Assembly (NCBI GenBank): GCA_002494015.1
Contig: DLAR01000031.1
Span: forward strand, 55 to 64,054
Length of the DNA: 64,000 nucleotides
Source: Porphyromonadaceae bacterium UBA7042
Lineage (GTDB): Bacteria > Bacteroidota > Bacteroidia > Bacteroidales > Muribaculaceae
Direction: 5' to 3'
A program made the translations under genes and the position numbers. This document shows positions 1 through 64,000 of the stretch, piece after piece; position 1 is the first letter of the stretch, and each line of letters starts with the position of its first letter. Below the pieces are notes generated by a model that was not told where the DNA came from, made no database searches, and saw only the letters and a list, made by a program, of their open reading frames with translations.

Positions 1-468
1 AAAAACTCCAAAATAGAGGAAAGCATTGACTTTGTAACCTTGTATTACTGTAAAGGAGCGTTTGACCCTGACCGGGCCCTGCGAATGATACGTTTCCTGC
101 CTCCTGTACCGTGGTGGAGACGGCGCGGGGTTGTGGCTGCCGCAATCGGTGGCGCGCTTGTCGCCTCGGCTGCCGTGTTTACCTATATTGTGCCTGAGCG
201 TGAAGGTGTTGACAAAGTTCCGACCGAGCAGGTGGGCATGCCTGCTGCCGAATCACCCGCTCCTGTTATGGAAGTGAAGAAAATAGAGTTTGCCGACGCT
301 CCGCTTGCCCGCGTGGTCGATGAAATCGAGAGTGTCTATAATGTCAGGGTCACAAATGTTCCCGTCGAAGGGGATTACCGCCTTACACTGAGCTATGAGG
401 GTACTGCTGAAGACCTTGTGGAGGCAATCAATGACCTGCTCGGAACCGGTCTTGCTGTAGAACGATGA
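1..468 (+). CDS. Anti-sigma factor, FecR-family C-terminal (DUF4974-like) domain protein; 5' end lies outside the window
   Basis: The frame is open from nt 1 with no upstream stop. A TM segment VVAAAIGGALVASAAVFTYIV is followed by a FADAPLARVVDEIESVYNVRV... domain typical of FecR/DUF4974 anti-sigma factors. The stop codon overlaps the ATG of the downstream STN receptor (ATGA at 465-468). Confidence 0.6.
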   Translation, partial: KNSKIEESIDFVTLYYCKGAFDPDRALRMIRFLPPVPWWRRRGVVAAAIGGALVASAAVFTYIVPEREGVDKVPTEQVGMPAAESPAPVMEVKKIEFADAPLARVVDEIESVYNVRVTNVPVEGDYRLTLSYEGTAEDLVEAINDLLGTGLAVER

Positions 469-3107
469 AAAAGTTAGCTGTTTCAATCTGTGTGGCGTTG
501 GCGGCATTTTCTGCCGGAGCGCAGAACGTGACCGTTGACGCTGTAAACCGTCCTGCCGCTAAAGTTTTTGCCGAATTGATGGAGCATAGTGGCAAGAATT
601 TTGTCTATTCGGGTTCGCTTTTGCGCGGGATGCGCGTCACCGTCAAGGCTGTTGACCGGCCTATTGCCGAGGTGCTCGACATGATGTTCCGGGGTACTGA
701 TATCCGCTATAAAGTCCGTGGCAACAATGTGATTCTTTCAAGGCGTGAAAAGCCGGAACCCCGGCGCGTGACTGTCAACGGGTTTGTCCGCGAGGCCGGG
801 AGCGGCGAGGCGCTGATAGGCGCGATTGTAACCGACTCTGCGAGCCGCGCTGCCACCGTGGCCAATAACGGTGGTTTCTTCTCCATGACTCTCCCTGAGG
901 GAACTACGGTGCTCACAGTTTCCTATCCCGGACTTGAGTCGTTTTCCACGGGCCGCATAAAACTGCATTCCCCGCTGACGCTCAACGTGGAGATGGGGGA
1001 GCCGTCCCACACTCTCGCCGAGGTGGTTGTCACTGCCGCCAAGAACCGCTCGCTCGCCATGGAATCGTCGAATGTAGGGGTGGTCAATCTGTCTCGTGAT
1101 GCAATAGCCTCCACCCCGACGATTTTCGGCGAAAGTGACATAATCAAGAGCCTGCAACATGAGCCCGGAGTCTCGGCAGGTGTCGAGGGACTGGCCGGAA
1201 TGTATGTCCACGGCGGAGATTCTGACGAGAATCTATACATGCTTGACAACATACCGTTGTATCAGGTCAACCATTTGGGCGGTTTGTTTTCGGCGTTCAA
1301 TACCGAGGCTATCCGCAATGTCGATTTCTACAAGTCGGCTTTCCCTGCCAAGTATGACGGACGATTGTCTTCGTTCATGGATGTCCACACCCGTGACGGG
1401 TCTCTCGAAAGCCATCACGGCTCGTTCAGGCTGGGACTGACATCGGGCTCGTTCAACCTTGACGGCCCTATATGGAAAGGGCACACGAGCTATTCAATCG
1501 CCTTGCGCAGAACATGGTATGACCTCATTTCGATTCCCATCCTTGCGATGGTCAACCACGACAATCCCGATGAGAAAACCCGGGGGCGTTACTCGTTCAT
1601 GGACTTGAATCTGAAAGTAAACCACCATTTTTCTCCGCGCAGCAGTGCCCATGTAATGTTTTACTATGGCGACGACTATCTGAAGTCGGGAAGCTCGTCA
1701 GATGTGAGTGTTAATCACGACGGGTGGTTTGACGACTCGACGACACGCCTCCACTGGGGTAACCTCGTCTTTTCGGCAGGGTGGAAATATGTATTCTCAC
1801 CGTCGATTTTCGGCGAAATCACCGGGGCATATACGCGTTACGGCTCGTCGATGTACTATAAGTATTACAGCGGAGAGCGTCGCGATGGGGAAATCGTCTC
1901 GTGGAGCGACGAGCGCATCGACAGCGACAACAACATCCATGACTGGATTCTTCGGGCCGACTTTGACTGGCGTCCTGTTCCGGGACACACTGTCAACTTC
2001 GGTGCCGGATATACACGTCATTCTTTCCTCCCGGGCCGCTCGACACGCTCAGTGAAAACCGACGACATGCTTGTTACTGCAACTGACAGCGTGTGGTCCT
2101 ACCGCGCTGATGAGGCCAATGTCTATATAGGCGATGACTGGCGTCCCTGTGACCGCTGGCGCGTCAACATCGGTCTTCACGGGAGCCTGTTCAGCATAAA
2201 CGGCTCGACCCATGCGGCTCTTTCTCCCCGCTGCGCCGCTCGGTATACAATCAATGACCGCTGGGCAGCAAAGGCTTCTTACAGCCGCACGTCGCAGTAT
2301 GTCTACCAGCTTGCCCAAAGCGTGATTTCATTACCCACCGACCAGTGGATGCCGATTCTCCCCGGGCAGAAACCTCAGACAGCCGACAAGATTGCTGCCG
2401 GAGTCTATTATGCCCCTGACGAGCGGTGGACTATCTCGCTTGAAGGGTATTACAAGTGGATGCGCAACATCGTGGAGTATCGCGACGAGTATTATACCAT
2501 TACCCCCGGCATGGGGTGGGCGGCGCGCATGACCGAGGGCCGAGGGTCGTCACGAGGACTTGATTTTAAGATTGAAAAGTCGGTGGGAAAGTTCACCGGT
2601 CACATTTCCTATTCGCTTATGTGGGCCGACAGGCAGTTCCCGGATAAGAATCATGGACGTCGTTTCCCCGCGCGGTTTGACAACCGACACAAAATCAACA
2701 TTGCCCTGAACTGGAAAATCAGTAAAAAGTGGGAGATGGGGGCGGCTTGGACAGGAATGAGCGGAAACCGCATCACGCTCCCCACCCAGTGCTGGGAAGA
2801 TCCCGGACTGGGACCTTGGGACTATGACATGGTTTATGCCACCGACATAAACAATTACCGACTCCCGTTCTATCACCGTCTCGATCTTAGTTTCACCCGT
2901 CACACAAAGCACGGGTTTTGGAACTTCAGCATCTACAACGCTTATTGTCATTTAAACACCATTAGTGTGTATCGTGATTATGACAGTAATGACTATCAAT
3001 GGGTTACGCTTCCCGATGGAACCGCTATGCTATACAGTCGCCCCGTCTTTCAGAAAGTGGGCGTAATTCCTTTAATCCCGTCAATTTCCTACACATGGCT
3101 ATTCTAA
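465..3107 (+). CDS. TonB-dependent receptor/transducer with N-terminal STN signalling domain
   Basis: Signal peptide; STN-like segment (NRPAAKVFAELMEHSGKNFVY...DIRYKVRGNNVILSR); CarboxypepD_reg-like segment (VNGFVREAGSGEALIGAIVTD); plug motif FGESDIIKSLQHEPGV. An 880-aa barrel ends in aromatic ...SYTWLF. Confidence 0.9.
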   Translation: MKKLAVSICVALAAFSAGAQNVTVDAVNRPAAKVFAELMEHSGKNFVYSGSLLRGMRVTVKAVDRPIAEVLDMMFRGTDIRYKVRGNNVILSRREKPEPRRVTVNGFVREAGSGEALIGAIVTDSASRAATVANNGGFFSMTLPEGTTVLTVSYPGLESFSTGRIKLHSPLTLNVEMGEPSHTLAEVVVTAAKNRSLAMESSNVGVVNLSRDAIASTPTIFGESDIIKSLQHEPGVSAGVEGLAGMYVHGGDSDENLYMLDNIPLYQVNHLGGLFSAFNTEAIRNVDFYKSAFPAKYDGRLSSFMDVHTRDGSLESHHGSFRLGLTSGSFNLDGPIWKGHTSYSIALRRTWYDLISIPILAMVNHDNPDEKTRGRYSFMDLNLKVNHHFSPRSSAHVMFYYGDDYLKSGSSSDVSVNHDGWFDDSTTRLHWGNLVFSAGWKYVFSPSIFGEITGAYTRYGSSMYYKYYSGERRDGEIVSWSDERIDSDNNIHDWILRADFDWRPVPGHTVNFGAGYTRHSFLPGRSTRSVKTDDMLVTATDSVWSYRADEANVYIGDDWRPCDRWRVNIGLHGSLFSINGSTHAALSPRCAARYTINDRWAAKASYSRTSQYVYQLAQSVISLPTDQWMPILPGQKPQTADKIAAGVYYAPDERWTISLEGYYKWMRNIVEYRDEYYTITPGMGWAARMTEGRGSSRGLDFKIEKSVGKFTGHISYSLMWADRQFPDKNHGRRFPARFDNRHKINIALNWKISKKWEMGAAWTGMSGNRITLPTQCWEDPGLGPWDYDMVYATDINNYRLPFYHRLDLSFTRHTKHGFWNFSIYNAYCHLNTISVYRDYDSNDYQWVTLPDGTAMLYSRPVFQKVGVIPLIPSISYTWLF

Positions 3108-4129
3108 GAAAATATTTAGTGATACTCACAGTAGTGCTGGTTGTTACCGGCTGCTATACCAACTTTGAACCTGACATCGAGAGCCGCCCGGTGCTGTGCA
3201 TGAACTCGCTGCTGGTTCCGGGAGAACCTTTGACCGTCTCGCTGACCCGGACATGGCGGTGGTCAGAAGGGGAGCCCGACTATAATCTCGACATTATCGT
3301 GCGCGATGCCGAGATTACCTACACCGTCAACGGCTCTCAATGCGGGACACTGACTTTTGATAATAAAAAATACCGTGCCGACTATATCCCCGAGCCGGGT
3401 GACCATGTCGTGCTTTCGGCCCACAGCGACAAATATGGCGATGCTACAGCCGAAGTCACCGTGCCGGTTGCCGTGGCTATCGACCGCGTTGAAACCGATG
3501 TGCTTGACATTACTGAATCAATCTCTGTTGATAGCGATACTCTTTGGGAAATAAAGGCCAATTTTAAGGTTTGGTTCACTGATCCGGGTGATCAAGAGAA
3601 TTTCTATCTTTTCGGTTATGATTTTTACAACCCCAAGGGCATGACAGTGCCGATAAATCCCGATGACCCTTGGGGCAACCGTTACTATTGTTTCGGATTA
3701 GCCTACTGTTCAGCCCTCGATTATGAACAGGAACCGATTTTCGGGGAACACATAGGGGTGATAGAAACACTCTTTGGCGACAGCTATGGTTACTCGATGT
3801 TCAGCGACCGCACCATATCGGGGAAAAGCTACCCGCTCCGCATTTCGGCCCCGAGACTGAGTTACAAGCTGTTTGACCCTACCGATAATCCCGAGTTGCG
3901 CACCTCCTCGATCAATATGATTCTCTACAGCATCTCTAAAGGATACTATCGTCATTTGCTCGGCTTGTGGGAGCGAAACGAGGGTATGGCCGGGTCAATA
4001 GGCGGGTCTGGACTGGGTGACGCAGTGTGGGATGTCAGCAATGTCTCGACCGGGGCTGGGGTGGTAGCCGCGCGGACAGCCGCCGTGTACCCTGTGCAGG
4101 TTTACCCGCTTGTTATTAGCAATCGTTGA
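3095..4129 (+). CDS. DUF4249-like lipoprotein (usual partner of this TonB-receptor family)
   Basis: ATG at 3095 gives MAILRKYLVILTVVLVVTGC (lipobox). The gene overlaps the receptor 3' end by 13 nt. The position directly after a CarboxypepD_reg TonB receptor is the usual DUF4249 context. Confidence 0.6.
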   Translation: MAILRKYLVILTVVLVVTGCYTNFEPDIESRPVLCMNSLLVPGEPLTVSLTRTWRWSEGEPDYNLDIIVRDAEITYTVNGSQCGTLTFDNKKYRADYIPEPGDHVVLSAHSDKYGDATAEVTVPVAVAIDRVETDVLDITESISVDSDTLWEIKANFKVWFTDPGDQENFYLFGYDFYNPKGMTVPINPDDPWGNRYYCFGLAYCSALDYEQEPIFGEHIGVIETLFGDSYGYSMFSDRTISGKSYPLRISAPRLSYKLFDPTDNPELRTSSINMILYSISKGYYRHLLGLWERNEGMAGSIGGSGLGDAVWDVSNVSTGAGVVAARTAAVYPVQVYPLVISNR

Positions 4130-4156
4130 CATTTAAATTTCTAAAAAAACAACGCA

Positions 4157-4717
4157 ATGAAATTTTTGAGATTTTTCTTTTTCGCAATTCTTTCCATCAC
4201 GATGTCGGTTGCCCCGGCTCGAAATCCGCAACGCGGTTACCGGGGTTTCCTCGACATCTCTTACAGCCGCATGAATGCCGAGTTGTATGGATTTCTGTCA
4301 TCAGTGTCAAATGACTGGGGTATTTCCACAGTCCACGGCTATCAGATTAATCGGATGTTTTTTGCCGGGGTCGGAGCCGAAATAAATTCATGCAGTCCCG
4401 GTAATAATTTCTATGTGCCTGTTTTCGGAGATTTCCGTGCCGATTTTAAATTTGGGCGTTTTACCCCTTACGCCGACTTGCGCGTCGGATATGCGTTTGC
4501 CGACAATGGCGGTTTCCGTTTCTCCCCCTCGGTCGGCTACCGTTTCAATACCCGTCGGCGAGTGGGGTGGAATCTTTCTATCGGCTACACTTTCCAGCAT
4601 GTGCAGGGGTCGTCGTTTCTGGTAGGGTCCTACTGGGATCCCACTCATGTCGAGACCTACGTTATCGAACCTTACAACATGAACGGCTTTACCGTGCGTT
4701 TCGGTCTTGACTTCTGA
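4157..4717 (+). CDS. Small outer-membrane beta-barrel protein
   Basis: Signal peptide, alternating aromatic/Gly beta-strand pattern, C-terminal ...VRFGLDF beta-signal. Confidence 0.5.
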   Translation: MKFLRFFFFAILSITMSVAPARNPQRGYRGFLDISYSRMNAELYGFLSSVSNDWGISTVHGYQINRMFFAGVGAEINSCSPGNNFYVPVFGDFRADFKFGRFTPYADLRVGYAFADNGGFRFSPSVGYRFNTRRRVGWNLSIGYTFQHVQGSSFLVGSYWDPTHVETYVIEPYNMNGFTVRFGLDF

Positions 4718-6482
4718 GCATGTCGTGCGTTATGATGGCATCGCTTATGCGACGGGCATCGAGGATGTTTTGTATTACAGCCGGGGGAATATCGGCCGTG
4801 TCTCCGAGTATTTCCCCGGTCATTGACGATACGGCCACCTCCGGGCGGCCTTCGGTCAGGATGTTCTGTCCCATACCTTTCCAGAAATAATCGCCGAGGC
4901 CGAGCATGGCGAGAAGGGTGGGGTACATGTCAATCTGCCCCATGACTGCATCGCTGCGGCCCGGGACCGGGGAGTTCAACAGGATGAACGGTGTTAGCTG
5001 CCGAGGCGACACGATTCCTTGCGCGGCTTCTGACCGCAGTATCGAGGCGCGGTCTGAGGCCAGTCCCTCGTGGTCACCTGTTATGAGTATCATGGTGTCC
5101 TTGTAGTCGGGACGCGACTTGAAATATTCGACGAGGGTGGCAAGACAGGAGTCGGTATAGTGGGCCATCGTGACATAATCGACCATCTTGTCGGGATAAC
5201 GCGACCGGCCAATCATGAAGCCGGGGTCTTTCATGTCGTCGGGGAGCCTGAAAGGGTTGTGACCCGAATAAGTCACGAAAGTGAGCATGAACGGATGACC
5301 GTCGATACCCGCCCCGTCGCGTTTCAGCAATTCGACGCTCTGGCGCAGAAACGACCCGTCGCTCAGTTTGGCCGGATTCCCGACCACCTCGTCTATTTTC
5401 CATGCTCCGCGATGAATCAGCGAGTCATAACCCATCGAGCGCGAAATGACCTCTTGATTCCATGTCACAGGTTTGTCGCATGTCAGGATTACGCTCCTCG
5501 CTCCCCTTTCTTCGCGCAACGCCTTGCACAGTGACGGATAGTCGGTTGCAGGATACTTCATACTGTAAACCGAGTTGAGCATCGGCAGTAGTCCCGATGT
5601 CAGGAGCAACTGGCAGTCAATCGAGCGGCCCGAAGCTACCTGAGTGAGCATGTTGGGGTAAAACAGCGTTGTCGAATCGGCGACAAGGCTGTTGATATAA
5701 GGTGTGATCTCCTTCCCGTCGATCCGTGTCTCCACAAGCCAGCTTTCAAACGACTCAAGCAGCACGACGACAAGATTCAGGCGTTGGCCGACCCCGTCGG
5801 GCAACGCCTCGAAGGAGCGCAGCGACTCCTTCGACTTGACCCACTGTGCAACGTTGCGCTCAGTTTCGGGAGTGAGGACTGCCGACGAGCTCATCGCGTT
5901 ATAGGCAAGATGTCCCCCGACAGTGTAAATCGGCACGCCGCAGGTGCTGTAATAGCATGATTCGGCGAGTCGGTCATACTCGTTATAAAACCCACCGTAG
6001 GGCACCATCCCGAGAATTGCCGCGACCCCGGTGGCAATGGTGATTGCCGAATATTTCAGCCGTGACCAGTTCCACTGTTTTTTTGCCCGGACTGCGAGAA
6101 TGGCGGTCAGAATCGTGATAAGGGGGAAGACGATGTCGGCCATCCGCAGCGAATCAATGACACTTGCGGTGAAATCGGCGAGATTTCCCGCGAGGAAGTA
6201 ACTGTCAAGAGGAATAGCTGTCATATAGGTGCGGCAATACATCAGATTGCTCACCAGCAGGCAGTCAATCAAGGACATAATTACAATCTGCACCCACACC
6301 TTTCTTGTCAATACAGCCGGTAGGGTCAGCAGCAATGCCGCAAAGATGTTGAACAGATACAGATGCCAGTCGCTCATGGCGCGGAACGTTGTTCCGGCGC
6401 ACCACACGACCACAAAGGCCATAAACGTGACAAACATCCCGGCAAGCAGTATCGCGGGACGGCATGATAGAAATTTTTTCAT
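4689..6482 (-). CDS. LTA-synthase-family sulfatase-like transferase (polytopic membrane N-terminus plus extracytoplasmic sulfatase domain)
   Basis: About 5 N-terminal TM helices, then a sulfatase-fold region (LVVVLLESFESW ... ITGDHEGL). ATG at 6482 (MKKFLSC) forms an ATGA overlap with the upstream EamA stop. The 6491 start in the ORF track is TTG. Confidence 0.8.
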   Translation of the reverse strand: MKKFLSCRPAILLAGMFVTFMAFVVVWCAGTTFRAMSDWHLYLFNIFAALLLTLPAVLTRKVWVQIVIMSLIDCLLVSNLMYCRTYMTAIPLDSYFLAGNLADFTASVIDSLRMADIVFPLITILTAILAVRAKKQWNWSRLKYSAITIATGVAAILGMVPYGGFYNEYDRLAESCYYSTCGVPIYTVGGHLAYNAMSSSAVLTPETERNVAQWVKSKESLRSFEALPDGVGQRLNLVVVLLESFESWLVETRIDGKEITPYINSLVADSTTLFYPNMLTQVASGRSIDCQLLLTSGLLPMLNSVYSMKYPATDYPSLCKALREERGARSVILTCDKPVTWNQEVISRSMGYDSLIHRGAWKIDEVVGNPAKLSDGSFLRQSVELLKRDGAGIDGHPFMLTFVTYSGHNPFRLPDDMKDPGFMIGRSRYPDKMVDYVTMAHYTDSCLATLVEYFKSRPDYKDTMILITGDHEGLASDRASILRSEAAQGIVSPRQLTPFILLNSPVPGRSDAVMGQIDMYPTLLAMLGLGDYFWKGMGQNILTEGRPEVAVSSMTGEILGDTADIPPAVIQNILDARRISDAIITHDMLRSQDRNAR

Positions 6483-7417
6483 CGTTTCCAATTTCGTTTT
6501 AACCTGTTCATGACCGTTGACCTTATAAACGATGTCAGCGGGCGTGAGAGAATTATTATGGTGACTGACAGCAGGATGAGAATAATGCCGGAGATGCTGC
6601 GCGGGGTAAGTATTTCCCCGAAAAGCAGCACTCCGAAGGCAATTCCGGTTATCGGTTCGAGCGCGCCCATGACTGCCACCGGAACCGAGCCGATGTCATG
6701 AATCGCGACAGCCATCGCAAGCAGCGAGATAATCGTCGGGAATACCGCGATACCGATCACGCACGCCCACGGCAGCCATCCCTCGGGTACCCACTGCAGC
6801 TGTGCGCCGAAATCGAGTCTCACGAGAAACACGGGGGTGCCGAACAGCATCGAATAAAATGTCAGTGCCTCAGCCGACAGCGATTTTAGACGGCTCTTGT
6901 TGACGGCGACCATATAGATGGCGTAGGAGAGGCTCGACAGCATGACCATTATGATGCCGGTGACGCTGACGTGGGTCCCCTCACCGGGGGAATACAGCAG
7001 CATTATGCCGCCGAGTGACATGGCAAGCGAAAGGATGGTCATGGCCGACAGCCGCTGACGGTAGACTGCCCACATTATAAGCGCGACCATCACGGGATAG
7101 ACAAACAGCATTGTCGAGGCAATCCCCACATCCATGTGGTTGTAGCTCTCGTATAGGAGAAGCGACGACATGGCGAAAAGTACGCCCAACCCGAGCATCA
7201 TCGGGAAATCCTTCAAAGACAGCATTATGTTTTTCCCGCGCCACATCATGAACAACCCCATGAGCATCACCGCCACCATATAGCGGTAGAACAATACCGA
7301 CGCGGCGTTCATCCCCGCCTCGTAGAGTGGCAGGGCAAACAATGGATTGGTGCCGTAGCTGATGGCCGCTACCGCCGCCAGCATATATCCGCGGGTTTTC
7401 ATAAGCTGTCTTTTCAT
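6479..7417 (-). CDS. EamA/DMT-family transporter
   Basis: Ten hydrophobic helices and a duplicated EamA-type pattern, 312 aa. Confidence 0.85.
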   Translation of the reverse strand: MKRQLMKTRGYMLAAVAAISYGTNPLFALPLYEAGMNAASVLFYRYMVAVMLMGLFMMWRGKNIMLSLKDFPMMLGLGVLFAMSSLLLYESYNHMDVGIASTMLFVYPVMVALIMWAVYRQRLSAMTILSLAMSLGGIMLLYSPGEGTHVSVTGIIMVMLSSLSYAIYMVAVNKSRLKSLSAEALTFYSMLFGTPVFLVRLDFGAQLQWVPEGWLPWACVIGIAVFPTIISLLAMAVAIHDIGSVPVAVMGALEPITGIAFGVLLFGEILTPRSISGIILILLSVTIIILSRPLTSFIRSTVMNRLKRNWKR

Positions 7418-7485
7418 AAATCAGTGAAGATAACAGGGTGTTTCAAAACCGTTACCTTCACTGTTAAAAAAATGTGATATTATAA

Positions 7486-9444
7486 TCAATAAATCACTGC
7501 GCCGCCGTCGGGCTGAAGGGTGATTTTAACCTTTGAGGGGTCTTTGATTTTCAATTCCTTTTTCAGCGGTTCGCGTGTCTTGGGGTCATCGTTGATGATG
7601 GTGACAACGTCGCCCTTGCCATACATGGGGAGCGCGAGGGTCAGGGTCAGCGGCTCTTTGAGCGCGTTGGTCGCGCCGATGTACCACTTGTAGCCGTGAC
7701 GGCGAGCAAGAACCACATATTTGCCGGGATAACCGTCGATAAATTTCGTTTCGTCCCATGTTGTCGGAACCTCCTTGAGGAATTCCATTGACACGACAGG
7801 CGCGCCACCCTCGGATTCGGGCAGGAGGTTTTCGGGGGTGATGGCAAAATTCTGTATAGGGTTTTGGAACAGGATGGTGGTTGCAAGCTCATGACCGTCG
7901 GTGGTAATGCGTTTGTTGCCGCCCTTGTTTCCCTTGTTGATGTTGCGGTTCATGAAACAGCCGCCGAACTCCATGCAGCCGATGGCGTTGCGGACAAACG
8001 GGTGCAGGGCCGTGTTGCGTGCCTCCTCGTTGCAGAAATGCTGGTCGAAGAACAGGTTCTCCGACGCAAGCACAGCCTCGGAACCCACATAGTTGGGGTA
8101 CATCTTTTCCCATCCGCGCGGAATGGTGCAGCCGTGGAATATCACCATCAGGCCGTTGTCGTCGGCATCGCTGAGTATGTCCTCGTAGAGACGCATTGTC
8201 TCTTGCTTGTCGCCGCCGAAGAAGTCAACCTTGATTCCTTTTACACCGATTTTCTTCATCCAGCGCATGTAGTCCTTGCGGGTGATGGGGTTGTCCATAA
8301 GGTTGGTGGGGCCTTGGACGATGTCGTTCCAGTAGCCGCTGGAACTGTACCACAAGAACAGTTCCACTCCCTTGGAGCGGGCATACTCGACGAGCTTTTC
8401 AACACCCTCCTTGCCCATGTTGGTGTCCCACCAGTTGTCGACGAGCGCATAGGGGTAACCCATCTCGGCGGCGAGGTCGACAAACTTGCATAGGTCGTTA
8501 TAGTTGATGGAGTTGTCCTGCCATACGATCCAGCTCCATGTGCCTTTGCCAAACTTGTAGTCGTTGGCCGTTTCAAAACGCGGCTCCACGTTGTCCCACG
8601 GCGCGGTGGTCTCGACAATCGGCGCGAGGTCAGACCCTACGGTCAGAGTGCGCCACGGGGTCGAGCCGGGAAGTGAGAATGCCGGTTCAACAGTGCCGTT
8701 GCCGTTGTTTTCCTCGGGCATCGGGAACTCTACCGTGTAGAGGCCGTCGCCTGTCATGTCGCTCAGCCGGCTGCCGCAGTAACGGCGGTCAACCCCGGTC
8801 TCGCTGACAAGCACCCACCCGTTGTCGCCCACATGAAACAGGGCCGGGAATGTGTAGCCGTAGCCGAATTTAGACTTGTCGGTCATCGCGCCGTCAAATG
8901 TATATTCTTCCTCATAGGATGGCTTGGTGCGTTTCCATCCCACCATAGGGTCGCTCTGCGGGGTGATGAAAGTTGTGGTAAACGAGGGGAAATCAAATCC
9001 CGACGCTTCCTTCATGATGCGTATGCTGCCGGTGTCGCCCTGACGGGGAACGTTGTAACGGTAGGCGATGTCGTTGTCGCTTACGCGGAATTCGATTGAC
9101 ATTTCCTGCCCCTTGCTGTTTTTTAGAGTGATGTTTAAGGTGTTGGCTTTATACTCAACATTGGAAACCTTGCTGCGGTTGAGGGTGTAGGACGACGATG
9201 TTTTGTCATCGGCAGTTTTTGTCACAGTAAGACCCGAGGTAAAGTCGCCAATGTTGGAGTCAAATCCAAGCGGTGACGGGTCAAGCATAGTTTTTCCGTT
9301 GTAAGTTACTGAATAATATGGTTTCCCGCCGTCGAGGTCAAATGTCACGACCAGTCGTCCGTCGGGACCGGCCACAGTCAGAGGCTCGGCGCCGCACAGG
9401 GCGGTAACGGCTGCCAGTGACAGGAAGGATAAAACTCTGCGCAT
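7486..9444 (-). CDS. Glycoside hydrolase family 97 (alpha-glucosidase/alpha-galactosidase type)
   Basis: Signal peptide. The N-terminus LTVAGPDGRLVVTFDLDGGKPYYSVTYNGKTMLDPSPLGF and the central ...GVKGIKVDFFGGD...FHGCTIPRGW... region are characteristic of SusB-like GH97 enzymes. Confidence 0.9.
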   Translation of the reverse strand: MRRVLSFLSLAAVTALCGAEPLTVAGPDGRLVVTFDLDGGKPYYSVTYNGKTMLDPSPLGFDSNIGDFTSGLTVTKTADDKTSSSYTLNRSKVSNVEYKANTLNITLKNSKGQEMSIEFRVSDNDIAYRYNVPRQGDTGSIRIMKEASGFDFPSFTTTFITPQSDPMVGWKRTKPSYEEEYTFDGAMTDKSKFGYGYTFPALFHVGDNGWVLVSETGVDRRYCGSRLSDMTGDGLYTVEFPMPEENNGNGTVEPAFSLPGSTPWRTLTVGSDLAPIVETTAPWDNVEPRFETANDYKFGKGTWSWIVWQDNSINYNDLCKFVDLAAEMGYPYALVDNWWDTNMGKEGVEKLVEYARSKGVELFLWYSSSGYWNDIVQGPTNLMDNPITRKDYMRWMKKIGVKGIKVDFFGGDKQETMRLYEDILSDADDNGLMVIFHGCTIPRGWEKMYPNYVGSEAVLASENLFFDQHFCNEEARNTALHPFVRNAIGCMEFGGCFMNRNINKGNKGGNKRITTDGHELATTILFQNPIQNFAITPENLLPESEGGAPVVSMEFLKEVPTTWDETKFIDGYPGKYVVLARRHGYKWYIGATNALKEPLTLTLALPMYGKGDVVTIINDDPKTREPLKKELKIKDPSKVKITLQPDGGAVIY

Positions 9445-9476
9445 AGATAATCAGATTTTGAGGTTATATTTTCGCG

Positions 9477-9484
9477 CAAAATTA
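9477..9484 (-). promoter_or_regulatory. Bacteroidetes -7 box (TAATTTTG on minus strand) for the GH97 gene
   Basis: CAAAATTA on the plus strand matches TAnnTTTG on the minus strand, 33 nt upstream of the ATG at 9444. Confidence 0.4.
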
Positions 9485-9817
9485 GTCATTATCCCATATA
9501 TTAGCAAATATAAAAGAGATATGGCTGTAGATGATGTCTCTATAGGTTCTAATTGTCAGACTGCCAATGGCTTTTTAGAGGTTGGAAATTATGTGGTTGC
9601 ACGCCAAATGTTAATGTGTGCAGGTTTTTGAATACAATTTTTAACTGCAAATTAACATCTGGCATTTGTGCAAAAAATGGCTAACAAAATTTAGCTTAAT
9701 TTTGCGTTTTGTTTTAATCGGCTGATTGATAGAAGTTTGTTGATGCGATTTTTTGCGCTTGTTACCCGAGGGGCTGATTGACAGTTGTTGTGATTTTTTC
9801 AATTGGTTCAAAATGAC

Positions 9818-9825
9818 TATATTTG
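9818..9825 (+). promoter_or_regulatory. -7 box TATATTTG for ndk
   Basis: Matches TAnnTTTG, 39 nt upstream of the ATG at 9864. Confidence 0.4.
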
Positions 9826-9863
9826 AACTCAGAAAAACAAAATACTGAAAAAATCTTAAAAAC

Positions 9864-10325
9864 ATGGAACAGACTCTTGTCATTTTCAAGCCATCGGCTG
9901 TCGGGCGCAATCTCGTAGGCCAAGTTTTGGCGCGTTTTGAGCAAAAAGGACTCATCATCGCGGGCTTGAAAATGATGCAACTCTCCGAAGAGATTCTGCG
10001 TGAGCATTATGCCCACCTTGTTAATCGTCCTTTCTTTCACGAGATACTCGACTCGATGACAGCGACCCCGGTTATTGTGCTCTGCCTTCGCGGAGTTGAT
10101 GCCATCGATGTAGTGCGTCTCATGACCGGTTCAACCAACGGCCGTCAGGCTGCCCCCGGAACAATTCGCGGTGATTTCGCGATGAGTAATCAGGAAAACA
10201 TAGTCCACGCCTCCTCGTCGCCCGAAGATGCCGTAGTCGAAATCAAGCGTTTCTTCCGTGATGAAGAACTGTTTGATTACACGCCTGTTACAATGAAATT
10301 TATTAACGGCCCGTCAGAAAAATAG
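9864..10325 (+). CDS. ndk: Nucleoside diphosphate kinase
   Basis: MEQTLVIFKPSAV...GTIRGDFA...NIVHASSS: the canonical NDK motifs including the active-site His region; 153 aa. Confidence 0.95.
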   Translation: MEQTLVIFKPSAVGRNLVGQVLARFEQKGLIIAGLKMMQLSEEILREHYAHLVNRPFFHEILDSMTATPVIVLCLRGVDAIDVVRLMTGSTNGRQAAPGTIRGDFAMSNQENIVHASSSPEDAVVEIKRFFRDEELFDYTPVTMKFINGPSEK

Positions 10326-10387
10326 CATTGTAACCCAGCTCCTCAGCCAATAATTGTCAGTCATCTCTTGCCTTAACCCTCTAAACA

Positions 10388-11230
10388 ATGAAGTTGTTCA
10401 AAAAATTAACCATAGCATTAACCCTCATTACAGCCGTCACTTCAGCTTCGCAAGCTCAGCGCCGACTTCCTGAATCCCATCAGGAACAGCATAACTCCCT
10501 CCTCGCCAACCAGCTCCCCGCAACTTCGCCCTTCAAGTTTGAGAACAATGACCGTCTCATGCAGGAAGTGCGCGACCGTGAACGCGAATCAATGATTGAC
10601 AGCGACGTTTTCACCCAGTTCTGGAACAGCCAGAGCGTGAACCCCTACGGAAACGCCGTCGTTATACCTGACCACAAAAATATTGACGTGTCAGAGTTTC
10701 ACATCCCTGTCCCCGGACGAGTGACTTCAGGCTATGGTTACCGCCCCCGTTTCCGCCGTGTGCACAAGGGAATCGACCTCAATCTCGCAGTGGGTGACAC
10801 TGTCCGCGCCGCATTCTCGGGCAAGGTGCGCCTCACAAGATATGAGCGCAAAGGGTACGGTTATTACGTCGTCCTCCGCCACGAAAACGGAATGGAAACT
10901 GTCTATGGCCATCTCAGCCGTTTTCTCGTGAAACCTGACCAGTATGTGCGCGCCGGCGAGCCTATCGCCCTCGGTGGAAACACAGGCCGCAGCACCGGCC
11001 CCCACCTCCATTTCGAGACCCGCTATCTCGGAATTCCCATCAATCCGGCAGCTATTATCGACTTTGAAAACAAAGTCCCCCACAAAGATATTTTCGCATT
11101 TGACAAGAAGACCTACGGCAAGTCACAGAACTACGCTCCCTCAAAGGCAAAGCGTAAATCCTATGCCTTCAAGTCGCGCACGTTAAAGAAAAAATCTACG
11201 GCACGTCGCAAGACTACTGCTAAAAAGTAA
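10388..11230 (+). CDS. M23-family (LytM-type) metallopeptidase with basic C-terminal tail
   Basis: HKGIDL...GHLS...GNTGRSTGPHLHFE zinc-binding motifs; signal peptide. Confidence 0.9.
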   Translation: MKLFKKLTIALTLITAVTSASQAQRRLPESHQEQHNSLLANQLPATSPFKFENNDRLMQEVRDRERESMIDSDVFTQFWNSQSVNPYGNAVVIPDHKNIDVSEFHIPVPGRVTSGYGYRPRFRRVHKGIDLNLAVGDTVRAAFSGKVRLTRYERKGYGYYVVLRHENGMETVYGHLSRFLVKPDQYVRAGEPIALGGNTGRSTGPHLHFETRYLGIPINPAAIIDFENKVPHKDIFAFDKKTYGKSQNYAPSKAKRKSYAFKSRTLKKKSTARRKTTAKK

Positions 11231-11340
11231 AGAAGCGGCTTCGCCCCCTATGCCTCTCGCGAGGATAATTTAACCAATCTGCAATCTCAGGAATTTACAT
11301 TTTTAAGGTATCGACGGTGATACCTGTATGGAAAAGTAAC

Positions 11341-11370
11341 AATGCCCGGTTCAGTGATGAGCCGGGCATT
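11341..11370. terminator. Hairpin between convergent genes (M23 peptidase / acyl-CoA ligase)
   Basis: aatgcccgg-N12-ccgggcatt: a 9-bp perfect stem. Confidence 0.4.
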
Positions 11371-11421
11371 GAATTTAAAAGGCTGTTATGAAACACCCTC
11401 TAAACGACCTCTAAATTGGGG

Positions 11422-13098
11422 TCAGTCTTTGAAGGAGTTCTGATAGAGATAGCGCTTGATTGAGCGTTTGGGTGTCTTTTCAAATTCTTCGTCGTAGATT
11501 TTAACCTGACGCACCTGTGAGTAGGCGGGGAGGTCACGGTTGAGCTGGGCGATGTTGTCATCCATGACGTGCTCGATTTCCGTGCCTGACAGACCTTGGG
11601 CCGAGGCGTTTTCAAGGTCGGGATAGATAAGGGCGACCAGTTTGCCGCCGCCGCCGTCGACGACTATCGACTCGCTGACATAGGGCATGTTGTTGAGCTT
11701 TTCCTCGATTTCCTCAGGGAAGATGTTCTGTCCCGAGGGTCCGAGAATCATGTTTTTGTCACGTCCGCGGATATAAAGAAACCCGTCGTTGTCGAGGGTG
11801 CAGATGTCGCCGGTGCTCATCCATCCGTCGGAGGTAAATATCGCCTTTGTCGCATCCTCGTTTTTGTAATATCCTTTCATGACGTTGGCGCCGCGCACAT
11901 AGAGCACGCCGGGAACCGTTGCCGGGTCGGGCGAGTCGATGTGCAGTTCCATGCGGTCGACGCAGCGCCCGCAGGATGCCGGGCGAGTCTCGTTCCACGG
12001 CGCGTAGGCAATCAGCGGCGCACACTCGGTCATGCCGTAACCCACGGTGAACTGGAACCCGATTTTGCGCAGAAATGTCTCTACTTCCTTGTTGAGTCCA
12101 GCTCCCCCGATGATGATTTCCTCTACATTGCCCCCGAAGGTGGCGGTCAGGCTGTTTTTGATTTTGGACATCAGGCGCTCGTCGACAAACGGCACATGCA
12201 TCAGCAGTTTCATCAGCGGTTTTTCAAGAAGCGGGAACACGCGTGTCTTGATGATTTTTTCGATAATGAGCGGGACGGTTACGATGATGCGCGGCTTTAC
12301 TTGGGCAAATGCCTCCATGATTATGCGCGGGGATGGGGTGCGCGTCAGGAAGTTTATGTGGCTTCCCGAGCAGAACGGGTGAATCAGGTCGATGGTGAGG
12401 CCATACATGTGGGCCAGCGGGAGCATCATCACCACGCCGTCACCCTCGGGGTGGGGCAGGTAGTCGCGGCAATACTGGAGGTTGGACCACAGGTTGCCGT
12501 AGGTCAGCATTACGCCCTTGGAGAATCCGGTCGACCCCGACGTGTAGCTGATGAGCGCAAGCTCGTCGGTGGTGTCTTGGTGGTAGACAACATCGGCGGG
12601 TGTAAAACGGTCGGGATATTTTTTCCCGAAAAGCTCGTTGAGGTGGGCGCGAGCGTTTTCAAGGCTTTTGTCATTGCTTTGCAGCAGCGAGAAATCCTTG
12701 ATGTTTATTGACCCGATGAGATTGGACATCAGTGCCGGGTCGAGATTTTCCCAGATGGAGTCGTCGACAAAGAGAAGTCGAGCCTCGCTATGGTTGACGA
12801 GATGGTGGATGTTGTCGGCCTTGAACTCGTGGAGAATCGGCACGATTACAGCACCATAGGTCACTGACGCGAAGAAAGCCACCGCCCATGATGATGAATT
12901 TTTGCCGCACAGGGCGATGCGGTCTCCTTTTTTTATACCGGTCTGCTCGAAAAGTATGTGCAGTTTGGCTATTTTGCGGGCCACATCCTTGTAGAGCGAC
13001 GATGTCCCGTGGAAGTCAGTCAGTGCCGGGCGTTCCCAGTTGTCACGCACTGCATCCTGAATGTATATGTTCAGATGGTCATGTCTTTTCGTCATCAT
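11422..13098 (-). CDS. AMP-binding long-chain fatty-acid--CoA ligase
   Basis: YTSGSTGFSKGV (AMP-binding motif I), GYGMTE, STGDI...GRDKNMI motifs; 558 aa. Confidence 0.9.
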   Translation of the reverse strand: MMTKRHDHLNIYIQDAVRDNWERPALTDFHGTSSLYKDVARKIAKLHILFEQTGIKKGDRIALCGKNSSSWAVAFFASVTYGAVIVPILHEFKADNIHHLVNHSEARLLFVDDSIWENLDPALMSNLIGSINIKDFSLLQSNDKSLENARAHLNELFGKKYPDRFTPADVVYHQDTTDELALISYTSGSTGFSKGVMLTYGNLWSNLQYCRDYLPHPEGDGVVMMLPLAHMYGLTIDLIHPFCSGSHINFLTRTPSPRIIMEAFAQVKPRIIVTVPLIIEKIIKTRVFPLLEKPLMKLLMHVPFVDERLMSKIKNSLTATFGGNVEEIIIGGAGLNKEVETFLRKIGFQFTVGYGMTECAPLIAYAPWNETRPASCGRCVDRMELHIDSPDPATVPGVLYVRGANVMKGYYKNEDATKAIFTSDGWMSTGDICTLDNDGFLYIRGRDKNMILGPSGQNIFPEEIEEKLNNMPYVSESIVVDGGGGKLVALIYPDLENASAQGLSGTEIEHVMDDNIAQLNRDLPAYSQVRQVKIYDEEFEKTPKRSIKRYLYQNSFKD

Positions 13099-13296
13099 TT
13101 TAAAATATAAGAAATAAAAGATAAAATATAAAAAATGGCTTCCGCCGCGGTGTCGTGTCGCAATTCACACCTGCATCTGTTATATTTTATTTTTTCGTTG
13201 TCATTTGTTTAAACGCAATGCAAGTCCCGAAACAGCACGGCTCATTGCGGCTTGTTACGGGACTTGCTATGTGGTTGAGCTGTAAGAAACAGCTTT

Positions 13297-13551
13297 TTAT
13301 TTCTTCTTGCGGTTGCCGTAGCGGCTCATGAACTTGTCTACGCGGCCTGCGGTGTCGACGAGTTTCTGCTTGCCGGTGAAGAAGGGGTGTGACGAGCTTG
13401 TGATTTCAAGCTTTACAAGGGGATAGGTCACGCCGTCAACTTCGATTGTCTCACGAGAGGCCACAGTGGAGCGGGTGATGAAGATTTCATCATTTGACAT
13501 GTCTTTGAAAACAACTTCGCGGTAATCGGAAGGATGGATGTCTTTTTTCAT
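13297..13551 (-). CDS. rpmE2: 50S ribosomal protein L31, type B
   Basis: [17 protein letters not shown]...[23 protein letters not shown]. It lacks the CxxC pair of type A L31. Confidence 0.95.
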
Positions 13552-13625
13552 TGCTATATTGTTTTTTTATTTTTCAACGAAGAGTTTGTGCGCTGGTAAG
13601 GCGTCATGTTCTCGTAATGGCGCGG

Positions 13626-13633
13626 CAAAGTTA
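13626..13633 (-). promoter_or_regulatory. -7 box (TAACTTTG on minus strand) for rpmE2
   Basis: CAAAGTTA on the plus strand, 75 nt upstream of the ATG at 13551. Confidence 0.35.
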
Positions 13634-13687
13634 GTGAATTTTCTCCACTTGGCCAAGTTTTTGCCTGATAAAAAAGAAAAAATAAGT

Positions 13688-13719
13688 AAGAGAATTGGCT
13701 GGCAAGAGAATTGGCTGGC
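13688..13719. repeat. Perfect 16-bp tandem duplication (aagagaattggctggc x2)
   Basis: Read directly: 13688-13703 equals 13704-13719. Confidence 0.95.
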
Positions 13720-13809
13720 TTTCCGCATCACGCCCTAGACACATACCTGCCAAAGCTCGTAAGAGCCGAGCAACGTGTGGCTATCTGTGAGCCGCTCGAA
13801 GACCCATAA
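13690..13809 (+). pseudogene. mutS: Relic of the mutS N-terminal mismatch-binding domain (~38 codons)
   Basis: The frame reads ...[34 protein letters not shown]. This matches the conserved MutS domain I segment (..[28 protein letters not shown]). There is a stop immediately upstream (taa 13687-89), and homology ends at the AT-rich island junction. Confidence 0.65.
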
Positions 13810-13815
13810 TTGAAC

Positions 13816-14538
13816 TTAGCTATCCTTTTTTTCTTTAGATAAAGCCTCCCTAATCAAACCTTTAATAAAATCCTCGGCTTGGTTTTGGCCGATGGCTTCT
13901 ATTAAGTTATTATAGTCCTCTACTTCATTTCCGGTAAAGCTGAGTATTATGCGTCTCTCTTGGTTGCCTGAAATATGTGTATAGTTTTCTGGGAAAGCCC
14001 AAAAACATCCTAAACAAAAGGCAGGGTTCTTACTTTCCCAATTGGGACAATGCTCACATGACCAAGATTTTGCTCTATTTGCAGAAGGACAAAGTAGCAT
14101 AAAGAAGCTAGTATCTTTGCCCTGTTCGCCTGCTATTTCGTATGGTATTCTGTGATCAACCTGAAGAAGCGAAGGGTCTATAGACTCTTGATAAATGAAG
14201 CATATTGCACCATATTCTTCAATTAATGCCTTTTTTAGAGCTTTTGATAGCGCAGTTCTTCCTGCACTTTTAGACATCTTATCTCTATACTTCTCATAAT
14301 TTCCCAAACGATAGGCGGCAATGGTTCGTCCGTCAGAATCTTTTGTACGAAAAGTTTCTATTGGAATGCCTTGTTCGCGCACATCGCGAACTGCTCGAGG
14401 AGGATGATTATAGCCATAAATTGCTTTAATCTCCTCTGAGGTTATACTGCCGTTCTTTAATATATGAGCTATAATTGTTGCAGGTCGCTTTGCTGTTACT
14501 GAAAGAAGTTTCTTTTTAAATTCTTCTGAAATTACCAT
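13816..14538 (-). CDS. HNH-family nuclease with N-terminal winged-helix region; putative type II restriction endonuclease
   Basis: HNH core LQVDHRIPYE...CPSANRAKSWSCEHCPNW, plus a further Cys pair (CLGC). It lies 5 nt downstream of and is co-oriented with a Dam-family methyltransferase. The gene is visibly AT-rich. Confidence 0.55.
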   Translation of the reverse strand: MVISEEFKKKLLSVTAKRPATIIAHILKNGSITSEEIKAIYGYNHPPRAVRDVREQGIPIETFRTKDSDGRTIAAYRLGNYEKYRDKMSKSAGRTALSKALKKALIEEYGAICFIYQESIDPSLLQVDHRIPYEIAGEQGKDTSFFMLLCPSANRAKSWSCEHCPNWESKNPAFCLGCFWAFPENYTHISGNQERRIILSFTGNEVEDYNNLIEAIGQNQAEDFIKGLIREALSKEKKDS

Positions 14539-14543
14539 CGCAT

Positions 14544-15455
14544 TTATACAAATTTAAGTTCAGATTGATAACATGCTTCTTTATCAAGTTTTACGTTATC
14601 TAACAGATTCGGAGTAACATAAAGAGCCTCGATTGTCTCAATTCTTTTACCTAAATAAAGTGCTTGAGTTGAAAGTCCAGCGTTTAGGTTAATCTTTATA
14701 AGATTCAATTCAGAAGGAAGGTCTGCTCCATAAGTTTTATCACCAAGAGCTCCGTCATAGCTAATTAAGAAATCAATATTTCTTTTACATAATTCTTCAA
14801 TAGCCAAAACAAATTCTTCATAACTTAACCCTGCGATATAACGATGATCTCGGACATTGGAAACTCCCTGATAAGGAGGATCCATATATATAATATCCCC
14901 CGTTTTAGCCATTTCTAATATTTCCCGGAAATCTTTTGAATAAAAACGTGTTTTGCCATTTAGCAATAAAGAAATACCATAAATATTATTTCTCATGGTT
15001 TGTGGAGAGGTCCCATTTCTTCTTTTATCAGGGGATTGGTTAAATCCTCCCTCTGCATTATAGCGCACAGACCCTTTGACACAACGCGCTAAAAGATATA
15101 ACATATAAGAAGCTTTTCTTTCGCCGTTATTGAAGTCATCTCGAACCTTATAAAAATGAGCTTCAGAACCACCATTAAAAGTGAACTGTTCCTGCCATAC
15201 TTCAGTATATGCATCAATTAATACGTTAGGACTTTCTGTAGCAGACTGTATAACAGAGATAATGTCAGGATTTAAATCATTTATGATAAATTCTTTTGCC
15301 CTTTGTTGATAAGCGGTAGCAATAGAAATAGCGGCCATACCTGAGAATGGCTCAATCAATCTATTGAATTTCTTTGGGATGTACTGAAGAATCTGAGGGG
15401 CTAGTTTTCGTTTAGAACCCTGATATTGAACTATATGCGGAACTGACAATTTCAT
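14544..15455 (-). CDS. DNA adenine methyltransferase, D12/Dam family (alpha class N6-A MTase)
   Basis: N-terminal QYQGSKRKL and EPFSGMAAI (FxGxG SAM motif) and C-terminal IYMDPPY (DPPY catalytic motif), in alpha-class order. ATG at 15455 gives MKLSVPHIVQYQGSKRKL, like Dam N-termini. Confidence 0.85.
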   Translation of the reverse strand: MKLSVPHIVQYQGSKRKLAPQILQYIPKKFNRLIEPFSGMAAISIATAYQQRAKEFIINDLNPDIISVIQSATESPNVLIDAYTEVWQEQFTFNGGSEAHFYKVRDDFNNGERKASYMLYLLARCVKGSVRYNAEGGFNQSPDKRRNGTSPQTMRNNIYGISLLLNGKTRFYSKDFREILEMAKTGDIIYMDPPYQGVSNVRDHRYIAGLSYEEFVLAIEELCKRNIDFLISYDGALGDKTYGADLPSELNLIKINLNAGLSTQALYLGKRIETIEALYVTPNLLDNVKLDKEACYQSELKFV

Positions 15456-15524
15456 ATCGCAAATATACGACTTATTTTTAAATAACACAAGAAGCCAATC
15501 CCACGGATGCACGAGTGTCGCATC

Positions 15525-15871
15525 TTAATTTTTTACAACGTCAAAACTTTTTAATGCATAAAGTAGGCAGTCATTGTTCCATCCCGCATTCTTTCTATGT
15601 CCTTTGACACCCATTGATGACACTTTTGCGTTCCTGATAATGTTCAGTCCAATTCGGTTGGGCAGATGAAGAAATTTCTCAAGCCAGTCAATCTTGCATT
15701 ACCGTAGTCCTCGATTTCGTTCCATCCCTCGACTCAGCAGATAACTGCGCAAAGCGATATGAACAGGATAGCATCAAGGCTGTGTTTCTGTGTGCGTTCC
15801 ACGCGTGGGTTACTGATGGAAGAGAAAAATCTATGGGAGAGTTGGAAAGTATCATACACTATGAACGACTG
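15525..15871 (-). pseudogene. Decayed N-terminal fragment of an ISAs1-family (H-repeat-associated) transposase
   Basis: The minus-strand frame reads ...FFSSISNPRVERTQKHSLDAILFISLCAVICGVEGWNEIEDYGNARL.... This is the DDE_Tnp_1-associated N-terminal signature (DPR..R...H.L.DIL.I..CA...G...W..IE.). It is then frameshifted to ..FLHLPNRIG... There is no start codon and no DDE domain. Confidence 0.6.
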
Positions 15872-15986
15872 TCAGCCTATTTATATTGGTAAACTGCCGT
15901 TAAGTTTATTTAAGATGCGTCTGCCCTGTAAAACCCCGGTTTTGTCCCGAGTAATATTTAATCCGTAAGTATTATTCTTTGAATAG

Positions 15987-16014
15987 CCGGGGGTTGCAGT
16001 TTCGCAACCCCCGG
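15987..16014. repeat. GC-rich hairpin A (ccgggggttgc-N6-gcaacccccgg)
   Basis: 11-bp perfect stem read directly. It shares the core GGTTGC..GCAACC with hairpin C. Confidence 0.8.
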
Positions 16015-16033
16015 AAACATGTCATCGAGTAAA

Positions 16034-16090
16034 TAAAATCTGTAAAGATTTTTCAATCACCCGCATCAAGAAAAATCTTTACAGATTTTA
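16034..16090. repeat. AT-rich hairpin B (20-bp perfect stem, 17-nt loop)
   Basis: taaaatctgtaaagattttt ... aaaaatctttacagatttta. Confidence 0.8.
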
Positions 16091-16109
16091 TGTTTAATTC
16101 GTTAATTTA

Positions 16110-16136
16110 CCGTAGGTTGCCTTGCGCAACCTACGG
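16110..16136. repeat. Hairpin C (ccgtaggttgc-N5-gcaacctacgg)
   Basis: 11-bp perfect stem. It lies downstream of the minus-strand porin gene and may act as its terminator. Confidence 0.8.
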
Positions 16137-16262
16137 CTGTTCAAGGAGGCAATATTGTCAGATTGCTATTGCGCCGCACAGTCGCTAAACCCCGGCGTGG
16201 CTAAGTTAGAGCCATTGCGCCACGCTGTACCGCACTGCTGTTTATTTGTTACCTGTCATCTG

Positions 16263-17021
16263 TTAAAAGATGTATCCGACTGTGGCGAAGAAGTTGAAGT
16301 TGTGGCAGGTGGGTTTGCTGATGCCGTAGGTCTTGGCGATGTTTTTGAACCCGGCCTGAGTGCGCACCCCGACGGTCACCCGGTTATAGAATGTCAGGCC
16401 CGTCGCGATGTGCAGGCCGATGTCAGAGCGGTGGTATGAGTTGATGAAACTGCCCGAGTTGTTGAAGTATCCGGTCTTGGCAGTGCTCCCGTCGAGAATG
16501 AGCTGGCCCAAGTCGTTGATACTGGCGGTGTAGATGGTGGCGTTCTGTTTTCCTCCCGAGCCGTAGCTGTAATAGAGGCCGCAGTCCACATTCCATCTGA
16601 CGCAGTCGGCGAGGTTGAAGTTGAACGAGGCATAAACCGGAATGTTGAAGTAGCGGAAACTGTTGCGCAGATACACGTCGCTCAGATGGCGGTCATCCTT
16701 GGCTGTGACGTTAAAGGTGATGCGCGTGGAGTTGAATGTCAGGTTGAGCTCTGTCCCGATGGCAAAAAAACGGTTGAAATTAAACTTGGCCCCGGCTCCG
16801 AAGCCTCCCGCGGCGCGCATCGACGAGTTGATGTCAGAAATCTCGGGGAAGATGTCGGTGTAGTTGTTGGTTACATAGCTCCCGCCGACGAGGGCGTGAA
16901 CGTCAATTTCGATAAACCGGTCACTCTTGCCGGTGTCGATAAATGCCACGTCGGCGGCAGCGGCGGTCGTGATGCCGAGCAGCAGGGTCAATATTGCGGA
17001 GATACTTTTTTTCATAATCAA
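16263..17021 (-). CDS. Outer-membrane beta-barrel (porin-family) protein
   Basis: Signal peptide MKKSISAILTLLLGITTAAA, alternating beta-strand pattern, C-terminal ...ATVGYIF. Confidence 0.6.
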   Translation of the reverse strand: MIMKKSISAILTLLLGITTAAAADVAFIDTGKSDRFIEIDVHALVGGSYVTNNYTDIFPEISDINSSMRAAGGFGAGAKFNFNRFFAIGTELNLTFNSTRITFNVTAKDDRHLSDVYLRNSFRYFNIPVYASFNFNLADCVRWNVDCGLYYSYGSGGKQNATIYTASINDLGQLILDGSTAKTGYFNNSGSFINSYHRSDIGLHIATGLTFYNRVTVGVRTQAGFKNIAKTYGISKPTCHNFNFFATVGYIF

Positions 17022-17133
17022 TAGCGTTTAACGAGACCAAAATTAACCTAAAAAAACGAATCTGCAAAATGCAAAGCGGCTGTTGGGGCCAAATAGGCCA
17101 AAACAGCCGCTTTGTGTTATGTAATCAATGTCA

Positions 17134-20100
17134 TTAATGTTTAGAAAATACTGTGCGGATAAAGCAGGCATGACTATCTTCTCCTCCATTGGCATCGGCC
17201 GCATCGGTATTATATCCTTCAAAAGACATCGTATAGAAATTCATGTCAAGGGCACACGACTTGGATGCATCTGGATAACCTTGGTCTTTGCCGTCAATCA
17301 TATAATTGGACATGGGTTTTTGCCGGTCTCTCAGCCAATAAACGCAACCTGGGCGTTCATAGAGGTCGTAGAACAGCGGCATGCGGGGTAAATATTGGTT
17401 ATCGGGGTATATGTCATCTCGGCCGGCGTATCTCATTATGCCCCAACGGGTGATTCCGGTTATATTCCCGTCCTTATCTTTACTTGCACCTCCTTTGCGG
17501 TGTCCGTGCCATTGAGATCCTAACGGGAAAAATATTTGGGCGCAGGTGTTTTGATTATACACAATAACACCCATCATTCCCCAGCTGTTGTCGCTGCCGT
17601 TAAATCCGGTAGCTTCGATAACATTCTCTTTGGTTTCGGTTGCACCGTCGGCATAAACGATTCCGTATGATTTGGCGATGGGGAAGTTCTGGTCATTTGC
17701 ATTTCGCGATATCAAGTGCCCGTCATAAAGGTCGGCACCGGAGGCAATATGCTCGTCATTGCCATTAGTTATGTCCCAGCGATTGAAATTTCCTTTTTTC
17801 TTGGCAATAATTTCTTCCCAAGTCATTTCCGTTGTATTGCTGTCCGGGTCGTGAACGACGTATTTGTCGGTAGATTTTACCTCGTGAAAACGTGGATAAA
17901 TATCATTGTTTGATTGCAGAATTGCAACAGGACTGGTGCGCCGGAAAAGTGACCCTTCGGCAATCGGCGATGTTGTGGGGATGGCTTTATAACCGTCTCC
18001 GTCTTTTTCAAAATGATCGACATTGTAAGATGACCATTTTTGGTCGCCAAGTCCGGCAATATCAATCGGGTCATACCCCTCTCTCACGAAAATGTCATGT
18101 TCACAGGAGTAATTGTGGTATCTGATTTTTACAATTGCGCAGCCTGAAGTGCCATTGAAATTTATATAAAAATCAATTGGATGTTCGCTTTCGCCTTCGA
18201 TGCGTGTAGTCTCTTTCTGTTCCATATTTCCTTCACCGCTGCCTTCGACGGTTGAAGACAGTGTGATGATATGGTCGCTGCCCATCACGACTTCGGCACT
18301 CCATTTCCCGATAGATGTAAAGGGTTCAAATTTAGGGGCTTCGGGTTTGGACAAATGCATTAATCTTACATGAAAGTTGTCGCTGCTGCCGGCACTGCGC
18401 CATACCCCTTTCGGGTTCAGTATGCGTCGGACCTGTATTATGTCGACATCTACAGGGTCGATGCTCTCATAACGCTCTCCTGTTGTCTTGTGAACAACGG
18501 AAAAACGTATTTTACCGTGTCGGGGATAGGAATAAAATGGATTATTGCCCGAGAATGCCGAGCGTGTCACAAGTTCCTTGGGGCGCGTATAGATAGGAAT
18601 CGTAAAAATTCGTTCCATCGCGTCTCCCGCAGAATTTCGTTTGGTCACAGCGACATTATATACTCCGTTGTAGGCTGTATTGGTGTCATGTTGGCCTTCC
18701 GATACATCATAGTCACGCGAGCCGAGGTCATGGTCGTTATAGTATTGCCTGTTATAACTCGGTGGATCCATGTGTATCCAGTCCGTTAGATTGGATGGTT
18801 TGTTTTCGGTACCGGGCACCTCGATTTTCACAACGTTGTCTTGTCTCAATGAGAGAAAACTATTCCACGGACCGGGATCGGATTCGTTTTTTTGATAAAA
18901 ACGAAACTGCTCATGACCATATTCATCAATCACCTTGTCAATTGTGGGGAAATCGACAGACCCATCGCTGTAAGGTTTCCAGCTACATTCGACTATCTCA
19001 GCATGGAGAACATAATCGTCAGGTATCTTTCCCACCATTTTGACTGTGGCATTCATGCGCTTGTTGTAAAGGTAGGATATATAAAGGGGATTTGTGACAT
19101 GCAATCCCGGGGTGGTCTGGTAGTCGATGTGCCAGTCGTAGTCGTTGCCGTAACCCTTGAGTTTCAGGGTCAGTTTGTAATGGGTGTTTCGCTCGGCATT
19201 GTAGTCGGTGTCCCCCTTGCCGAGCATGTAGCGGTACTTTATGGGTCCTGACCCCATTGACCCGTCGGCTGAGACGCAGCGATAGAACCCGACGACCTCG
19301 ATGTAGGTGCCGAATGGCTTGTTGTCTTTCCATCCTGACTCGATGTCGTTTTCTACAGGATGGTCAAAGTCGATGTGGGTTCCGTCCTGAGACTGTTTTT
19401 TGGATTTTCCGGTTCCCTGCATGTTCTCGTAGAAGAACAGTGACTCTGACTTGTGTTCATGCTTTTCGTCATTTACGCTTTCAGGAGTCTTTTCATCCCC
19501 TTTGCCGAGATAGGGGTGTGAAGAGTTGCACACATGCAGGAATGTCGCCGGGGTTATATAGTTTGCGCTTTCGGGTATTTCCTGAACGGTGATGGTTTTC
19601 CCGGTCTCGTGCAGAACGCTGTAGCGGTCTTTGGGCGCAAGTTCGCTTCCTCCCGGATGATTCTCGTTGCCGAGGGTGCAGCTTTGCGGGATGTCATGGA
19701 TGGTGATTGTCTCGATGTAGACCTGCACGTTGTCATACAGCTCGCTTCCGTCAAAGGCAACGGTGACTTTTGACGCGAGGCGGCGCACCCAGCTGTGAAT
19801 CATCACGCTCTTGGCGTTGATGCGCAGAGGGGTCGCGTCGGTGGCTTTGCGGTTGGGGGTGTTGAGGGAGAAGACGCCAAACATCTGGCTGTTGTTCCCG
19901 GTATCTGTCAGGTCCCAGTCAAACGAAATGGCTTTCAGCTTTTCGCGGGTCGAATATTTTTCTTTATCGAGGGCGGGGACGTTGACATTGGCAACGGCAT
20001 AGATATAATATTCCCCGCGCGGGAGTTCCATGTCAAACTGTGCGCGTCCCTGCAGCGCGTCGCCGAGTCCGTTTTCGCCTTTTTCGTTGTCTTCGCGATT

Positions 20101-20430
20101 GTCCCCGTTGTCGACATTGACATTTTTTAGTTCAGAATCGTGGGTGCCGTTTTCATCCGTAACCGTGTAATAACGGTCTTTGTAAAGGTTGCCGTCTTTG
20201 TCATAGATGAACATGTAGAGCGACTTGATGTCCTGAATCATGTCTCCGGGATCACCGGCCCGGCTGTCGATGCCCACCTCGTCGCCTCGGTCCCATGACA
20301 GTTTTACCGACACACTGGCCACGCCTTCCTCGATGTCGCCGAAATCGCCGAGAGCATCGTCGCGGCAACCTGCAAGCATGACAGTGATTGCGAGTAGGAA
20401 TGATATATGGATAAAGCGGATGTACTTCAT
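17134..20430 (-). CDS. Large fimbrillin-domain lipoprotein (putative type V pilus tip/accessory protein, Mfa5 position)
   Basis: ATG at 20430 gives MKYIRFIHISFLLAITVMLAGC (lipobox). The N-terminal ~330 aa carries the fimbrillin signature (..SQMFGVFSL..., ..WVRRLASKVTVAF.., YYIYAVANV). A ~770-aa extension follows. It is the last gene of the pilus operon. Confidence 0.6.
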   Translation of the reverse strand: MKYIRFIHISFLLAITVMLAGCRDDALGDFGDIEEGVASVSVKLSWDRGDEVGIDSRAGDPGDMIQDIKSLYMFIYDKDGNLYKDRYYTVTDENGTHDSELKNVNVDNGDNREDNEKGENGLGDALQGRAQFDMELPRGEYYIYAVANVNVPALDKEKYSTREKLKAISFDWDLTDTGNNSQMFGVFSLNTPNRKATDATPLRINAKSVMIHSWVRRLASKVTVAFDGSELYDNVQVYIETITIHDIPQSCTLGNENHPGGSELAPKDRYSVLHETGKTITVQEIPESANYITPATFLHVCNSSHPYLGKGDEKTPESVNDEKHEHKSESLFFYENMQGTGKSKKQSQDGTHIDFDHPVENDIESGWKDNKPFGTYIEVVGFYRCVSADGSMGSGPIKYRYMLGKGDTDYNAERNTHYKLTLKLKGYGNDYDWHIDYQTTPGLHVTNPLYISYLYNKRMNATVKMVGKIPDDYVLHAEIVECSWKPYSDGSVDFPTIDKVIDEYGHEQFRFYQKNESDPGPWNSFLSLRQDNVVKIEVPGTENKPSNLTDWIHMDPPSYNRQYYNDHDLGSRDYDVSEGQHDTNTAYNGVYNVAVTKRNSAGDAMERIFTIPIYTRPKELVTRSAFSGNNPFYSYPRHGKIRFSVVHKTTGERYESIDPVDVDIIQVRRILNPKGVWRSAGSSDNFHVRLMHLSKPEAPKFEPFTSIGKWSAEVVMGSDHIITLSSTVEGSGEGNMEQKETTRIEGESEHPIDFYINFNGTSGCAIVKIRYHNYSCEHDIFVREGYDPIDIAGLGDQKWSSYNVDHFEKDGDGYKAIPTTSPIAEGSLFRRTSPVAILQSNNDIYPRFHEVKSTDKYVVHDPDSNTTEMTWEEIIAKKKGNFNRWDITNGNDEHIASGADLYDGHLISRNANDQNFPIAKSYGIVYADGATETKENVIEATGFNGSDNSWGMMGVIVYNQNTCAQIFFPLGSQWHGHRKGGASKDKDGNITGITRWGIMRYAGRDDIYPDNQYLPRMPLFYDLYERPGCVYWLRDRQKPMSNYMIDGKDQGYPDASKSCALDMNFYTMSFEGYNTDAADANGGEDSHACFIRTVFSKH

Positions 20431-20479
20431 AATGAATGTGATTGTTATAATGTCATCAATACCGGCCTTAGAGCGGTCT

Positions 20480-22036
20480 TTATGGATTATTGAATGTAAA
20501 CGGCGAGGGAATCTCCTCCTTGCTGCTGTTATAATATTTGGCGGTCGAGCTGTCATAGAAACAGATAAACACATCTTCCCCGTCAGTCCCTTTCGCGGTA
20601 AATGTCAGCCAGCCTTTTTCGTTCACATCGGGGGTTGTCGGGTCATCTTCCTCTACGACTTTGGAGAATGGGTTGTGGATTTCCACACGGGTATTAACCT
20701 CCCCGACTCTTGTTACCCAGTATTTGCCCTCCTTCATGTCATAGAGGCAGATAGAGCGGCCATTGATGTCTTTTATAATGACAAAGCCGGTTACCGGGTC
20801 GACATTGAGGATGTCATAGGGGTTGTTGATTACGGTAGTCTTGTCGGTGCCGTAATATTTTCCTGTCTCGCGGTCATAGTAAAACTGTATCTGTCCGTTT
20901 TCGTCGGTGACGGGTACAAGGTTGGCCCCAATCTGGAGACCGAAATCGGGTTCGAGCTCGACTTCGCCGTAGGGAACCACCTGCACTTTCACGCGGTCGA
21001 GGTTTTTGTATATCTCGATGCGGTACCAGCAGTTGCGCAACAGGTCATAGGGGTCGGTCGTGCCGTCTTTCACGAGCTGTATTGTCACCCAGTCCGGCTC
21101 ATAGTCGGGGTCATACTCATTGCCGCCGACCTTGACACGGATGCCGGTCGGGGTCGCGTCGGCACCGGTGTTGCAGTATTCCGGCACATAGGCTATGAAC
21201 GATGACCCTTCAGCAGCTTCGATAAATTTCAGGTTGTCGCCAATCGTGGCTGTGGACGGGACGCGTGCTGTCGAGATGTAGTCAAGGTCATAGTCGTTGT
21301 GGATATAATCGTCTTGCCGGTAGGCTTTAGGGGCGAGGTATCCCTTGGTGTTATATCGCGTAATCTCCACATCTTCAAGTTTCCAGCCGGCCTTGACGGT
21401 CTCGCTTGACAGATACACCTCGACCTTGGCGTAGGCGCGGAGGAGATGAAGGGTGCCAAGGTCACAGAAATTGTTGGAATCAAATGTAAGCGACGCATAT
21501 TCCCTGATTCCGTAGAGGGGGATGGTGTTGTCGGCCGACAATTTCATCATGGCGGGGGTGAAATCATAGGTCTGTTCACACACATCGTCGACGGTTGTTT
21601 CTCCCGCGACAAGGCCAGTGGGATAGTTTCCCGCGCCCCAGTTGGCGAGTGCGACCACCTTGAGCGGCCGGTCGGGGAGATTGCTGCGGCACGAGCCGAG
21701 GACGCTGTAGGTCTTGGAGATGGTTGTCGATTCGAGCGGGATGACTGACTCCACGTCGATAGAGGCGACATACTTGTTCTTGTCGTCAAAGAAAAGGAAC
21801 ATGAAATCTTTTCCCGGAACATCGATATAGTTTTCGTAACCGCTTCCTTTGTCATACCCTCCTTCAGGTGTCTCGGGAGCACGCGAGCCCTTGTCGCCGA
21901 GGGTGAGGATGAACCCGACACGCAACGGCTCGTCACCCGAGGTGCGCAACGGCTCGTCACCTCCCGAGCAGGAGGCGGCAGCGAGCGCGGCGAGCGCGGC
22001 GAGCGCGGTCAGCAGGTATTTTATTGCTGTGTTCAT
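20480..22036 (-). CDS. Fimbrillin-family lipoprotein (pilus accessory subunit)
   Basis: Lipobox ...AAASC. It has the FimA/Mfa-type signature NTIPLYGIREYASL...LHLLRAYAKVEVYL and sits after the mfa2-like gene. Confidence 0.65.
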   Translation of the reverse strand: MNTAIKYLLTALAALAALAAASCSGGDEPLRTSGDEPLRVGFILTLGDKGSRAPETPEGGYDKGSGYENYIDVPGKDFMFLFFDDKNKYVASIDVESVIPLESTTISKTYSVLGSCRSNLPDRPLKVVALANWGAGNYPTGLVAGETTVDDVCEQTYDFTPAMMKLSADNTIPLYGIREYASLTFDSNNFCDLGTLHLLRAYAKVEVYLSSETVKAGWKLEDVEITRYNTKGYLAPKAYRQDDYIHNDYDLDYISTARVPSTATIGDNLKFIEAAEGSSFIAYVPEYCNTGADATPTGIRVKVGGNEYDPDYEPDWVTIQLVKDGTTDPYDLLRNCWYRIEIYKNLDRVKVQVVPYGEVELEPDFGLQIGANLVPVTDENGQIQFYYDRETGKYYGTDKTTVINNPYDILNVDPVTGFVIIKDINGRSICLYDMKEGKYWVTRVGEVNTRVEIHNPFSKVVEEDDPTTPDVNEKGWLTFTAKGTDGEDVFICFYDSSTAKYYNSSKEEIPSPFTFNNP

Positions 22037-22054
22037 GACGGATAGGCGGATTTA

Positions 22055-23110
22055 TCAGATTTCAGAATTTTGAAGTACGATTTTCCACGCGCCGATACAG
22101 ATGTAGCTGCTGATCCATTCGTCGCGCTCGTCGAGGAAGAAAGTCATCGGGTAGGTGTCCTGACGGTCGAGGTATTCCTGATTGGGGATAGAGAGGTTGT
22201 CATAGCTTTTCGACATGATGCAGTAGTCGATGATGGGGATAGTGACAATGGTCTTGTTGTCGGTTGTCCTGTTGATTCGCAACACCGGGTTGCGGTGGGT
22301 CATCAGTCGGCTCACCGATATTTCGGCCACTACCGCGCTGCACTTCTGGTAATTATCGGTGTTTTCGGCACGGGAAACAGTGCTGCCCGACGGCAGGATG
22401 ATGCCGGCCATAGCCTCGTCAGTGTGCCATGCGTGATAGGTGACAGGCTCGTAGTCAATAAGCGAATTGTCCCAGTCAAGAAACGCGTTGTCGTCAGTAA
22501 TCGAGAAAGTGAAATCATCTTTGTCCACATGATTTCCCGACAGATGCTGCAAGATGACGCGGATTGTGTTGGTGTCCTTGACGAGGGGGACGGTGAACAC
22601 ATGCACTCCCTGCTCGTCGGTGAACTCGGCTGTGTCGAGCTTGCCGTAGTAGAGGCGGTCGAGGTGGTCATAGCTGTGGGCCGACCCGTCGGGGAGACGC
22701 TTGTGGTTGAGCTTGCACTGCAGATTGTCGCGCCAGTCGTTTTCGCTTACGGAAAATGACGTGCGGTGTCCGTCACCGGCCCATGCGATAAGGGTGTAGT
22801 TGCCCGGGGCGACATCGACATCCATCAGGTATCCCTGTGTGTTGAGGGCTTCGCCTGATTCCCGTTTCTGCCACACGACTTTGCCGGTCTTGTTGTCGAT
22901 GACATAGAGTGTCACGTCGTTTACCTCGACATGGAAGGCATCGGCAAACTTCATGTTCATGTCATAGACAAACCTGACCTTGTAGTAAGGGTCGCAGTCA
23001 CCCTCGTCGCGGAAAATCATGCCGTGACACGATGTCATGGCGACAGCGAGCATCAACGCGGTCGCGATGCGGGTCTTAACGGTGTTGAATATATTGGCAA
23101 TCTGTTTCAT
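22055..23110 (-). CDS. FimB/Mfa2-family fimbrial anchor/terminator subunit
   Basis: Lipobox AMTSC followed by ..FRDEGDCDPYYKVRFVYDMNM.., the characteristic Mfa2 N-terminus. ATG at 23110; the 23143 start in the ORF track is GTG. Confidence 0.75.
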   Translation of the reverse strand: MKQIANIFNTVKTRIATALMLAVAMTSCHGMIFRDEGDCDPYYKVRFVYDMNMKFADAFHVEVNDVTLYVIDNKTGKVVWQKRESGEALNTQGYLMDVDVAPGNYTLIAWAGDGHRTSFSVSENDWRDNLQCKLNHKRLPDGSAHSYDHLDRLYYGKLDTAEFTDEQGVHVFTVPLVKDTNTIRVILQHLSGNHVDKDDFTFSITDDNAFLDWDNSLIDYEPVTYHAWHTDEAMAGIILPSGSTVSRAENTDNYQKCSAVVAEISVSRLMTHRNPVLRINRTTDNKTIVTIPIIDYCIMSKSYDNLSIPNQEYLDRQDTYPMTFFLDERDEWISSYICIGAWKIVLQNSEI

Positions 23111-23375
23111 CTGTGGTAGTATGTTGAGGCGGGTGCCGGGCACCCGCGCGGAAATTTCAGGTTAAGAAAGAGGAGGGGGAGTGGTTCCGAGTCGAGAGGG
23201 AGGGGCTGAGGGAGGTGAATGGTGGAAAGTGAAGGGTGAATGGTGAAGGGTGCTTGGTTTTACTCAGGCAAAGCCTGATTTCCACTTTTCACCCTTCACT
23301 GTTCACTCTATTCACTTTTACTTGAGATTGAGAAAGATGGATGATTTATTCTCCATCTTTCACCTATCACTGTTA

Positions 23376-25322
23376 TTAGATGCCGGCGCTCTGGTTGACA
23401 ATCTTCCAAGAGAGGATGTTGATTCGTGCGCCAAGATAATAGGTGGGATCTTCGGGTTCGTCGGGGATAATGGGCTCGCCGGGATTTTCCTGTGAGCCGT
23501 CGCCGGGAACAAAGATGCCGCGTCCGATGCGGGTGAGCTTGGTGACAGTCACCTTGTACCAGTGGTTGCGCACAACGCCATAGTATCCTTCGCGTTTCTG
23601 GTCGGCGGGGTTGGTCTCGCCTTCTCCGAGGTTGGTCTTGTCGGCGTTGATATGCTCGACGGGGATAGTATAGGCCATCAAGCCGTCGGTGTAGGCTATG
23701 CTCTTGCCCCAAGTTTCGGCATTCTGGGCTGCATCGAGGACAGTCTTGAGAGCGGTGGCGGGATCGGCGATGGGATAGAATCTGCCGTCGGCTTTCTGCT
23801 CATAAAGCTTGGTGCCTTCAGGGAGATTGGGAACGACTTTTACAGTTCCGGTGCCGAGACCTGCCGATTCAAGTATGACGTAGTTTTCATCAATCTGTGT
23901 GAATTTATCCTCTGTGGTGGGGGTATAACCTTCAACAGGGATGTCTACGGTACCTACATAGGTGTAGAAGTTCAGCTTTTTAGCCTGATCGATGGTGTTG
24001 AGCAGGTAGGCGCGATAGTTGGGCTGTTTGAACAGGATACCGTTGTGCATGACAAGGTTGAGGGGCGTGAAATTGTCATCGTTGTCTTTCTCATATGCGA
24101 CAGCTTTGAGAGCTACGCTCGTCGTCTTGGCGGGGATGACGCGGTTAACCGGGGTCGATACTCCGTCGACCAGCTCGTTCACTTCTTTGAAGATTTTGTC
24201 GGGCGTGTTGGTGTACTCGTTGCAGTAGGCGGCGTTGGCAGGGGTAATCTCGCTTGCGAGAACCACCTTGCCGGTAAGAGTGGGTGCTGAGACAAAGTTG
24301 ATGTAGGGGTTGTCGACTACGGCCTCGATTTCTTTGTCGTATGCCACACCCTGACCCCAGTAGCTGCGGAAGTTGGAGGCATCGTTCCAGTTGTCAAACG
24401 GATTCCACTGAGTCGCAGTTTCCGAAGTGACCGCGGGGAGCTGTTTGGCAAGATAGGTCTGCTTGGCTGTTGAGTTAAGACCCCATCCGATGAATTTAAC
24501 CCATATTTCGGTAGCAGCGGTAATGTCGCTGACCGGGCCGTTCTCGTTTCCGCCCACGGTCAGGGGGAGCTTGTAGTATGTTTCACCGTTTATGACTTTC
24601 TTGTCGTCGGAGCCGCCGAGCTTGTCGTCAATAACGACCTGAACCTTTACAGCAAGACGTTCCACATAGACGTTGAGAACGTTTTTGCCTTCAAGGTTGT
24701 CGGGCACAGGTTCGCTGTAAAAATACTTGGGGTCAATCACGTTGGCGAAATATGTGCCGTCCTCGTGAGTTTCGCTTTTGCCATAGTAGCTTGTGGTGCA
24801 CATTACAAAATGAGTCTTCTTGCTGTCGCCGGTACCCTCGCTCCATGTTGCGGCGACTTCGAGAGTCTTGGCGGTAGCGTCGAGAGTTGACTTGGGCTGG
24901 AAGCCTGTGGGGGCGTTGAGAACGGTCAACAGATACTTGGGCCCGGTGGTGTTGCCGTTGTTGCGGATAACGAGGGTGCTTTTTCCCAAATGCTCGATGT
25001 TCTGATCTTTGTCGGTGTTTCCATCGGGATTCATTCCTCCTTCAATCCAGCGACTTGCCTCGCACACGAATACCTTGTTGGCATCGAAGAAGAAGAAACG
25101 GGCGCTGACGACATCTGATTCGGTATTGAAATCGCCAAATTCAAACCCTCCGTCTTCGATTGATCGGCTGCCGCTGTTGGCATCGATTATGTTGACGGTC
25201 ATGTAGGCGTCTTTTCCGAGTTCCCAGTCAGTGGGCTCGCTGCTGTTTCCTACTGGTTCGTCGCTACACGCTGTCATTGCCAGCACGGCGAATCCCATAC
25301 AGAACTTGCTTAGATTTTTCAT
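23376..25322 (-). CDS. Mfa1-family major fimbrial subunit
   Basis: Lipobox LAMTAC, then DAYMTVNIID..SGSRS (propeptide/Arg region) and ..VYVERLAVKVQVV.. 648 aa, located upstream of the mfa2-like gene. Confidence 0.7.
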   Translation of the reverse strand: MKNLSKFCMGFAVLAMTACSDEPVGNSSEPTDWELGKDAYMTVNIIDANSGSRSIEDGGFEFGDFNTESDVVSARFFFFDANKVFVCEASRWIEGGMNPDGNTDKDQNIEHLGKSTLVIRNNGNTTGPKYLLTVLNAPTGFQPKSTLDATAKTLEVAATWSEGTGDSKKTHFVMCTTSYYGKSETHEDGTYFANVIDPKYFYSEPVPDNLEGKNVLNVYVERLAVKVQVVIDDKLGGSDDKKVINGETYYKLPLTVGGNENGPVSDITAATEIWVKFIGWGLNSTAKQTYLAKQLPAVTSETATQWNPFDNWNDASNFRSYWGQGVAYDKEIEAVVDNPYINFVSAPTLTGKVVLASEITPANAAYCNEYTNTPDKIFKEVNELVDGVSTPVNRVIPAKTTSVALKAVAYEKDNDDNFTPLNLVMHNGILFKQPNYRAYLLNTIDQAKKLNFYTYVGTVDIPVEGYTPTTEDKFTQIDENYVILESAGLGTGTVKVVPNLPEGTKLYEQKADGRFYPIADPATALKTVLDAAQNAETWGKSIAYTDGLMAYTIPVEHINADKTNLGEGETNPADQKREGYYGVVRNHWYKVTVTKLTRIGRGIFVPGDGSQENPGEPIIPDEPEDPTYYLGARINILSWKIVNQSAGI

Positions 25323-25351
25323 TTTAAGATAAAAATTATTGATTAATTGAG

Positions 25352-26818
25352 TTATTTTTCAGACGGAGTAATCAGATATGTTACTGTCGGGCGCGAGCGC
25401 ATCTCGTTGAGGATGCCGAGTTGCTGCGATGCCTGTTCCAAGCCGCCTTTTGCGGCAAGGTCAAGATAGAACCGTGCGCTGTCATCGTCGCCACGGCGTG
25501 CGGCGAGTACGCCGCGGGTGTAAATGGCCTCGGGGGAGTCTCCTGCACGGTCGAGATAACGGGCGGCGGCATCGAGGTCGTCACGGCGCATCGCGATTGA
25601 GGCAGCGTTGACGTTGGCCTGCGGGTCAAGGGGGTGGATTTCTACAGCCTTGAGCATCACCTCGTCATATTCGGGACTGCCGAGGGTGAAGGTGTCGGCG
25701 ATGCGCGAGAAGTCGACGGGGCGCAGTCGCTCGGGTGTGGAGGCGAATACTCGTTTCAGCTCCTCGATGTCGATATAGGTGCGGATGCGGTATTTGACGG
25801 TGTAGTCAGAGTGTCGCAGGGCAGGGTATACGCTGTCGAGAATCAGCTTGTATTCGCGCGGATAACGACGCTTGATTTCAGCGTCCTTGGGGTCCGGTTC
25901 CATGTCGGAGTCAATAATCGAGAGGATGCCGTCACGGTCGGGAAGGGTGCATTTTTCCACCCACCGGCGCAGTCCTTCCCAGTCTTCCGGCTCATAGTCG
26001 GTCGACATGATTTCGGGGGCGAAATGATAGTGGGAGCGCACATATTCCTTGAGCGAGGCGGTACGCCCCATAGCGAGCCTGACGTTGTTGCTGTAGGGAC
26101 CTTCGGGCGAGGCGTAACCCTTGATAGTCACGCGGGTAATGGTCGCGTCGGGGTCGTTCTTCACACGGTCGATTGACTCGATGATTTTAGCAATCTCGCG
26201 CACGTTGCGGCGGTAGGAGGGCTTGATTTCGGTGCGGTTGACGACGAAGTCTATAAACGCGCTTCCCTCGGCAGTCATCTCGACAGCCTCGTCACCGGTG
26301 AGCGCGACATAGCTGAACGGCGGTGTGAACGGCTCGACGGTGAAGTCAAGCCGGGCGACGGGTGTCGTGGCTTTGGGTTGGGCGGGGTCGCAGCAGTTGG
26401 CCACCTCCTCGCGCACTACGATTTTGCTTTGTGTCATCCACGGCTGCCACTGAATCTCGCGGCTGTAGTCGACCATTACGCCTGACCCCGAGCGGTAGAT
26501 GCCGGCACTGTTGTCGGGGTCGATTTCTCCGTCGCGCTCGTAGGCATAGTAGCGGTTGCGGCCGGCGATTCTGACAGTCGGCAGCTCAAGGCTGTCAGTA
26601 GACCCGACAGCGCGGATGACGGGGGTGAACACCACTTCGCGGTCGTTGCCGGGACGGATGTCGCGCGTGTCGAGACTGAATGTTACTGACAGGGCGTTGT
26701 CAGAGACGCGCCGGATGTTGACCCGCGAGACTTCAAAGAGCGGTCCCTGTGCGGCGTTGACGGCAAGAGCCGACGCGGCGATAGCCAGCGCGGGCAGCAT
26801 ATTTTTGAACATTTTCAT
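25352..26818 (-). CDS. DUF3868-domain protein with OmpA-like and TPR-like C-terminal regions
   Basis: The N-terminus ..FEVSRVNIRRVSDNALSVTFSLDT... is DUF3868-like. The central VTIKGYASPEGPYSNNVRLAMGRTASLKEYV is an OmpA-type motif. ATG at 26818; 26830 is TTG. Confidence 0.65.
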   Translation of the reverse strand: MKMFKNMLPALAIAASALAVNAAQGPLFEVSRVNIRRVSDNALSVTFSLDTRDIRPGNDREVVFTPVIRAVGSTDSLELPTVRIAGRNRYYAYERDGEIDPDNSAGIYRSGSGVMVDYSREIQWQPWMTQSKIVVREEVANCCDPAQPKATTPVARLDFTVEPFTPPFSYVALTGDEAVEMTAEGSAFIDFVVNRTEIKPSYRRNVREIAKIIESIDRVKNDPDATITRVTIKGYASPEGPYSNNVRLAMGRTASLKEYVRSHYHFAPEIMSTDYEPEDWEGLRRWVEKCTLPDRDGILSIIDSDMEPDPKDAEIKRRYPREYKLILDSVYPALRHSDYTVKYRIRTYIDIEELKRVFASTPERLRPVDFSRIADTFTLGSPEYDEVMLKAVEIHPLDPQANVNAASIAMRRDDLDAAARYLDRAGDSPEAIYTRGVLAARRGDDDSARFYLDLAAKGGLEQASQQLGILNEMRSRPTVTYLITPSEK

Positions 26819-26854
26819 AAATGAAGTCAATGAAATGTGGTAAGGTGGGAGAAA

Positions 26855-27436
26855 TCAGAACGCGTAAATGATGTTCAGCGCGGCTTTTGTCGGGCCGACA
26901 TAGTTGTGGGGACGGTTGCGGTCAATGCGTTTTCCGCAATCGCGACATTCAAAGGTATCAAAGCGTGTGTAAATCCAGCCGAAACCGATTGTGGCCTCGA
27001 AACTCCACCGGCGGTTGAGTATCCAAGTGTAGCCATAGGCCACACCTGCACCGGCTGCCCATCCCTGATAGCGGTAGTCGGTGAGCTTGGAGAGGTCAGA
27101 TCCGAGGAAGTTGATGTTGTTCTTGATGTTGCCGAAATTATATTCCCCGCCGAGGGCGTGCATTCCGACAAAGTGTCCGGCGAAACGGCGGCAGAACCAG
27201 TAGCGCACTTCGGGCTGCACCATCCAGTGGCGCCAGTCATGATTGTTTACGCTCCATGCGTTTAGCTGGCCACGCAGTTCGACCGTCCATTTGGGGGCGA
27301 TACCGACCTCGACACCGATATTGGGAGTCAGAGTCACGTCGGTAAGTAAGTCTGTTTTTACGACTGCCTTTTGCGCGTGTGTTATAAAAATCAAGCACAT
27401 AAGGACTGCCGTAAATGCAAGTCGCAGATGAACCAT
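26855..27436 (-). CDS. DUF3575-family outer-membrane beta-barrel protein
   Basis: ..KTDLLTDVTLTPNIGVEVGIAPKWTVEL..W.VQPEVRYWF.. is the DUF3575 signature. The C-terminus is ..NIIYAF. It is the usual first gene of Bacteroidales Mfa-type loci. Confidence 0.8.
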   Translation of the reverse strand: MVHLRLAFTAVLMCLIFITHAQKAVVKTDLLTDVTLTPNIGVEVGIAPKWTVELRGQLNAWSVNNHDWRHWMVQPEVRYWFCRRFAGHFVGMHALGGEYNFGNIKNNINFLGSDLSKLTDYRYQGWAAGAGVAYGYTWILNRRWSFEATIGFGWIYTRFDTFECRDCGKRIDRNRPHNYVGPTKAALNIIYAF

Positions 27437-27610
27437 TATATTTTACCTTAAAATTCAGTTAATTACAATACTCTATTCTTTTAATTATCTAAAAGTTGTG
27501 TGCAAATAAATGATGAATCTATGTTCGGTTTGTCAGACAAAATTGCGTTGACGTGTGTTAGATGTATGCCAAAAAATGACAAAATAGACTTTGTGCATTT
27601 TTTTGCGGTG

Positions 27611-27618
27611 CAAAAGTA
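27611..27618 (-). promoter_or_regulatory. Candidate -7 box (TACTTTTG on minus strand) for the pilus operon
   Basis: CAAAAGTA on the plus strand, 175 nt upstream of the DUF3575 ATG. It is the only TAnnTTTG match I found in the 332-bp spacer. Confidence 0.3.
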
Positions 27619-27638
27619 CAAAAGAAAGCTACTAATTA

Positions 27639-27646
27639 CCCCCCCC
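27639..27646. repeat. Homopolymeric C8 tract (G8 on the pilus-operon strand)
   Basis: Read directly: attaCCCCCCCCatttt. Confidence 0.95.
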
Positions 27647-27768
27647 ATTTTGGTTAAAAATAGTTAAAATATAAAACATTTTGTAACGTTCATGTGTTAG
27701 AGCGTGTTTCATAACAACTGTTATGAAACGCCCTCTTATAATAAAAGGAGGCCTGCGGGCGTTTTATA

Positions 27769-28275
27769 ATGGTGAATGCACATGAATTTGAACGAGAATA
27801 CCGCCGCCTTTACATGCCGCTGGGGATGTGGGCGTTGCGCATGACCGGCGATGTCACGGAAGCCGAAGACCTTGTGCAGTCATGTTTCGAGTCGGCATGG
27901 CGGCATATTTCGGCCGGCATGGTAATCGGAGCGTTGAAACCCTACATGTACAGGGCGGTGCGCAACGCGTTTCTGATGTCGCGGCGAAAGGGAGTGGAGA
28001 CCGTCAACTTGGACGACTGCGGCGAGGTGTCTGAAGATGATATTGACACGGCCGAGCGCGATGCGGCTCTGTGGCGCGCGATTGACTCGCTGCCCTCTCG
28101 GTGCCGGGAGATATTCCTGATGAGCAAGCGCGACGGAATGAGTAACGCTTTTATCGCCGATGAACTTGGAATCTCGGTCAAAACAGTGGAAAATCAGATG
28201 ACCAAGGCGTTTTCAACACTTCGCGAGGCTCTTTCAGCGCGTGGAGGGAACGTGTTCTTTCTTCCATTCCTTTAG
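27769..28275 (+). CDS. ECF-type RNA polymerase sigma-70 family factor
   Basis: Region 2 (..DLVQSCFESAWRH..YMYRAVRNAF..) and region 4 HTH (..REIFLMSKRDGMSNAFIADELGISVKTVENQMTKA..); 168 aa. Confidence 0.9.
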   Translation: MVNAHEFEREYRRLYMPLGMWALRMTGDVTEAEDLVQSCFESAWRHISAGMVIGALKPYMYRAVRNAFLMSRRKGVETVNLDDCGEVSEDDIDTAERDAALWRAIDSLPSRCREIFLMSKRDGMSNAFIADELGISVKTVENQMTKAFSTLREALSARGGNVFFLPFL

Positions 28276-28297
28276 ATGCCCTCTAAAAATTTATTGT

Positions 28298-28305
28298 TAC
28301 CTTTG
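28298..28305 (+). promoter_or_regulatory. -7 box TACCTTTG for the TlpA-like gene
   Basis: Matches TAnnTTTG, 26 nt upstream of the ATG at 28331. Confidence 0.4.
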
Positions 28306-28330
28306 TGACAAAATAAACTTGTTTTAAAAA

Positions 28331-29368
28331 ATGAATAAAAAATTACTTTCTTTGGCATTTGCCACCGCCGCGATGACCGCATGTGCTGTCGCCGGCGAGC
28401 CTAATTACAAAGTGACTGTCAATTTCCCCGATGACAGCAATGATGATGCGATGGCCTACATTGTCGACTTTGACTCGGGAGAGCTTGTCGACTCGACCAT
28501 TGTTACCGGCGGAAAGGCTGTATTCAGCGGAAATATCTCCGTTCCCGCCATGAGCCGAATCTCGGTTGACGGAGGCCGCGGCCCGATGTTTATTCTGGAA
28601 CAGGCTGATATAACAGTCGACGGGCAGAACGGAAAACCTACCGGCGGCACGCTTAACGGCCGCATGGAGTCGATAGCCGCGCAGATGGACTCGATTGTCG
28701 CCCTGTATAAGTCTCTGCCGCAGGACTCGGCATCGGTTGCCCGAGGCGAGGAGCTTGAAGCGGAGTATATGGCTATTCCCAAGAAAGCATTTGCCGAGAA
28801 TATCGACAATCCAATCGGATTGTATTTCTTCCTTCAGAATGCCTATGAAATGGATCTTGAAACTCTTGACGGGCAGTTGAAAAAATATCCGTCGCTTGCG
28901 TCGTCAAAGCGTGTGGGCAAGCTGCGCGACGCGCTTGTCGCCAAGAAAGAAACTTTTGTGGGAGGAAAATATAAAGATTTTGAAATCACTTACAACGGCA
29001 AGACATCAAAGCTGAGTGACTATGTCGGAAAAGGCAAGTACACGCTTGTCGATTTCTGGGCAAGCTGGTGCGGCCCCTGCATCCGCGAGATTTCCACAAT
29101 CAAGAACCTCTATAACGAATACCACGAGAAGGGACTCGACGTGCTCGGAGTTGCAGTGTGGGACGAGCCTGCCAATACCGAAGCTGCAATCTCGCAGCAT
29201 CAGATTCCGTGGCCGGTTATTATAAACGCACAGACTATCCCTACCGACCTTTACGGTATTTCGGGAATTCCGTGCATCATACTTTTTGATCCGGAAGGAA
29301 ATATCGTCAGCCGTGACCAGCAGGGTGAGAACCTTGTGCGCGATGTCACTGCCGCGATGAACAAGTAA
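28331..29368 (+). CDS. TlpA/ResA-family thiol:disulfide oxidoreductase lipoprotein (DUF4369-like N-domain plus thioredoxin fold)
   Basis: Lipobox ..AMTAC; thioredoxin active site DFWASWCGPC; ..GIPCIILFDPEG... Confidence 0.9.
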   Translation: MNKKLLSLAFATAAMTACAVAGEPNYKVTVNFPDDSNDDAMAYIVDFDSGELVDSTIVTGGKAVFSGNISVPAMSRISVDGGRGPMFILEQADITVDGQNGKPTGGTLNGRMESIAAQMDSIVALYKSLPQDSASVARGEELEAEYMAIPKKAFAENIDNPIGLYFFLQNAYEMDLETLDGQLKKYPSLASSKRVGKLRDALVAKKETFVGGKYKDFEITYNGKTSKLSDYVGKGKYTLVDFWASWCGPCIREISTIKNLYNEYHEKGLDVLGVAVWDEPANTEAAISQHQIPWPVIINAQTIPTDLYGISGIPCIILFDPEGNIVSRDQQGENLVRDVTAAMNK

Positions 29369-29400
29369 ACCGTTTACCCGGTTTATTAGTTTAAGGTTTG

Positions 29401-29465
29401 GGTTTAAGGTTTAGATAAATGATGGGTCTAACTGTTAGATTCCACTATTATCTAAACCTTAAACC
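29401..29465. terminator. Long hairpin between convergent genes (18-bp perfect stem)
   Basis: ggtttaaggtttagataa (29401-18) pairs with ttatctaaaccttaaacc (29448-65). It is preceded by a partial direct copy, gtttaaggtttg. Confidence 0.5.
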
Positions 29466-29471
29466 CTAATA

Positions 29472-30395
29472 TTATTTTACCATTTTTTCAAAGGAAATGG
29501 GGACGGGGGTAGAGAAGTGCATCTCTTTGCTCGTGATGGGGTGGACGAAACGAAGAGTCTGCGCGTGGAGGGCGAGACGGTGGATGGGAGAGGTCTTGGC
29601 CCCGTAGCGGCGGTCGCCTGCGATGGGATGACCGAGGTCTTTCATGTGGACACGAATCTGGTTTTTGCGGCCTGTATCGAGCGAGACTTCGAGAAGTGTG
29701 TACCCGTTGCGGCAGCGCAGAGTCGAGTATCGGGTGACGGCGAGTTTGCCCTCGTCGGGATTATCGGTGGAATACACTTCGTAGCGGGAGTTTTCGGCAA
29801 GGTAGCTGCGCACTTCTCCTTCTTCAGGTTCCACTTTGCCTTCTACCACGGCAAGGTATTTGCGGTCGAGAACCATGTTGTTCCAGTTGTGCTGCAACTT
29901 TTCCTTGGCCTCTTCGCTGCGGGCAAATACCATCAGTCCCGACGTGTCACGGTCAAGGCGGTGAACGATGAACACTTTATTGCGCGGGTCATGCCACTTC
30001 ACATAGTCGCGAATAATGCTGTAGGCAGTGCCTTCCTTGATTTTGTCGGTACCCATTGACAGCAGTCCGTAACCTTTGTTGACCACGATGATGTATTCGT
30101 CCTCATAGACGAGCTTGAGTCGGCGGTGATAAAACACGCGAAACTCACGGGTGAGATTCACTTTTATTTCGTCTCCTGCCGAGAGCGGGGTGTCAAACTG
30201 CCTTGTCGGGGTTCCGTTTATGGCAATCTGATTGTGGGAAAGCAGGTTCTTGATTGTCGTGCGCTTGCGGTCGGGCATAGCCTCAATCAGGAAGTCCATT
30301 AGTTTTTTGCCATCGGCATCAACGGTATAAGATTCGATGACATCGGGTTTGAACGCGTTGCGTTCGGCCCCGGGCTTATGGTTGGGACGTTTCAT
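29472..30395 (-). CDS. RluA-family 23S rRNA pseudouridine synthase with S4 domain
   Basis: ..VHRLDRDTSGLMVFA.. catalytic Asp motif; ..GRKNQIRVH..; N-terminal S4-like region. Confidence 0.9.
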   Translation of the reverse strand: MKRPNHKPGAERNAFKPDVIESYTVDADGKKLMDFLIEAMPDRKRTTIKNLLSHNQIAINGTPTRQFDTPLSAGDEIKVNLTREFRVFYHRRLKLVYEDEYIIVVNKGYGLLSMGTDKIKEGTAYSIIRDYVKWHDPRNKVFIVHRLDRDTSGLMVFARSEEAKEKLQHNWNNMVLDRKYLAVVEGKVEPEEGEVRSYLAENSRYEVYSTDNPDEGKLAVTRYSTLRCRNGYTLLEVSLDTGRKNQIRVHMKDLGHPIAGDRRYGAKTSPIHRLALHAQTLRFVHPITSKEMHFSTPVPISFEKMVK

Positions 30396-30397
30396 TT

Positions 30398-32728
30398 TTA
30401 GCTTTTTTTGCGGCGCGTTGTCGCCTTTTTGGATTTGGCATCTTGGTCGGCAATGATGGCGCGCACTTCTTCAATAGAGAGGGCCGCGGGATCAGCGACA
30501 GTTTTAGGAATCTTGTAGTTGCTTTTCTTGCAAGCGATATAGATGCCGTAGCGGCCGTTCAGAATCTGAATGTCAGGGTCTTCGTCAAAGGTCTTGACCA
30601 CCTTGTTGGCTTCTTCGGCGCGCTTGGCATCGATAAGGCTGATTGCTTCCTCGATGGTGATGGCAGTGGGGGCGATGTCCTTGGGGATAGACACAAATTT
30701 GTTGTCATGGCGCAGATAAGGGCCGAAACGGCCGACGGCGGCGATGACTTCTTTTCCTTCGTATTCACCCACGGTGCGTGGGAGTTCAAAAAGTTTCAGT
30801 GCGTCTTCGAGCGTGATGTCAAATACTGACTGGTCTTTGCGCAGCGATGCGAAATGTGGTTTGTCGCCGCTGTCACCCGAGCCTATCTGCACTACCGGGC
30901 CGAAACGACCGATTTTAACCGAGACGGGAAGGCCCGATTCGGGATGGACACCCAGTTGGCGTTCGCCCACCTTGTGCTCGGTGCGCATACCGTTGGCCTT
31001 TTCGACCTCGGGGTGGAACATGGAATAAAATTCGCCGATTTCGCTGGCCCAGTTGGTGTTACCCTCGGCAATCAGGTCAAATTTTTCCTCCATTTGCGCG
31101 GTGAAATCGTAGTCGAGAATGTCGGGGAAATGCCGGGTCAGGAATTCGTTTACTATTATGCCGGTGTCGGTGGGTATCAGTTTTCCCTTGTCGGCACCGA
31201 CGGTCTCGGTCTTGACCGATGACTTTATTTTGCCCTCCTTGTTGAGGGTCAGTGTCGTGAACTGACGTTTTACGCCCGGTTTTTCACCTTTTTCAACATA
31301 TTCACGGTTCTGAATTGTAGAAATAGTGGGGGCATAGGTCGACGGACGGCCAATGCCGAGTTCCTCCATCTTCTTGACAAGTGATGCCTCGGTGTAGCGC
31401 GGGGGCTGGAGGGTGTAACGCTCGGCGGCTGTGACATCGGCGGCAGTGAGAGTCTCGCCGACCGACATGCGGGGGAGTGCGGTCTCGCCGTCGGGAGTAT
31501 CTGCCTCGTCATCGTTGCCTTCGAGATAGACTTTCAGGAACCCGTCAAATTTTATCACCTCGCCAGTGGCGGTGAAATGTTCCTTGCGGTCGCCGGGTAC
31601 GATGTCGATGGTTGTTTTCTCGATTTCGGCATCGGCCATCTGAGAGGCTATTGTGCGCAGGCGGATGAGGCGGTAAAGTTTCTTCTCGCGGTCGGTTCCG
31701 TCGATTGTTTCCTTATCTATATATGTGGGGCGGATGGCTTCGTGGGCTTCCTGAGCACCCTTGGATGATGTGTGGAACTTGCGGATGTGGAGGTACTGTT
31801 CGCCGTGCTCGCTCTTGATGAGCTTGGAGATGGTGCCGATTGCGAGAGATGAGAGGTTGAGAGAGTCGGTACGCATGTAGGTTATATGTCCGGCCTCATA
31901 GAGTTTTTGGGCAATCATCATTGTCTGAGACACGGTGAAACCGAGCTTGCGCGATGCCTCCTGCTGGAGAGTAGAGGTGGTAAAGGGGGGCGCGGGCGAC
32001 TTGCGCAAGGGACGCACGTTGATATCGCTCACGCGGTATGTAGCGCCTGCACAAGCTTCGAGAAATTCGCGGGCCGAGGCTTCGTCGGGGAGGCGCTTGG
32101 ACAGCTCGGCTTTGAGCGCGCTGCTCCCGGGGATATTGAAACGGGCGGTGACGCGGTAGTAAGGTTCGCTCTTGAAATTGTTGATTTCGTTTTCGCGGTC
32201 GACGATGAGGCGCACGGCTACCGACTGGACGCGTCCGGCCGACAGGGCCGGTTTGATTTTCTTCCACAGCACCGGCGACAGTTCGAAACCGACGAGGCGG
32301 TCAAGGACGCGGCGGGCCTGCTGCGCGTCGACAAGGTTGATGTCGATGTCACGCGGGTTCTCGATGGCGTGGAGGATAGCGTCTTTTGTAATCTCGTGGA
32401 AAACGATTCGTTTCGTGTTTTCTTTTTTCAGCCCCAAGACTTCGAAAAGGTGCCATGAAATAGCCTCTCCCTCACGGTCCTCATCAGATGCAAGCCACAC
32501 TGTCTCGGCTTGTGATGCGGCCTTTTTCAGCTCTTTGACAAGATCTTTCTTGTCGCTCGGGATTTCATAGACCGGTGTGAAGTCATTGTCAAGGTCAATG
32601 CTGATGTCCTTTTTGCGCAAATCGCGTATGTGGCCATAGCTTGACATGACTTTAAAATCTTTTCCGAGAAACTTTTCGATAGTCTTGGCCTTGGCCGGAG
32701 ACTCCACTATAACAAGGTTCTTCAACAT
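30398..32728 (-). CDS. topA: DNA topoisomerase I
   Basis: TOPRIM domain N-terminus (LVIVESPAKAKTIEKFLG), ..ITYMRTDS.. active-site Tyr motif, basic C-terminal tail; 776 aa. Confidence 0.95.
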   Translation of the reverse strand: MLKNLVIVESPAKAKTIEKFLGKDFKVMSSYGHIRDLRKKDISIDLDNDFTPVYEIPSDKKDLVKELKKAASQAETVWLASDEDREGEAISWHLFEVLGLKKENTKRIVFHEITKDAILHAIENPRDIDINLVDAQQARRVLDRLVGFELSPVLWKKIKPALSAGRVQSVAVRLIVDRENEINNFKSEPYYRVTARFNIPGSSALKAELSKRLPDEASAREFLEACAGATYRVSDINVRPLRKSPAPPFTTSTLQQEASRKLGFTVSQTMMIAQKLYEAGHITYMRTDSLNLSSLAIGTISKLIKSEHGEQYLHIRKFHTSSKGAQEAHEAIRPTYIDKETIDGTDREKKLYRLIRLRTIASQMADAEIEKTTIDIVPGDRKEHFTATGEVIKFDGFLKVYLEGNDDEADTPDGETALPRMSVGETLTAADVTAAERYTLQPPRYTEASLVKKMEELGIGRPSTYAPTISTIQNREYVEKGEKPGVKRQFTTLTLNKEGKIKSSVKTETVGADKGKLIPTDTGIIVNEFLTRHFPDILDYDFTAQMEEKFDLIAEGNTNWASEIGEFYSMFHPEVEKANGMRTEHKVGERQLGVHPESGLPVSVKIGRFGPVVQIGSGDSGDKPHFASLRKDQSVFDITLEDALKLFELPRTVGEYEGKEVIAAVGRFGPYLRHDNKFVSIPKDIAPTAITIEEAISLIDAKRAEEANKVVKTFDEDPDIQILNGRYGIYIACKKSNYKIPKTVADPAALSIEEVRAIIADQDAKSKKATTRRKKS

Positions 32729-32760
32729 ATAGTCTTGGGGTGATTACAAAATTCAATCGG

Positions 32761-32768
32761 CAAAATTA
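32761..32768 (-). promoter_or_regulatory. -7 box (TAATTTTG on minus strand) for topA
   Basis: CAAAATTA on the plus strand, 33 nt upstream of the ATG at 32728. Confidence 0.4.
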
Positions 32769-32829
32769 GTAAAAACAATCTAATTGCTCTCAAAAAAAAC
32801 GCAAAAACTCACATAATGGATTAAATAAA

Positions 32830-32885
32830 CATCCTGAAAGGCAGTTTAAAAATTGACAATGATTTTTAAACTGCCTTTCAGGATG
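32830..32885. terminator. 24-bp perfect-stem hairpin downstream of the Sel1-repeat gene
   Basis: catcctgaaaggcagtttaaaaat-tgacaatg-atttttaaactgcctttcaggatg. Confidence 0.55.
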
Positions 32886-32985
32886 AAGATTCTGAGGGCA
32901 AATTGCCGGCTCATCTGTCAGCCGGGATGCGTGCACCTGCTTTATGACTGATTTGGCAACCGTTTTTGCATTTCAGCCCGGCAGG

Positions 32986-34584
32986 TTATTTTTTCTTGTC
33001 GGCGGGGGCAACGTTGGGAAGTGTGGCGAGAAGTGCGGGGAGCGGGTCGTTGTAGGATGCGTCGTTCAGTGCTTTGGCCTGCTCGTTATCGGCCTCGACA
33101 CCCCATCCGTTTTCATAGCATGTGGCCAGACGGGTCGCGGCCTCGCGGGTGAGCTGGCACTGGGCGCGGGCATCGAGATAGTATTTCACTGCGGTCTCGT
33201 AGCTCTGGTTAACGTTGCGGCCGTCATAGTAGAGGTCGCCGAGGTAGCACTGGGCAGGGGCGAAATTGAGGTCAGAGGCGGCCTTGAGGAGTTCGAGAGC
33301 CTTCATGGGGTCGCGGGTGACATCGGTGCCGGTCTCGTAGCGCACACCCATGAGGTACTGCGCGTAGGGTTCGCCTGCCGAGGCGGCTTTTTCAAGAGCC
33401 TTGATGCCTTTCTTGATATTTTTCTTGGGGTTGTCGTTGTCAAGAAGGATGAGGGCCTGCATTGTCGCTCCGACGGGAATCTTGGCTTTTTCGACAATTT
33501 TGAATTTCTTGGCGGCTTCTTCCCATTTCTTGTCGTTGATCATCAGGTCAAGGCCGTCGAGGTAGGCGCGGAAGGGGGCGGCCCAAGCGGTATCGTTGTC
33601 AGCCTCGTATTTTTTGATAATCTGGCGGGTATATCCGCGGGTAGAGCATTTCCCGAGCCACACGGCTGCCTGATAGTAGTCGACAGGCACACCCTTGCCG
33701 TCGACATAGAGCTTGGCGAGCTGATACTGGGCTGCGGGGATTCCGGCCTCGGCGGCTTTTTTGTACCATTTGGCTGCTTCGTCGGGGTTGACGGCTGTTC
33801 CACGGCCTTGTGCGTAACAGTTGGCAATCTGATATAGGGCCATCGGGAAACCGGCGCGGGCGGCTTTCATCATTGTCACGAATCCTTGAGAGGGGTCGGC
33901 GGTCACACCTTTACCTTCAAGCAACAGGCGCCCCACATAGAAAGTCGAGGGGAGGTCGCCCTTGTCAGCGGCTTTGCGGAACCACTTGAGAGCCTCGGAG
34001 CCGTTGTTGGCGTTGAGGTGCATAAGACCGAGTTCACGTTGGGCGTCGACCGAGTTGCGGGTGGCTGCCGATGTGAAGTATCTGATAGCTGCGTCGCGGT
34101 CTTTTTTTAGTTCTTTTCCAACGCCGTTCTGATAGCAGAGGGCGACGTAAACGGTATTGAACACAGGCTCGCCGCGGTCGGCAAGGGCGATGTTTTGGTC
34201 AAGGAGCTGTGTGTTTCCAAGTTCGATTGCGCGGTCATAGAGTTTCATGGCCCGGATTGAGTCGGGAGCGACACCGTGGCCGAGCTGGTAACACACGCCG
34301 AGGTTGCCTATAGCGAGGGGTTGTCCCTGCTTGGCGGCGCGGAGCCACCACTGGACTGCGTCGTCATAGCTGACCCCTTTGCCGACGTAGGTGCCGGTGT
34401 AATACCAGTTCCCGACAATGTTCTGAGCATCGGCATCACCGGTGCGGGCTTTTAGAACGATGGAGTTTACGCTGTCACGCGAGACTGAGTCTACGGGCGA
34501 AATGGGAGATTGGGCGGCTGCGCCGAGACCCATTGCGAGGATGCCGGTGGTGGCAGCGATGGTGCGGATGAATGAGGTTTTCAT
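32986..34584 (-). CDS. Secreted Sel1-like repeat (SLR/TPR-like) protein
   Basis: Signal peptide plus more than 10 repeats of the A..WY.KAAE.G...AQ..LG.CY..G.GV..D pattern. Confidence 0.85.
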   Translation of the reverse strand: MKTSFIRTIAATTGILAMGLGAAAQSPISPVDSVSRDSVNSIVLKARTGDADAQNIVGNWYYTGTYVGKGVSYDDAVQWWLRAAKQGQPLAIGNLGVCYQLGHGVAPDSIRAMKLYDRAIELGNTQLLDQNIALADRGEPVFNTVYVALCYQNGVGKELKKDRDAAIRYFTSAATRNSVDAQRELGLMHLNANNGSEALKWFRKAADKGDLPSTFYVGRLLLEGKGVTADPSQGFVTMMKAARAGFPMALYQIANCYAQGRGTAVNPDEAAKWYKKAAEAGIPAAQYQLAKLYVDGKGVPVDYYQAAVWLGKCSTRGYTRQIIKKYEADNDTAWAAPFRAYLDGLDLMINDKKWEEAAKKFKIVEKAKIPVGATMQALILLDNDNPKKNIKKGIKALEKAASAGEPYAQYLMGVRYETGTDVTRDPMKALELLKAASDLNFAPAQCYLGDLYYDGRNVNQSYETAVKYYLDARAQCQLTREAATRLATCYENGWGVEADNEQAKALNDASYNDPLPALLATLPNVAPADKKK

Positions 34585-34647
34585 GATTTATTATGTTTTT
34601 ATTTTTATACGATTTTTTGTCGGGGTCATTATCGGTGACCGATGATG

Positions 34648-34655
34648 CAAAGTTA
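34648..34655 (-). promoter_or_regulatory. -7 box (TAACTTTG on minus strand) for the Sel1-repeat gene
   Basis: CAAAGTTA on the plus strand, 64 nt upstream of the ATG at 34584. Confidence 0.35.
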
Positions 34656-34747
34656 GCTCGCAGCGTGGGGTAAATGCAAATTTTTTGTGTCATATCACAC
34701 GGAATCGCCGGTTTTTATGACCAAATACCCCGTTTGTCCGGTCAACT

Positions 34748-36247
34748 TTACTCCGTGGCAGGGAATTCCTCGGCCGGCGTTGTCTCACGGTTGCGGTGGG
34801 CGTCCTTCAGGCGGCGGGACAGGTCGCTTTCGCTCTGTTTTTTAGCCTTGCTGCCTTGGTTGCGGTTGTCAGAAGGAGTCTGGGATTCAAAAATGTTGCG
34901 AATCTGTGCCGCGCGTACTGAATCGGCTGCGGAAATCGAGTCGCGGCGGGCTTGCTCGACACGGGCCGAGTGGCCGCGATAGATCAATACTGTTGCAATA
35001 ACGACAACGACTCCGATGATGATGCCGATAATTATGCCGTTCATGCCGTTGCCGCGTCGTGAGGACGGAGTGTAGTTGCGGCGGGTGGCATTGACGTCAA
35101 AGCGACCGTTTCCGCCGTTGCCATTAATCGGCGGCACGGGAGGAACCGGCGGCACAGGGGGAGCCGGCGGTTTCACGGGTGTCGGACCGTCGTTCACGGC
35201 TACAATATCGATGTCATCATCGCTCAGCAGAATCTCGGGGATGTCATTGTCGGTCACCACTCCGTCGCCGGTTACAGGTGGCGGCGGTACAACTGCGTGC
35301 CCTTTGCTGTCAAGGTCTTCGAGGAATCGCTCGATAGAGGGGGTGCGGGTGTTAGGGTCAAATGCCATCGCGTTGATGATGGCCATGCGGGTGGAGGTCG
35401 AGAGCTTGGCCGGGAGATAACGGTTTATCCATTCCGGGTTGATCTGGTCGGCCGCGTCGGGGTCTTTGCCGGTCAATAGGAAAAATAGTGTCGCACCGAG
35501 GGCATATATGTCGAGACGAGGGTTGAACGACGAGGTACCGCATGTCTGCTCGTAGGGGGCGTAACCATAGGTGAATCCGCGCAGTGTGGAACCCACAGTC
35601 GCCTTGCCCGAGCGGTCAAAATGGACGGCAGTGCCGAAGTCGATGAGAACCGGGTATTCGGTGCCGGTAAACTCGTCGCGTTTCATGATGATGTTGCTCG
35701 GTTTCAGGTCGAGGTGCAAGAGCCGGTGAGGTTCGCTGTGAAGGATTTTCAACGCACCTGCAATCTCTCGGATGATGGCCACGGCATGTTGCTCGTCAAG
35801 ACGGCCGCCGTTGTCGCGCACATAATTTTCCAGATCGCCGCCGTCGAGATATTCCATTACATAATAGAATGTGTCGTTGGCGCGGAAAATCTCGTTGACG
35901 CGCACGATGCGGTCGCTGAGGGCGCAGATGCCGTGCAGCCGCCGGGACTCAAGCTCAAAATCCCGTGCCGAGTTGTTGACCTCGGTACGGGTTGTCTTGG
36001 GCGCAATCATCGTCGAGCCGTCGTCGTCACGATAGCATCCTTTCTGAAAATAGAAAAACTCCTTGATGGCATACTGGCATTTGCGCGGGATGTTTCCGTC
36101 ATAGACCACCGATGACGCACGGTAGACTATCCCGAAAGCACCTGAGCCGAGCGCCTCCTCGATGGTGTAGACGTGGTGTTCGGACTGTAGCCGGGTTCCC
36201 GGTTTAAGTGCGCTGTCCTGCAAAATACTCGATTGGTTGTCGGACAT
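34748..36247 (-). CDS. Hanks-type Ser/Thr protein kinase: Pro-rich linker, single TM, short charged C-terminal tail
   Basis: GSGAFGIVYRA (G-loop), YAIKEF (catalytic Lys), HLDLKPSNI, DFGTA, YAPYE. Then PPAPPVPPVPPVPPINGNGGNG, TM GIIIGIIIGVVVVIATVLIY, and a ~77-aa Arg/Lys/Ser-rich tail. Confidence 0.9.
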   Translation of the reverse strand: MSDNQSSILQDSALKPGTRLQSEHHVYTIEEALGSGAFGIVYRASSVVYDGNIPRKCQYAIKEFFYFQKGCYRDDDGSTMIAPKTTRTEVNNSARDFELESRRLHGICALSDRIVRVNEIFRANDTFYYVMEYLDGGDLENYVRDNGGRLDEQHAVAIIREIAGALKILHSEPHRLLHLDLKPSNIIMKRDEFTGTEYPVLIDFGTAVHFDRSGKATVGSTLRGFTYGYAPYEQTCGTSSFNPRLDIYALGATLFFLLTGKDPDAADQINPEWINRYLPAKLSTSTRMAIINAMAFDPNTRTPSIERFLEDLDSKGHAVVPPPPVTGDGVVTDNDIPEILLSDDDIDIVAVNDGPTPVKPPAPPVPPVPPVPPINGNGGNGRFDVNATRRNYTPSSRRGNGMNGIIIGIIIGVVVVIATVLIYRGHSARVEQARRDSISAADSVRAAQIRNIFESQTPSDNRNQGSKAKKQSESDLSRRLKDAHRNRETTPAEEFPATE

Positions 36248-36274
36248 TATTTCGTTCTGTTGATTCTGTCGTTT

Positions 36275-36805
36275 TTAGTTGAGAATGAGAAGGGTGGAGC
36301 CGAGCATCAGGCGGTCGCCTCGGTTGAGAGCGGCAGGACGTCCCGGGAAACAAGGTATGTCGTTGATAGTGACGGGATTGGTTGCGTTTAGGACTTCGAG
36401 CGTATGGGCAAACCCGCCGGGAACGGCAGTTGTGGTGATTGCTACCGAGCGGCGTGACATCATTCCGTCGTCGTCAATCTGAATGTCGCTGGGCTGGTAG
36501 ATGTCGGCGCGGCCGAGTGTCACGGTCCCTTCGGGGAGCACTGCCCCGGAGCGTCCGTCAATGGGAAGACCGTCGGCTCGGCGCAGATAGTGTGGCACTG
36601 CGGGTTCATGTTCAGGAAAGGGGAGCGGAGAGGTGACGGGAGCTTTGACAGGCGTGGCAGCACACGCCTCGGGCGGGAAATTTATAATCATTACCTTGCC
36701 GCAGGCCGGGCAGCGGAGCCGTCCCACTCCTGCCGACGCGGGAGGACGCACGCTGAGCGTCATCCCGCAGTCGGGGCAAGTGATTTTGAGGATTTTCTGA
36801 GCCAT
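36275..36805 (-). CDS. Zinc-ribbon plus FHA-domain protein
   Basis: N-terminal CPDCG...CPACG (two CxxC pairs). The C-terminus is FHA-like: ..VTLGRAD..DIQIDDDGMMSRRSVAI...NATNPVTINDI...LNRGDRLMLGSTLLIL. It is divergent from the consensus (SRRS instead of SR.H). Confidence 0.65.
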   Translation of the reverse strand: MAQKILKITCPDCGMTLSVRPPASAGVGRLRCPACGKVMIINFPPEACAATPVKAPVTSPLPFPEHEPAVPHYLRRADGLPIDGRSGAVLPEGTVTLGRADIYQPSDIQIDDDGMMSRRSVAITTTAVPGGFAHTLEVLNATNPVTINDIPCFPGRPAALNRGDRLMLGSTLLILN

Positions 36806-36831
36806 TGTGATGAAACGAGAGGGTGGAAAAA

Positions 36832-37752
36832 TCAGGAGATAATGTCGCCGCTATAGGCTTCGCCTAGAGAGTCGGTGTGGTCGTTGTCGGCATCGTAGGC
36901 CAGATAGTCGGGCGCGGGATTCATGTCGAGGAGCGCGTCGTCTACTGTCATTTCAAAAGGAGTTCCTTCAGTACTGTCTGCAAATTCGCCGCCATCGGTG
37001 ATGGTATCAAATGTTCCGTCGCCGGTAGTGTCGACGAGAAAACCTTCGGCTCCGTTCTCCAGATGGAAGGATGCCTGTGTTGCCTCGGAGCCATCGACCA
37101 TGTAGACGGTTCCGATTTCATCGAATGTCAGCACGGCATCAGGGTCGATGTCGAAATCGTCGACTTGCTCCACGTCGAGGATTTCCATCGCGACAAGGTC
37201 GGGGTCTTCGGGAGGCAGAACTTTGCCGTCGACGATAATCTGGTCAATGTCGATGGGTTCTTCGGGTTCTTCGGGTTTTTCCGGGGTGTGGGGTTCGTCG
37301 GGAATGTTATTTCCGCCATTTCCGCTGTTACCGCTGTTGCCTCCGTTACCGCTGTTGCCTCCGTTACCGGTATTGTTGTCAGAATTGTTGGTGTTCTGGG
37401 AGGATGTTCCGGTAGAGCCGGAAGTGCCCTGAATATTGTCTTGGTTTTCGTGCTGTTCGGCGTGTTGTCCCGATGTCGAGTTTCCGTTATTGCCGTTTCC
37501 GGTGTGGCCGGAATTTCCCTGAGTGGCAGAAGCGGCCACGCCGCCTCCGGCAACCTGTGATGCGATTTCTTCGGGAGTGAGGTTTTCATCGTCGTGGTCT
37601 GAGCCGTCGAAAATCTCGTTGGCTGCGGCTACCGCGCCACCTCCCAAGATTGCGGCACCTCCCATCATCGCGGCACGTTTTGCGGCTTCGTTGTCTTTTG
37701 TCGACTTGGTTGCTACACGCTGGGTGTTCTTATTGGTGTTCTGAGTATCCAT
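36832..37752 (-). CDS. Acidic low-complexity protein with Gly-zipper hydrophobic segment and Gly/Asn/Ser repeats; function unknown
   Basis: Basic N-terminus, AAMMGGAAILGGGAVAAA, then GNGGNSGNGGNSGNSGNGGN (18-bp DNA tandem repeat at 37330-37365), PEKPEEPEEP, and a strongly acidic (Asp/Glu-rich) C-terminal half. I recognise no domain. Confidence 0.6.
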   Translation of the reverse strand: MDTQNTNKNTQRVATKSTKDNEAAKRAAMMGGAAILGGGAVAAANEIFDGSDHDDENLTPEEIASQVAGGGVAASATQGNSGHTGNGNNGNSTSGQHAEQHENQDNIQGTSGSTGTSSQNTNNSDNNTGNGGNSGNGGNSGNSGNGGNNIPDEPHTPEKPEEPEEPIDIDQIIVDGKVLPPEDPDLVAMEILDVEQVDDFDIDPDAVLTFDEIGTVYMVDGSEATQASFHLENGAEGFLVDTTGDGTFDTITDGGEFADSTEGTPFEMTVDDALLDMNPAPDYLAYDADNDHTDSLGEAYSGDIIS

Positions 37753-37791
37753 GATTTTAAATTTTAATTGTTATTGTTTTTGTTTCTGATG

Positions 37792-37799
37792 CAAAGATA
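37792..37799 (-). promoter_or_regulatory. -7 box (TATCTTTG on minus strand) upstream of the acidic-protein/FHA/kinase genes
   Basis: CAAAGATA on the plus strand, 40 nt upstream of the ATG at 37752. Confidence 0.4.
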
Positions 37800-37873
37800 A
37801 TGTGTCGCATCACGGGGAAGCAAATTTTTCAAGGCTTCCGTTTCGGGTTAGAGGGATTTATTGACGAATCGCC

Positions 37874-38611
37874 CTATTTGGCTGACGAGGGTTCGGCGTC
37901 CCAAGTGCAGATGACTTTGTCCATCATGCCGACAGGAGCAATCAGTTGAGGGTGTTGCTGGTCGTCAGAGCGTTTTACAACGTCGGCAAACACATATTTG
38001 AACAGCTCTTTTATCGTTACCTGCTGGTTGCTGTCATAGTCGCCGCGTCCGCGCATTCCTTTGAGCAGTCCTTTGGTAAAGAATCCTTGTCCTGCGATTG
38101 TTGACTCGATGGAAAGTTCGTTTCCACGGCAGGAGGTAAATATGGCATATCCTTCTTTGGCCTTAGGCTTTCCGCCGTTATTGAGCTGGTTGACAATCGT
38201 TCCGGCCATGCACGCGTCAATGAGTATTATTTTTTCCTTGGCCGCCGAGCGGTCGAGTAGGGCGAAAAGGTTGGAGTAGGGAACTAATCCGTCACTTGCC
38301 AAGAAATTGTTTTCGCAGCCGTGTCCCGAGAAATAGAAAACAACACGGTCGTCGGCCTGCGCGCGGTTGCAGATGGCGCGGAGCTTGCTGAGGATGTTTT
38401 CTCGGTTGGCATACTTGCTTGTAAGCAGAGTCACGTCAGGGGTCTGCGTCTTCATCAGTTTGGCAAATGCTTTGGCGTCTTTGGTGGTCTGTGCCAGATT
38501 TATGGTTGAGTCGCCATAGTTGGAAACGCCGCACACGAGTACGAATGTGCGCGCACCGGCAATGGGTGCGAGCATGACACAGAAAAGCAAAATTAAAAGA
38601 AGTCGTTTCAT
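37874..38611 (-). CDS. Secreted caspase-like cysteine peptidase (family C14)
   Basis: ATG at 38611 gives the signal peptide MKRLLLILLFCVMLAPIAGA. The catalytic dyad context is ..VVFYFSGHGCEN.. (His) and ..IILIDACMAGT.. (Cys, caspase QACxG-like). Confidence 0.75.
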   Translation of the reverse strand: MKRLLLILLFCVMLAPIAGARTFVLVCGVSNYGDSTINLAQTTKDAKAFAKLMKTQTPDVTLLTSKYANRENILSKLRAICNRAQADDRVVFYFSGHGCENNFLASDGLVPYSNLFALLDRSAAKEKIILIDACMAGTIVNQLNNGGKPKAKEGYAIFTSCRGNELSIESTIAGQGFFTKGLLKGMRGRGDYDSNQQVTIKELFKYVFADVVKRSDDQQHPQLIAPVGMMDKVICTWDAEPSSAK

Positions 38612-38651
38612 TTTTATGATTATTTCAGTGTGTTGATAAGTCAAGTAAAGA

Positions 38652-39026
38652 TTATTTGGCACTTGAAGCAAATGCTTGTGCAATCGCCTTTTTGTAGCCT
38701 TTGAGCAAGTCTTTGGGCACGGAGAGGGAGTAGGCGTTTTTACCTCGGTCGCTGAGTGTGAGTTTCTGATTGAGGACGCTGATGCGGGTAAGGTATCGCT
38801 GGTTGATTATCAGGCTGCGCCCCATGCGGGCAAAGATGCCGGGACGGTCCTTGGGCATGGAGTCTCGGATCATGGTTTCAAGGCGTGACAGTCCGAGGGT
38901 CAGCAGCAGGGACTGACCTTCGATGTACATTACTTCGGTGTAGTTTCCCTGAGCCCTGAGATAAGCAACTTTTTCAAGGTCGATGATGATTAGCTCATCA
39001 CGGGAGTTTATGCATAGTCTTGGCAT
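38652..39026 (-). CDS. Stand-alone LytTR-family DNA-binding protein (no receiver domain)
   Basis: 124 aa: ..DELIIIDLEKVAYLRAQGNYTEVMYIEGQSLLLTLGLSRLE......F.R.GRSLIINQRYL.. is the LytTR pattern. Confidence 0.75.
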   Translation of the reverse strand: MPRLCINSRDELIIIDLEKVAYLRAQGNYTEVMYIEGQSLLLTLGLSRLETMIRDSMPKDRPGIFARMGRSLIINQRYLTRISVLNQKLTLSDRGKNAYSLSVPKDLLKGYKKAIAQAFASSAK

Positions 39027-39053
39027 GGCGGTGTGATTTTTATTAATAAGGTT

Positions 39054-39908
39054 TTACATGATTTCTTCGGGAGTAAAGGTATCGGTAGCAATGACTTTGT
39101 CAGTGCCGTAAAGGACATATTCATAGCAGATTGAGTATCCGTGTCGTAGCGGGACTGACAGCGAGGGGTCGTCAGTATAGCCGTCATGAAGTGACCCGGC
39201 TGTCTCACGGTGGTTTGCGGCAACGTTTTCAGCCAAGTCGGCATAATCATCAGCCGTCCCGGGGAGTGACATGACGTATGTGATTTTGCGGCCGACGTGG
39301 TCGGTGCGGATTTCGGCGATGTCAATTTCTTCGGAATTATCGGTTATGCCGTTTTTGCGGGCGAGATTGATCAGCAAGTCAACTTCGGCTTCGGGTGAGG
39401 CGAAAATGCTGTCAAGATACTCTTTGTTAGGGGTAATGGATGCGATGACTTTCTCGGTCGCGTCGGGAGTGCCTTTGGTGCCGATAGCAAGGACTACAAA
39501 TGTCAATGGGGGCCGGGTAAAGGCATATATTTTACCTGAAACCGTTTCTCCCTCGGCCGTTCCGTCACAGTCGGCGACCAGAGTTTCCATTCCGGCAACA
39601 GTGGCAGTGTGGGGTGCGCCGATGTTGAGACCCGGGATTGAGGTCGAGAAGTTTTCGTTAATCTGCATTGATAGGAGCGATTCGGCACTGTCCTGATACA
39701 ACGCTCCGAAAGTGACGATTACGTTGTTGCCGTCTATGCTTGAAATTGATACGGCCGAGATGATTTCGTTTTCTTCAGCGGGTTCGTCAAGATAGCCTGT
39801 CGGGGTATCGAGTGAAAACAGTTGGGTGTTGACATGGTGTGTGTTGTCACAAGCAGTCAGGAGCATCACCGACACAATGAGTAAAAAGGCTTTATTGAAA
39901 AAATTCAT
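39054..39908 (-). CDS. Lipoprotein of unknown function
   Basis: Lipobox VMLLTAC. 284 aa, acidic, no recognisable motif. It is the first gene of the module. Confidence 0.6.
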   Translation of the reverse strand: MNFFNKAFLLIVSVMLLTACDNTHHVNTQLFSLDTPTGYLDEPAEENEIISAVSISSIDGNNVIVTFGALYQDSAESLLSMQINENFSTSIPGLNIGAPHTATVAGMETLVADCDGTAEGETVSGKIYAFTRPPLTFVVLAIGTKGTPDATEKVIASITPNKEYLDSIFASPEAEVDLLINLARKNGITDNSEEIDIAEIRTDHVGRKITYVMSLPGTADDYADLAENVAANHRETAGSLHDGYTDDPSLSVPLRHGYSICYEYVLYGTDKVIATDTFTPEEIM

Positions 39909-39957
39909 GATTAAGCGGTTTTAACGATTGGTTTTGATTGGTTTAAATATCGAAAGG

Positions 39958-39965
39958 CAAATATA
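39958..39965 (-). promoter_or_regulatory. -7 box (TATATTTG on minus strand) for the lipoprotein-LytTR-caspase genes
   Basis: CAAATATA on the plus strand, 50 nt upstream of the ATG at 39908. Confidence 0.4.
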
Positions 39966-40064
39966 CAAAAAGATTTGGATAGAAACACAATAATAGTTAA
40001 AATTTTAAACCGTTGCGATGAACTCAATCGCTAAAATCGCTCAATCGCGATGCTATTAATATGA

Positions 40065-40763
40065 TTATTGAGAGAGCAGGGGAAGGTAGCGGGAGGTGGA
40101 GACAACGTGGCCCGAGCGGCTGACGGTTACATGTTTAGTCCCCGAGGGGTCGGTTTCAAGAGATATGTCGAGTGGGAGGGTCGGTATCGGTATAGAGCTT
40201 GTGACGGTCAGTTTCAGCTCGGTGGAAAGTATGTCGATATGGAATCTCAGCGGAGCTGTTGTGTCGTTGACAATACGCAGGTCTTTGAATCCGTAAAAGA
40301 CGGTTGCGTCAGTTCCGAGAGGAGCGAAACGTGTCTCATCGGTATAAAGGTCGACAGAGTGATTGTGTCGCTCGGCTACTTTCCAGCCGGCCAGCAGTGC
40401 GGCGTGGTGGATTATGCCTGAAATCTGACACAGGCCGCCTCCGCGGTCAGTTGTGGCGATTCCGGCGCGGATACTGCGTCCTTCCACGAATCGCGAAGGG
40501 TCGTTGGGGTTGCCGACAATGCGCCAGAACGAGAAAGTTTCGTCAGGCAAGACGATGACCCGGTTTATGAGCCGTGCAGCCTCGCGCAGGTTGTGTTTCT
40601 TGGCCTCAAGAGTGGGCGACGGCATGAATGGTTGTGTTAATATAAGGGTGTGGGGCATGAGGGTAGAGGTGTCGCGTTTCCGGGCAAAGCATGAAGAACT
40701 GAGCGCGTCACGGAACCGTGTCGCGGCCATGCGCAGCGTTGATTTCAGGGCGAGAAGATTCAT
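40065..40763 (-). CDS. VanW-family protein
   Basis: ..LPDETFSFWRIVGNP....GR.I..G......GGGLCQISG.IHHAALLAG..V.ERHNHS is the VanW core. The ATG overlaps the upstream stop (ATGA). Confidence 0.7.
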   Translation of the reverse strand: MNLLALKSTLRMAATRFRDALSSSCFARKRDTSTLMPHTLILTQPFMPSPTLEAKKHNLREAARLINRVIVLPDETFSFWRIVGNPNDPSRFVEGRSIRAGIATTDRGGGLCQISGIIHHAALLAGWKVAERHNHSVDLYTDETRFAPLGTDATVFYGFKDLRIVNDTTAPLRFHIDILSTELKLTVTSSIPIPTLPLDISLETDPSGTKHVTVSRSGHVVSTSRYLPLLSQ

Positions 40764-41434
40764 TGTCGGGTGAGTTCTACAACAATATAGGAACTGTATT
40801 CTTTCAGTGGCGAGCGGGTGAGAACAGAGTCGAAGCCCCGCATGAACCGGCGCATAAAGGATGGCAGTCGGTGGACGGGGAGCATCATTATGCCTCCGCT
40901 GCGTGAGAGAGAGAAACCGTTGTCACCGGCAAGCGCAGCAACCGAAGCGATGGACATCGACGTGTCACCATGCCATCCCGAGGGCGGGCGGCGCGCCATG
41001 CAGCGGCGCAGGCGGGAGGGGATGTCGAAAATCAGCCGTCCGCCGGGGTGTAGGAGCCTGTGGGCCTCGGTAAGAATGCCGCTTATTTCATCGATTCCAA
41101 GGTGCATCATCAGGTGAAAGGAGTAGATGGTTGAAAACTCGCCGTCGGCAAACGGGGTGGCGTTTCCGAGCGCGTGTTCAAGACGCATTGCGGGGTGTTT
41201 CGCGCGGGCGATTTCAAGCATTTCGCTGCTCGCATCGACTCCGGCAGTGGCAAAGTCGAGCAACCGTCCTGTGCCACAGGCGATTTCAAGGGTCTTCTCC
41301 CCCTCGTCTCCGACTTTCCACCTTCTTAGCAACTGCCGTTCCTGCGTGTCAATATACTGTCCGTAGGAATTACCGAATCGGTCATCGTCATATTGCCGCG
41401 CAATACGGTCGTAATAATCAACAACTTGGTTCAT
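40760..41434 (-). CDS. Class I SAM-dependent methyltransferase
   Basis: YYDRIARQYDD.., motif I LEIACGTGRL, ..LHPGGRLIFD. The ATG at 41434 overlaps the upstream stop (ATGA). The 41506 start in the ORF track is upstream of that stop and unlikely. Confidence 0.8.
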   Translation of the reverse strand: MNQVVDYYDRIARQYDDDRFGNSYGQYIDTQERQLLRRWKVGDEGEKTLEIACGTGRLLDFATAGVDASSEMLEIARAKHPAMRLEHALGNATPFADGEFSTIYSFHLMMHLGIDEISGILTEAHRLLHPGGRLIFDIPSRLRRCMARRPPSGWHGDTSMSIASVAALAGDNGFSLSRSGGIMMLPVHRLPSFMRRFMRGFDSVLTRSPLKEYSSYIVVELTRQ

Positions 41435-43578
41435 TTCTTGGATAAGATTACTGAGGTGTCGTTGAACAGAGCGGCCGCGTCGAGGACGGCAAGCAGTTCG
41501 GACCAATGGGAAAGAGGCACGATGTTGGATTTTAATTGTACGCGCGACTGGATGACAAGGTCGCCGGTCTCGTTGAGATGAGCGTCGGAATAGAACATGC
41601 CGGCGAGGTTTATGACCCTGCTGTTGAGGGAGGCTATGGATTCGGGAGCAACGGAATATCCATCGGGAATGTGAAGTGTCACAATATACGAATCCTGAAC
41701 CGGGACAGTCAGCATTGCGTCAAACGAGCGTTCTCGGTCTTTGCCTTCGAGTTGCGGATTGCGCCCGAAGATGCGCCCGATGTTCACATTGTAGTCATTT
41801 CCGAAGCGTGACACGAGTCCGTCCATAACGCAGTCGACATTGTACTCTATGGCTGTTTCTCCCGGCATGTTTCCACGCGACAGAATTTCGACCTTTTCAA
41901 TTGATTCGGGCCGAGTCCCCATAGAATTTTCAATCCAGTCAAACATAGCTTTCTTTATTTCCGTCTGTCTGCCTTCAGGGTCGCGCCGGGTTGACTTTAC
42001 GCGTTTGCCTTCGGGGATTTCAAGGAATTCTTCTGCACGCATTATCCACTCGTCGGGGGTGGTAATGCCTGCGACATTATGTTTCTGCGCTCCGTAGAGT
42101 TTCATGTTGTGGGACAGTCTTAAACGGTCGTCTTCTTCAATTGTCACATCGGTGGAGAGGACAGTAGAGTTGCCTGTGTGTTTCAGGCTTTTCACGTTGA
42201 ATATTACCGGCTGTTTTGACGGGTCGATTTTATCTCCCAGTGCCGGGAATGCGGCAACCATTTCACCCTGATAAATTCCAGCCGGCTCTCCGGGTTGATT
42301 GTTCAACAGAAGCGGTGGGGAAAATATGGTTTCTCCGTAAACCGCCACATAGTCAGGGTCGTTCCACGAGATAATTTCGTTAACAGGAACGTCGGTGCGC
42401 GGAGTCAGTATCCCGATGCCGAGTGCATCAGGATACTCGATTTTCAGTTTTTTAAGCATGTCGCAGAACATTACCGCGCCGAGGCGGTCGCCAATCTTGT
42501 GACGGTCATTGGTGATAACGGCATAGTTGAATGCTATCCATGCCACGGCGGCGAGCTGGTCGTCGGTCAGGTCAGTATGGGTTTTCTGGTAGTCTTTGAC
42601 AAGTTTTATGGCACGTCCCGGAATCGGGTTGTCATACTTTGTAGCTTTGAGCATGTTGGCAACATCTGTATAGTAGGTGCCTGCAGGAAGATTTCCGTAT
42701 AGTCCTCCGGCGCGAGCCGAGCGTGGACGGAAAATCATCGACGTGTTGTTAAGGAAGTTCATGCTGATGAATGGTACTTGCCGCTTTGCCGAGGTGAACA
42801 CTCCGATGTTGACAGCCGGTATGTTGATGATGTGGAGATTAAAGGTGTTATATCCTCGCTCGTTTATTTCCCGGTAGAGGAGCGGAGCACCGTTGTGGGA
42901 GCGGTATTCGATTGTCAGGTCGGGGTTGAATTCCCCCTTTACCATGAGATTCAGCACAGGGTAGCTGCCCGCGATGTCAATATTGACTGAGGGGAGGTTG
43001 AATTCCTCAAGCCATTCCTCGGTGTAATAATAGTATTCGAGAACGTCTCCAACTGACAGGCCGGGAACAGCAATCTTGAACTTGCGGTTGTCATCTCCTT
43101 TTTCCCCGTCGCCTATGGAAAACGCATCTTTTATGTCGACATCTATTACTGTGCCGTCGGGTTTATGTACTTTCGCCCCCCATGCTTTTTCGATTCCAAG
43201 CATCGGCAGCATTCCTTTAAGATGGAATGATTCGCGGTCTCCAAATTCAAAGTCGGTAAATCGTTCCACTGCACTTTGGTCAAACATTTTGATCATGACA
43301 CGGCGTATTTTGTCGCGTGTCATGCGGTTGGTCATGCCGGTGGCTTTCAAGGCCGACTGCTGAATCTCACGGTCGACCTTAATGTCGAGGTAATCGGCGA
43401 TGACTACCGCCGAGGCTCCGTCGGCGACCGAATCAGGTATTTCGGTACGGGGGTTGAATTCGGGAATATTCATCGTCCACACCTTTTCGTCAGCTTTGCG
43501 GAAAAACTTTTCGTTAAGAGCCATTGCCGGTATTGCGGCCGCAATGGCAATGAGGAGAATTACTGCTCGGTATTTCAT
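41431..43578 (-). CDS. DUF3857-like secreted protein (transglutaminase-like region apparently degenerate)
   Basis: Signal peptide. The segment ..VHKPDGTVIDVDIKD.......FKIAVPGLSVGDVLEYYYYTEEW.. resembles DUF3857. I see no clear Cys-His-Asp triad. Confidence 0.5.
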   Translation of the reverse strand: MKYRAVILLIAIAAAIPAMALNEKFFRKADEKVWTMNIPEFNPRTEIPDSVADGASAVVIADYLDIKVDREIQQSALKATGMTNRMTRDKIRRVMIKMFDQSAVERFTDFEFGDRESFHLKGMLPMLGIEKAWGAKVHKPDGTVIDVDIKDAFSIGDGEKGDDNRKFKIAVPGLSVGDVLEYYYYTEEWLEEFNLPSVNIDIAGSYPVLNLMVKGEFNPDLTIEYRSHNGAPLLYREINERGYNTFNLHIINIPAVNIGVFTSAKRQVPFISMNFLNNTSMIFRPRSARAGGLYGNLPAGTYYTDVANMLKATKYDNPIPGRAIKLVKDYQKTHTDLTDDQLAAVAWIAFNYAVITNDRHKIGDRLGAVMFCDMLKKLKIEYPDALGIGILTPRTDVPVNEIISWNDPDYVAVYGETIFSPPLLLNNQPGEPAGIYQGEMVAAFPALGDKIDPSKQPVIFNVKSLKHTGNSTVLSTDVTIEEDDRLRLSHNMKLYGAQKHNVAGITTPDEWIMRAEEFLEIPEGKRVKSTRRDPEGRQTEIKKAMFDWIENSMGTRPESIEKVEILSRGNMPGETAIEYNVDCVMDGLVSRFGNDYNVNIGRIFGRNPQLEGKDRERSFDAMLTVPVQDSYIVTLHIPDGYSVAPESIASLNSRVINLAGMFYSDAHLNETGDLVIQSRVQLKSNIVPLSHWSELLAVLDAAALFNDTSVILSKK

Positions 43579-43583
43579 GGCGG

Positions 43584-45398
43584 TTACTGTTTTATCAATG
43601 CAATCTGAGTGTTGGATATGTTAATTAGGTCGCGTAATGCTTTGTTCCATTCCGGGACGGCGTTGAGTGACGCTTCCGTGTCACCGGTATTGACCTCGGC
43701 GGTACACCTGATGCCGTCGGGGGTGGATTCGGTCATTACCCATCCATTAAACCACGGGGAGTCAAATTTTTTGCACCTTTCTGTCGCGGGGTCGATTTTA
43801 TATCCGTCAGGAACGTAAACGTCTATATTGGCGGTCATCTTGAATCCCGATGTCAGCCTGATGCCCTTTGTGCGTCCTTTTTCGACAACAGGTTTTAGCG
43901 TTATGTTGCGTAGCGGACGCAGGTCAAGATACATTTTATCGCCGACCATGTTGACCGCTTTTTTTTCGACCACGTCGGCTGTCAGGCGGGTTTCGGAGGC
44001 ATCGGGAGCTACATCTGCGACAGAGATGGTTTCCCATTCGACAGTGCGTTTGGGCGGGGAGAGATAGGAGCGGACAAAGTCGTCGCGACGTGATGCGTCA
44101 CGTCCGTTATAGGCATTTTCAAATGCGTAGCGATACACTCCGCTGAGCCGGTGTTCCACGGTGCCGGCAATGTCGGTGCCATTTACCCGGAATGATGCGT
44201 TGAAGCAGTACATGTCGGAGCCATTAGCATTTTCGGGTACGCGTGATATGATAAAGTTGTCGCCGTCCTCGATGATGACCTGTCGGCCTGTTATTCCGGG
44301 CGTGTAGTAACCACGGGGGCAATAGGAAGCCGTGCCGTCGAGGTAGAGAATGGTGTCGGGGAGGATAGCGGCGGCAATCATGTGGTTTCCCGATGCCACG
44401 GATGGAATTTCGGTCCAGTCGGTATCGACATGCCCGGCGGTACCTATCCACACAAGTCGGCCGTCGATTCCTACACTGCGGAGCATTGCCTTGATAAGGT
44501 TGGCCGATCCTTTACAGTCACCATAACGTTTCTGGAATACTGACGATGCTTGGTCGGGGCGGAAGGCGTATTCTCCGTGTTCAACGGCAAGATAGCGTAT
44601 GTTGAGCCTGACCCAATCGGCGATTGCAGCGGCCCTGTCGAAGTTGTTGTCAAGGCCGTCGACAAGGGCGGCGGCTTGTGCTGCGAGGGGTGCGGTGTCA
44701 CCGTTATCGGGCAGAATTGTGCCGTGCATGAAAGAATACAGTTGTGCCACATCGCGGAAAAGGCCGGTAATCATCAGTTTGGGTGACGAGATGGAGGGAG
44801 GAGGTGCCAGCGGTTCGTTTCTTGACCCTTTGCGCGAAACGAGTTCGACGATATAGGTAAGGTCGCCGTTGCTGCTGACTTCGCGTTGCAGTTTTACGCC
44901 TTCGGGCAGATACATAGGGGTTATGTTTATCGCGGCGGAGAGTTTTGACGGTACGTTGATTTCATAACGGGCGTTTTCGGTGTAGTAGGGGGATGTGAGC
45001 ATTATTTCGCAGAATTGCTCGGGAGTCTTATAGGTGCGTTCCATGACGGCACTGGCCTCTTTGTCCTTTTTGAGCGGCACTTTCAGGTAGCAGACACGCG
45101 AGCCGTCATAGAAAAGGTCGTCGTTCTCCCATGCGCGGTATTGTGGTCTGGCGCCCGGGGCCGATGCCTTGTCAATCGAGATGTCATTGTTGAAAAATGT
45201 AACCGCAAGAGCGGTATCGTCGGCGCGGCGGGCAAGGAATTTCTTGGTGTTGACAGCTTTTACACTTGATAATCGTCCATTTTTCTCACGAAGGTGGTAG
45301 GTGGAGGTTTCCTGAGTCACGATTATGTTGTCGTCGGCATTTTGCGCGGCGACGGTGGTCATGGCGATAAGGTATAGTGTCAGTAGCAAAAATCTCAT
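43584..45398 (-). CDS. DUF3857 plus transglutaminase-like cysteine protease domain protein
   Basis: Signal peptide. The transglutaminase core is ..QKRYGDCKGSANLIKAMLRSVGI.. (Cys), ..GNHMIAAA.. (His), ..LYLDGT.. (Asp). Confidence 0.7.
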   Translation of the reverse strand: MRFLLLTLYLIAMTTVAAQNADDNIIVTQETSTYHLREKNGRLSSVKAVNTKKFLARRADDTALAVTFFNNDISIDKASAPGARPQYRAWENDDLFYDGSRVCYLKVPLKKDKEASAVMERTYKTPEQFCEIMLTSPYYTENARYEINVPSKLSAAINITPMYLPEGVKLQREVSSNGDLTYIVELVSRKGSRNEPLAPPPSISSPKLMITGLFRDVAQLYSFMHGTILPDNGDTAPLAAQAAALVDGLDNNFDRAAAIADWVRLNIRYLAVEHGEYAFRPDQASSVFQKRYGDCKGSANLIKAMLRSVGIDGRLVWIGTAGHVDTDWTEIPSVASGNHMIAAAILPDTILYLDGTASYCPRGYYTPGITGRQVIIEDGDNFIISRVPENANGSDMYCFNASFRVNGTDIAGTVEHRLSGVYRYAFENAYNGRDASRRDDFVRSYLSPPKRTVEWETISVADVAPDASETRLTADVVEKKAVNMVGDKMYLDLRPLRNITLKPVVEKGRTKGIRLTSGFKMTANIDVYVPDGYKIDPATERCKKFDSPWFNGWVMTESTPDGIRCTAEVNTGDTEASLNAVPEWNKALRDLINISNTQIALIKQ

Positions 45399-45463
45399 GT
45401 TAGCTTTGTGTTTTTAGCAAAGTTAACGATTGAAATTGATTGATGCAACTATTTTGCCATATT

Positions 45464-46444
45464 TTATGGTTTTGGAAGGGGGATTAGGCGGGAAATGAGT
45501 GCTCGGACGGGGGTAAGGATTCTTTTTTTCATCGGGGGGCGTGTGGCAGATATGCGGGCGACGGCGGCATCAATTGCCTTGTCGTCGGCATAGGTGGGGA
45601 TGTGGTAGAGCTTTTCGCGTGTTTCTTGTTGGAGTCGGGTGTCGTCACCGGCTGCGATGAGCATGTGGAGCAGTATGTTGGCCGATGCCTGCTGTAGACC
45701 CTCAACAACTTCGGGCCGGTCGGAAAACTCGCTGATGAGGTCTTCGCGCACAGCAAGCGACATGCCGAGGCGGCGGTATCGCTCGGCATTGCTCCATGTT
45801 CCTGACGCGCCGATGCGGTATACCCCCATCGGATGGCTGAAATAATGGATTTTGCCGTGGGCGGCATAGAGCATGTGGATGGTGTAGTCGAGCAGCGGGT
45901 GGCGCATTGTCCACTCGGGGAGTTTGGATAGGTTGACGAGGTCGTGGCGGTAAAGGACCGAGAGGTTTGTGATGTAGTTGGCGCGGCTGAGGTGGGTTAT
46001 GTCGGTATCGACGGCCTGACCGCCGTTGCTGAGGCTCTTGGAACCGTCGGCCTCGTAGTGGTTGATGACGCGGTGGAAGGTGATGGCGCATTCGGGATGA
46101 TGTTCCATATAACCGACCTGTGTGGCGAGCTTGCGGGAATAGATCCAGTAGTCGTCGGCATCACACATGGCGAGGTATTTCCCGGTACAGTGCCGGAAAG
46201 CCTCGATATAGTTGGCCTGAATGCCGAGGTTGGTCGGGTTGGAGAACACCTTTATTATGTCGGGGTATAGTTGCTGCCATTGGCGGGCGACAGCAAGTGT
46301 TTCGTCGGTTGATGCGTCGTTGACTATGACGAGCTCTATCGGGAAGTCGGTTTTCTGTCTGACCACTCCCTTGATAGCGTTGCCGATGACGGCCTCCTGA
46401 TTGTAGGCAATCATGACAACGCTGACCATGGGTCGTTGTTCCAT
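45464..46444 (-). CDS. Family 2 glycosyltransferase
   Basis: VSVVMIAYNQE..I..AI.....Q......ELVIVNDASTDET...CDADDYW (DxD). Confidence 0.85.
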   Translation of the reverse strand: MEQRPMVSVVMIAYNQEAVIGNAIKGVVRQKTDFPIELVIVNDASTDETLAVARQWQQLYPDIIKVFSNPTNLGIQANYIEAFRHCTGKYLAMCDADDYWIYSRKLATQVGYMEHHPECAITFHRVINHYEADGSKSLSNGGQAVDTDITHLSRANYITNLSVLYRHDLVNLSKLPEWTMRHPLLDYTIHMLYAAHGKIHYFSHPMGVYRIGASGTWSNAERYRRLGMSLAVREDLISEFSDRPEVVEGLQQASANILLHMLIAAGDDTRLQQETREKLYHIPTYADDKAIDAAVARISATRPPMKKRILTPVRALISRLIPLPKP

Positions 46445-46451
46445 TGTCTTG

Positions 46452-47012
46452 CTATCTGCGAGGTTTGATGAAACGGGACTCGGTTATTACTATGTCTACC
46501 GGCACGTCGTGGGAATCGACCGGGATGTCGTCGATGAGCTGGAAGTCGTAAGCCACTCCCACTTTGCGAGCCTTGGTCGATGCCATGAGCCGGTCGTAGA
46601 AGCCTTTTCCGCGCCCGAGCCGGTTGCCGTTGCGGTCGTAGGCCACGGCGGGGATGACAATCAAGTCGATAGTCTCGACGGGTGTCACGTCGTCGCCTTG
46701 AGGTTCCTCGATGTGGAACGCGCCGAGCTGCAGCGTGGATCGGTCATAGGGTAGGATGTCAAGGTTTACACCGTTGACGCGAGGAAGATAGAAGTGTTTC
46801 CGGGCGTTCCATCGGTCGATGAACTCGCGGGTGGACAGCTCGTCGGGGAGCGAGTGGTACATCAGGATGTGGTCGGCCAGCATGAACTCAGGAGTCTGTT
46901 CGAGCATCGCAAACACCCTTTCGGCCGCCTCGCGGCGCTCATTGTCGTCGAGGAGGGCCTTGCGGGCACGGATGCGGCGGCGGATGTCGTCTTTGGTAAC
47001 GGTTATTCTCAT
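46452..47012 (-). CDS. 5-formyltetrahydrofolate cyclo-ligase
   Basis: ..IRARK.........A......L........ILMY......E..T.......K.FYLPRV...., GRGKGFYDR, ..DSHDVPVD.V.TE. Confidence 0.85.
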   Translation of the reverse strand: MRITVTKDDIRRRIRARKALLDDNERREAAERVFAMLEQTPEFMLADHILMYHSLPDELSTREFIDRWNARKHFYLPRVNGVNLDILPYDRSTLQLGAFHIEEPQGDDVTPVETIDLIVIPAVAYDRNGNRLGRGKGFYDRLMASTKARKVGVAYDFQLIDDIPVDSHDVPVDIVITESRFIKPRR

Positions 47013-47016
47013 GGCG

Positions 47017-47898
47017 CTACATTTCGGCTTGTTTTGGGTCGATGCGTGTGAGGGTTATGATGACGTTGCCGTCAGAGTCGCGAAGGACAGCCTTGTTGTC
47101 GGAGCCGTCACGGGCAGCTGACGAGACATTTTCGAGCGCGAGCAGGAATGCCTGTTCGGTAGCGATGTCGGGGCATGTCATGCGTGTGGTCACGAGGTCT
47201 TTGAACTCGATTCCGTTTTCCTTGTCGAGGGTGAGGATGAGCGACCCGTTGACTATGTTGCAGCCGGCGTTTCCGTGGAGGCTTTTCTGGTCAAGGTCAA
47301 TGACGATTTTCACGTCGGCCGACGCAGGGACGGCGTTGCCGTTAATGGCATCAACTTTCCACGCGCCGTTGAGGAATGCGATGTCATGCTTGCGCAGAAC
47401 TATCAGAGGTGTTCCCGAGGCGTTGTTCAGAGCCATTGTGTAGCCGGTGGACGAATGGTTTATGCCGTAGGACACGACATGGTCAAGAGCTTGGTTGATG
47501 TCATATTCGTAGGGGGCGTCAGGACAAGCCTTCATTGTTGAGATGAACTCGCCACCTTTGGTGAGCTTTGTGCCTTCAACATAGAAAGTGCCGTTGATGT
47601 AGTTGCAGCCGTTGAATCCGATGACTGATACAGCTCCGGGCATATTCTCGTCAACCACAAACGAGAGGTTGGGGTGGTTGTCGCCGTTGACCTTGACATC
47701 TTTGCCGTTGACATTGACGATTGCCCACTCGCCGTTCATTTCGGCCGGTGCGAGCAGTGTCGTTGTGTTGAAGTCGGTATCGGCGGCCGGAGCGGTTTCG
47801 GTAACGGTAGAGGTTTTGGCAGGGGCGCGCTTGATTACGCCGCAACCTGTTGTCATAAGTCCTGCGATGGCGAGGGCAAGTATTGAAATCTTGTTCAT
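47017..47898 (-). CDS. Lipoprotein with two META (HslJ-like) domains
   Basis: Lipobox MTTGC. There are two copies of the ..NG.W.......G....V......P.L.F........G..GCN...G.. pattern. Confidence 0.7.
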   Translation of the reverse strand: MNKISILALAIAGLMTTGCGVIKRAPAKTSTVTETAPAADTDFNTTTLLAPAEMNGEWAIVNVNGKDVKVNGDNHPNLSFVVDENMPGAVSVIGFNGCNYINGTFYVEGTKLTKGGEFISTMKACPDAPYEYDINQALDHVVSYGINHSSTGYTMALNNASGTPLIVLRKHDIAFLNGAWKVDAINGNAVPASADVKIVIDLDQKSLHGNAGCNIVNGSLILTLDKENGIEFKDLVTTRMTCPDIATEQAFLLALENVSSAARDGSDNKAVLRDSDGNVIITLTRIDPKQAEM

Positions 47899-48077
47899 AA
47901 GAGTTGACGTGTTTTAAGGGTTAATTCTACATTGTTATAACGGATGAGGAGTGATTTTGTGCGACACCGGAGGCCGTCATGGCAAAATCAATCAGCAAAT
48001 TTAATGAAAATTCCACAAATCTCGACGAAAGCAAAGGTTTTTATTTGTGAAATTGCACATTAATGGGATAAAATGTG

Positions 48078-48085
48078 TATCTTTG
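48078..48085 (+). promoter_or_regulatory. -7 box TATCTTTG for the dCMP deaminase gene
   Basis: 23 nt upstream of the ATG at 48108. This argues against the GTG start at 48075 in the ORF track. Confidence 0.4.
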
Positions 48086-48107
48086 CAACTTGAAAAATAC
48101 AACTGTC

Positions 48108-48560
48108 ATGGGCAACAACGACAAGCAAGAACTACTCGACCGCCGCTACCTCAGAATGGCTCGTATATGGGCCGAAAACTCCTATTGCGAGCGTCGCAAG
48201 GTGGGTGCGCTGCTGGTGAAAGACCGCATGATAATATCTGACGGTTTCAACGGCACCCCGGCGGGATTTGAGAACGTGTGCGAGGACGGTGATGGCAACA
48301 CCAAGAGTTATGTGCTTCATGCCGAGGCCAACGCTATCACCAAGGTCGCCCGCAGCAACAACTCAAGCGAGGGCGCCACTCTCTACATCACCGCGTCGCC
48401 CTGTGTCGATTGCGCCAAGCTTATTATCCAGAGTGGAATAGTGCGTGTCGTGTTCAACGAGCTTTACCGCATCACCGACGGACTTGAGCTGCTCTCCCGC
48501 GCCGGTATCGAGTGTGTCCATGTCGAGAACCTGACCCCTGCCCGCGAAGGCATCGAATAA
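48108..48560 (+). CDS. dCMP deaminase (ComEB-type cytidine/deoxycytidylate deaminase)
   Basis: HAEANAI (zinc/catalytic Glu) and PCVDCAKLI (Cys pair) motifs. Confidence 0.9.
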   Translation: MGNNDKQELLDRRYLRMARIWAENSYCERRKVGALLVKDRMIISDGFNGTPAGFENVCEDGDGNTKSYVLHAEANAITKVARSNNSSEGATLYITASPCVDCAKLIIQSGIVRVVFNELYRITDGLELLSRAGIECVHVENLTPAREGIE

Positions 48561-48604
48561 CATGTCAATCAAAAAGCTAATTATTTCATACTTCAAAACT
48601 TTAA

Positions 48605-50227
48605 ATGAATAACCGAATAAAGAATCCGGCGGTGTGGATGCCGCTGGCTATCGCTGTGGCACTCGTCGGGGGCATGTGGCTCGGGAAGGTTTTCTTCTCG
48701 ATGTCCCACCGTTGGGATGCCAATGCCAAGCTTGATACCATCATGAAGATGATTGAGGCGGGATATGTCGACGACGTGGACACCGACAGCCTTTTCGATG
48801 CCGCCATTCCCGACTTGCTCTCCCATTTAGACCCTCATTCGACCTATATTCCCGCTAAAGACCTTCAGGCGGTAAACGATGAACTTGGCGGTTCGTTTTC
48901 GGGAATAGGAATTTCGTTCACGATAACGAACGACACAATCAACGTGCTCGAAGTAATCGCCGGCGGCCCCTCTGAGAAGGTGGGATTGTTGCCGGGCGAC
49001 CGCATTGTCACAATCGACGACTCGGTGGCCACTTCGCGCGGATGGTCCAACGAGAAGGTCATGCGCACCCTGCGCGGCGATAAGGGTACGCTTGTCAAGC
49101 TCGGAATCAAGCGCAATACCTCGCCCAAGATTCTCACCTATGAGATTACGCGCGGTGACATCCCTGTCAATTCGGTCGATGCCGCCTATCTCATTGATGA
49201 TGAGATAGGTTATCTGAAAATCAACAAGTTTGGCGCGACAACCTATGCCGAGTTTCTGACCCACATGCTCGAAATGCGCACTGACGGGGCTAAACGTTTC
49301 ATCATCGACCTCCGTGGCAACGGGGGCGGATTCATGGAACCTGCCGTGCTGATGGCGCAGGAATTCCTCCCCGAGGGCGCGCCCATCGTGTCGATGAAGG
49401 GTAAGGTCAAGAGCAACAACACGATGCTTGCGAGTGACGGCAGCGGCACATTCAAGGATGACGAGGTGGTTGTGCTGCTCGACGAGTACTCGGCAAGCGC
49501 AAGCGAGATTTTTGCCGGAGCGATTCAAGACAACGACCGCGGACTCGTAATCGGCCGCCGCTCATTCGGCAAAGGACTTGTGCAGCATCAGACCGAGCTG
49601 CCCGACAGCAGTGCCATCCGTCTGACAGTGGCCCGTTATTACACTCCCTCGGGACGCTGTATTCAGAAGACCTATGCGCCCGGCACCAATTATAACAACG
49701 ACATCATCGACCGGTACAACCACGGCGAGTTCTACAGTGCCGACTCGATAAAACAGAACACCTCGCTGGCGTTCACGACCATGCACGGTCGCACCGTCTA
49801 CGGCGGCGGTGGCATCATGCCCGACATCTTCGTGCCCAATGACACCACCGGCTATACATCCTATTATCTCAATGTGGCCAATGCCGGACTGCTGCAGAAG
49901 TTTGCCTTTGACTACAACGACAACAATCGCGAGCTGTTTGCCCCGGCCAAGACAGCCGCCGAGCTGTTGCCGCTGCTCCCTTCTGACGACCAGCTGCTTC
50001 AGGACTTTGTGGCCTACGCACAGAAGGCCGGCATCGTGCCCCGATGGTTCTACATCAACGAGTCGCGTGACTTGCTTGTCAATACCCTCCGTGCCCTCAT
50101 CGCCCGCAATGCCATCGGCTTGCAAGGCTACTACGAGGTAGACAACATCACTGACCCCACTGTAAATCAGGCACTGAAATCACTCGGTGACGGCGAGGCC
50201 GCGTTTCCTGTCACCAAAGGGGTGTAA
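48605..50227 (+). CDS. S41-family C-terminal processing peptidase with PDZ domain
   Basis: PDZ (..GGPSEKVGLLPGDRIVTIDD..), ..DLRGNGGG.., catalytic ..SASASEIFAGAIQDN.RG..IG..SFGKGLVQ. Confidence 0.9.
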   Translation: MNNRIKNPAVWMPLAIAVALVGGMWLGKVFFSMSHRWDANAKLDTIMKMIEAGYVDDVDTDSLFDAAIPDLLSHLDPHSTYIPAKDLQAVNDELGGSFSGIGISFTITNDTINVLEVIAGGPSEKVGLLPGDRIVTIDDSVATSRGWSNEKVMRTLRGDKGTLVKLGIKRNTSPKILTYEITRGDIPVNSVDAAYLIDDEIGYLKINKFGATTYAEFLTHMLEMRTDGAKRFIIDLRGNGGGFMEPAVLMAQEFLPEGAPIVSMKGKVKSNNTMLASDGSGTFKDDEVVVLLDEYSASASEIFAGAIQDNDRGLVIGRRSFGKGLVQHQTELPDSSAIRLTVARYYTPSGRCIQKTYAPGTNYNNDIIDRYNHGEFYSADSIKQNTSLAFTTMHGRTVYGGGGIMPDIFVPNDTTGYTSYYLNVANAGLLQKFAFDYNDNNRELFAPAKTAAELLPLLPSDDQLLQDFVAYAQKAGIVPRWFYINESRDLLVNTLRALIARNAIGLQGYYEVDNITDPTVNQALKSLGDGEAAFPVTKGV

Positions 50228-50294
50228 ACCCGACACCCTGCCGGGGCGTTTAATATTGTACATAATATATAATGTATAATAATGCCCCGACGAC

Positions 50295-51497
50295 ATGAGA
50301 CAGATAATAACCCATTTTACCGACGATGACCTCTACAAGTTCACGATGTGTTGCGCGGTCATCGACAACTATCCCCGCGCACAGGTAAAGTACCGTTTCA
50401 CCGACCGCTCCGACACGGTTTATCCCGACGGCTTTGCCGACGAATTGCGCCGGCAGGTCGAGTCGCTCGAATCGGTAGTAATCACTGCCGAGGAGGTGGA
50501 TTTCATGAAACGCCGCTGTCCCTATATCCCCTTCTGGTTCTACGATTTTCTCCGTGGCTACCGTTACGACAGCCGCCATGTGAAGGTCGGTCAGGATGGC
50601 GAAGGGCATCTCTCGGTGGAATTTGATGGGGGATGGACTGACACGATACTGCTCGAAGTCAAGGTTCTGGCCATTATCTCGGAACTCTATTACATCATGA
50701 CAGGGCAGATGCCCAAACTCGACATGAAGATGTGCCGGGAAAGGTCGGAAATGAAAGCGCGCCGCTTGATTGATGCCGGATGCCGTTTCAGCGATTTCGG
50801 GACACGCCGCCGCGCCTCGTTTGAGGCGCAGGACACCGTAGTTGGAGCGATGGCTTCGTATTCGCGGCGCAATCCCGGCCCGGGGTGCTTTGCCGGAACG
50901 AGCAATGTGTATTTCGCGATGAAACATGACCTCACGCCAATCGGGACGATGGCCCACGAGATTGTCTGCGCCATCGCGGGGATGTTTGGCCCTCAGATGG
51001 CCAATTATATCGCTATGCGCAATTGGTCGGCCACCTACCGCGGCGCGCTCGGAACATTTCTTTATGATACATTTGGCTGGGACATTTTCAGTCTCAATTT
51101 TTCAGAAGACTATGCCAACATGTTCAAGGGACTGCGTGTCGACAGCGGCGACAACCGGGAGCAGCTCGACAAAATCGTGGCCAAATACCGATCTCTCGGC
51201 ATCGACCCGCGCAGCAAGCAAGTCGTGTTCAGCAATGCTCTCGACACCGACAAGGCAATAGAGATACAACGGTATGCCTCGCGAGTGTGCCAACCGTCAT
51301 TTGGTATCGGCACTCATTTTACTAACGACTTCGATGGTGTAAAGCCGATGAATATCGTCATCAAGCTTGTCGCTGTCAAGATAACCGAGTCGTGGACATT
51401 CTACAACGATACTTGCAAGCTCAGCGAGGACAATGGAAAGCACACAGGCGACCCGGCAGTTGTCAAGAGATTTATGGAAGCCATCCACATGAAGTGA
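50295..51497 (+). CDS. pncB: Nicotinate phosphoribosyltransferase
   Basis: ..TDDDLYKFTMCCAV...YP...V.YRF..R.. N-terminus and ..FGTRRR.. / ..GTMAHE.. motifs; 400 aa. Confidence 0.9.
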   Translation: MRQIITHFTDDDLYKFTMCCAVIDNYPRAQVKYRFTDRSDTVYPDGFADELRRQVESLESVVITAEEVDFMKRRCPYIPFWFYDFLRGYRYDSRHVKVGQDGEGHLSVEFDGGWTDTILLEVKVLAIISELYYIMTGQMPKLDMKMCRERSEMKARRLIDAGCRFSDFGTRRRASFEAQDTVVGAMASYSRRNPGPGCFAGTSNVYFAMKHDLTPIGTMAHEIVCAIAGMFGPQMANYIAMRNWSATYRGALGTFLYDTFGWDIFSLNFSEDYANMFKGLRVDSGDNREQLDKIVAKYRSLGIDPRSKQVVFSNALDTDKAIEIQRYASRVCQPSFGIGTHFTNDFDGVKPMNIVIKLVAVKITESWTFYNDTCKLSEDNGKHTGDPAVVKRFMEAIHMK

Positions 51498-51815
51498 TGA
51501 GCAGTGACATCGCGGCGTTACATAGTATTTGTTGTGTTAATTTTAGTTATTTTATCTCTCTGTTTTTCTCTGTTTTCATCCTTGTTACAGATATGTAATG
51601 TTTGTTAACATGCCGTCGTGGTGACGGTGTGGCGTTGCGTGATAATTTAACACGCAGTATTACAGCGTGTTATTGAATGAATGTTGTGTAATTGTGTTTT
51701 ATAACATTGTTGCGATTTTGTAATAATTTGCTGCAAAATGTCAGTTTTAGTAAGTATTTTCATTGAAAATTGTAATTTTTGTATAAAAATATTTGGATGT
51801 TTGAAATTAAACTCA

Positions 51816-51823
51816 TACATTTG
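51816..51823 (+). promoter_or_regulatory. -7 box TACATTTG for susC
   Basis: Matches TAnnTTTG, 95 nt upstream of the ATG at 51918, inside a 420-bp AT-rich spacer. Confidence 0.35.
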
Positions 51824-51917
51824 CGACATGCTAACAATTTGAAATATATTTTAAGTTTAAGTTATCTAATTTTTTATTGTAACACAGTTTTAATTAATGT
51901 TTCACTATTTCTAAGTT

Positions 51918-54900
51918 ATGAAAAGATTGTTTTTTATGCTTATGACAATTGCCGTCGCCGCGGCGACAGGTTTGTGCCTCTCGGCACAAACCCGCACGGT
52001 CAGCGGAACTGTCGTCTATGCGGGAGACAAGGAACCCCTTATAGGCGCGAGTGTTATTCCCGAGGGCGCTCATGCCTCGGGCGTTGCAACCAACATTGAT
52101 GGAAAATTTACGTTGACGGTGCCCGACGGCATTACCAAGCTCAATGTATCCTACGTCGGGATGATTACCGCGCAGGTCGACATCACAGACTCACCTATGT
52201 TTATCGAACTTAAAAACGCCGACAACCAGCTCGACGAGGTCGTCGTTACTGCCTTCGGCATGAAACGTGACCGCAAGGGACTCGGCTATGCCGTGCAGGA
52301 TCTTAAAGCCGAAGACTTGAACACGGCGGGAACCACGTCGCTGTCAAGCGCGCTGCAAGGCAAGCTCTCGGGTGTCGACATCCGCCCGTCGTCGGGCGCG
52401 CCGGGTGCGTCGAGCAACATCACCATCCGCGGTGTCCGCTCTTTCTCGGGCAACAACGCTCCACTCTATGTTGTCGACGGTATGCCCATCGCCTCAACCC
52501 CTGATTTTGTCAACACCGCCAATTCGATTGTGACCGGTTCCAATGTCAGCGACCGCTCCATCGACATCAACCCTGACGACATCGAGAGTATCAACGTGCT
52601 GAAAGGTCAGGCCGCTGCCGCCCTTTACGGTATCCGCGCATCCAATGGTGTCATCGTCATCACGACCAAACGCGGCTCGGCTGACTCGTCGCGTCCCGTC
52701 ATCACCATCTCGACCGACCTCAGCGCCGAGCGCATCTCGCGCAAGTTCAAGCATCAGGATGTCTATTCGCAGGGTGTCGGTGGCCGCTATAATCCCGGCG
52801 CGTCGACCACTTGGGGCCCGAAAATTTCCGAGCTGCCCAACGACCCCACCTATGGCGGTAATACCGACAATGCCTATACCCGCCAGTATGGCAAGCACGA
52901 GGGGATGTACTACAACCCCAAGCGCGCTATGGCCGGTCTTGACGGCTGGACTACCCCCGAGACATTTGACAACGTGGGCGACTTTTTCAAAACCGGATTT
53001 ACCGAGAACGCCAATTTCAGCATCTCGCAGAAAAAGAAAAATGTCAACTACTCGTTTGGCCTCTCCAACTCCTATCAGAAAGGCATCATCCCCTCGACCG
53101 GACTGACCCGCTGGGGTGCCCGCGGACTCGTTGACTGGCAGATTAACAACCAGTGGAAGACCGGCTTCTCGGCCAATTACAGCAATACAACCATAAAGAG
53201 TGCGCCGGTTGCCAACTCCGGTATCACCAACGTCGTCTATGGCGCGCCTGCCGAGTATGACCTCAAGGGTATCCCCAGTCACGTTCCCGGTGACCCGACC
53301 ACTCAGATATGCTACCGCTCGACCTCGTTCAACAATCCCTACTGGTGGGCTGACAACAACGAGTACGGGCAACGCACTCAGCGCATGTTTGGCAACGCCT
53401 ATGTCGAGTACCGTCCCGCCATCAACTGGGGCGACAACTATGACCTCGTTATACGCGAGCAGATCGGTATCGACATGTATACCTCCCATTACAACGACAC
53501 CTATGAGCTTGGCTCCGGCTCCGGCGGTTACCCGCAGGGGCATGTCGAGAACCGCGGCGTGACACGCAACATCTTCAACAACCTCGTGACAGCTAATTTC
53601 ACTGCCCTGTTCGGCGCCAATCAGGACTGGAACCTCGGCCTCATGGTGGGTAACGAAGTTAATCAGGACAATGTCAGCGAGTGGGACTACGAGGGCGACC
53701 AGCTTTAGTTCTACGGCCAGCCTGTAATCGGCAACTGCGTCAACATGGGCTACTGGTATCAGGCACCTGTAAAGGACCGTACCGTGGGTCTGTTCTTCAA
53801 CGCCAACCTTTCATGGCGCGACATGGTGTTCTTCAGCGTTACCGGGCGTAACGACTGGGTTTCGACCATGCCACGCGACCATCGCTCGTTCTTCTATCCA
53901 TCGGTTTCGGCCGCGTGGGTATTCACTGAGCTTGAGTCCCTCAAGGGGAATCCCGTGCTGTCATTCGGTAAAATCCGCGCCTCCTACGCCGAAGTGGGAC
54001 AAGCCGGTTCTTACTACAAGGACTTTGCCTACACCCCATCCTACGGTGGCGGGTTCTATGGCGGCACTCCCATTTCCTATCCTCTCGGCGGCGTGACTTC
54101 CTATATACCTTATTACAAGCAGTATGATCCCGAATTGAAACCTCAGACTACCAAAAACTATGAGTTAGGTGCCGACCTGCGCCTGTTCCATGACCGTGTG
54201 CGCCTCGATTACACCTATAGCTATCAGGATGTGAAAAATCAGATATTCGACATACCGATGGCAGGTTCTACAGGCTATCAGGAACTCATCTCCAACGGTG
54301 GACGCATCACTACCCATACCCATGAGGTCAACCTTGCCGCCACTCTGTACACAAACAAGGATTTCACCGCCGACTTAGGAGTGAACTTCACCAAGTATGA
54401 GAGCAAGGTCAAGGAACTCGCTCCCGATGTCGACAACATCATGCTCGGCGGATTTGTTGAACCTCAGGTGCGCGCCTACGTCGGCTATTCCTATCCGGTC
54501 ATCTTTGGTACCGGTTATGAACGCGACGATAACGGAAACCTCTATCTCGATGCCAACGGTCTCCCCGTGGCTACCGGTGACAGTAAGGTAATCGGCAAGT
54601 GTACGCCCGACTTCAACATGGGATTCAACCTCAGCCTCCGTTACAAGCGCGTGTCACTCTCGACCACTTGGTCATGGCAGAGCGGCGGTCAGATGTACTG
54701 CGGAACCAATCTCGTCATGAACATGTTCGGTGCAACCGAGGCAACTCTCGACCGAGACAAACCCATGACGCTGACCGGCACCAACATCAATACCGGCGAG
54801 CCTATGACAGCCGAGGTGTCGCTCGAAGACTACTGGAACGTGGTCGGCGAAATCTCCGAGGCTGCTGTATATGACACAGATTTCCTGAAAATGCGCGACT

Positions 54901-55103
54901 TGACGCTCACTTACCAGCTCCCCCGTATCGGAATCTTCGATATTTCGGTCTATGGCTTTGCCCGCAACGTGTTCGTATGGGCCAAAATGCCCAATCTCGA
55001 CCCCGAGTCCTCAATTGGCAACAACAATTCGGGCGGCTACTTCGAGCGTTTCTCAATCCCCAATACCGCAAGCTTCGGCGGCGGTCTCAAAGTCGTTTTC
55101 TAA
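51918..55103 (+). pseudogene. susC: SusC/RagA-family TonB-linked outer-membrane protein interrupted by one in-frame TAG (53706-53708)
   Basis: ORFs 51918-53708 and 53745-55103 are in the same frame (offset 1827 = 609x3), and the 12 codons between them contain no further stop. CarboxypepD_reg (VSGTVVYAGDKEPLIGASVI), TonB box (DEVVVTAFG), plug, barrel, C-terminal ..GLKVVF. The combined length of 1061 codons is typical for SusC. Confidence 0.8.
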
Positions 55104-55123
55104 CTTCTGTTTCACTTATCTAA

Positions 55124-56641
55124 ATGTATAAAAAGATGAAAAAACATATATTTGCACTGCTGCCTGCGCTCCTCCTTGCATCGTGTGCCGAGAGTACGAT
55201 GGACAGCATCAACAAGGACCTTGCCAACCCTCCCGTCGAGAGTATGAACGGCAAGCTGATGATTACCGACGCGATGACCTCTACGGCTTTCTCGGTTTCA
55301 TCGGGTGATTACTCCTTCTACACAGCCGTTTTCAACGAGCAGGTGTTTGGCTGCGGCAACAATCAGTTCAAAAACGCCGAGATGCGACAGACCAACGAAA
55401 CCACGGCCTCGACCACGTTTAACAACGTGTGGAACAGCACCTATGCCAACCTCCTAAACCTCAAGGCCATTATCGCCAAATGTGCCGAGGGAGGACTCAA
55501 CGAGGGGCAGAAAGACCTCGAAGGCATGGCCAAGCTCCTCAGTGCCATAAACTGGGGCATCCTGACCGACATGCACGGCGACATCCCTTGCAGCGAGGCT
55601 CTCGGCGGAGCAGGGCACAAACAGTCTAAACTCGACCCTCAGGAAAGCGTCTACGAGCACATCTTTACCCTCATCGACGAGGCTATAAGTGATTTTGACG
55701 AGGCTGCCGGAATGCGCAACGTCAGCTCTCAGGACCTCATCTACGGCGGAGATATCGCTTCGTGGTCGGCTGCGGCCCATGCCGTGAAGGCACGCTATCT
55801 GCTTCACAAGTCGGTGCGTGACCCGCAGGCTTTTTCTCAGGCCAAGGCCGAGGCAAAAGCCGCCCTTGATGCCGGGTTTGCCGGATTTGACTTCGCCGTT
55901 TACGACGGGAATGCAGCCATGAACCCTTGGGCGGCTTTCCAATACAGCCGCGACTATTGCGCCAACTCGGCCTCGCTACACGACAAGATGGCCGAGCGCG
56001 ACGACCCCCGTTGCAGCGTCTATTTCGGGTTTTATGACGAGAGTGAGGGACTTGACCCCGAAGCCGAGGTGACCTACGGTGTTCCCGGCAACCTCGCCGA
56101 CGCGCAGTCGACCTACACTCTCGGTGCTCCCGGGTGGCTTTCCTACTCGATGGCGACAGGTCTTCCCGTCGGAGCGGCGGCATCCACCCACATCGTCAGC
56201 CTTGCCGAAGTCAACTTCATTCTTGCCGAGTGTCAGGCCCGCGCGGGCGAAGATTATTCAGCCGCCCTTGTCGCAGCCGTCGAGGCATCTTTTGATGACA
56301 CAGCGGCATTCGGCACAATCGACGGAACCGCAGCCGATTATGTGGCATCACTTTCTGCCCGCCTCGCTGCTGATCCGGTGGCCGAAATCATGATGCAGAA
56401 GTATATCGCGCAGACCCGTGACGAGAATGTCGAGGCTTACAACGACCTGCGCCGCTGCAAGGCTATGGGCGAGGAATTTGTCAAGATGACCAATCCGCAG
56501 AACACTCAGGACGGTGCCAACTACCTCCCGGTGCGTCTCCCTTATGGAAACAGCGACGTTTCAGCCAACAGCTATGTGCGCGAAGCCTACGGCAACGGCC
56601 GCTACTGTCTGACCGATCCCGTTTGGATTTTCTCAAAATGA
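55124..56641 (+). CDS. susD: SusD/RagB-family nutrient-binding lipoprotein
   Basis: Lipobox LLLASC. It follows susC directly. TPR-like helical content with ..YLLHKS../..EAYNDLRR.. type motifs. Confidence 0.8.
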   Translation: MYKKMKKHIFALLPALLLASCAESTMDSINKDLANPPVESMNGKLMITDAMTSTAFSVSSGDYSFYTAVFNEQVFGCGNNQFKNAEMRQTNETTASTTFNNVWNSTYANLLNLKAIIAKCAEGGLNEGQKDLEGMAKLLSAINWGILTDMHGDIPCSEALGGAGHKQSKLDPQESVYEHIFTLIDEAISDFDEAAGMRNVSSQDLIYGGDIASWSAAAHAVKARYLLHKSVRDPQAFSQAKAEAKAALDAGFAGFDFAVYDGNAAMNPWAAFQYSRDYCANSASLHDKMAERDDPRCSVYFGFYDESEGLDPEAEVTYGVPGNLADAQSTYTLGAPGWLSYSMATGLPVGAAASTHIVSLAEVNFILAECQARAGEDYSAALVAAVEASFDDTAAFGTIDGTAADYVASLSARLAADPVAEIMMQKYIAQTRDENVEAYNDLRRCKAMGEEFVKMTNPQNTQDGANYLPVRLPYGNSDVSANSYVREAYGNGRYCLTDPVWIFSK

Positions 56642-56679
56642 CAATCCAGTGACATACATATAAAATAGCTACTGATTGC

Positions 56680-56716
56680 AGCCGTCCCAGCAGTGATGCT
56701 CGGGCGGCTTTTTTCT
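56680..56716 (+). terminator. Rho-independent terminator after susD
   Basis: agccgtccc-loop-gggcggct followed by tttttt. Confidence 0.6.
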
Positions 56717-56831
56717 AATTAGACCAATTAGTCTAATTAGACTAATCGGAAAAAGCGACATTATCGCATTACTCCATCCCTTTCCCGGCCTTAACTTTGC
56801 ACTGTCGTTAAATCCAAATGTCTGTTACACT

Positions 56832-57239
56832 ATGAAAGTTACAAAACTGATTGTTCACTGTACCGCTACCCCCGAGGGGCGCGATGTCTCTGTTTCTGAA
56901 ATCGATGCGTGGCACCGTGCCCGCGGATTCCGCTGTATCGGTTATCACTATGTTGTTATGCTTGACGGAACTGTAGTCCGTGGCCGTGACGAAAGCCTTA
57001 TGGGTGCGCACTGCAAGGGTCAGAACTCATGCAGCTTGGGAATAGCATACGTCGGCGGGGTCAAAGCCGACGGCAAGACACCCGCCGACACGCGGACCGC
57101 TGCCCAGCGCAGGGCAATGATGACCCTGTTGCGGCAGTTGCGTCAGCGTTACCCGTCGGCCACCATCCACGGCCACCGCGAGTTTGCCGCCAAGCAATGC
57201 CCCTGTTTTGATGCACGAGCCGAATATGCCGCCCTGTAA
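56832..57239 (+). CDS. N-acetylmuramoyl-L-alanine amidase (Amidase_2/AmpD-PGRP fold)
   Basis: ..IVHCTATPEGRD......WH...GF..IGYHYVV..DG....R.......AH..G.N..S.GI.YVGG.. Confidence 0.85.
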   Translation: MKVTKLIVHCTATPEGRDVSVSEIDAWHRARGFRCIGYHYVVMLDGTVVRGRDESLMGAHCKGQNSCSLGIAYVGGVKADGKTPADTRTAAQRRAMMTLLRQLRQRYPSATIHGHREFAAKQCPCFDARAEYAAL

Positions 57240-57331
57240 ACAACAAAAGCATGGCCGCCCGCGACAGGACAGCCATGCCTTTGTTTCCGAAATCGGTTAT
57301 TCGTTATCTGGAATCTGTTATTTGCTCTCTG

Positions 57332-57874
57332 TTAAAAGTGGACATAGAAACCAAACATCAGATTGTTGGTGTTGAGGTCAAGACCCCAGTTCTCGGGCGC
57401 GCCGTTGTCTTTTGCCGCATGGTTGCCACCCTGATAGCCGAGGAATCCGACATGGGCCACGAGGCTGAATTTGTCACTGAGGTCAAACGATACGCCGGGA
57501 CGGAATCCGATGCCGTATTCCACAGCCGTGCTGCCGTGGGCGCTGCCTATGCCGAGGTCGACACCGCCGTCGACAAAGAGGTGTACACGCTCTGAGTTGA
57601 AATAGGTATAACGCGCATAGGGACTAACCTTGAAGACGGTTTTTTCTTCTCCGCCCGATTTGCGGTAAGAAACGCCCAGCACTGTGCCGATAGCGAAATT
57701 GTCGGTCAGATTATAACCGATTTCAGGCAGGACCGTCACCTGTGTACTCTTTACGCCGCTTGCCGACTCGGTCGTGCGGCCAAATGTCACCTGACCGCCG
57801 CCATACCATTTCTCTTGGGCCGTTGCCCCAAGCGTCATGATTGCCATGACTGCCATAATTAGAAATTTCTTCAT
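57332..57874 (-). CDS. Small outer-membrane beta-barrel protein
   Basis: Signal peptide ..LGATAQ, alternating strands, C-terminal ..FGFYVHF. Confidence 0.65.
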   Translation of the reverse strand: MKKFLIMAVMAIMTLGATAQEKWYGGGQVTFGRTTESASGVKSTQVTVLPEIGYNLTDNFAIGTVLGVSYRKSGGEEKTVFKVSPYARYTYFNSERVHLFVDGGVDLGIGSAHGSTAVEYGIGFRPGVSFDLSDKFSLVAHVGFLGYQGGNHAAKDNGAPENWGLDLNTNNLMFGFYVHF

Positions 57875-57960
57875 AATAATATTGATTATTTAGATGAAAC
57901 ATGAGTGTGCACACGATAGGTCATAATGCAGACTCGTTTTTCCTTTAAAACAATTAATGG

Positions 57961-58524
57961 TCAATAAAGTTGCATCCCGTCAGCGGGGCCGGTACCCGGT
58001 TCAAATTCCCGGTGCATGTTTTCAAATCTTTCGGCCGAGCCTTCCCCGAAACGAGCCATGTCACGGCGCACCCGCTCAAGCGTTTTCTCCTCCATCTTCC
58101 CGCTTTTTGAGAAAAACTTGTCAGCATAGCATATCAGCCGTTCAAGCCGGGTCATGGGCAGATAGTCGCCCGGAGGCATCGGCAGTCCTTGCGTCTCGAT
58201 GTCCTCGCGTGTGATTCCGGCCCCGGTATGCCTTTCCGCCACCCGGGCAATAGCTTCGGGAAAACCCTCGCGCCGCAGCAGTTCTGCGCCAAGCACCCCG
58301 TGCATCAGGTAGTGTGCCTTGCCGTGACAGTCGATTCCCGGCGCATCGGTCAAGAATATGCCTATGTCGTGGAGCATCGCGGCGGTTTCAACCTCGTCGC
58401 GGTCAAGGTCGAGATGACAGCTGTCAGCAATGGCGAGAGCCTTGTCGGCCACCTGCCGGCAGTGCTTTAAGTAAATATCCCGCCGGAGAGATCCGGCGGG
58501 ATAATATCGGTCAATGATTTCCAT
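57961..58524 (-). CDS. HD-domain phosphohydrolase
   Basis: ATG at 58524 (MEIIDRYYP..); ..AAMLHDIG.. HD motif. The upstream 52-codon extension in the ORF track is Pro/Ser-rich and runs to within 22 nt... of the ilvE 3' end, overlapping it if used. Confidence 0.75.
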   Translation of the reverse strand: MEIIDRYYPAGSLRRDIYLKHCRQVADKALAIADSCHLDLDRDEVETAAMLHDIGIFLTDAPGIDCHGKAHYLMHGVLGAELLRREGFPEAIARVAERHTGAGITREDIETQGLPMPPGDYLPMTRLERLICYADKFFSKSGKMEEKTLERVRRDMARFGEGSAERFENMHREFEPGTGPADGMQLY

Positions 58525-58546
58525 GTATGTGCGCGCGCAAGTCTTG

Positions 58547-59566
58547 TTACAGAACGGTGCACCAGCCGTAGACATCCTCCTCCTCGCCGTGCTGGATGGC
58601 GCGGAGCTTGGTGTAAAGGGCGGTGGTGACAGGGCCGGGTTGTCCGTCGCGGGCGATGACATATTTTTTGCCGGTGTCAATGTCGTCGATTTCGCCCACA
58701 GGCGAGGCTACCGCCGCTGTTCCGCAGGCTGCTGCCTCGGAAACTGTTTCAAGCTCGTCGACGGTGATGTGTCGTTCCTCGACCTCTATACCCATGTCAC
58801 GGGCGAGCTGCATGAAACTCTTGTTGGTAATCGACGGGAGAATCGAGTCGCTTGCAGGAGTGATATATTTGCCATCCTTGATTGCAAAGAAATTGGCCGG
58901 GCCGCACTCGTCGAGATATTTCTTTTCGCGCGGGTCGAGGTAGAGTACCGCCGAGTAGCCGAGCTCGTGGGCATGTTCTCCTGCCGAAAGGCTTGCGGCA
59001 TAGTTGCCGCCACATTTCCATCGGCCGGTACCACGCGGTGCCACGCGGTCATACTCGCGCATGATGCAGATGTTGCTCGGCTTGAATCCTGTTTTGAAAT
59101 ATGGCCCTACGGGAGTGACGAGGATGATGAACGCATATTCTTTGCCCGGCTTCACACCGATTTGTGGCGAGATGCCCACTTCGAGCGGACGGATATAAAG
59201 CGAGGCACCACTCCCGTAAGGCGGGACGAAACGCTCATTGAGTTTCACGACTTTCAGAACCATTTCTCGGAACAGATTCTCGGGAATCGGGGCCATCATC
59301 AGGCCGCGGGCCGAGTCGGCGATGCGGCGCGCGTTTTCTTCAAGACGGAAAATCCTGATTTTGCCATCCTTGCCGCGGAATGCCTTCAGACCCTCAAAAA
59401 TCTCCTGACCATAGTGCAGGCCGCTTGCGGCGATGTGAATATCCATTGTCGGCGATGTGGAAACCTCGATTTCACCCCATTTGCCGTCACGGTAATAACA
59501 TCTTACGTTGTAATCGGTTGGAACATACCCGAATGAGAGGTTGCCCCAGTCTAATTCATTATCCAT
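58547..59566 (-). CDS. ilvE: Branched-chain amino acid aminotransferase (class IV)
   Basis: ATG at 59566 (MDNELDWGNLSFGY..); ..LHYGQEIFEGLKAFR...G.I..FR..EN..R...S......; 339 aa. Confidence 0.9.
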   Translation of the reverse strand: MDNELDWGNLSFGYVPTDYNVRCYYRDGKWGEIEVSTSPTMDIHIAASGLHYGQEIFEGLKAFRGKDGKIRIFRLEENARRIADSARGLMMAPIPENLFREMVLKVVKLNERFVPPYGSGASLYIRPLEVGISPQIGVKPGKEYAFIILVTPVGPYFKTGFKPSNICIMREYDRVAPRGTGRWKCGGNYAASLSAGEHAHELGYSAVLYLDPREKKYLDECGPANFFAIKDGKYITPASDSILPSITNKSFMQLARDMGIEVEERHITVDELETVSEAAACGTAAVASPVGEIDDIDTGKKYVIARDGQPGPVTTALYTKLRAIQHGEEEDVYGWCTVL

Positions 59567-59592
59567 GTCTGTTTCATTATGGGTTTCAGTTG

Positions 59593-59600
59593 CAAATGTA
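59593..59600 (-). promoter_or_regulatory. -7 box (TACATTTG on minus strand) for ilvE
   Basis: CAAATGTA on the plus strand, 27 nt upstream of the ATG at 59566. Confidence 0.4.
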
Positions 59601-59751
59601 GCAATTAATTCAGCAACTACAACAATTATCAAGCGTTTTTTATTCGCGGCGCCGTGAGCAAATGATTTATGATGATTTATGAAAATCGTAATACGCATAA
59701 ATCGTTAAATATTCATTTGCCTTTTTGGGAAAAGTTGATTAACTTTGCAAT

Positions 59752-60762
59752 GTGATACAGATAGGCCAACATATTGAGTTCCTTCTTGCGCGACATGACT
59801 GCGTTGTCGTGCCGGGACTCGGTGCGTTTCTGGTCCACTCCACCCCGGCGAGATTCAACGCTGATACCGAGATGTTTATGCCCCCGTCGCGCACTGTCGG
59901 GTTCAATCCTGAGGTAAATGTCAATGACGGCCTTTTGGCCGACAGTGTCATGCGCCGTCACGGCCTGACCCGTCAGGGAGCTATGGATGCTATCGCCGAC
60001 GAGGTGTCGGCTTTGCGTCACCAGCTTGAATTGTCGGGCGATGTGGCCGTTGGCCGAATCGGCATTCTGCATCGTGGCAACGAAGGGTCTACCCCGGCAT
60101 TTGAACCGCTTGCCGCCGAGATGTCATTGTCACGCTTTGCCGGGTTGCAGTCTTTGGGTGTCCGCCTGCTTGACCGCACTGAGAAAAATTCGGTGCCGCG
60201 AGTGGCATCGGCGAGCCGCCCTGTTGCTACGGCACCGCGTCTGTTCAAAATAGCTGCCTCGGCTGCCGCAATGGTGTGTCTCGGCCTCGTCCTTTCTACG
60301 ACCACGCTTCGTCACGGTCCCGAGGTCAATTACGCGTCGCTTGACTCGGGCCTGAGCAGCGGTGCCGACAATGTTGTGGCTCTCGCTACCGAAAAAAGCG
60401 CGGCGCAACCCGAGCGCAATCTCTATATAGCCGTTCCCGCCCCGGCCGATGCGTTGGCGGTGGTCGATACCGCAACCGCGCCGACACCTCCCGCCGTGCA
60501 GCCTGCAAACAGTGTCGTTCCCGGCCGTGTGCCGTTGCGCATAAATGACTCCGACCCCTTTATCATTGTCGTGGCATCGCTGGCAACTCCCGCGCAGGCC
60601 CAAAAATATATTACCGAGAAAGGTGACACCTCACTGCGCTATGTAGAGATGGATGGTTTTTACCGTGTCTATGCAGCCACCGCGCGCTCATCGGTTTCAG
60701 GACGTGCCGCCATTGCCTCTATTGCCGCAAAATATCCTTCGGCTTGGCTCTGTCTCAGATAA
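59752..60762 (+). CDS. HU-CCDC81-like N-domain plus C-terminal SPOR-domain protein
   Basis: N-terminus MIQIGQHIEFLLARHDCVVVPGLGAFLVH.. (HU-CCDC81 type); central TM; C-terminal ..FIIVVASLATPAQAQKYI....GFYRVYAAT.. (SPOR). GTG start. Confidence 0.7.
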   Translation: MIQIGQHIEFLLARHDCVVVPGLGAFLVHSTPARFNADTEMFMPPSRTVGFNPEVNVNDGLLADSVMRRHGLTRQGAMDAIADEVSALRHQLELSGDVAVGRIGILHRGNEGSTPAFEPLAAEMSLSRFAGLQSLGVRLLDRTEKNSVPRVASASRPVATAPRLFKIAASAAAMVCLGLVLSTTTLRHGPEVNYASLDSGLSSGADNVVALATEKSAAQPERNLYIAVPAPADALAVVDTATAPTPPAVQPANSVVPGRVPLRINDSDPFIIVVASLATPAQAQKYITEKGDTSLRYVEMDGFYRVYAATARSSVSGRAAIASIAAKYPSAWLCLR

Positions 60763-60786
60763 TAGTTTCAATAATTCATTTACAAT

Positions 60787-61326
60787 ATGGAAAATCTTCA
60801 CGACCTGCTCGTTAACCGACGCAGCATCCGCCGCTATACCGACCAGCCAATCAATCCCGATGACGTGCGCCTCATTCTTGAGGCCGGACTGATGGCTCCC
60901 ACGTCCAAGAACTGCCGCCCGTGGCAGTTTGTCGTTGTCGAGGACAAGGATATGCTTGAGCGCCTCAGCAATTGCAAGGATATGGGGGCAGGGCCTGTCG
61001 CCAAGTGCCCGATTGCCATCGTCGTGGCAGTCGACGCGACCAAGAGCGACCCCTATATCGAGGATGCATCTATCGCCGCTGCCTATATGCAGTTGCAAGC
61101 TGCCGACCTCGGTCTCGGTTCCTGCTGGATTCAGGTGCGTGGCCGTTTTACTGCCGACGGTGTACCTGCCGAGGAATATGTTCAGGAAGCGCTCGGAATC
61201 CCCGAGACTTTCCCCGTAATCTGCATTCTGACTGTCGGGCATCCCGACGAGCAGCGCAAGCCTCAGGCTACTGATAAGTTGCTGTGGGAGAAAGTGAACA
61301 TCGGCACATGGAGGGCTGCTGAATGA
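60787..61326 (+). CDS. Nitroreductase-family protein
   Basis: ..L.NRRSIRRYT...I.......ILEAGL.APTS.N..PW.FVVV... Confidence 0.85.
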   Translation: MENLHDLLVNRRSIRRYTDQPINPDDVRLILEAGLMAPTSKNCRPWQFVVVEDKDMLERLSNCKDMGAGPVAKCPIAIVVAVDATKSDPYIEDASIAAAYMQLQAADLGLGSCWIQVRGRFTADGVPAEEYVQEALGIPETFPVICILTVGHPDEQRKPQATDKLLWEKVNIGTWRAAE

Positions 61327-62132
61327 ACGCGGGGCAGAAACTGCCGCGCATCGTCATGATAGGCGCCGGCAACGTCGCCTCCTCCCTCGCCCCGGCCATC
61401 GAGCAAGCAGGTGCCGGAAAAATAGTACAGGTCTACAGCCGCACTCCCGACCACGCCCGCGACCTCGCCGCGCGGCTTGAAGATGCTGCCGCAATCAGCC
61501 GCCCCGAGGATATTGACACCGGGGCCGACATCTGCCTTGTCAGTGTGGCCGATGACGCTGTCGCCAAAATTGTCGCCGCCGTGAAACCCGGGAATGCACT
61601 GTGGCTCCACACTTCGGGTTCCGTCCCGATGAGCGTCCTTGCCCCGGCATCGCCGCGTCATGGAGTTTTCTACCCGCTCCAGACTTTTTCGCGCGACGTG
61701 GCCGTCGACCTCTCGACAGTATCGCTCTTTACCGAGGGGTCTGACCCGTTGACCGAGGCTGAAATAGGGGATTTGGCCCGCAAAGTATTCAGCAACGTGT
61801 TTCATGCTGACAGCGCGACGCGCCGGGTGATGCATGTAGCCGCGGTATTCGCCTGCAACTTCGTCAACTACATGTGGGTCGTGGCCCACGACCTCCTTCA
61901 GCGTGAAAATCTGCCGATGGACGTGCTTTTCCCGCTACTGACCGAGACATTGCGCAAGGCTGTGACGGCATCCCCCGATATGGGGCAGACCGGCCCTGCC
62001 GTGCGTGGCGACTCGGCTGTCATGAACCGCCACCTCGACATGCTCGACGGCGATAACCGTGAGATTTACCGTCTTGTTTCCGAGGCTATTATGAACCGAT
62101 TCAATGTAAGCCATGAGCCGGATAGATTATAA
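61323..62132 (+). CDS. Rossmann-like / DUF2520-domain protein
   Basis: ..IVMIGAGNVASSLA.. dinucleotide-binding loop. C-terminal ..GPAVRGD...M..HL..L is DUF2520-like. ATGA overlap with the nitroreductase stop. Confidence 0.65.
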   Translation: MNAGQKLPRIVMIGAGNVASSLAPAIEQAGAGKIVQVYSRTPDHARDLAARLEDAAAISRPEDIDTGADICLVSVADDAVAKIVAAVKPGNALWLHTSGSVPMSVLAPASPRHGVFYPLQTFSRDVAVDLSTVSLFTEGSDPLTEAEIGDLARKVFSNVFHADSATRRVMHVAAVFACNFVNYMWVVAHDLLQRENLPMDVLFPLLTETLRKAVTASPDMGQTGPAVRGDSAVMNRHLDMLDGDNREIYRLVSEAIMNRFNVSHEPDRL

Positions 62133-62637
62133 TCTGAGCGACATCCGCGCCATCGTTTTCGATATCGACGGCGTTCTGTCGCCCTCGACCGTCCCGGTTG
62201 ACGAGGAGGGGCGTCCGTCGCGCATGATTAATGTCAAGGACTCTTTCGCCATCCGTCTCGCCATAAGCAAAGGATTGAGAGTGGCCATCATATCGGGCGC
62301 GACCGACCCGCGGATGCATGAGGCATACTCGCGTTTCGGTGTGACCGATATTTTTATGAGCCGCCCCGACAAGAAATCAGTCATGCTCAGATGGATGGCC
62401 GATGCCTCCCTTGCTCGACACGAGGTCGCCTATGTCGGCGACGACATCCCCGATATTCCCGCCATGAACTGCGCCGGGCTGCGTGTGTGTCCTGCCGACG
62501 CTGCCGATGACGTGAAAGAGACCGCCAATTATATCAGCCGGGTTCCGGGAGGCCACGGGGTTGCCCGCGACCTGCTCGAACAGATTCTCTCGGCGCAAGA
62601 CAAGTGGATAACCCAACATAACGACTACCTATGGTAA
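62113..62637 (+). CDS. kdsC: KDO 8-phosphate phosphatase (HAD, KdsC family)
   Basis: ..IVFDIDGVLS.. (DxD), ..VAYVGDDIPDIPAM.., ..GGHGVARD.. Confidence 0.85.
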   Translation: MSRIDYNLSDIRAIVFDIDGVLSPSTVPVDEEGRPSRMINVKDSFAIRLAISKGLRVAIISGATDPRMHEAYSRFGVTDIFMSRPDKKSVMLRWMADASLARHEVAYVGDDIPDIPAMNCAGLRVCPADAADDVKETANYISRVPGGHGVARDLLEQILSAQDKWITQHNDYLW

Positions 62638-63224
62638 CACCTCTTGACAATCTTTCAAAATACCGCATAATCCTTGCCAGCGGTTCTCCGCGCCGCAGGG
62701 AACTGATGTCGTTGCTCGACATAGACTTTGAAGTCAATACTTCGATTGATGTAGACGAGAGCCATGACGGAATCCCCTCTCGCGAAGTTGCCCCGTTTCT
62801 TTCCCGGGTCAAGGCCGATGCCTATCGCGCACTGCTGACCTCAGGCGGAAATGAATTGGTAATAACAGCCGACACAGTCGTGATTCTTGACGACAAGGTG
62901 CTTGGCAAACCGCGTGATTCCCGTGAAGCAGTCGGGATGCTATCCGCTCTTTCAGGCCGCGTCCATGAAGTCATTACCGGAGTGACAGTGATGACCGCCG
63001 GCAAGACTGTTACATTCAGCGCGACATCCAAGGTTGAATTTGCCCCGCTCTCGACCGACGAAATCGAGTATTACGTCAGCCGTTTCCGTCCGCTCGACAA
63101 GGCGGGAGCCTACGGGATTCAGGAATGGATAGGGGCAGCAGGCATTCGCGGCATTGACGGCAGTTTCTACAACGTCATGGGCCTCCCGGTTCACCGATTG
63201 TATGACACATTGAAGGAATTCTGA
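62631..63224 (+). CDS. maf: Maf-family nucleoside triphosphate pyrophosphatase
   Basis: ..IILASGSPRRRELM.., ..ADTVV..D..VLGKP.., ..KAGAYGIQ.. Confidence 0.9.
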   Translation: MVTPLDNLSKYRIILASGSPRRRELMSLLDIDFEVNTSIDVDESHDGIPSREVAPFLSRVKADAYRALLTSGGNELVITADTVVILDDKVLGKPRDSREAVGMLSALSGRVHEVITGVTVMTAGKTVTFSATSKVEFAPLSTDEIEYYVSRFRPLDKAGAYGIQEWIGAAGIRGIDGSFYNVMGLPVHRLYDTLKEF

Positions 63225-63253
63225 CATAATTCATAGATATTAAACGGTTTATG

Positions 63254-63287
63254 CCGTCATTCATTATCGTGGGTGACGGTTTTTTTG
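63254..63287 (+). terminator. Rho-independent terminator after maf
   Basis: ccgtca-N14-tgacgg followed by a T8 run. Confidence 0.6.
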
Positions 63288-63317
63288 AACTTTTTTAAAT
63301 AGTGTTGAAAAAATACA

Positions 63318-63338
63318 GTACTATGTATTGCATAGTAC
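63318..63338. promoter_or_regulatory. Inverted repeat GTACTATG-N5-CATAGTAC; candidate PadR operator
   Basis: 8-bp perfect arms, 12 nt upstream of the TACCTTTG -7 box of the PadR gene. It contains an ATGT...ACAT pair reminiscent of PadR sites. Confidence 0.4.
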
Positions 63339-63350
63339 ATAAATAATACA

Positions 63351-63358
63351 TACCTTTG
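63351..63358 (+). promoter_or_regulatory. -7 box TACCTTTG for the PadR operon
   Basis: Matches TAnnTTTG, 43 nt upstream of the ATG at 63401. Confidence 0.4.
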
Positions 63359-63400
63359 CAGCGTCATGACCAATCAACCTGTTTAACCAAGGACAAAAGA

Positions 63401-63724
63401 ATGAATGTTGACAATGCAAAATCCCAGATGAGGAAGGGGATGCTTGAATATTGCGTCATGCTTCTGTTGCGCAAGGAGGCATGTTATGCAAGCGACATCA
63501 TCACCCGCCTCAAAGCCGCTGAGCTGATTGTCGTGGAAGGGACGCTTTACCCGCTACTGACAAGGCTCAAGAATGACGGCCTCCTTGCCTATGAGTGGCG
63601 CGAATCCACGCAGGGTCCGCCGAGGAAATATTACACTCTTACCCTGTCGGGTGAGGCGTTTCTCTCCCAGCTCGATGCCGCTTGGAACGGTCTCGCGACA
63701 ACAGTAAACCTATTAAAATCCTGA
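63401..63724 (+). CDS. PadR-family transcriptional regulator
   Basis: ..GMLEYCVMLLL......YASDI...L........V.EGTLYPLL.RL..DGLL...W.....GPPRKYY.LT..G. Confidence 0.9.
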   Translation: MNVDNAKSQMRKGMLEYCVMLLLRKEACYASDIITRLKAAELIVVEGTLYPLLTRLKNDGLLAYEWRESTQGPPRKYYTLTLSGEAFLSQLDAAWNGLATTVNLLKS

Positions 63725-63732
63725 ATACAAAG

Positions 63733-64000
63733 ATGAAAAAGAATATAACAGTCAATATGTTTGGCATCTTGTATCCCATCGACGAGGATGCCTACGAGTT
63801 GCTCAGCCGTTATCTCTCCAATATGCGCGGATATTTTTCGCGTCAGGACGGAGGAACTGAAATCGCCGACGATATAGAGGCCCGCGTGGCCGAATTGATG
63901 AACGAATTGCGACAGAGTGGTGTCAATGCCGTCACTATCGAACATGTGCAGTCTATTATCAGCCGCATCGGCAGTCCCGAGCAGCTTGACGTAACAGAAG
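63733..64000 (+). CDS. PspC-domain-type membrane protein, N-terminal part (3' end outside the window)
   Basis: ATG at 63733. MKKNITVNMFGILYPIDEDAYELLSRYLSNMRGYF...IADDIEARVAEL... matches the N-terminus of the Bacteroidetes proteins that usually follow PadR. The frame is open to the window edge. Confidence 0.55.
   Translation, partial: MKKNITVNMFGILYPIDEDAYELLSRYLSNMRGYFSRQDGGTEIADDIEARVAELMNELRQSGVNAVTIEHVQSIISRIGSPEQLDVTE

Follow-up and report, generated by a model that had tools for sequence, protein, structure and literature searches.

What joint role could be played by a LytTR DNA-binding protein, an exported caspase-like protease, an acidic protein, a Zn-ribbon/FHA adaptor and a Hanks-type Ser/Thr kinase that are encoded side by side? 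This question is raised by a locus in the window, the whole 64-kb stretch of DNA analyzed here, for which the original prediction had described a linked module of six genes, headed by a lipoprotein gene. Our check of the open reading frames (ORFs) in the window placed all six on the minus strand, co-oriented and at the positions given before, with intergenic gaps of 27, 40, 121, 26, and 27 nt from the lipoprotein through the kinase, so that both the layout and the gap sizes, including the single 121-nt exception, were reproduced (Table 1). The TAnnTTTG box reported in that long gap is real, corresponds to TATCTTTG at 37799-37792, and is kept in every related locus. Five domain calls passed in HMM searches, FHA only by way of homologues and a family profile, and neither the lipoprotein nor the acidic protein matched a Pfam family. 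The flanks of the window locus are housekeeping genes, including topA and a pseudouridine synthase, and a terminator scan detected no terminator-like site on the minus strand between the kinase gene and the Sel1 gene that follows it.

Table 1. Features of the locus in order of transcription, with their positions in the 64-kb window.
Feature	Position	Strand	Basis or remark
P1, promoter ahead of the lipoprotein-LytTR-caspase unit	39958..39978	-	Block invariant across window, L006, L007, L001
Lipoprotein, 284 aa, lipobox LLTAC	39054..39908	-	Lineage-restricted accessory gene
LytTR, stand-alone DNA-binding protein, 124 aa	38652..39026	-	Pfam LytTR 28.2 bits vs cut-off 22.6
Caspase-like C14 protease, exported, metacaspase/orthocaspase-type	37874..38611	-	Peptidase_C14 E=3.6e-20
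P2, regulated internal promoter in the 121-nt gap	37792..37868	-	Register fixed in gapless 16-locus alignment
Acidic protein, 306 aa, pI 4.05, new-family founder	36832..37752	-	No Pfam match; own family
Zn-ribbon + FHA adaptor, 176 aa, cytoplasmic	36275..36805	-	CxxC...CxxC and FHA signature residues conserved
Hanks-type Ser/Thr kinase, 499 aa, non-RD	34748..36247	-	Pkinase E=5.7e-28
P3, promoter ahead of Sel1	34648..34724	-	Register as in P2
Sel1-repeat protein, exported, 532 aa, 9 repeats, signal peptide	32986..34584	-	Sel1 E=2.5e-61
Hairpin terminator, 20-pair	32834..32881	-	Terminator scan; closes module before topA

We tested the linkage of these genes from three independent anchors (caspase, acidic domain, and LytTR) in ∼115 loci. 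With the caspase as anchor, 25/25 loci from GTDB species contained FHA, kinase, and related neighbors, and the acidic-domain anchor returned the FHA-caspase-acidic protein arrangement in all three look-ups. From the LytTR anchor, LytTR was followed by the caspase in 56 of 57 loci and by the acidic protein in 48/48, accompanied by the Zn-ribbon/FHA adaptor (42/46), a membrane FHA protein (65/73), a PP2C phosphatase (37/44), the kinase (30/40), and Sel1 (27 of the 31 loci with enough sequence). Muribaculaceae, Prevotellaceae, and other Bacteroidales share the gene order and content, and the module is conserved in Bacteroidales of both gut and rumen. The linkage goes far beyond chance, and the original view of a functionally linked module, in which exported and membrane components are joined to LytTR and a cytoplasmic kinase/FHA pair, is supported.

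The boundaries of the module had to be redrawn. The lipoprotein has zero matches in Pfam, NCBIfam, or PADLOC, its family comprises only five protein clusters, all at least 69% identical, and its gene was found in L006, L007, and L035, with a decayed remnant of 48 amino acids in L001 and absence from all other loci; it is a lineage-restricted add-on and not the module member it had been taken for. The Sel1 gene, which lies outside the coordinates of the original prediction, is a core member: it adjoins the module in many loci (L001, L004/5, L006, L016, L026-L031, and L036-L038) and is the final gene of a minimal form, LytTR-caspase-acidic protein-Sel1, that exists without kinase and FHA genes in L108-L114. 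This minimal form defines the core, and FHA, PP2C, and kinase genes are frequent but optional, the kinase/FHA pair being an optional layer. The six-gene module thus stands as a linked cluster, from which the lipoprotein is dropped and to which Sel1 is added. The window itself is a trimmed version: most relatives also have a PP2C phosphatase and a membrane FHA protein, both of which are missing here, and no cognate phosphatase gene was found within the 64 kb. Across loci, the module is flanked by topA and a pseudouridine synthase, truA and holB, dnaK, lpxB, or cydAB, and these flanks are stable within lineages.

The LytTR protein has a pI of 9.9 and no receiver domain; the Pfam domain was matched in 19/19 orthologues, identity ranges from 43 to 91% across 18 aligned orthologues, and a metagenome scan yielded 242 relatives, in agreement with the earlier stand-alone LytTR call. 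The caspase starts at an ATG (MKRLLL), with a mechanical ORF extending to a TTG at 38683, and consists of a signal peptide and a bare catalytic domain. The signal peptide and the intact dyad previously recognized, His97 (FSGHG) and Cys134 (IDAC), are present in all 33 caspase orthologues examined.

The acidic protein is composed of a short basic Thr-rich N-tail, an Ala/Gly-rich segment, an acidic Pro/Gly/Asn-rich linker (Pro/Glu-rich across the family, with a median of 105 amino acids and 11% Pro), and a conserved, beta-rich C-terminal domain of ∼120 amino acids. An exhaustive search retrieved 115 representative clusters at 50% identity, and Pfam gave zero matches to 16 members. AlphaFold2 modeled the core of the C-terminal domain with pLDDT values of 80 to 91 (the model of the lipoprotein, at 42.5, was unusable), and Foldseek searches with this domain against the PDB gave a best E value of 0.36, with no TonB_C or other structural match. 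The acidic protein founds a new family without a Pfam or PDB match. Its gene is highly variable, and metagenome assemblies break inside it. Lys and Arg make up 17.7% of the residues before the hydrophobic segment and 1.1% after it, with a median of one Lys/Arg in ∼225 residues; medians close to the segment are three Lys/Arg in the 12 residues before it and five Asp/Glu in the 15 after it. This distribution is compatible with a predicted membrane insertion. The hydrophobic segment described before as a Gly zipper is indeed Ala/Gly-rich, but its Kyte-Doolittle value of 1.33 is below the usual 1.6 (family median of 1.48, with 1.6 reached in 31/105), and because of this marginal hydrophobicity the protein could be wholly cytoplasmic. 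The near absence of Lys and Arg would also make it a poor substrate for an Arg/Lys-specific protease, so that a simple step in which the caspase cleaves the tether is doubtful. Of 105 members, 76 have M-x-T at the N terminus, with a hydrophobic +3 residue in 56. This matches the preference of FHA domains for pTxx[ILV].

Support for the zinc-ribbon-FHA protein was more indirect. Pfam FHA did not match the window adaptor itself at E ≤ 0.1, but a 60%-identical orthologue scored 28.1 bits (cut-off, 20.7), an 18-sequence profile matched FHA structures of Mycobacterium (3po8, E=2e-4) as well as OdhI/GarA, and the signature residues GR...SRRS...TNP are conserved among adaptors. There are only five close protein clusters, and the single Zn ribbon of the window protein becomes two or three in relatives. 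The kinase has all the parts ascribed to it: 23 orthologues share the motifs GSGAFG, AIK, HLDLKPSN, and DFG and are all non-RD kinases, carrying HLD instead of HRD, and a Pro-rich linker leads to one transmembrane helix (residues 404-422, Kyte-Doolittle value of 3.19) and a basic, predicted extracytoplasmic tail of 77 amino acids. Except for two truncated ORFs, all kinases have one transmembrane helix and a tail of 66 to 190 amino acids.

We then considered how the genes are controlled. P2 contains half-site 1, TTCGTCAATAAATCC (37868-37854), half-site 2, CCCGAAAC (37847-37840), 21 nt downstream, a -33 element AATTTGC (37826-37820), and the -7 box named above. In 997 kb, this composite pattern was counted 19 times, in every case between the caspase and acidic protein genes, and a weight matrix built from these loci recovered P2 in 64/80 independent metagenome loci. 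In L110, three 9-mers with 12-bp spacing are found (TTCATCCAA, TTCATCACG, and TTCAACCAA). Repeats of 9 bp with 12-bp spacing are the geometry reported for LytTR regulators (PMC6193735), and the 21-bp-phased half-sites ahead of P2 have this geometry. P3 has a half-site variant, TTGGTCATAAAAACC (34724-34710), a -33 element AATTTGC (34682-34676), and a -7 box, TAACTTTG (34655-34648), and the distance from half-site to -7 box is 69 nt in both promoters. The similarity comes from half-site 1 and the spacing only, with half-site 2 unmatched and a full matrix score below 7, and the evidence for P3 is weaker than that for P2; L090 and L101 have second, downstream copies of the full motif. In the clade of the window, half-site 2 is degenerate, and the P2 motif is missing altogether from Prevotella-type loci. 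L028 and L030 also have the half-site variant TTGGTCAC in the register shared by P2 and P3, but their loci contain a 130-amino-acid double Zn-ribbon protein instead of a LytTR gene, so that LytTR may not be the binder. P1 consists of CCAAATCTTTTTG followed by the -7 box TATATTTG at 39965-39958, a block that stays identical in the four loci listed in Table 1 despite differing flanks. Neither P2-type phased half-sites nor flanking inverted repeats were found at P1 of the window, and upstream of the LytTR genes themselves LytTR-type repeats did not exceed chance. In some relatives, the first promoter sits inside an inverton adjoining a tyrosine recombinase, and the P2-type motif is also present in the invertible P1 of L012, L047, and L089, which would give autoregulation.

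Could these genes instead form an anti-phage or programmed-cell-death conflict system? In that scheme, infection or damage to the envelope would be sensed by the membrane components and killing carried out by the caspase-like protease, under a licensing switch made up of kinase, FHA, and PP2C, with phase variation keeping the fitness cost low. A caspase homologue next to a small single-pass protein with a Gly-rich helix resembles proposed conflict systems (EACC1; PMC7159879), and Sel1, PEGA, and FGE-sulfatase partners are recurrent among the conflict systems of that study. The best NCBIfam model of the caspase is caspase_w_EACC1, the kinase matches the PADLOC models mad6 and PD-T4-6, the accessory genes differ between lineages, the acidic gene is highly variable, and relatives carry invertons with a tyrosine recombinase. 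However, the caspase reaches 72 bits against a cut-off of 140, and all PADLOC and NCBIfam matches are generic, at the domain level, and below family cut-offs. The protease is exported and without an effector domain, no NTPase, nuclease, pore-former, or other typical effector is encoded, the flanks are stable housekeeping genes, no copy of the module was found in viral contigs, and a DNA-binding output with feedback promoters suits regulation better than suicide. The phage-triggered or cell-death circuit entertained originally thus gained no direct support, and we regard this explanation as unlikely.

An envelope-structure or surface-remodeling pathway seems similarly improbable. Here, the acidic protein would be a structural, TonB-like tether spanning the periplasm or a secreted acidic product, the caspase would mature or trim envelope proteins, Sel1, PEGA, and FGE proteins would be scaffolds, and LytTR and kinase would only set the expression level. 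The predicted N-in anchor, linker, and small C-terminal domain of the acidic protein are TonB-like, PP2C is fused to TonB_C in L026, and Lys/Arg depletion would protect the acidic protein, as a structural component, from an Arg/Lys-specific protease in the same compartment. Surface loci of Bacteroidales are characterized by UpxY-family antiterminators and invertible promoters, and in relatives both precede the module, some versions of which also contain a TIGR04133 radical SAM/SPASM enzyme. Against this, an UpxY gene and an inverton are both missing from the window, the structural searches returned no TonB_C match, no glycosyltransferase, transporter, or secretion-system gene is linked, and the invariant DNA-binding partner and dedicated operator sites point to signaling. 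That the genes are chance neighbors, or loosely cotranscribed with unrelated functions, has next to no probability and is refuted by the linkage counts: the lipoprotein is such an unrelated lineage-specific neighbor and the window alone cannot prove function, but order and content are kept from three anchors together with a conserved internal promoter.

As predicted, the combination matches no described system in the literature searched. Among the closest are HdrRM and BrsRM of Streptococcus mutans (PMC6193735), where a receiver-less LytTR likewise heads the operon, a membrane protein gene follows LytTR directly, as in most relatives of the module (FHA-2TM-Zn ribbon), and 9-bp repeats with 12-bp spacing lie upstream of a promoter; self-feedback is likely. 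In the window, by contrast, LytTR is followed by an exported protease and not a membrane inhibitor, the phased sites are at the internal P2 and not at the first promoter, and the caspase, acidic protein, Sel1, and kinase/FHA/PP2C layer have no S. mutans counterpart. Hanks kinase/PP2C/FHA modules include the actinobacterial FhaA-FhaB-PstP-PknA/B cluster and the PpkA-PppA-Fha1 control of type VI secretion in Pseudomonas, in which periplasmic and lipoprotein partners feed the kinase. As in our module, one operon combines a membrane Ser/Thr kinase that has an outward domain with one or two FHA readers and a PP2C eraser. Our module, however, is linked to neither cell-wall synthesis nor type VI genes, PP2C is missing from the window, LytTR seems to be the output, and the minimal form dispenses with the kinase layer. 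In the regulated proteolysis of single-pass anti-sigma factors and in the ExoR-ExoS pathway, a cytoplasmic regulator is controlled by a single-pass membrane protein, which in turn is acted on by a protease and a repeat protein, both periplasmic. The logic is similar, by analogy only, since the module has no sigma or anti-sigma homology and its presumed tether is nearly free of residues for an Arg/Lys protease. The two-gene EACC1-caspase systems (PMC7159879) pair a caspase-superfamily protease with a small single-pass protein with a Gly/small-residue-rich helix, both predicted at the membrane; their gene order is reversed, they are mainly actinobacterial and not from Bacteroidales, and the module caspase differs in its signal peptide, missing C-terminal effector, and subthreshold score, as does the acidic protein in lacking an EACC1-family match in NCBIfam. 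In other phyla, operons of a caspase homologue and a sigma factor are conserved, and Sel1 and FGE-sulfatase rank with the most frequent fusion partners of caspase homologues in other bacteria (PMC3501461); the factor of our module is LytTR and not of the sigma-70 family, and its Sel1 and FGE proteins are separate exported proteins.

Taken together, we put the probability at roughly one-half that the locus represents, in the Duncaniella lineage, a trans-envelope signaling module conserved in Bacteroidales, with LytTR as its output. This reading is drawn from sequence comparison, and the linkage, the phased sites at P2, the export signals, and the envelope-binding domains in relatives (TonB_C fused to PP2C, PEGA, and FGE-sulfatase) were counted as support; the missing phosphatase gene, the absence of phased sites from P1 of the window, and the lack of the P2 motif in Prevotella-type loci speak against it. 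Its core would be a cytoplasmic receiver-less LytTR, a periplasmic caspase-like protease, the acidic protein, and an exported Sel1 protein. The acidic protein would be N-in and single-pass, its nearly Lys/Arg-free linker and C-terminal domain reaching the periplasm. Most lineages add a Thr-phosphorylation layer, in which a PP2C eraser and one or two FHA readers accompany a membrane Hanks kinase whose tail would face outward; of this layer, the window retains only the kinase and the Zn-ribbon-FHA reader. Envelope events, the presumed physiological signal, would be registered by the exported components, with the kinase tail and the C-terminal domain of the acidic tether acting alongside the protease and Sel1, altering the state of the membrane proteins and thereby freeing or activating LytTR. 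LytTR, the candidate binder, would then bind ahead of P2 at the 21-bp-phased half-sites, and probably also ahead of P3, and drive the acidic protein, FHA, kinase, and Sel1 genes in a feedback loop. The kinase would phosphorylate a cytoplasmic Thr, for which the conserved Thr3 in the N-tail of the acidic protein is the best candidate, and the FHA proteins may read this pThr mark and so tune the switch.

The original prediction had placed six co-oriented genes on the minus strand of the window, at 34748-39908, separated by 26 to 40 nt apart from one gap of 121 nt, and both the ORF listing and the sequence bear this out, with intergenic gaps of 27, 40, 121, 26, and 27 nt. The stand-alone LytTR protein (124 amino acids) carries LytTR as its sole significant Pfam domain (28.2 bits versus a cutoff of 22.6), is devoid of a receiver domain, and belongs to a family in which 19 of 19 orthologues match the same model. 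We rest its identity on Pfam, because a search of PDB sequences with the LytTR family profile retrieved no LytTR structure. The caspase-like C14 peptidase and its His/Cys dyad were likewise recovered (Peptidase_C14, E = 3.6e-20; PF00656, 73 bits versus a cutoff of 21.4), and the catalytic dyad is kept in all 33 of the 33 orthologues. The protein retains the Asp two residues ahead of the catalytic Cys (IDAC), as in metacaspases. This metacaspase-type Asp is linked to Arg/Lys cleavage specificity, and it is the sole hint that the caspase may cleave after Arg or Lys. The Ser/Thr kinase was predicted to hold all catalytic motifs; it matches Pkinase (E = 5.7e-28), is of the non-RD type (HLD), has one strong transmembrane (TM) helix and a basic tail of 77 amino acids, and shares its Gly loop and its AIK, HLDLKPSN, and DFG motifs with its orthologues. 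The call of a zinc-ribbon-FHA protein stood in part: the FHA domain is found through orthologues and the family profile, but the window protein itself gave no direct Pfam match. FHA scored above the Pfam threshold in an orthologue 60% identical to the window protein and in others, the family profile retrieved mycobacterial FHA structures, and the family conserves Gly-Arg, Ser-Arg-Arg-Ser, and Thr-Asn-Pro, which include the Arg, Ser, and Asn positions that contact phosphothreonine. A Duncaniella sp. protein named by NCBI is 93% identical to the window FHA protein, and the nearest genome locus (L006) has a caspase 98% identical to that of the window, which assigns the window to a Muribaculaceae genome. 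Pfam gives no family for the lipoprotein, in agreement with its description as a protein without recognizable domain, nor for the acidic protein; the AlphaFold2 model of the lipoprotein was unusable (pLDDT 42.5).

Coordinates of the features discussed, in the window and in related loci (L numbers)
Feature	Sequence	Coordinates	Strand	Remarks
Lipoprotein gene	window	39054-39908	minus	ORF listing and sequence
LytTR protein gene	window	38652-39026	minus	ORF listing and sequence
Caspase-like protein gene	window	37874-38611	minus	ATG start; signal peptide MKRLLLILLFCVMLAPIAGA, followed by RTF
Acidic protein gene	window	36832-37752	minus	ORF listing and sequence
Zn-ribbon/FHA protein gene	window	36275-36805	minus	ORF listing and sequence
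Ser/Thr kinase gene	window	34748-36247	minus	ORF listing and sequence
Sel1-repeat protein gene	window	32986-34584	minus	nine repeats, signal peptide
P1, -7 box	window	39965-39958
P2	window	37868-37792		second half-site degenerate
P3	window	34724-34648		before Sel1
Hairpin terminator	window	32834-32881		20 pairs, 3' of Sel1
Rfam matches on hairpin	window	32829-32888		spurious
Tandem array	window	40023-40048	minus	GCGATTGAG / CGATTTTAG / GCGATTGAG
Low-GC stretch	window	14001-16000		spans ORFs 13816-14538 and 14544-15512
Lipoprotein remnant	L001	505-651		48-amino-acid ORF
Double-Zn-ribbon protein gene	L028	9560-9952		130 amino acids
Inverted-repeat pair	L002	216-229/402-415
Inverted-repeat pair	L012	157-172/343-358
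Inverted-repeat pair	L016	3527-3543/3700-3716
Inverted-repeat pair	L047	1658-1673/1855-1870
Inverted-repeat pair	L089	6346-6362/6532-6548
Tyrosine recombinase	L016	1993-3261		260 bp from repeats
UpxY/TIGR04133-bearing stretch	L002	447-1031
UpxY/TIGR04133-bearing stretch	L014	3983-4987
UpxY/TIGR04133-bearing stretch	L021	6056-8361
UpxY/TIGR04133-bearing stretch	L023	6044-8347
PP2C-TonB fusion	L026	12405-13781

We tested linkage from three different anchor genes, namely, the caspase, the C-terminal domain of the acidic protein, and LytTR. Scanning the caspase alignment against one genome per GTDB species yielded 25 loci from Muribaculaceae, Sangeribacter, Muribaculum caecicola, Prevotella, Leyella stercorea, and unclassified Bacteroidales, and, in a tblastn map, 25 of 25 show FHA neighbors together with further genes of the module, ordered alike. 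Three distant members looked up for the acidic domain all directly follow a caspase gene, itself preceded by an FHA gene. The LytTR alignment, scanned against metagenome contigs, gave 242 relatives, and 80 loci were kept. Counting only loci with enough downstream sequence, LytTR is followed by a membrane FHA protein (65/73), the caspase (56/57), the acidic protein (48/48), a Zn-ribbon-FHA protein (42/46), PP2C (37/44), the kinase (30/40), and Sel1 (27/31). Where the module is complete, the genes usually run LytTR, FHA-2TM-Zn-ribbon, caspase, acidic protein, double-Zn-ribbon-FHA, PP2C, and kinase, and the last place is taken by Sel1 or by a different secreted protein. In a minimal form (loci L108 to L114), with unrelated genes on either side, just LytTR, caspase, acidic protein, and Sel1 are present; therefore, we regard these four genes as the core, to which the phosphorylation layer is a frequent add-on.

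These linkage data shift the boundaries drawn around the six genes. On their account the Sel1-repeat gene also belongs to the module, despite lying outside the span first proposed. The lipoprotein, which had been counted in, is an accessory neighbor: its sequences fall into no more than five protein clusters, with identities of 69% or higher, the related locus L001 has just a remnant of 48 amino acids, and loci outside the clade of the window have no counterpart. The L001 ORF retains the signal peptide and opening residues (36% identity over 42 amino acids); being a decayed remnant, it shows that the lipoprotein is dispensable. The clade of the window (together with L001, L006, L007, and L035) is without the membrane FHA protein and PP2C, has an FHA protein with a single Zn ribbon, and places the kinase before Sel1; neither a PP2C gene (by tblastn) nor a membrane FHA gene was found throughout the 64-kb window. 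In rumen Muribaculaceae (L027 to L030), a double-Zn-ribbon protein stands in the place of LytTR, and extra acidic-protein paralogues of 342 to 470 amino acids are present; hhalign (probability of 0.2%) ruled out that the former is a divergent LytTR. One locus (L025, CAVKKI010000067.1) is labeled Oribacterium sp. (Firmicutes) yet bears a Prevotella-type module, and its bin is probably contaminated.

With the acidic C-terminal domain as the query, a word-indexed search for homologues came back empty, and an exhaustive search yielded 115 representative clusters. The 105 full-length representatives follow a constant plan: an N-terminal tail of about 24 amino acids (17.7% Lys+Arg), starting with Met-x-Thr in 76 members and hydrophobic at +3 in 56; a 19-amino-acid segment of 63% Ala+Gly and marginal hydropathy (median, 1.48); an acidic linker (median, 105 amino acids; 25% Asp+Glu, 11% Pro); and a C-terminal domain of about 120 amino acids with a conserved acidic tail. 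Past the hydrophobic segment, the median is one Lys/Arg in about 225 residues, and 26 members have none at all. In its charge asymmetry, the protein fits an anchor of N-in, C-out topology. So extreme a depletion of Lys/Arg would be expected if the acidic protein shared a compartment with an Arg/Lys-specific protease; alternatively, it could merely ease export. AlphaFold2, with an 81-sequence alignment, predicted a confident small beta-rich core of the C-terminal domain (pLDDT 80 to 91), for which Foldseek returned no credible match in the PDB (best E = 0.36, TM about 0.2), and a Pfam search of family members gave no matches. The acidic protein is therefore treated here as a new domain family. 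A dozen metagenome contigs from the human gut, independent of one another (including L054, L058, L065, L067, L072, L075, L076, L078, and L085) end 1.65 to 1.70 kb after LytTR; in L054, the one inspected, the end lies about 90 nt inside the acidic-protein gene, which suggests that strain-level variability in length or sequence of the low-complexity linker breaks assemblies.

The TAnnTTTG box that had been noticed in the 121-nt gap between the caspase and acidic-protein genes is part of a promoter, P2, and the gap aligns without insertions or deletions in 16 loci. Counted from the first base of half-site 1 (TTCRYMMAnnAAyCC, position 0), half-site 2 ((G)TTCAAAC) lies at +21, the -33 element (TTTG) at about +45, and the -7 box (TAnnTTTG) at +69, often with CATCAGAAAC directly 3' of it. 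Half-site 1, the spacing, and the two promoter boxes, taken together as one pattern, have 19 matches in 997 kb of locus DNA, 19/19 in this gap; a weight matrix from the 16 loci scores 25 to 38 at the gap alone, even in loci outside its training set, and recovers the site in 64 of 80 independent metagenome loci. L110, one of the minimal loci, has three 9-mers at an exact 12-bp spacing (TTCATCCAA, TTCATCACG, and TTCAACCAA). For LytTR regulators and LytTR regulatory systems, this geometry is on record: direct repeats of 9 bp lie upstream of the promoter, with 12 bp between them, as reported in PMC6193735. P3, before Sel1, carries a half-site-1 variant, TTGGTCATAAAAACC, at 42 nt to the -33 element and 69 nt to the -7 box, as in P2. 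The variant is found in the same register at L028 and L030, and second full-motif copies lie downstream in L090 and L101. P1 of the window, before the lipoprotein-LytTR-caspase unit, is conserved but has no P2-type half-site. LytTR-type repeats show 21-bp phasing at P2, occur in the invertible P1 of L012, L047, and L089, and are absent from the window P1; in 21 upstream regions of LytTR or lipoprotein genes, 9-12-9 repeats were not above shuffled controls. LytTR is the putative binder of the half-sites, worded as such because L028 and L030 keep the variant site though their loci have no LytTR gene.

Tandem GCGATT repeats upstream of P1 were discarded as a conserved site, their copy number varying among close relatives, with none in L001. 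The GCGATTGAG/CGATTTTAG array, between the VanW stop codon and P1, is present in three copies in the window and in two at L006 and L007, and is missing from L001. A terminator scan found the hairpin downstream of Sel1 and no terminator between the kinase and Sel1; Rfam matches of this hairpin to animal miRNA precursors were subthreshold (31 bits versus a gathering cutoff of 90). For Bacteroidetes, scanning for sigma-70 promoters carries no information.

Five related loci have, immediately upstream of the operon, perfect inverted repeats of 14 to 17 nt (ATCTCTT-N3-AAGAGAT type), 156 to 181 nt apart. Read directly, the TAnnTTTG promoter between the repeats faces away from the operon in L002, L012, and L016, and a P2-type half-site motif lies inside the repeats in the same reversed orientation in L012, L047, and L089. 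L016 encodes a tyrosine recombinase close by; L014 starts within one repeat arm and L013 starts 36 nt ahead of one. The CCAAATCTCTT repeats, considered as an operator, were rejected, since the inverted-repeat analysis shows them to be inverton arms. Judging from this arrangement, the repeat-flanked promoters are likely invertons, and expression of the module in those relatives looks phase-variable and is possibly autoregulated. No inverted repeats were found around the window P1. In the Prevotella and Leyella versions, the first genes encode an antiterminator of the UpxY family, a small membrane protein, and the radical SAM/SPASM enzyme TIGR04133, and the last two or three encode secreted proteins with PEGA plus FGE-sulfatase. 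UpxY (NF033644, 130 bits) and TIGR04133 (496 bits; cutoff, 425) lie inside the operon with the small membrane protein in some versions. In L026, PP2C is fused to a TonB C-terminal domain, which implies that it would be anchored in the inner membrane and reach the outer membrane or cell wall.

Systems of kindred logic are LytTR regulatory systems (LRS), EACC1-caspase pairs, and caspase-plus-sigma-factor operons (PMC6193735, PMC7159879, PMC3501461), as well as Hanks kinase/PP2C/FHA modules. The window shares with LRS a stand-alone, receiver-less LytTR regulator, but where LRS have a transmembrane inhibitor gene right after the regulator, it has the signal-peptide caspase instead; in relatives, the FHA-2TM-Zn-ribbon gene occupies that position and is a candidate inhibitor. 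A kinase with intact catalytic motifs, predicted to be competent, and an adjoining FHA reader are present as in Hanks kinase modules, whereas the cognate PP2C is missing from the window and present in most related loci. Compared with EACC1-caspase systems, the window caspase scores only 72 bits on NF047832 (cutoff, 140) and has no C-terminal effector domain, the order is reversed relative to their upstream EACC1 gene, and the acidic protein has no NCBIfam EACC1-family match. The caspase domain and His-Cys dyad are those of peptidase C14 (metacaspase/orthocaspase). Bacteroidales inverton loci combine a repeat-flanked promoter with a tyrosine recombinase, and the repeats are missing in the window. 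The module thus fails at least one defining feature each of LRS, Hanks kinase/PP2C/FHA, and EACC1-caspase systems, and the literature searched held no account of the combination, which the original prediction, too, had matched to no described system.

The best-supported reading, to which we assign a probability of about one-half, is a trans-envelope signaling circuit. The exported parts (the protease, Sel1, the C-terminal domain of the acidic protein as a tether, and the kinase tail) and the membrane or cytoplasmic parts (the N-tail of the tether, the kinase domain, and the FHA adaptor) would jointly act on the LytTR regulator, which would drive P2, and probably P3, as feedback; topology, DNA-binding assignment, substrates, and signal are what we infer in this circuit, and what the analysis shows is the gene content, the domain identities, the linkage, and the promoter architecture. 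A conflict or cell-death system appears unlikely. PADLOC-DB v2 did match the kinase and the caspase, with generic kinase models (mad6, PD-T4-6) and one caspase model only, and left the four other proteins matchless; no copy of the caspase was found in the viral contigs searched. As to the question of defense islands raised in the original prediction, the flanks are housekeeping genes, lineage-specific and stable within a lineage: in the window, VanW, methyltransferase, and transglutaminase-like genes to one side and topA and a pseudouridine synthase gene to the other, and truA and holB, an aminotransferase and dnaK, GH109 and lpxB, or cydAB in relatives. Elsewhere in the window, GC dips sharply to 0.376 (versus about 0.52) in a stretch that may be horizontally acquired DNA. 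An envelope-structure pathway seems improbable as well. We group the module with bacterial phospho-Thr and LytTR signaling, to which it adds one new protein family. Chance juxtaposition of the genes is refuted, order and content being conserved across Bacteroidales from all three anchors rather than scattered.

Beyond the trans-envelope circuit as such, we propose only tentatively that the module defines a Bacteroidales-specific, previously unrecognized trans-envelope class, in which the receiver-less LytTR would be under the control of an exported metacaspase-type protease, Sel1, and a periplasm-spanning tether of a new domain family with hardly any Lys or Arg; in most lineages a Hanks kinase, FHA readers, and PP2C would gate the circuit by acting on the conserved N-terminal Thr of the tether, and in some an inverton would act as an on/off switch.

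Most of what is understood of signaling in gut Bacteroidales comes from hybrid two-component systems and from ECF sigma/anti-sigma pairs, and, to our knowledge, Hanks kinases, FHA proteins, caspase homologues, and LytTR regulators have hardly been studied in this order. The module, common in Muribaculaceae and Prevotellaceae of the human gut, mouse gut, and rumen, unites all four in one operon with a dedicated putative operator, and its DNA sites and candidate phospho-site are defined closely enough for direct testing. If true, the proposed circuit would assign an exported bacterial caspase homologue its first physiological role in the phylum and would be a first LytTR regulatory system beyond Firmicutes whose input parts can be identified; it would also bring a new protein family of unusual composition and a further class of phase-variable loci.
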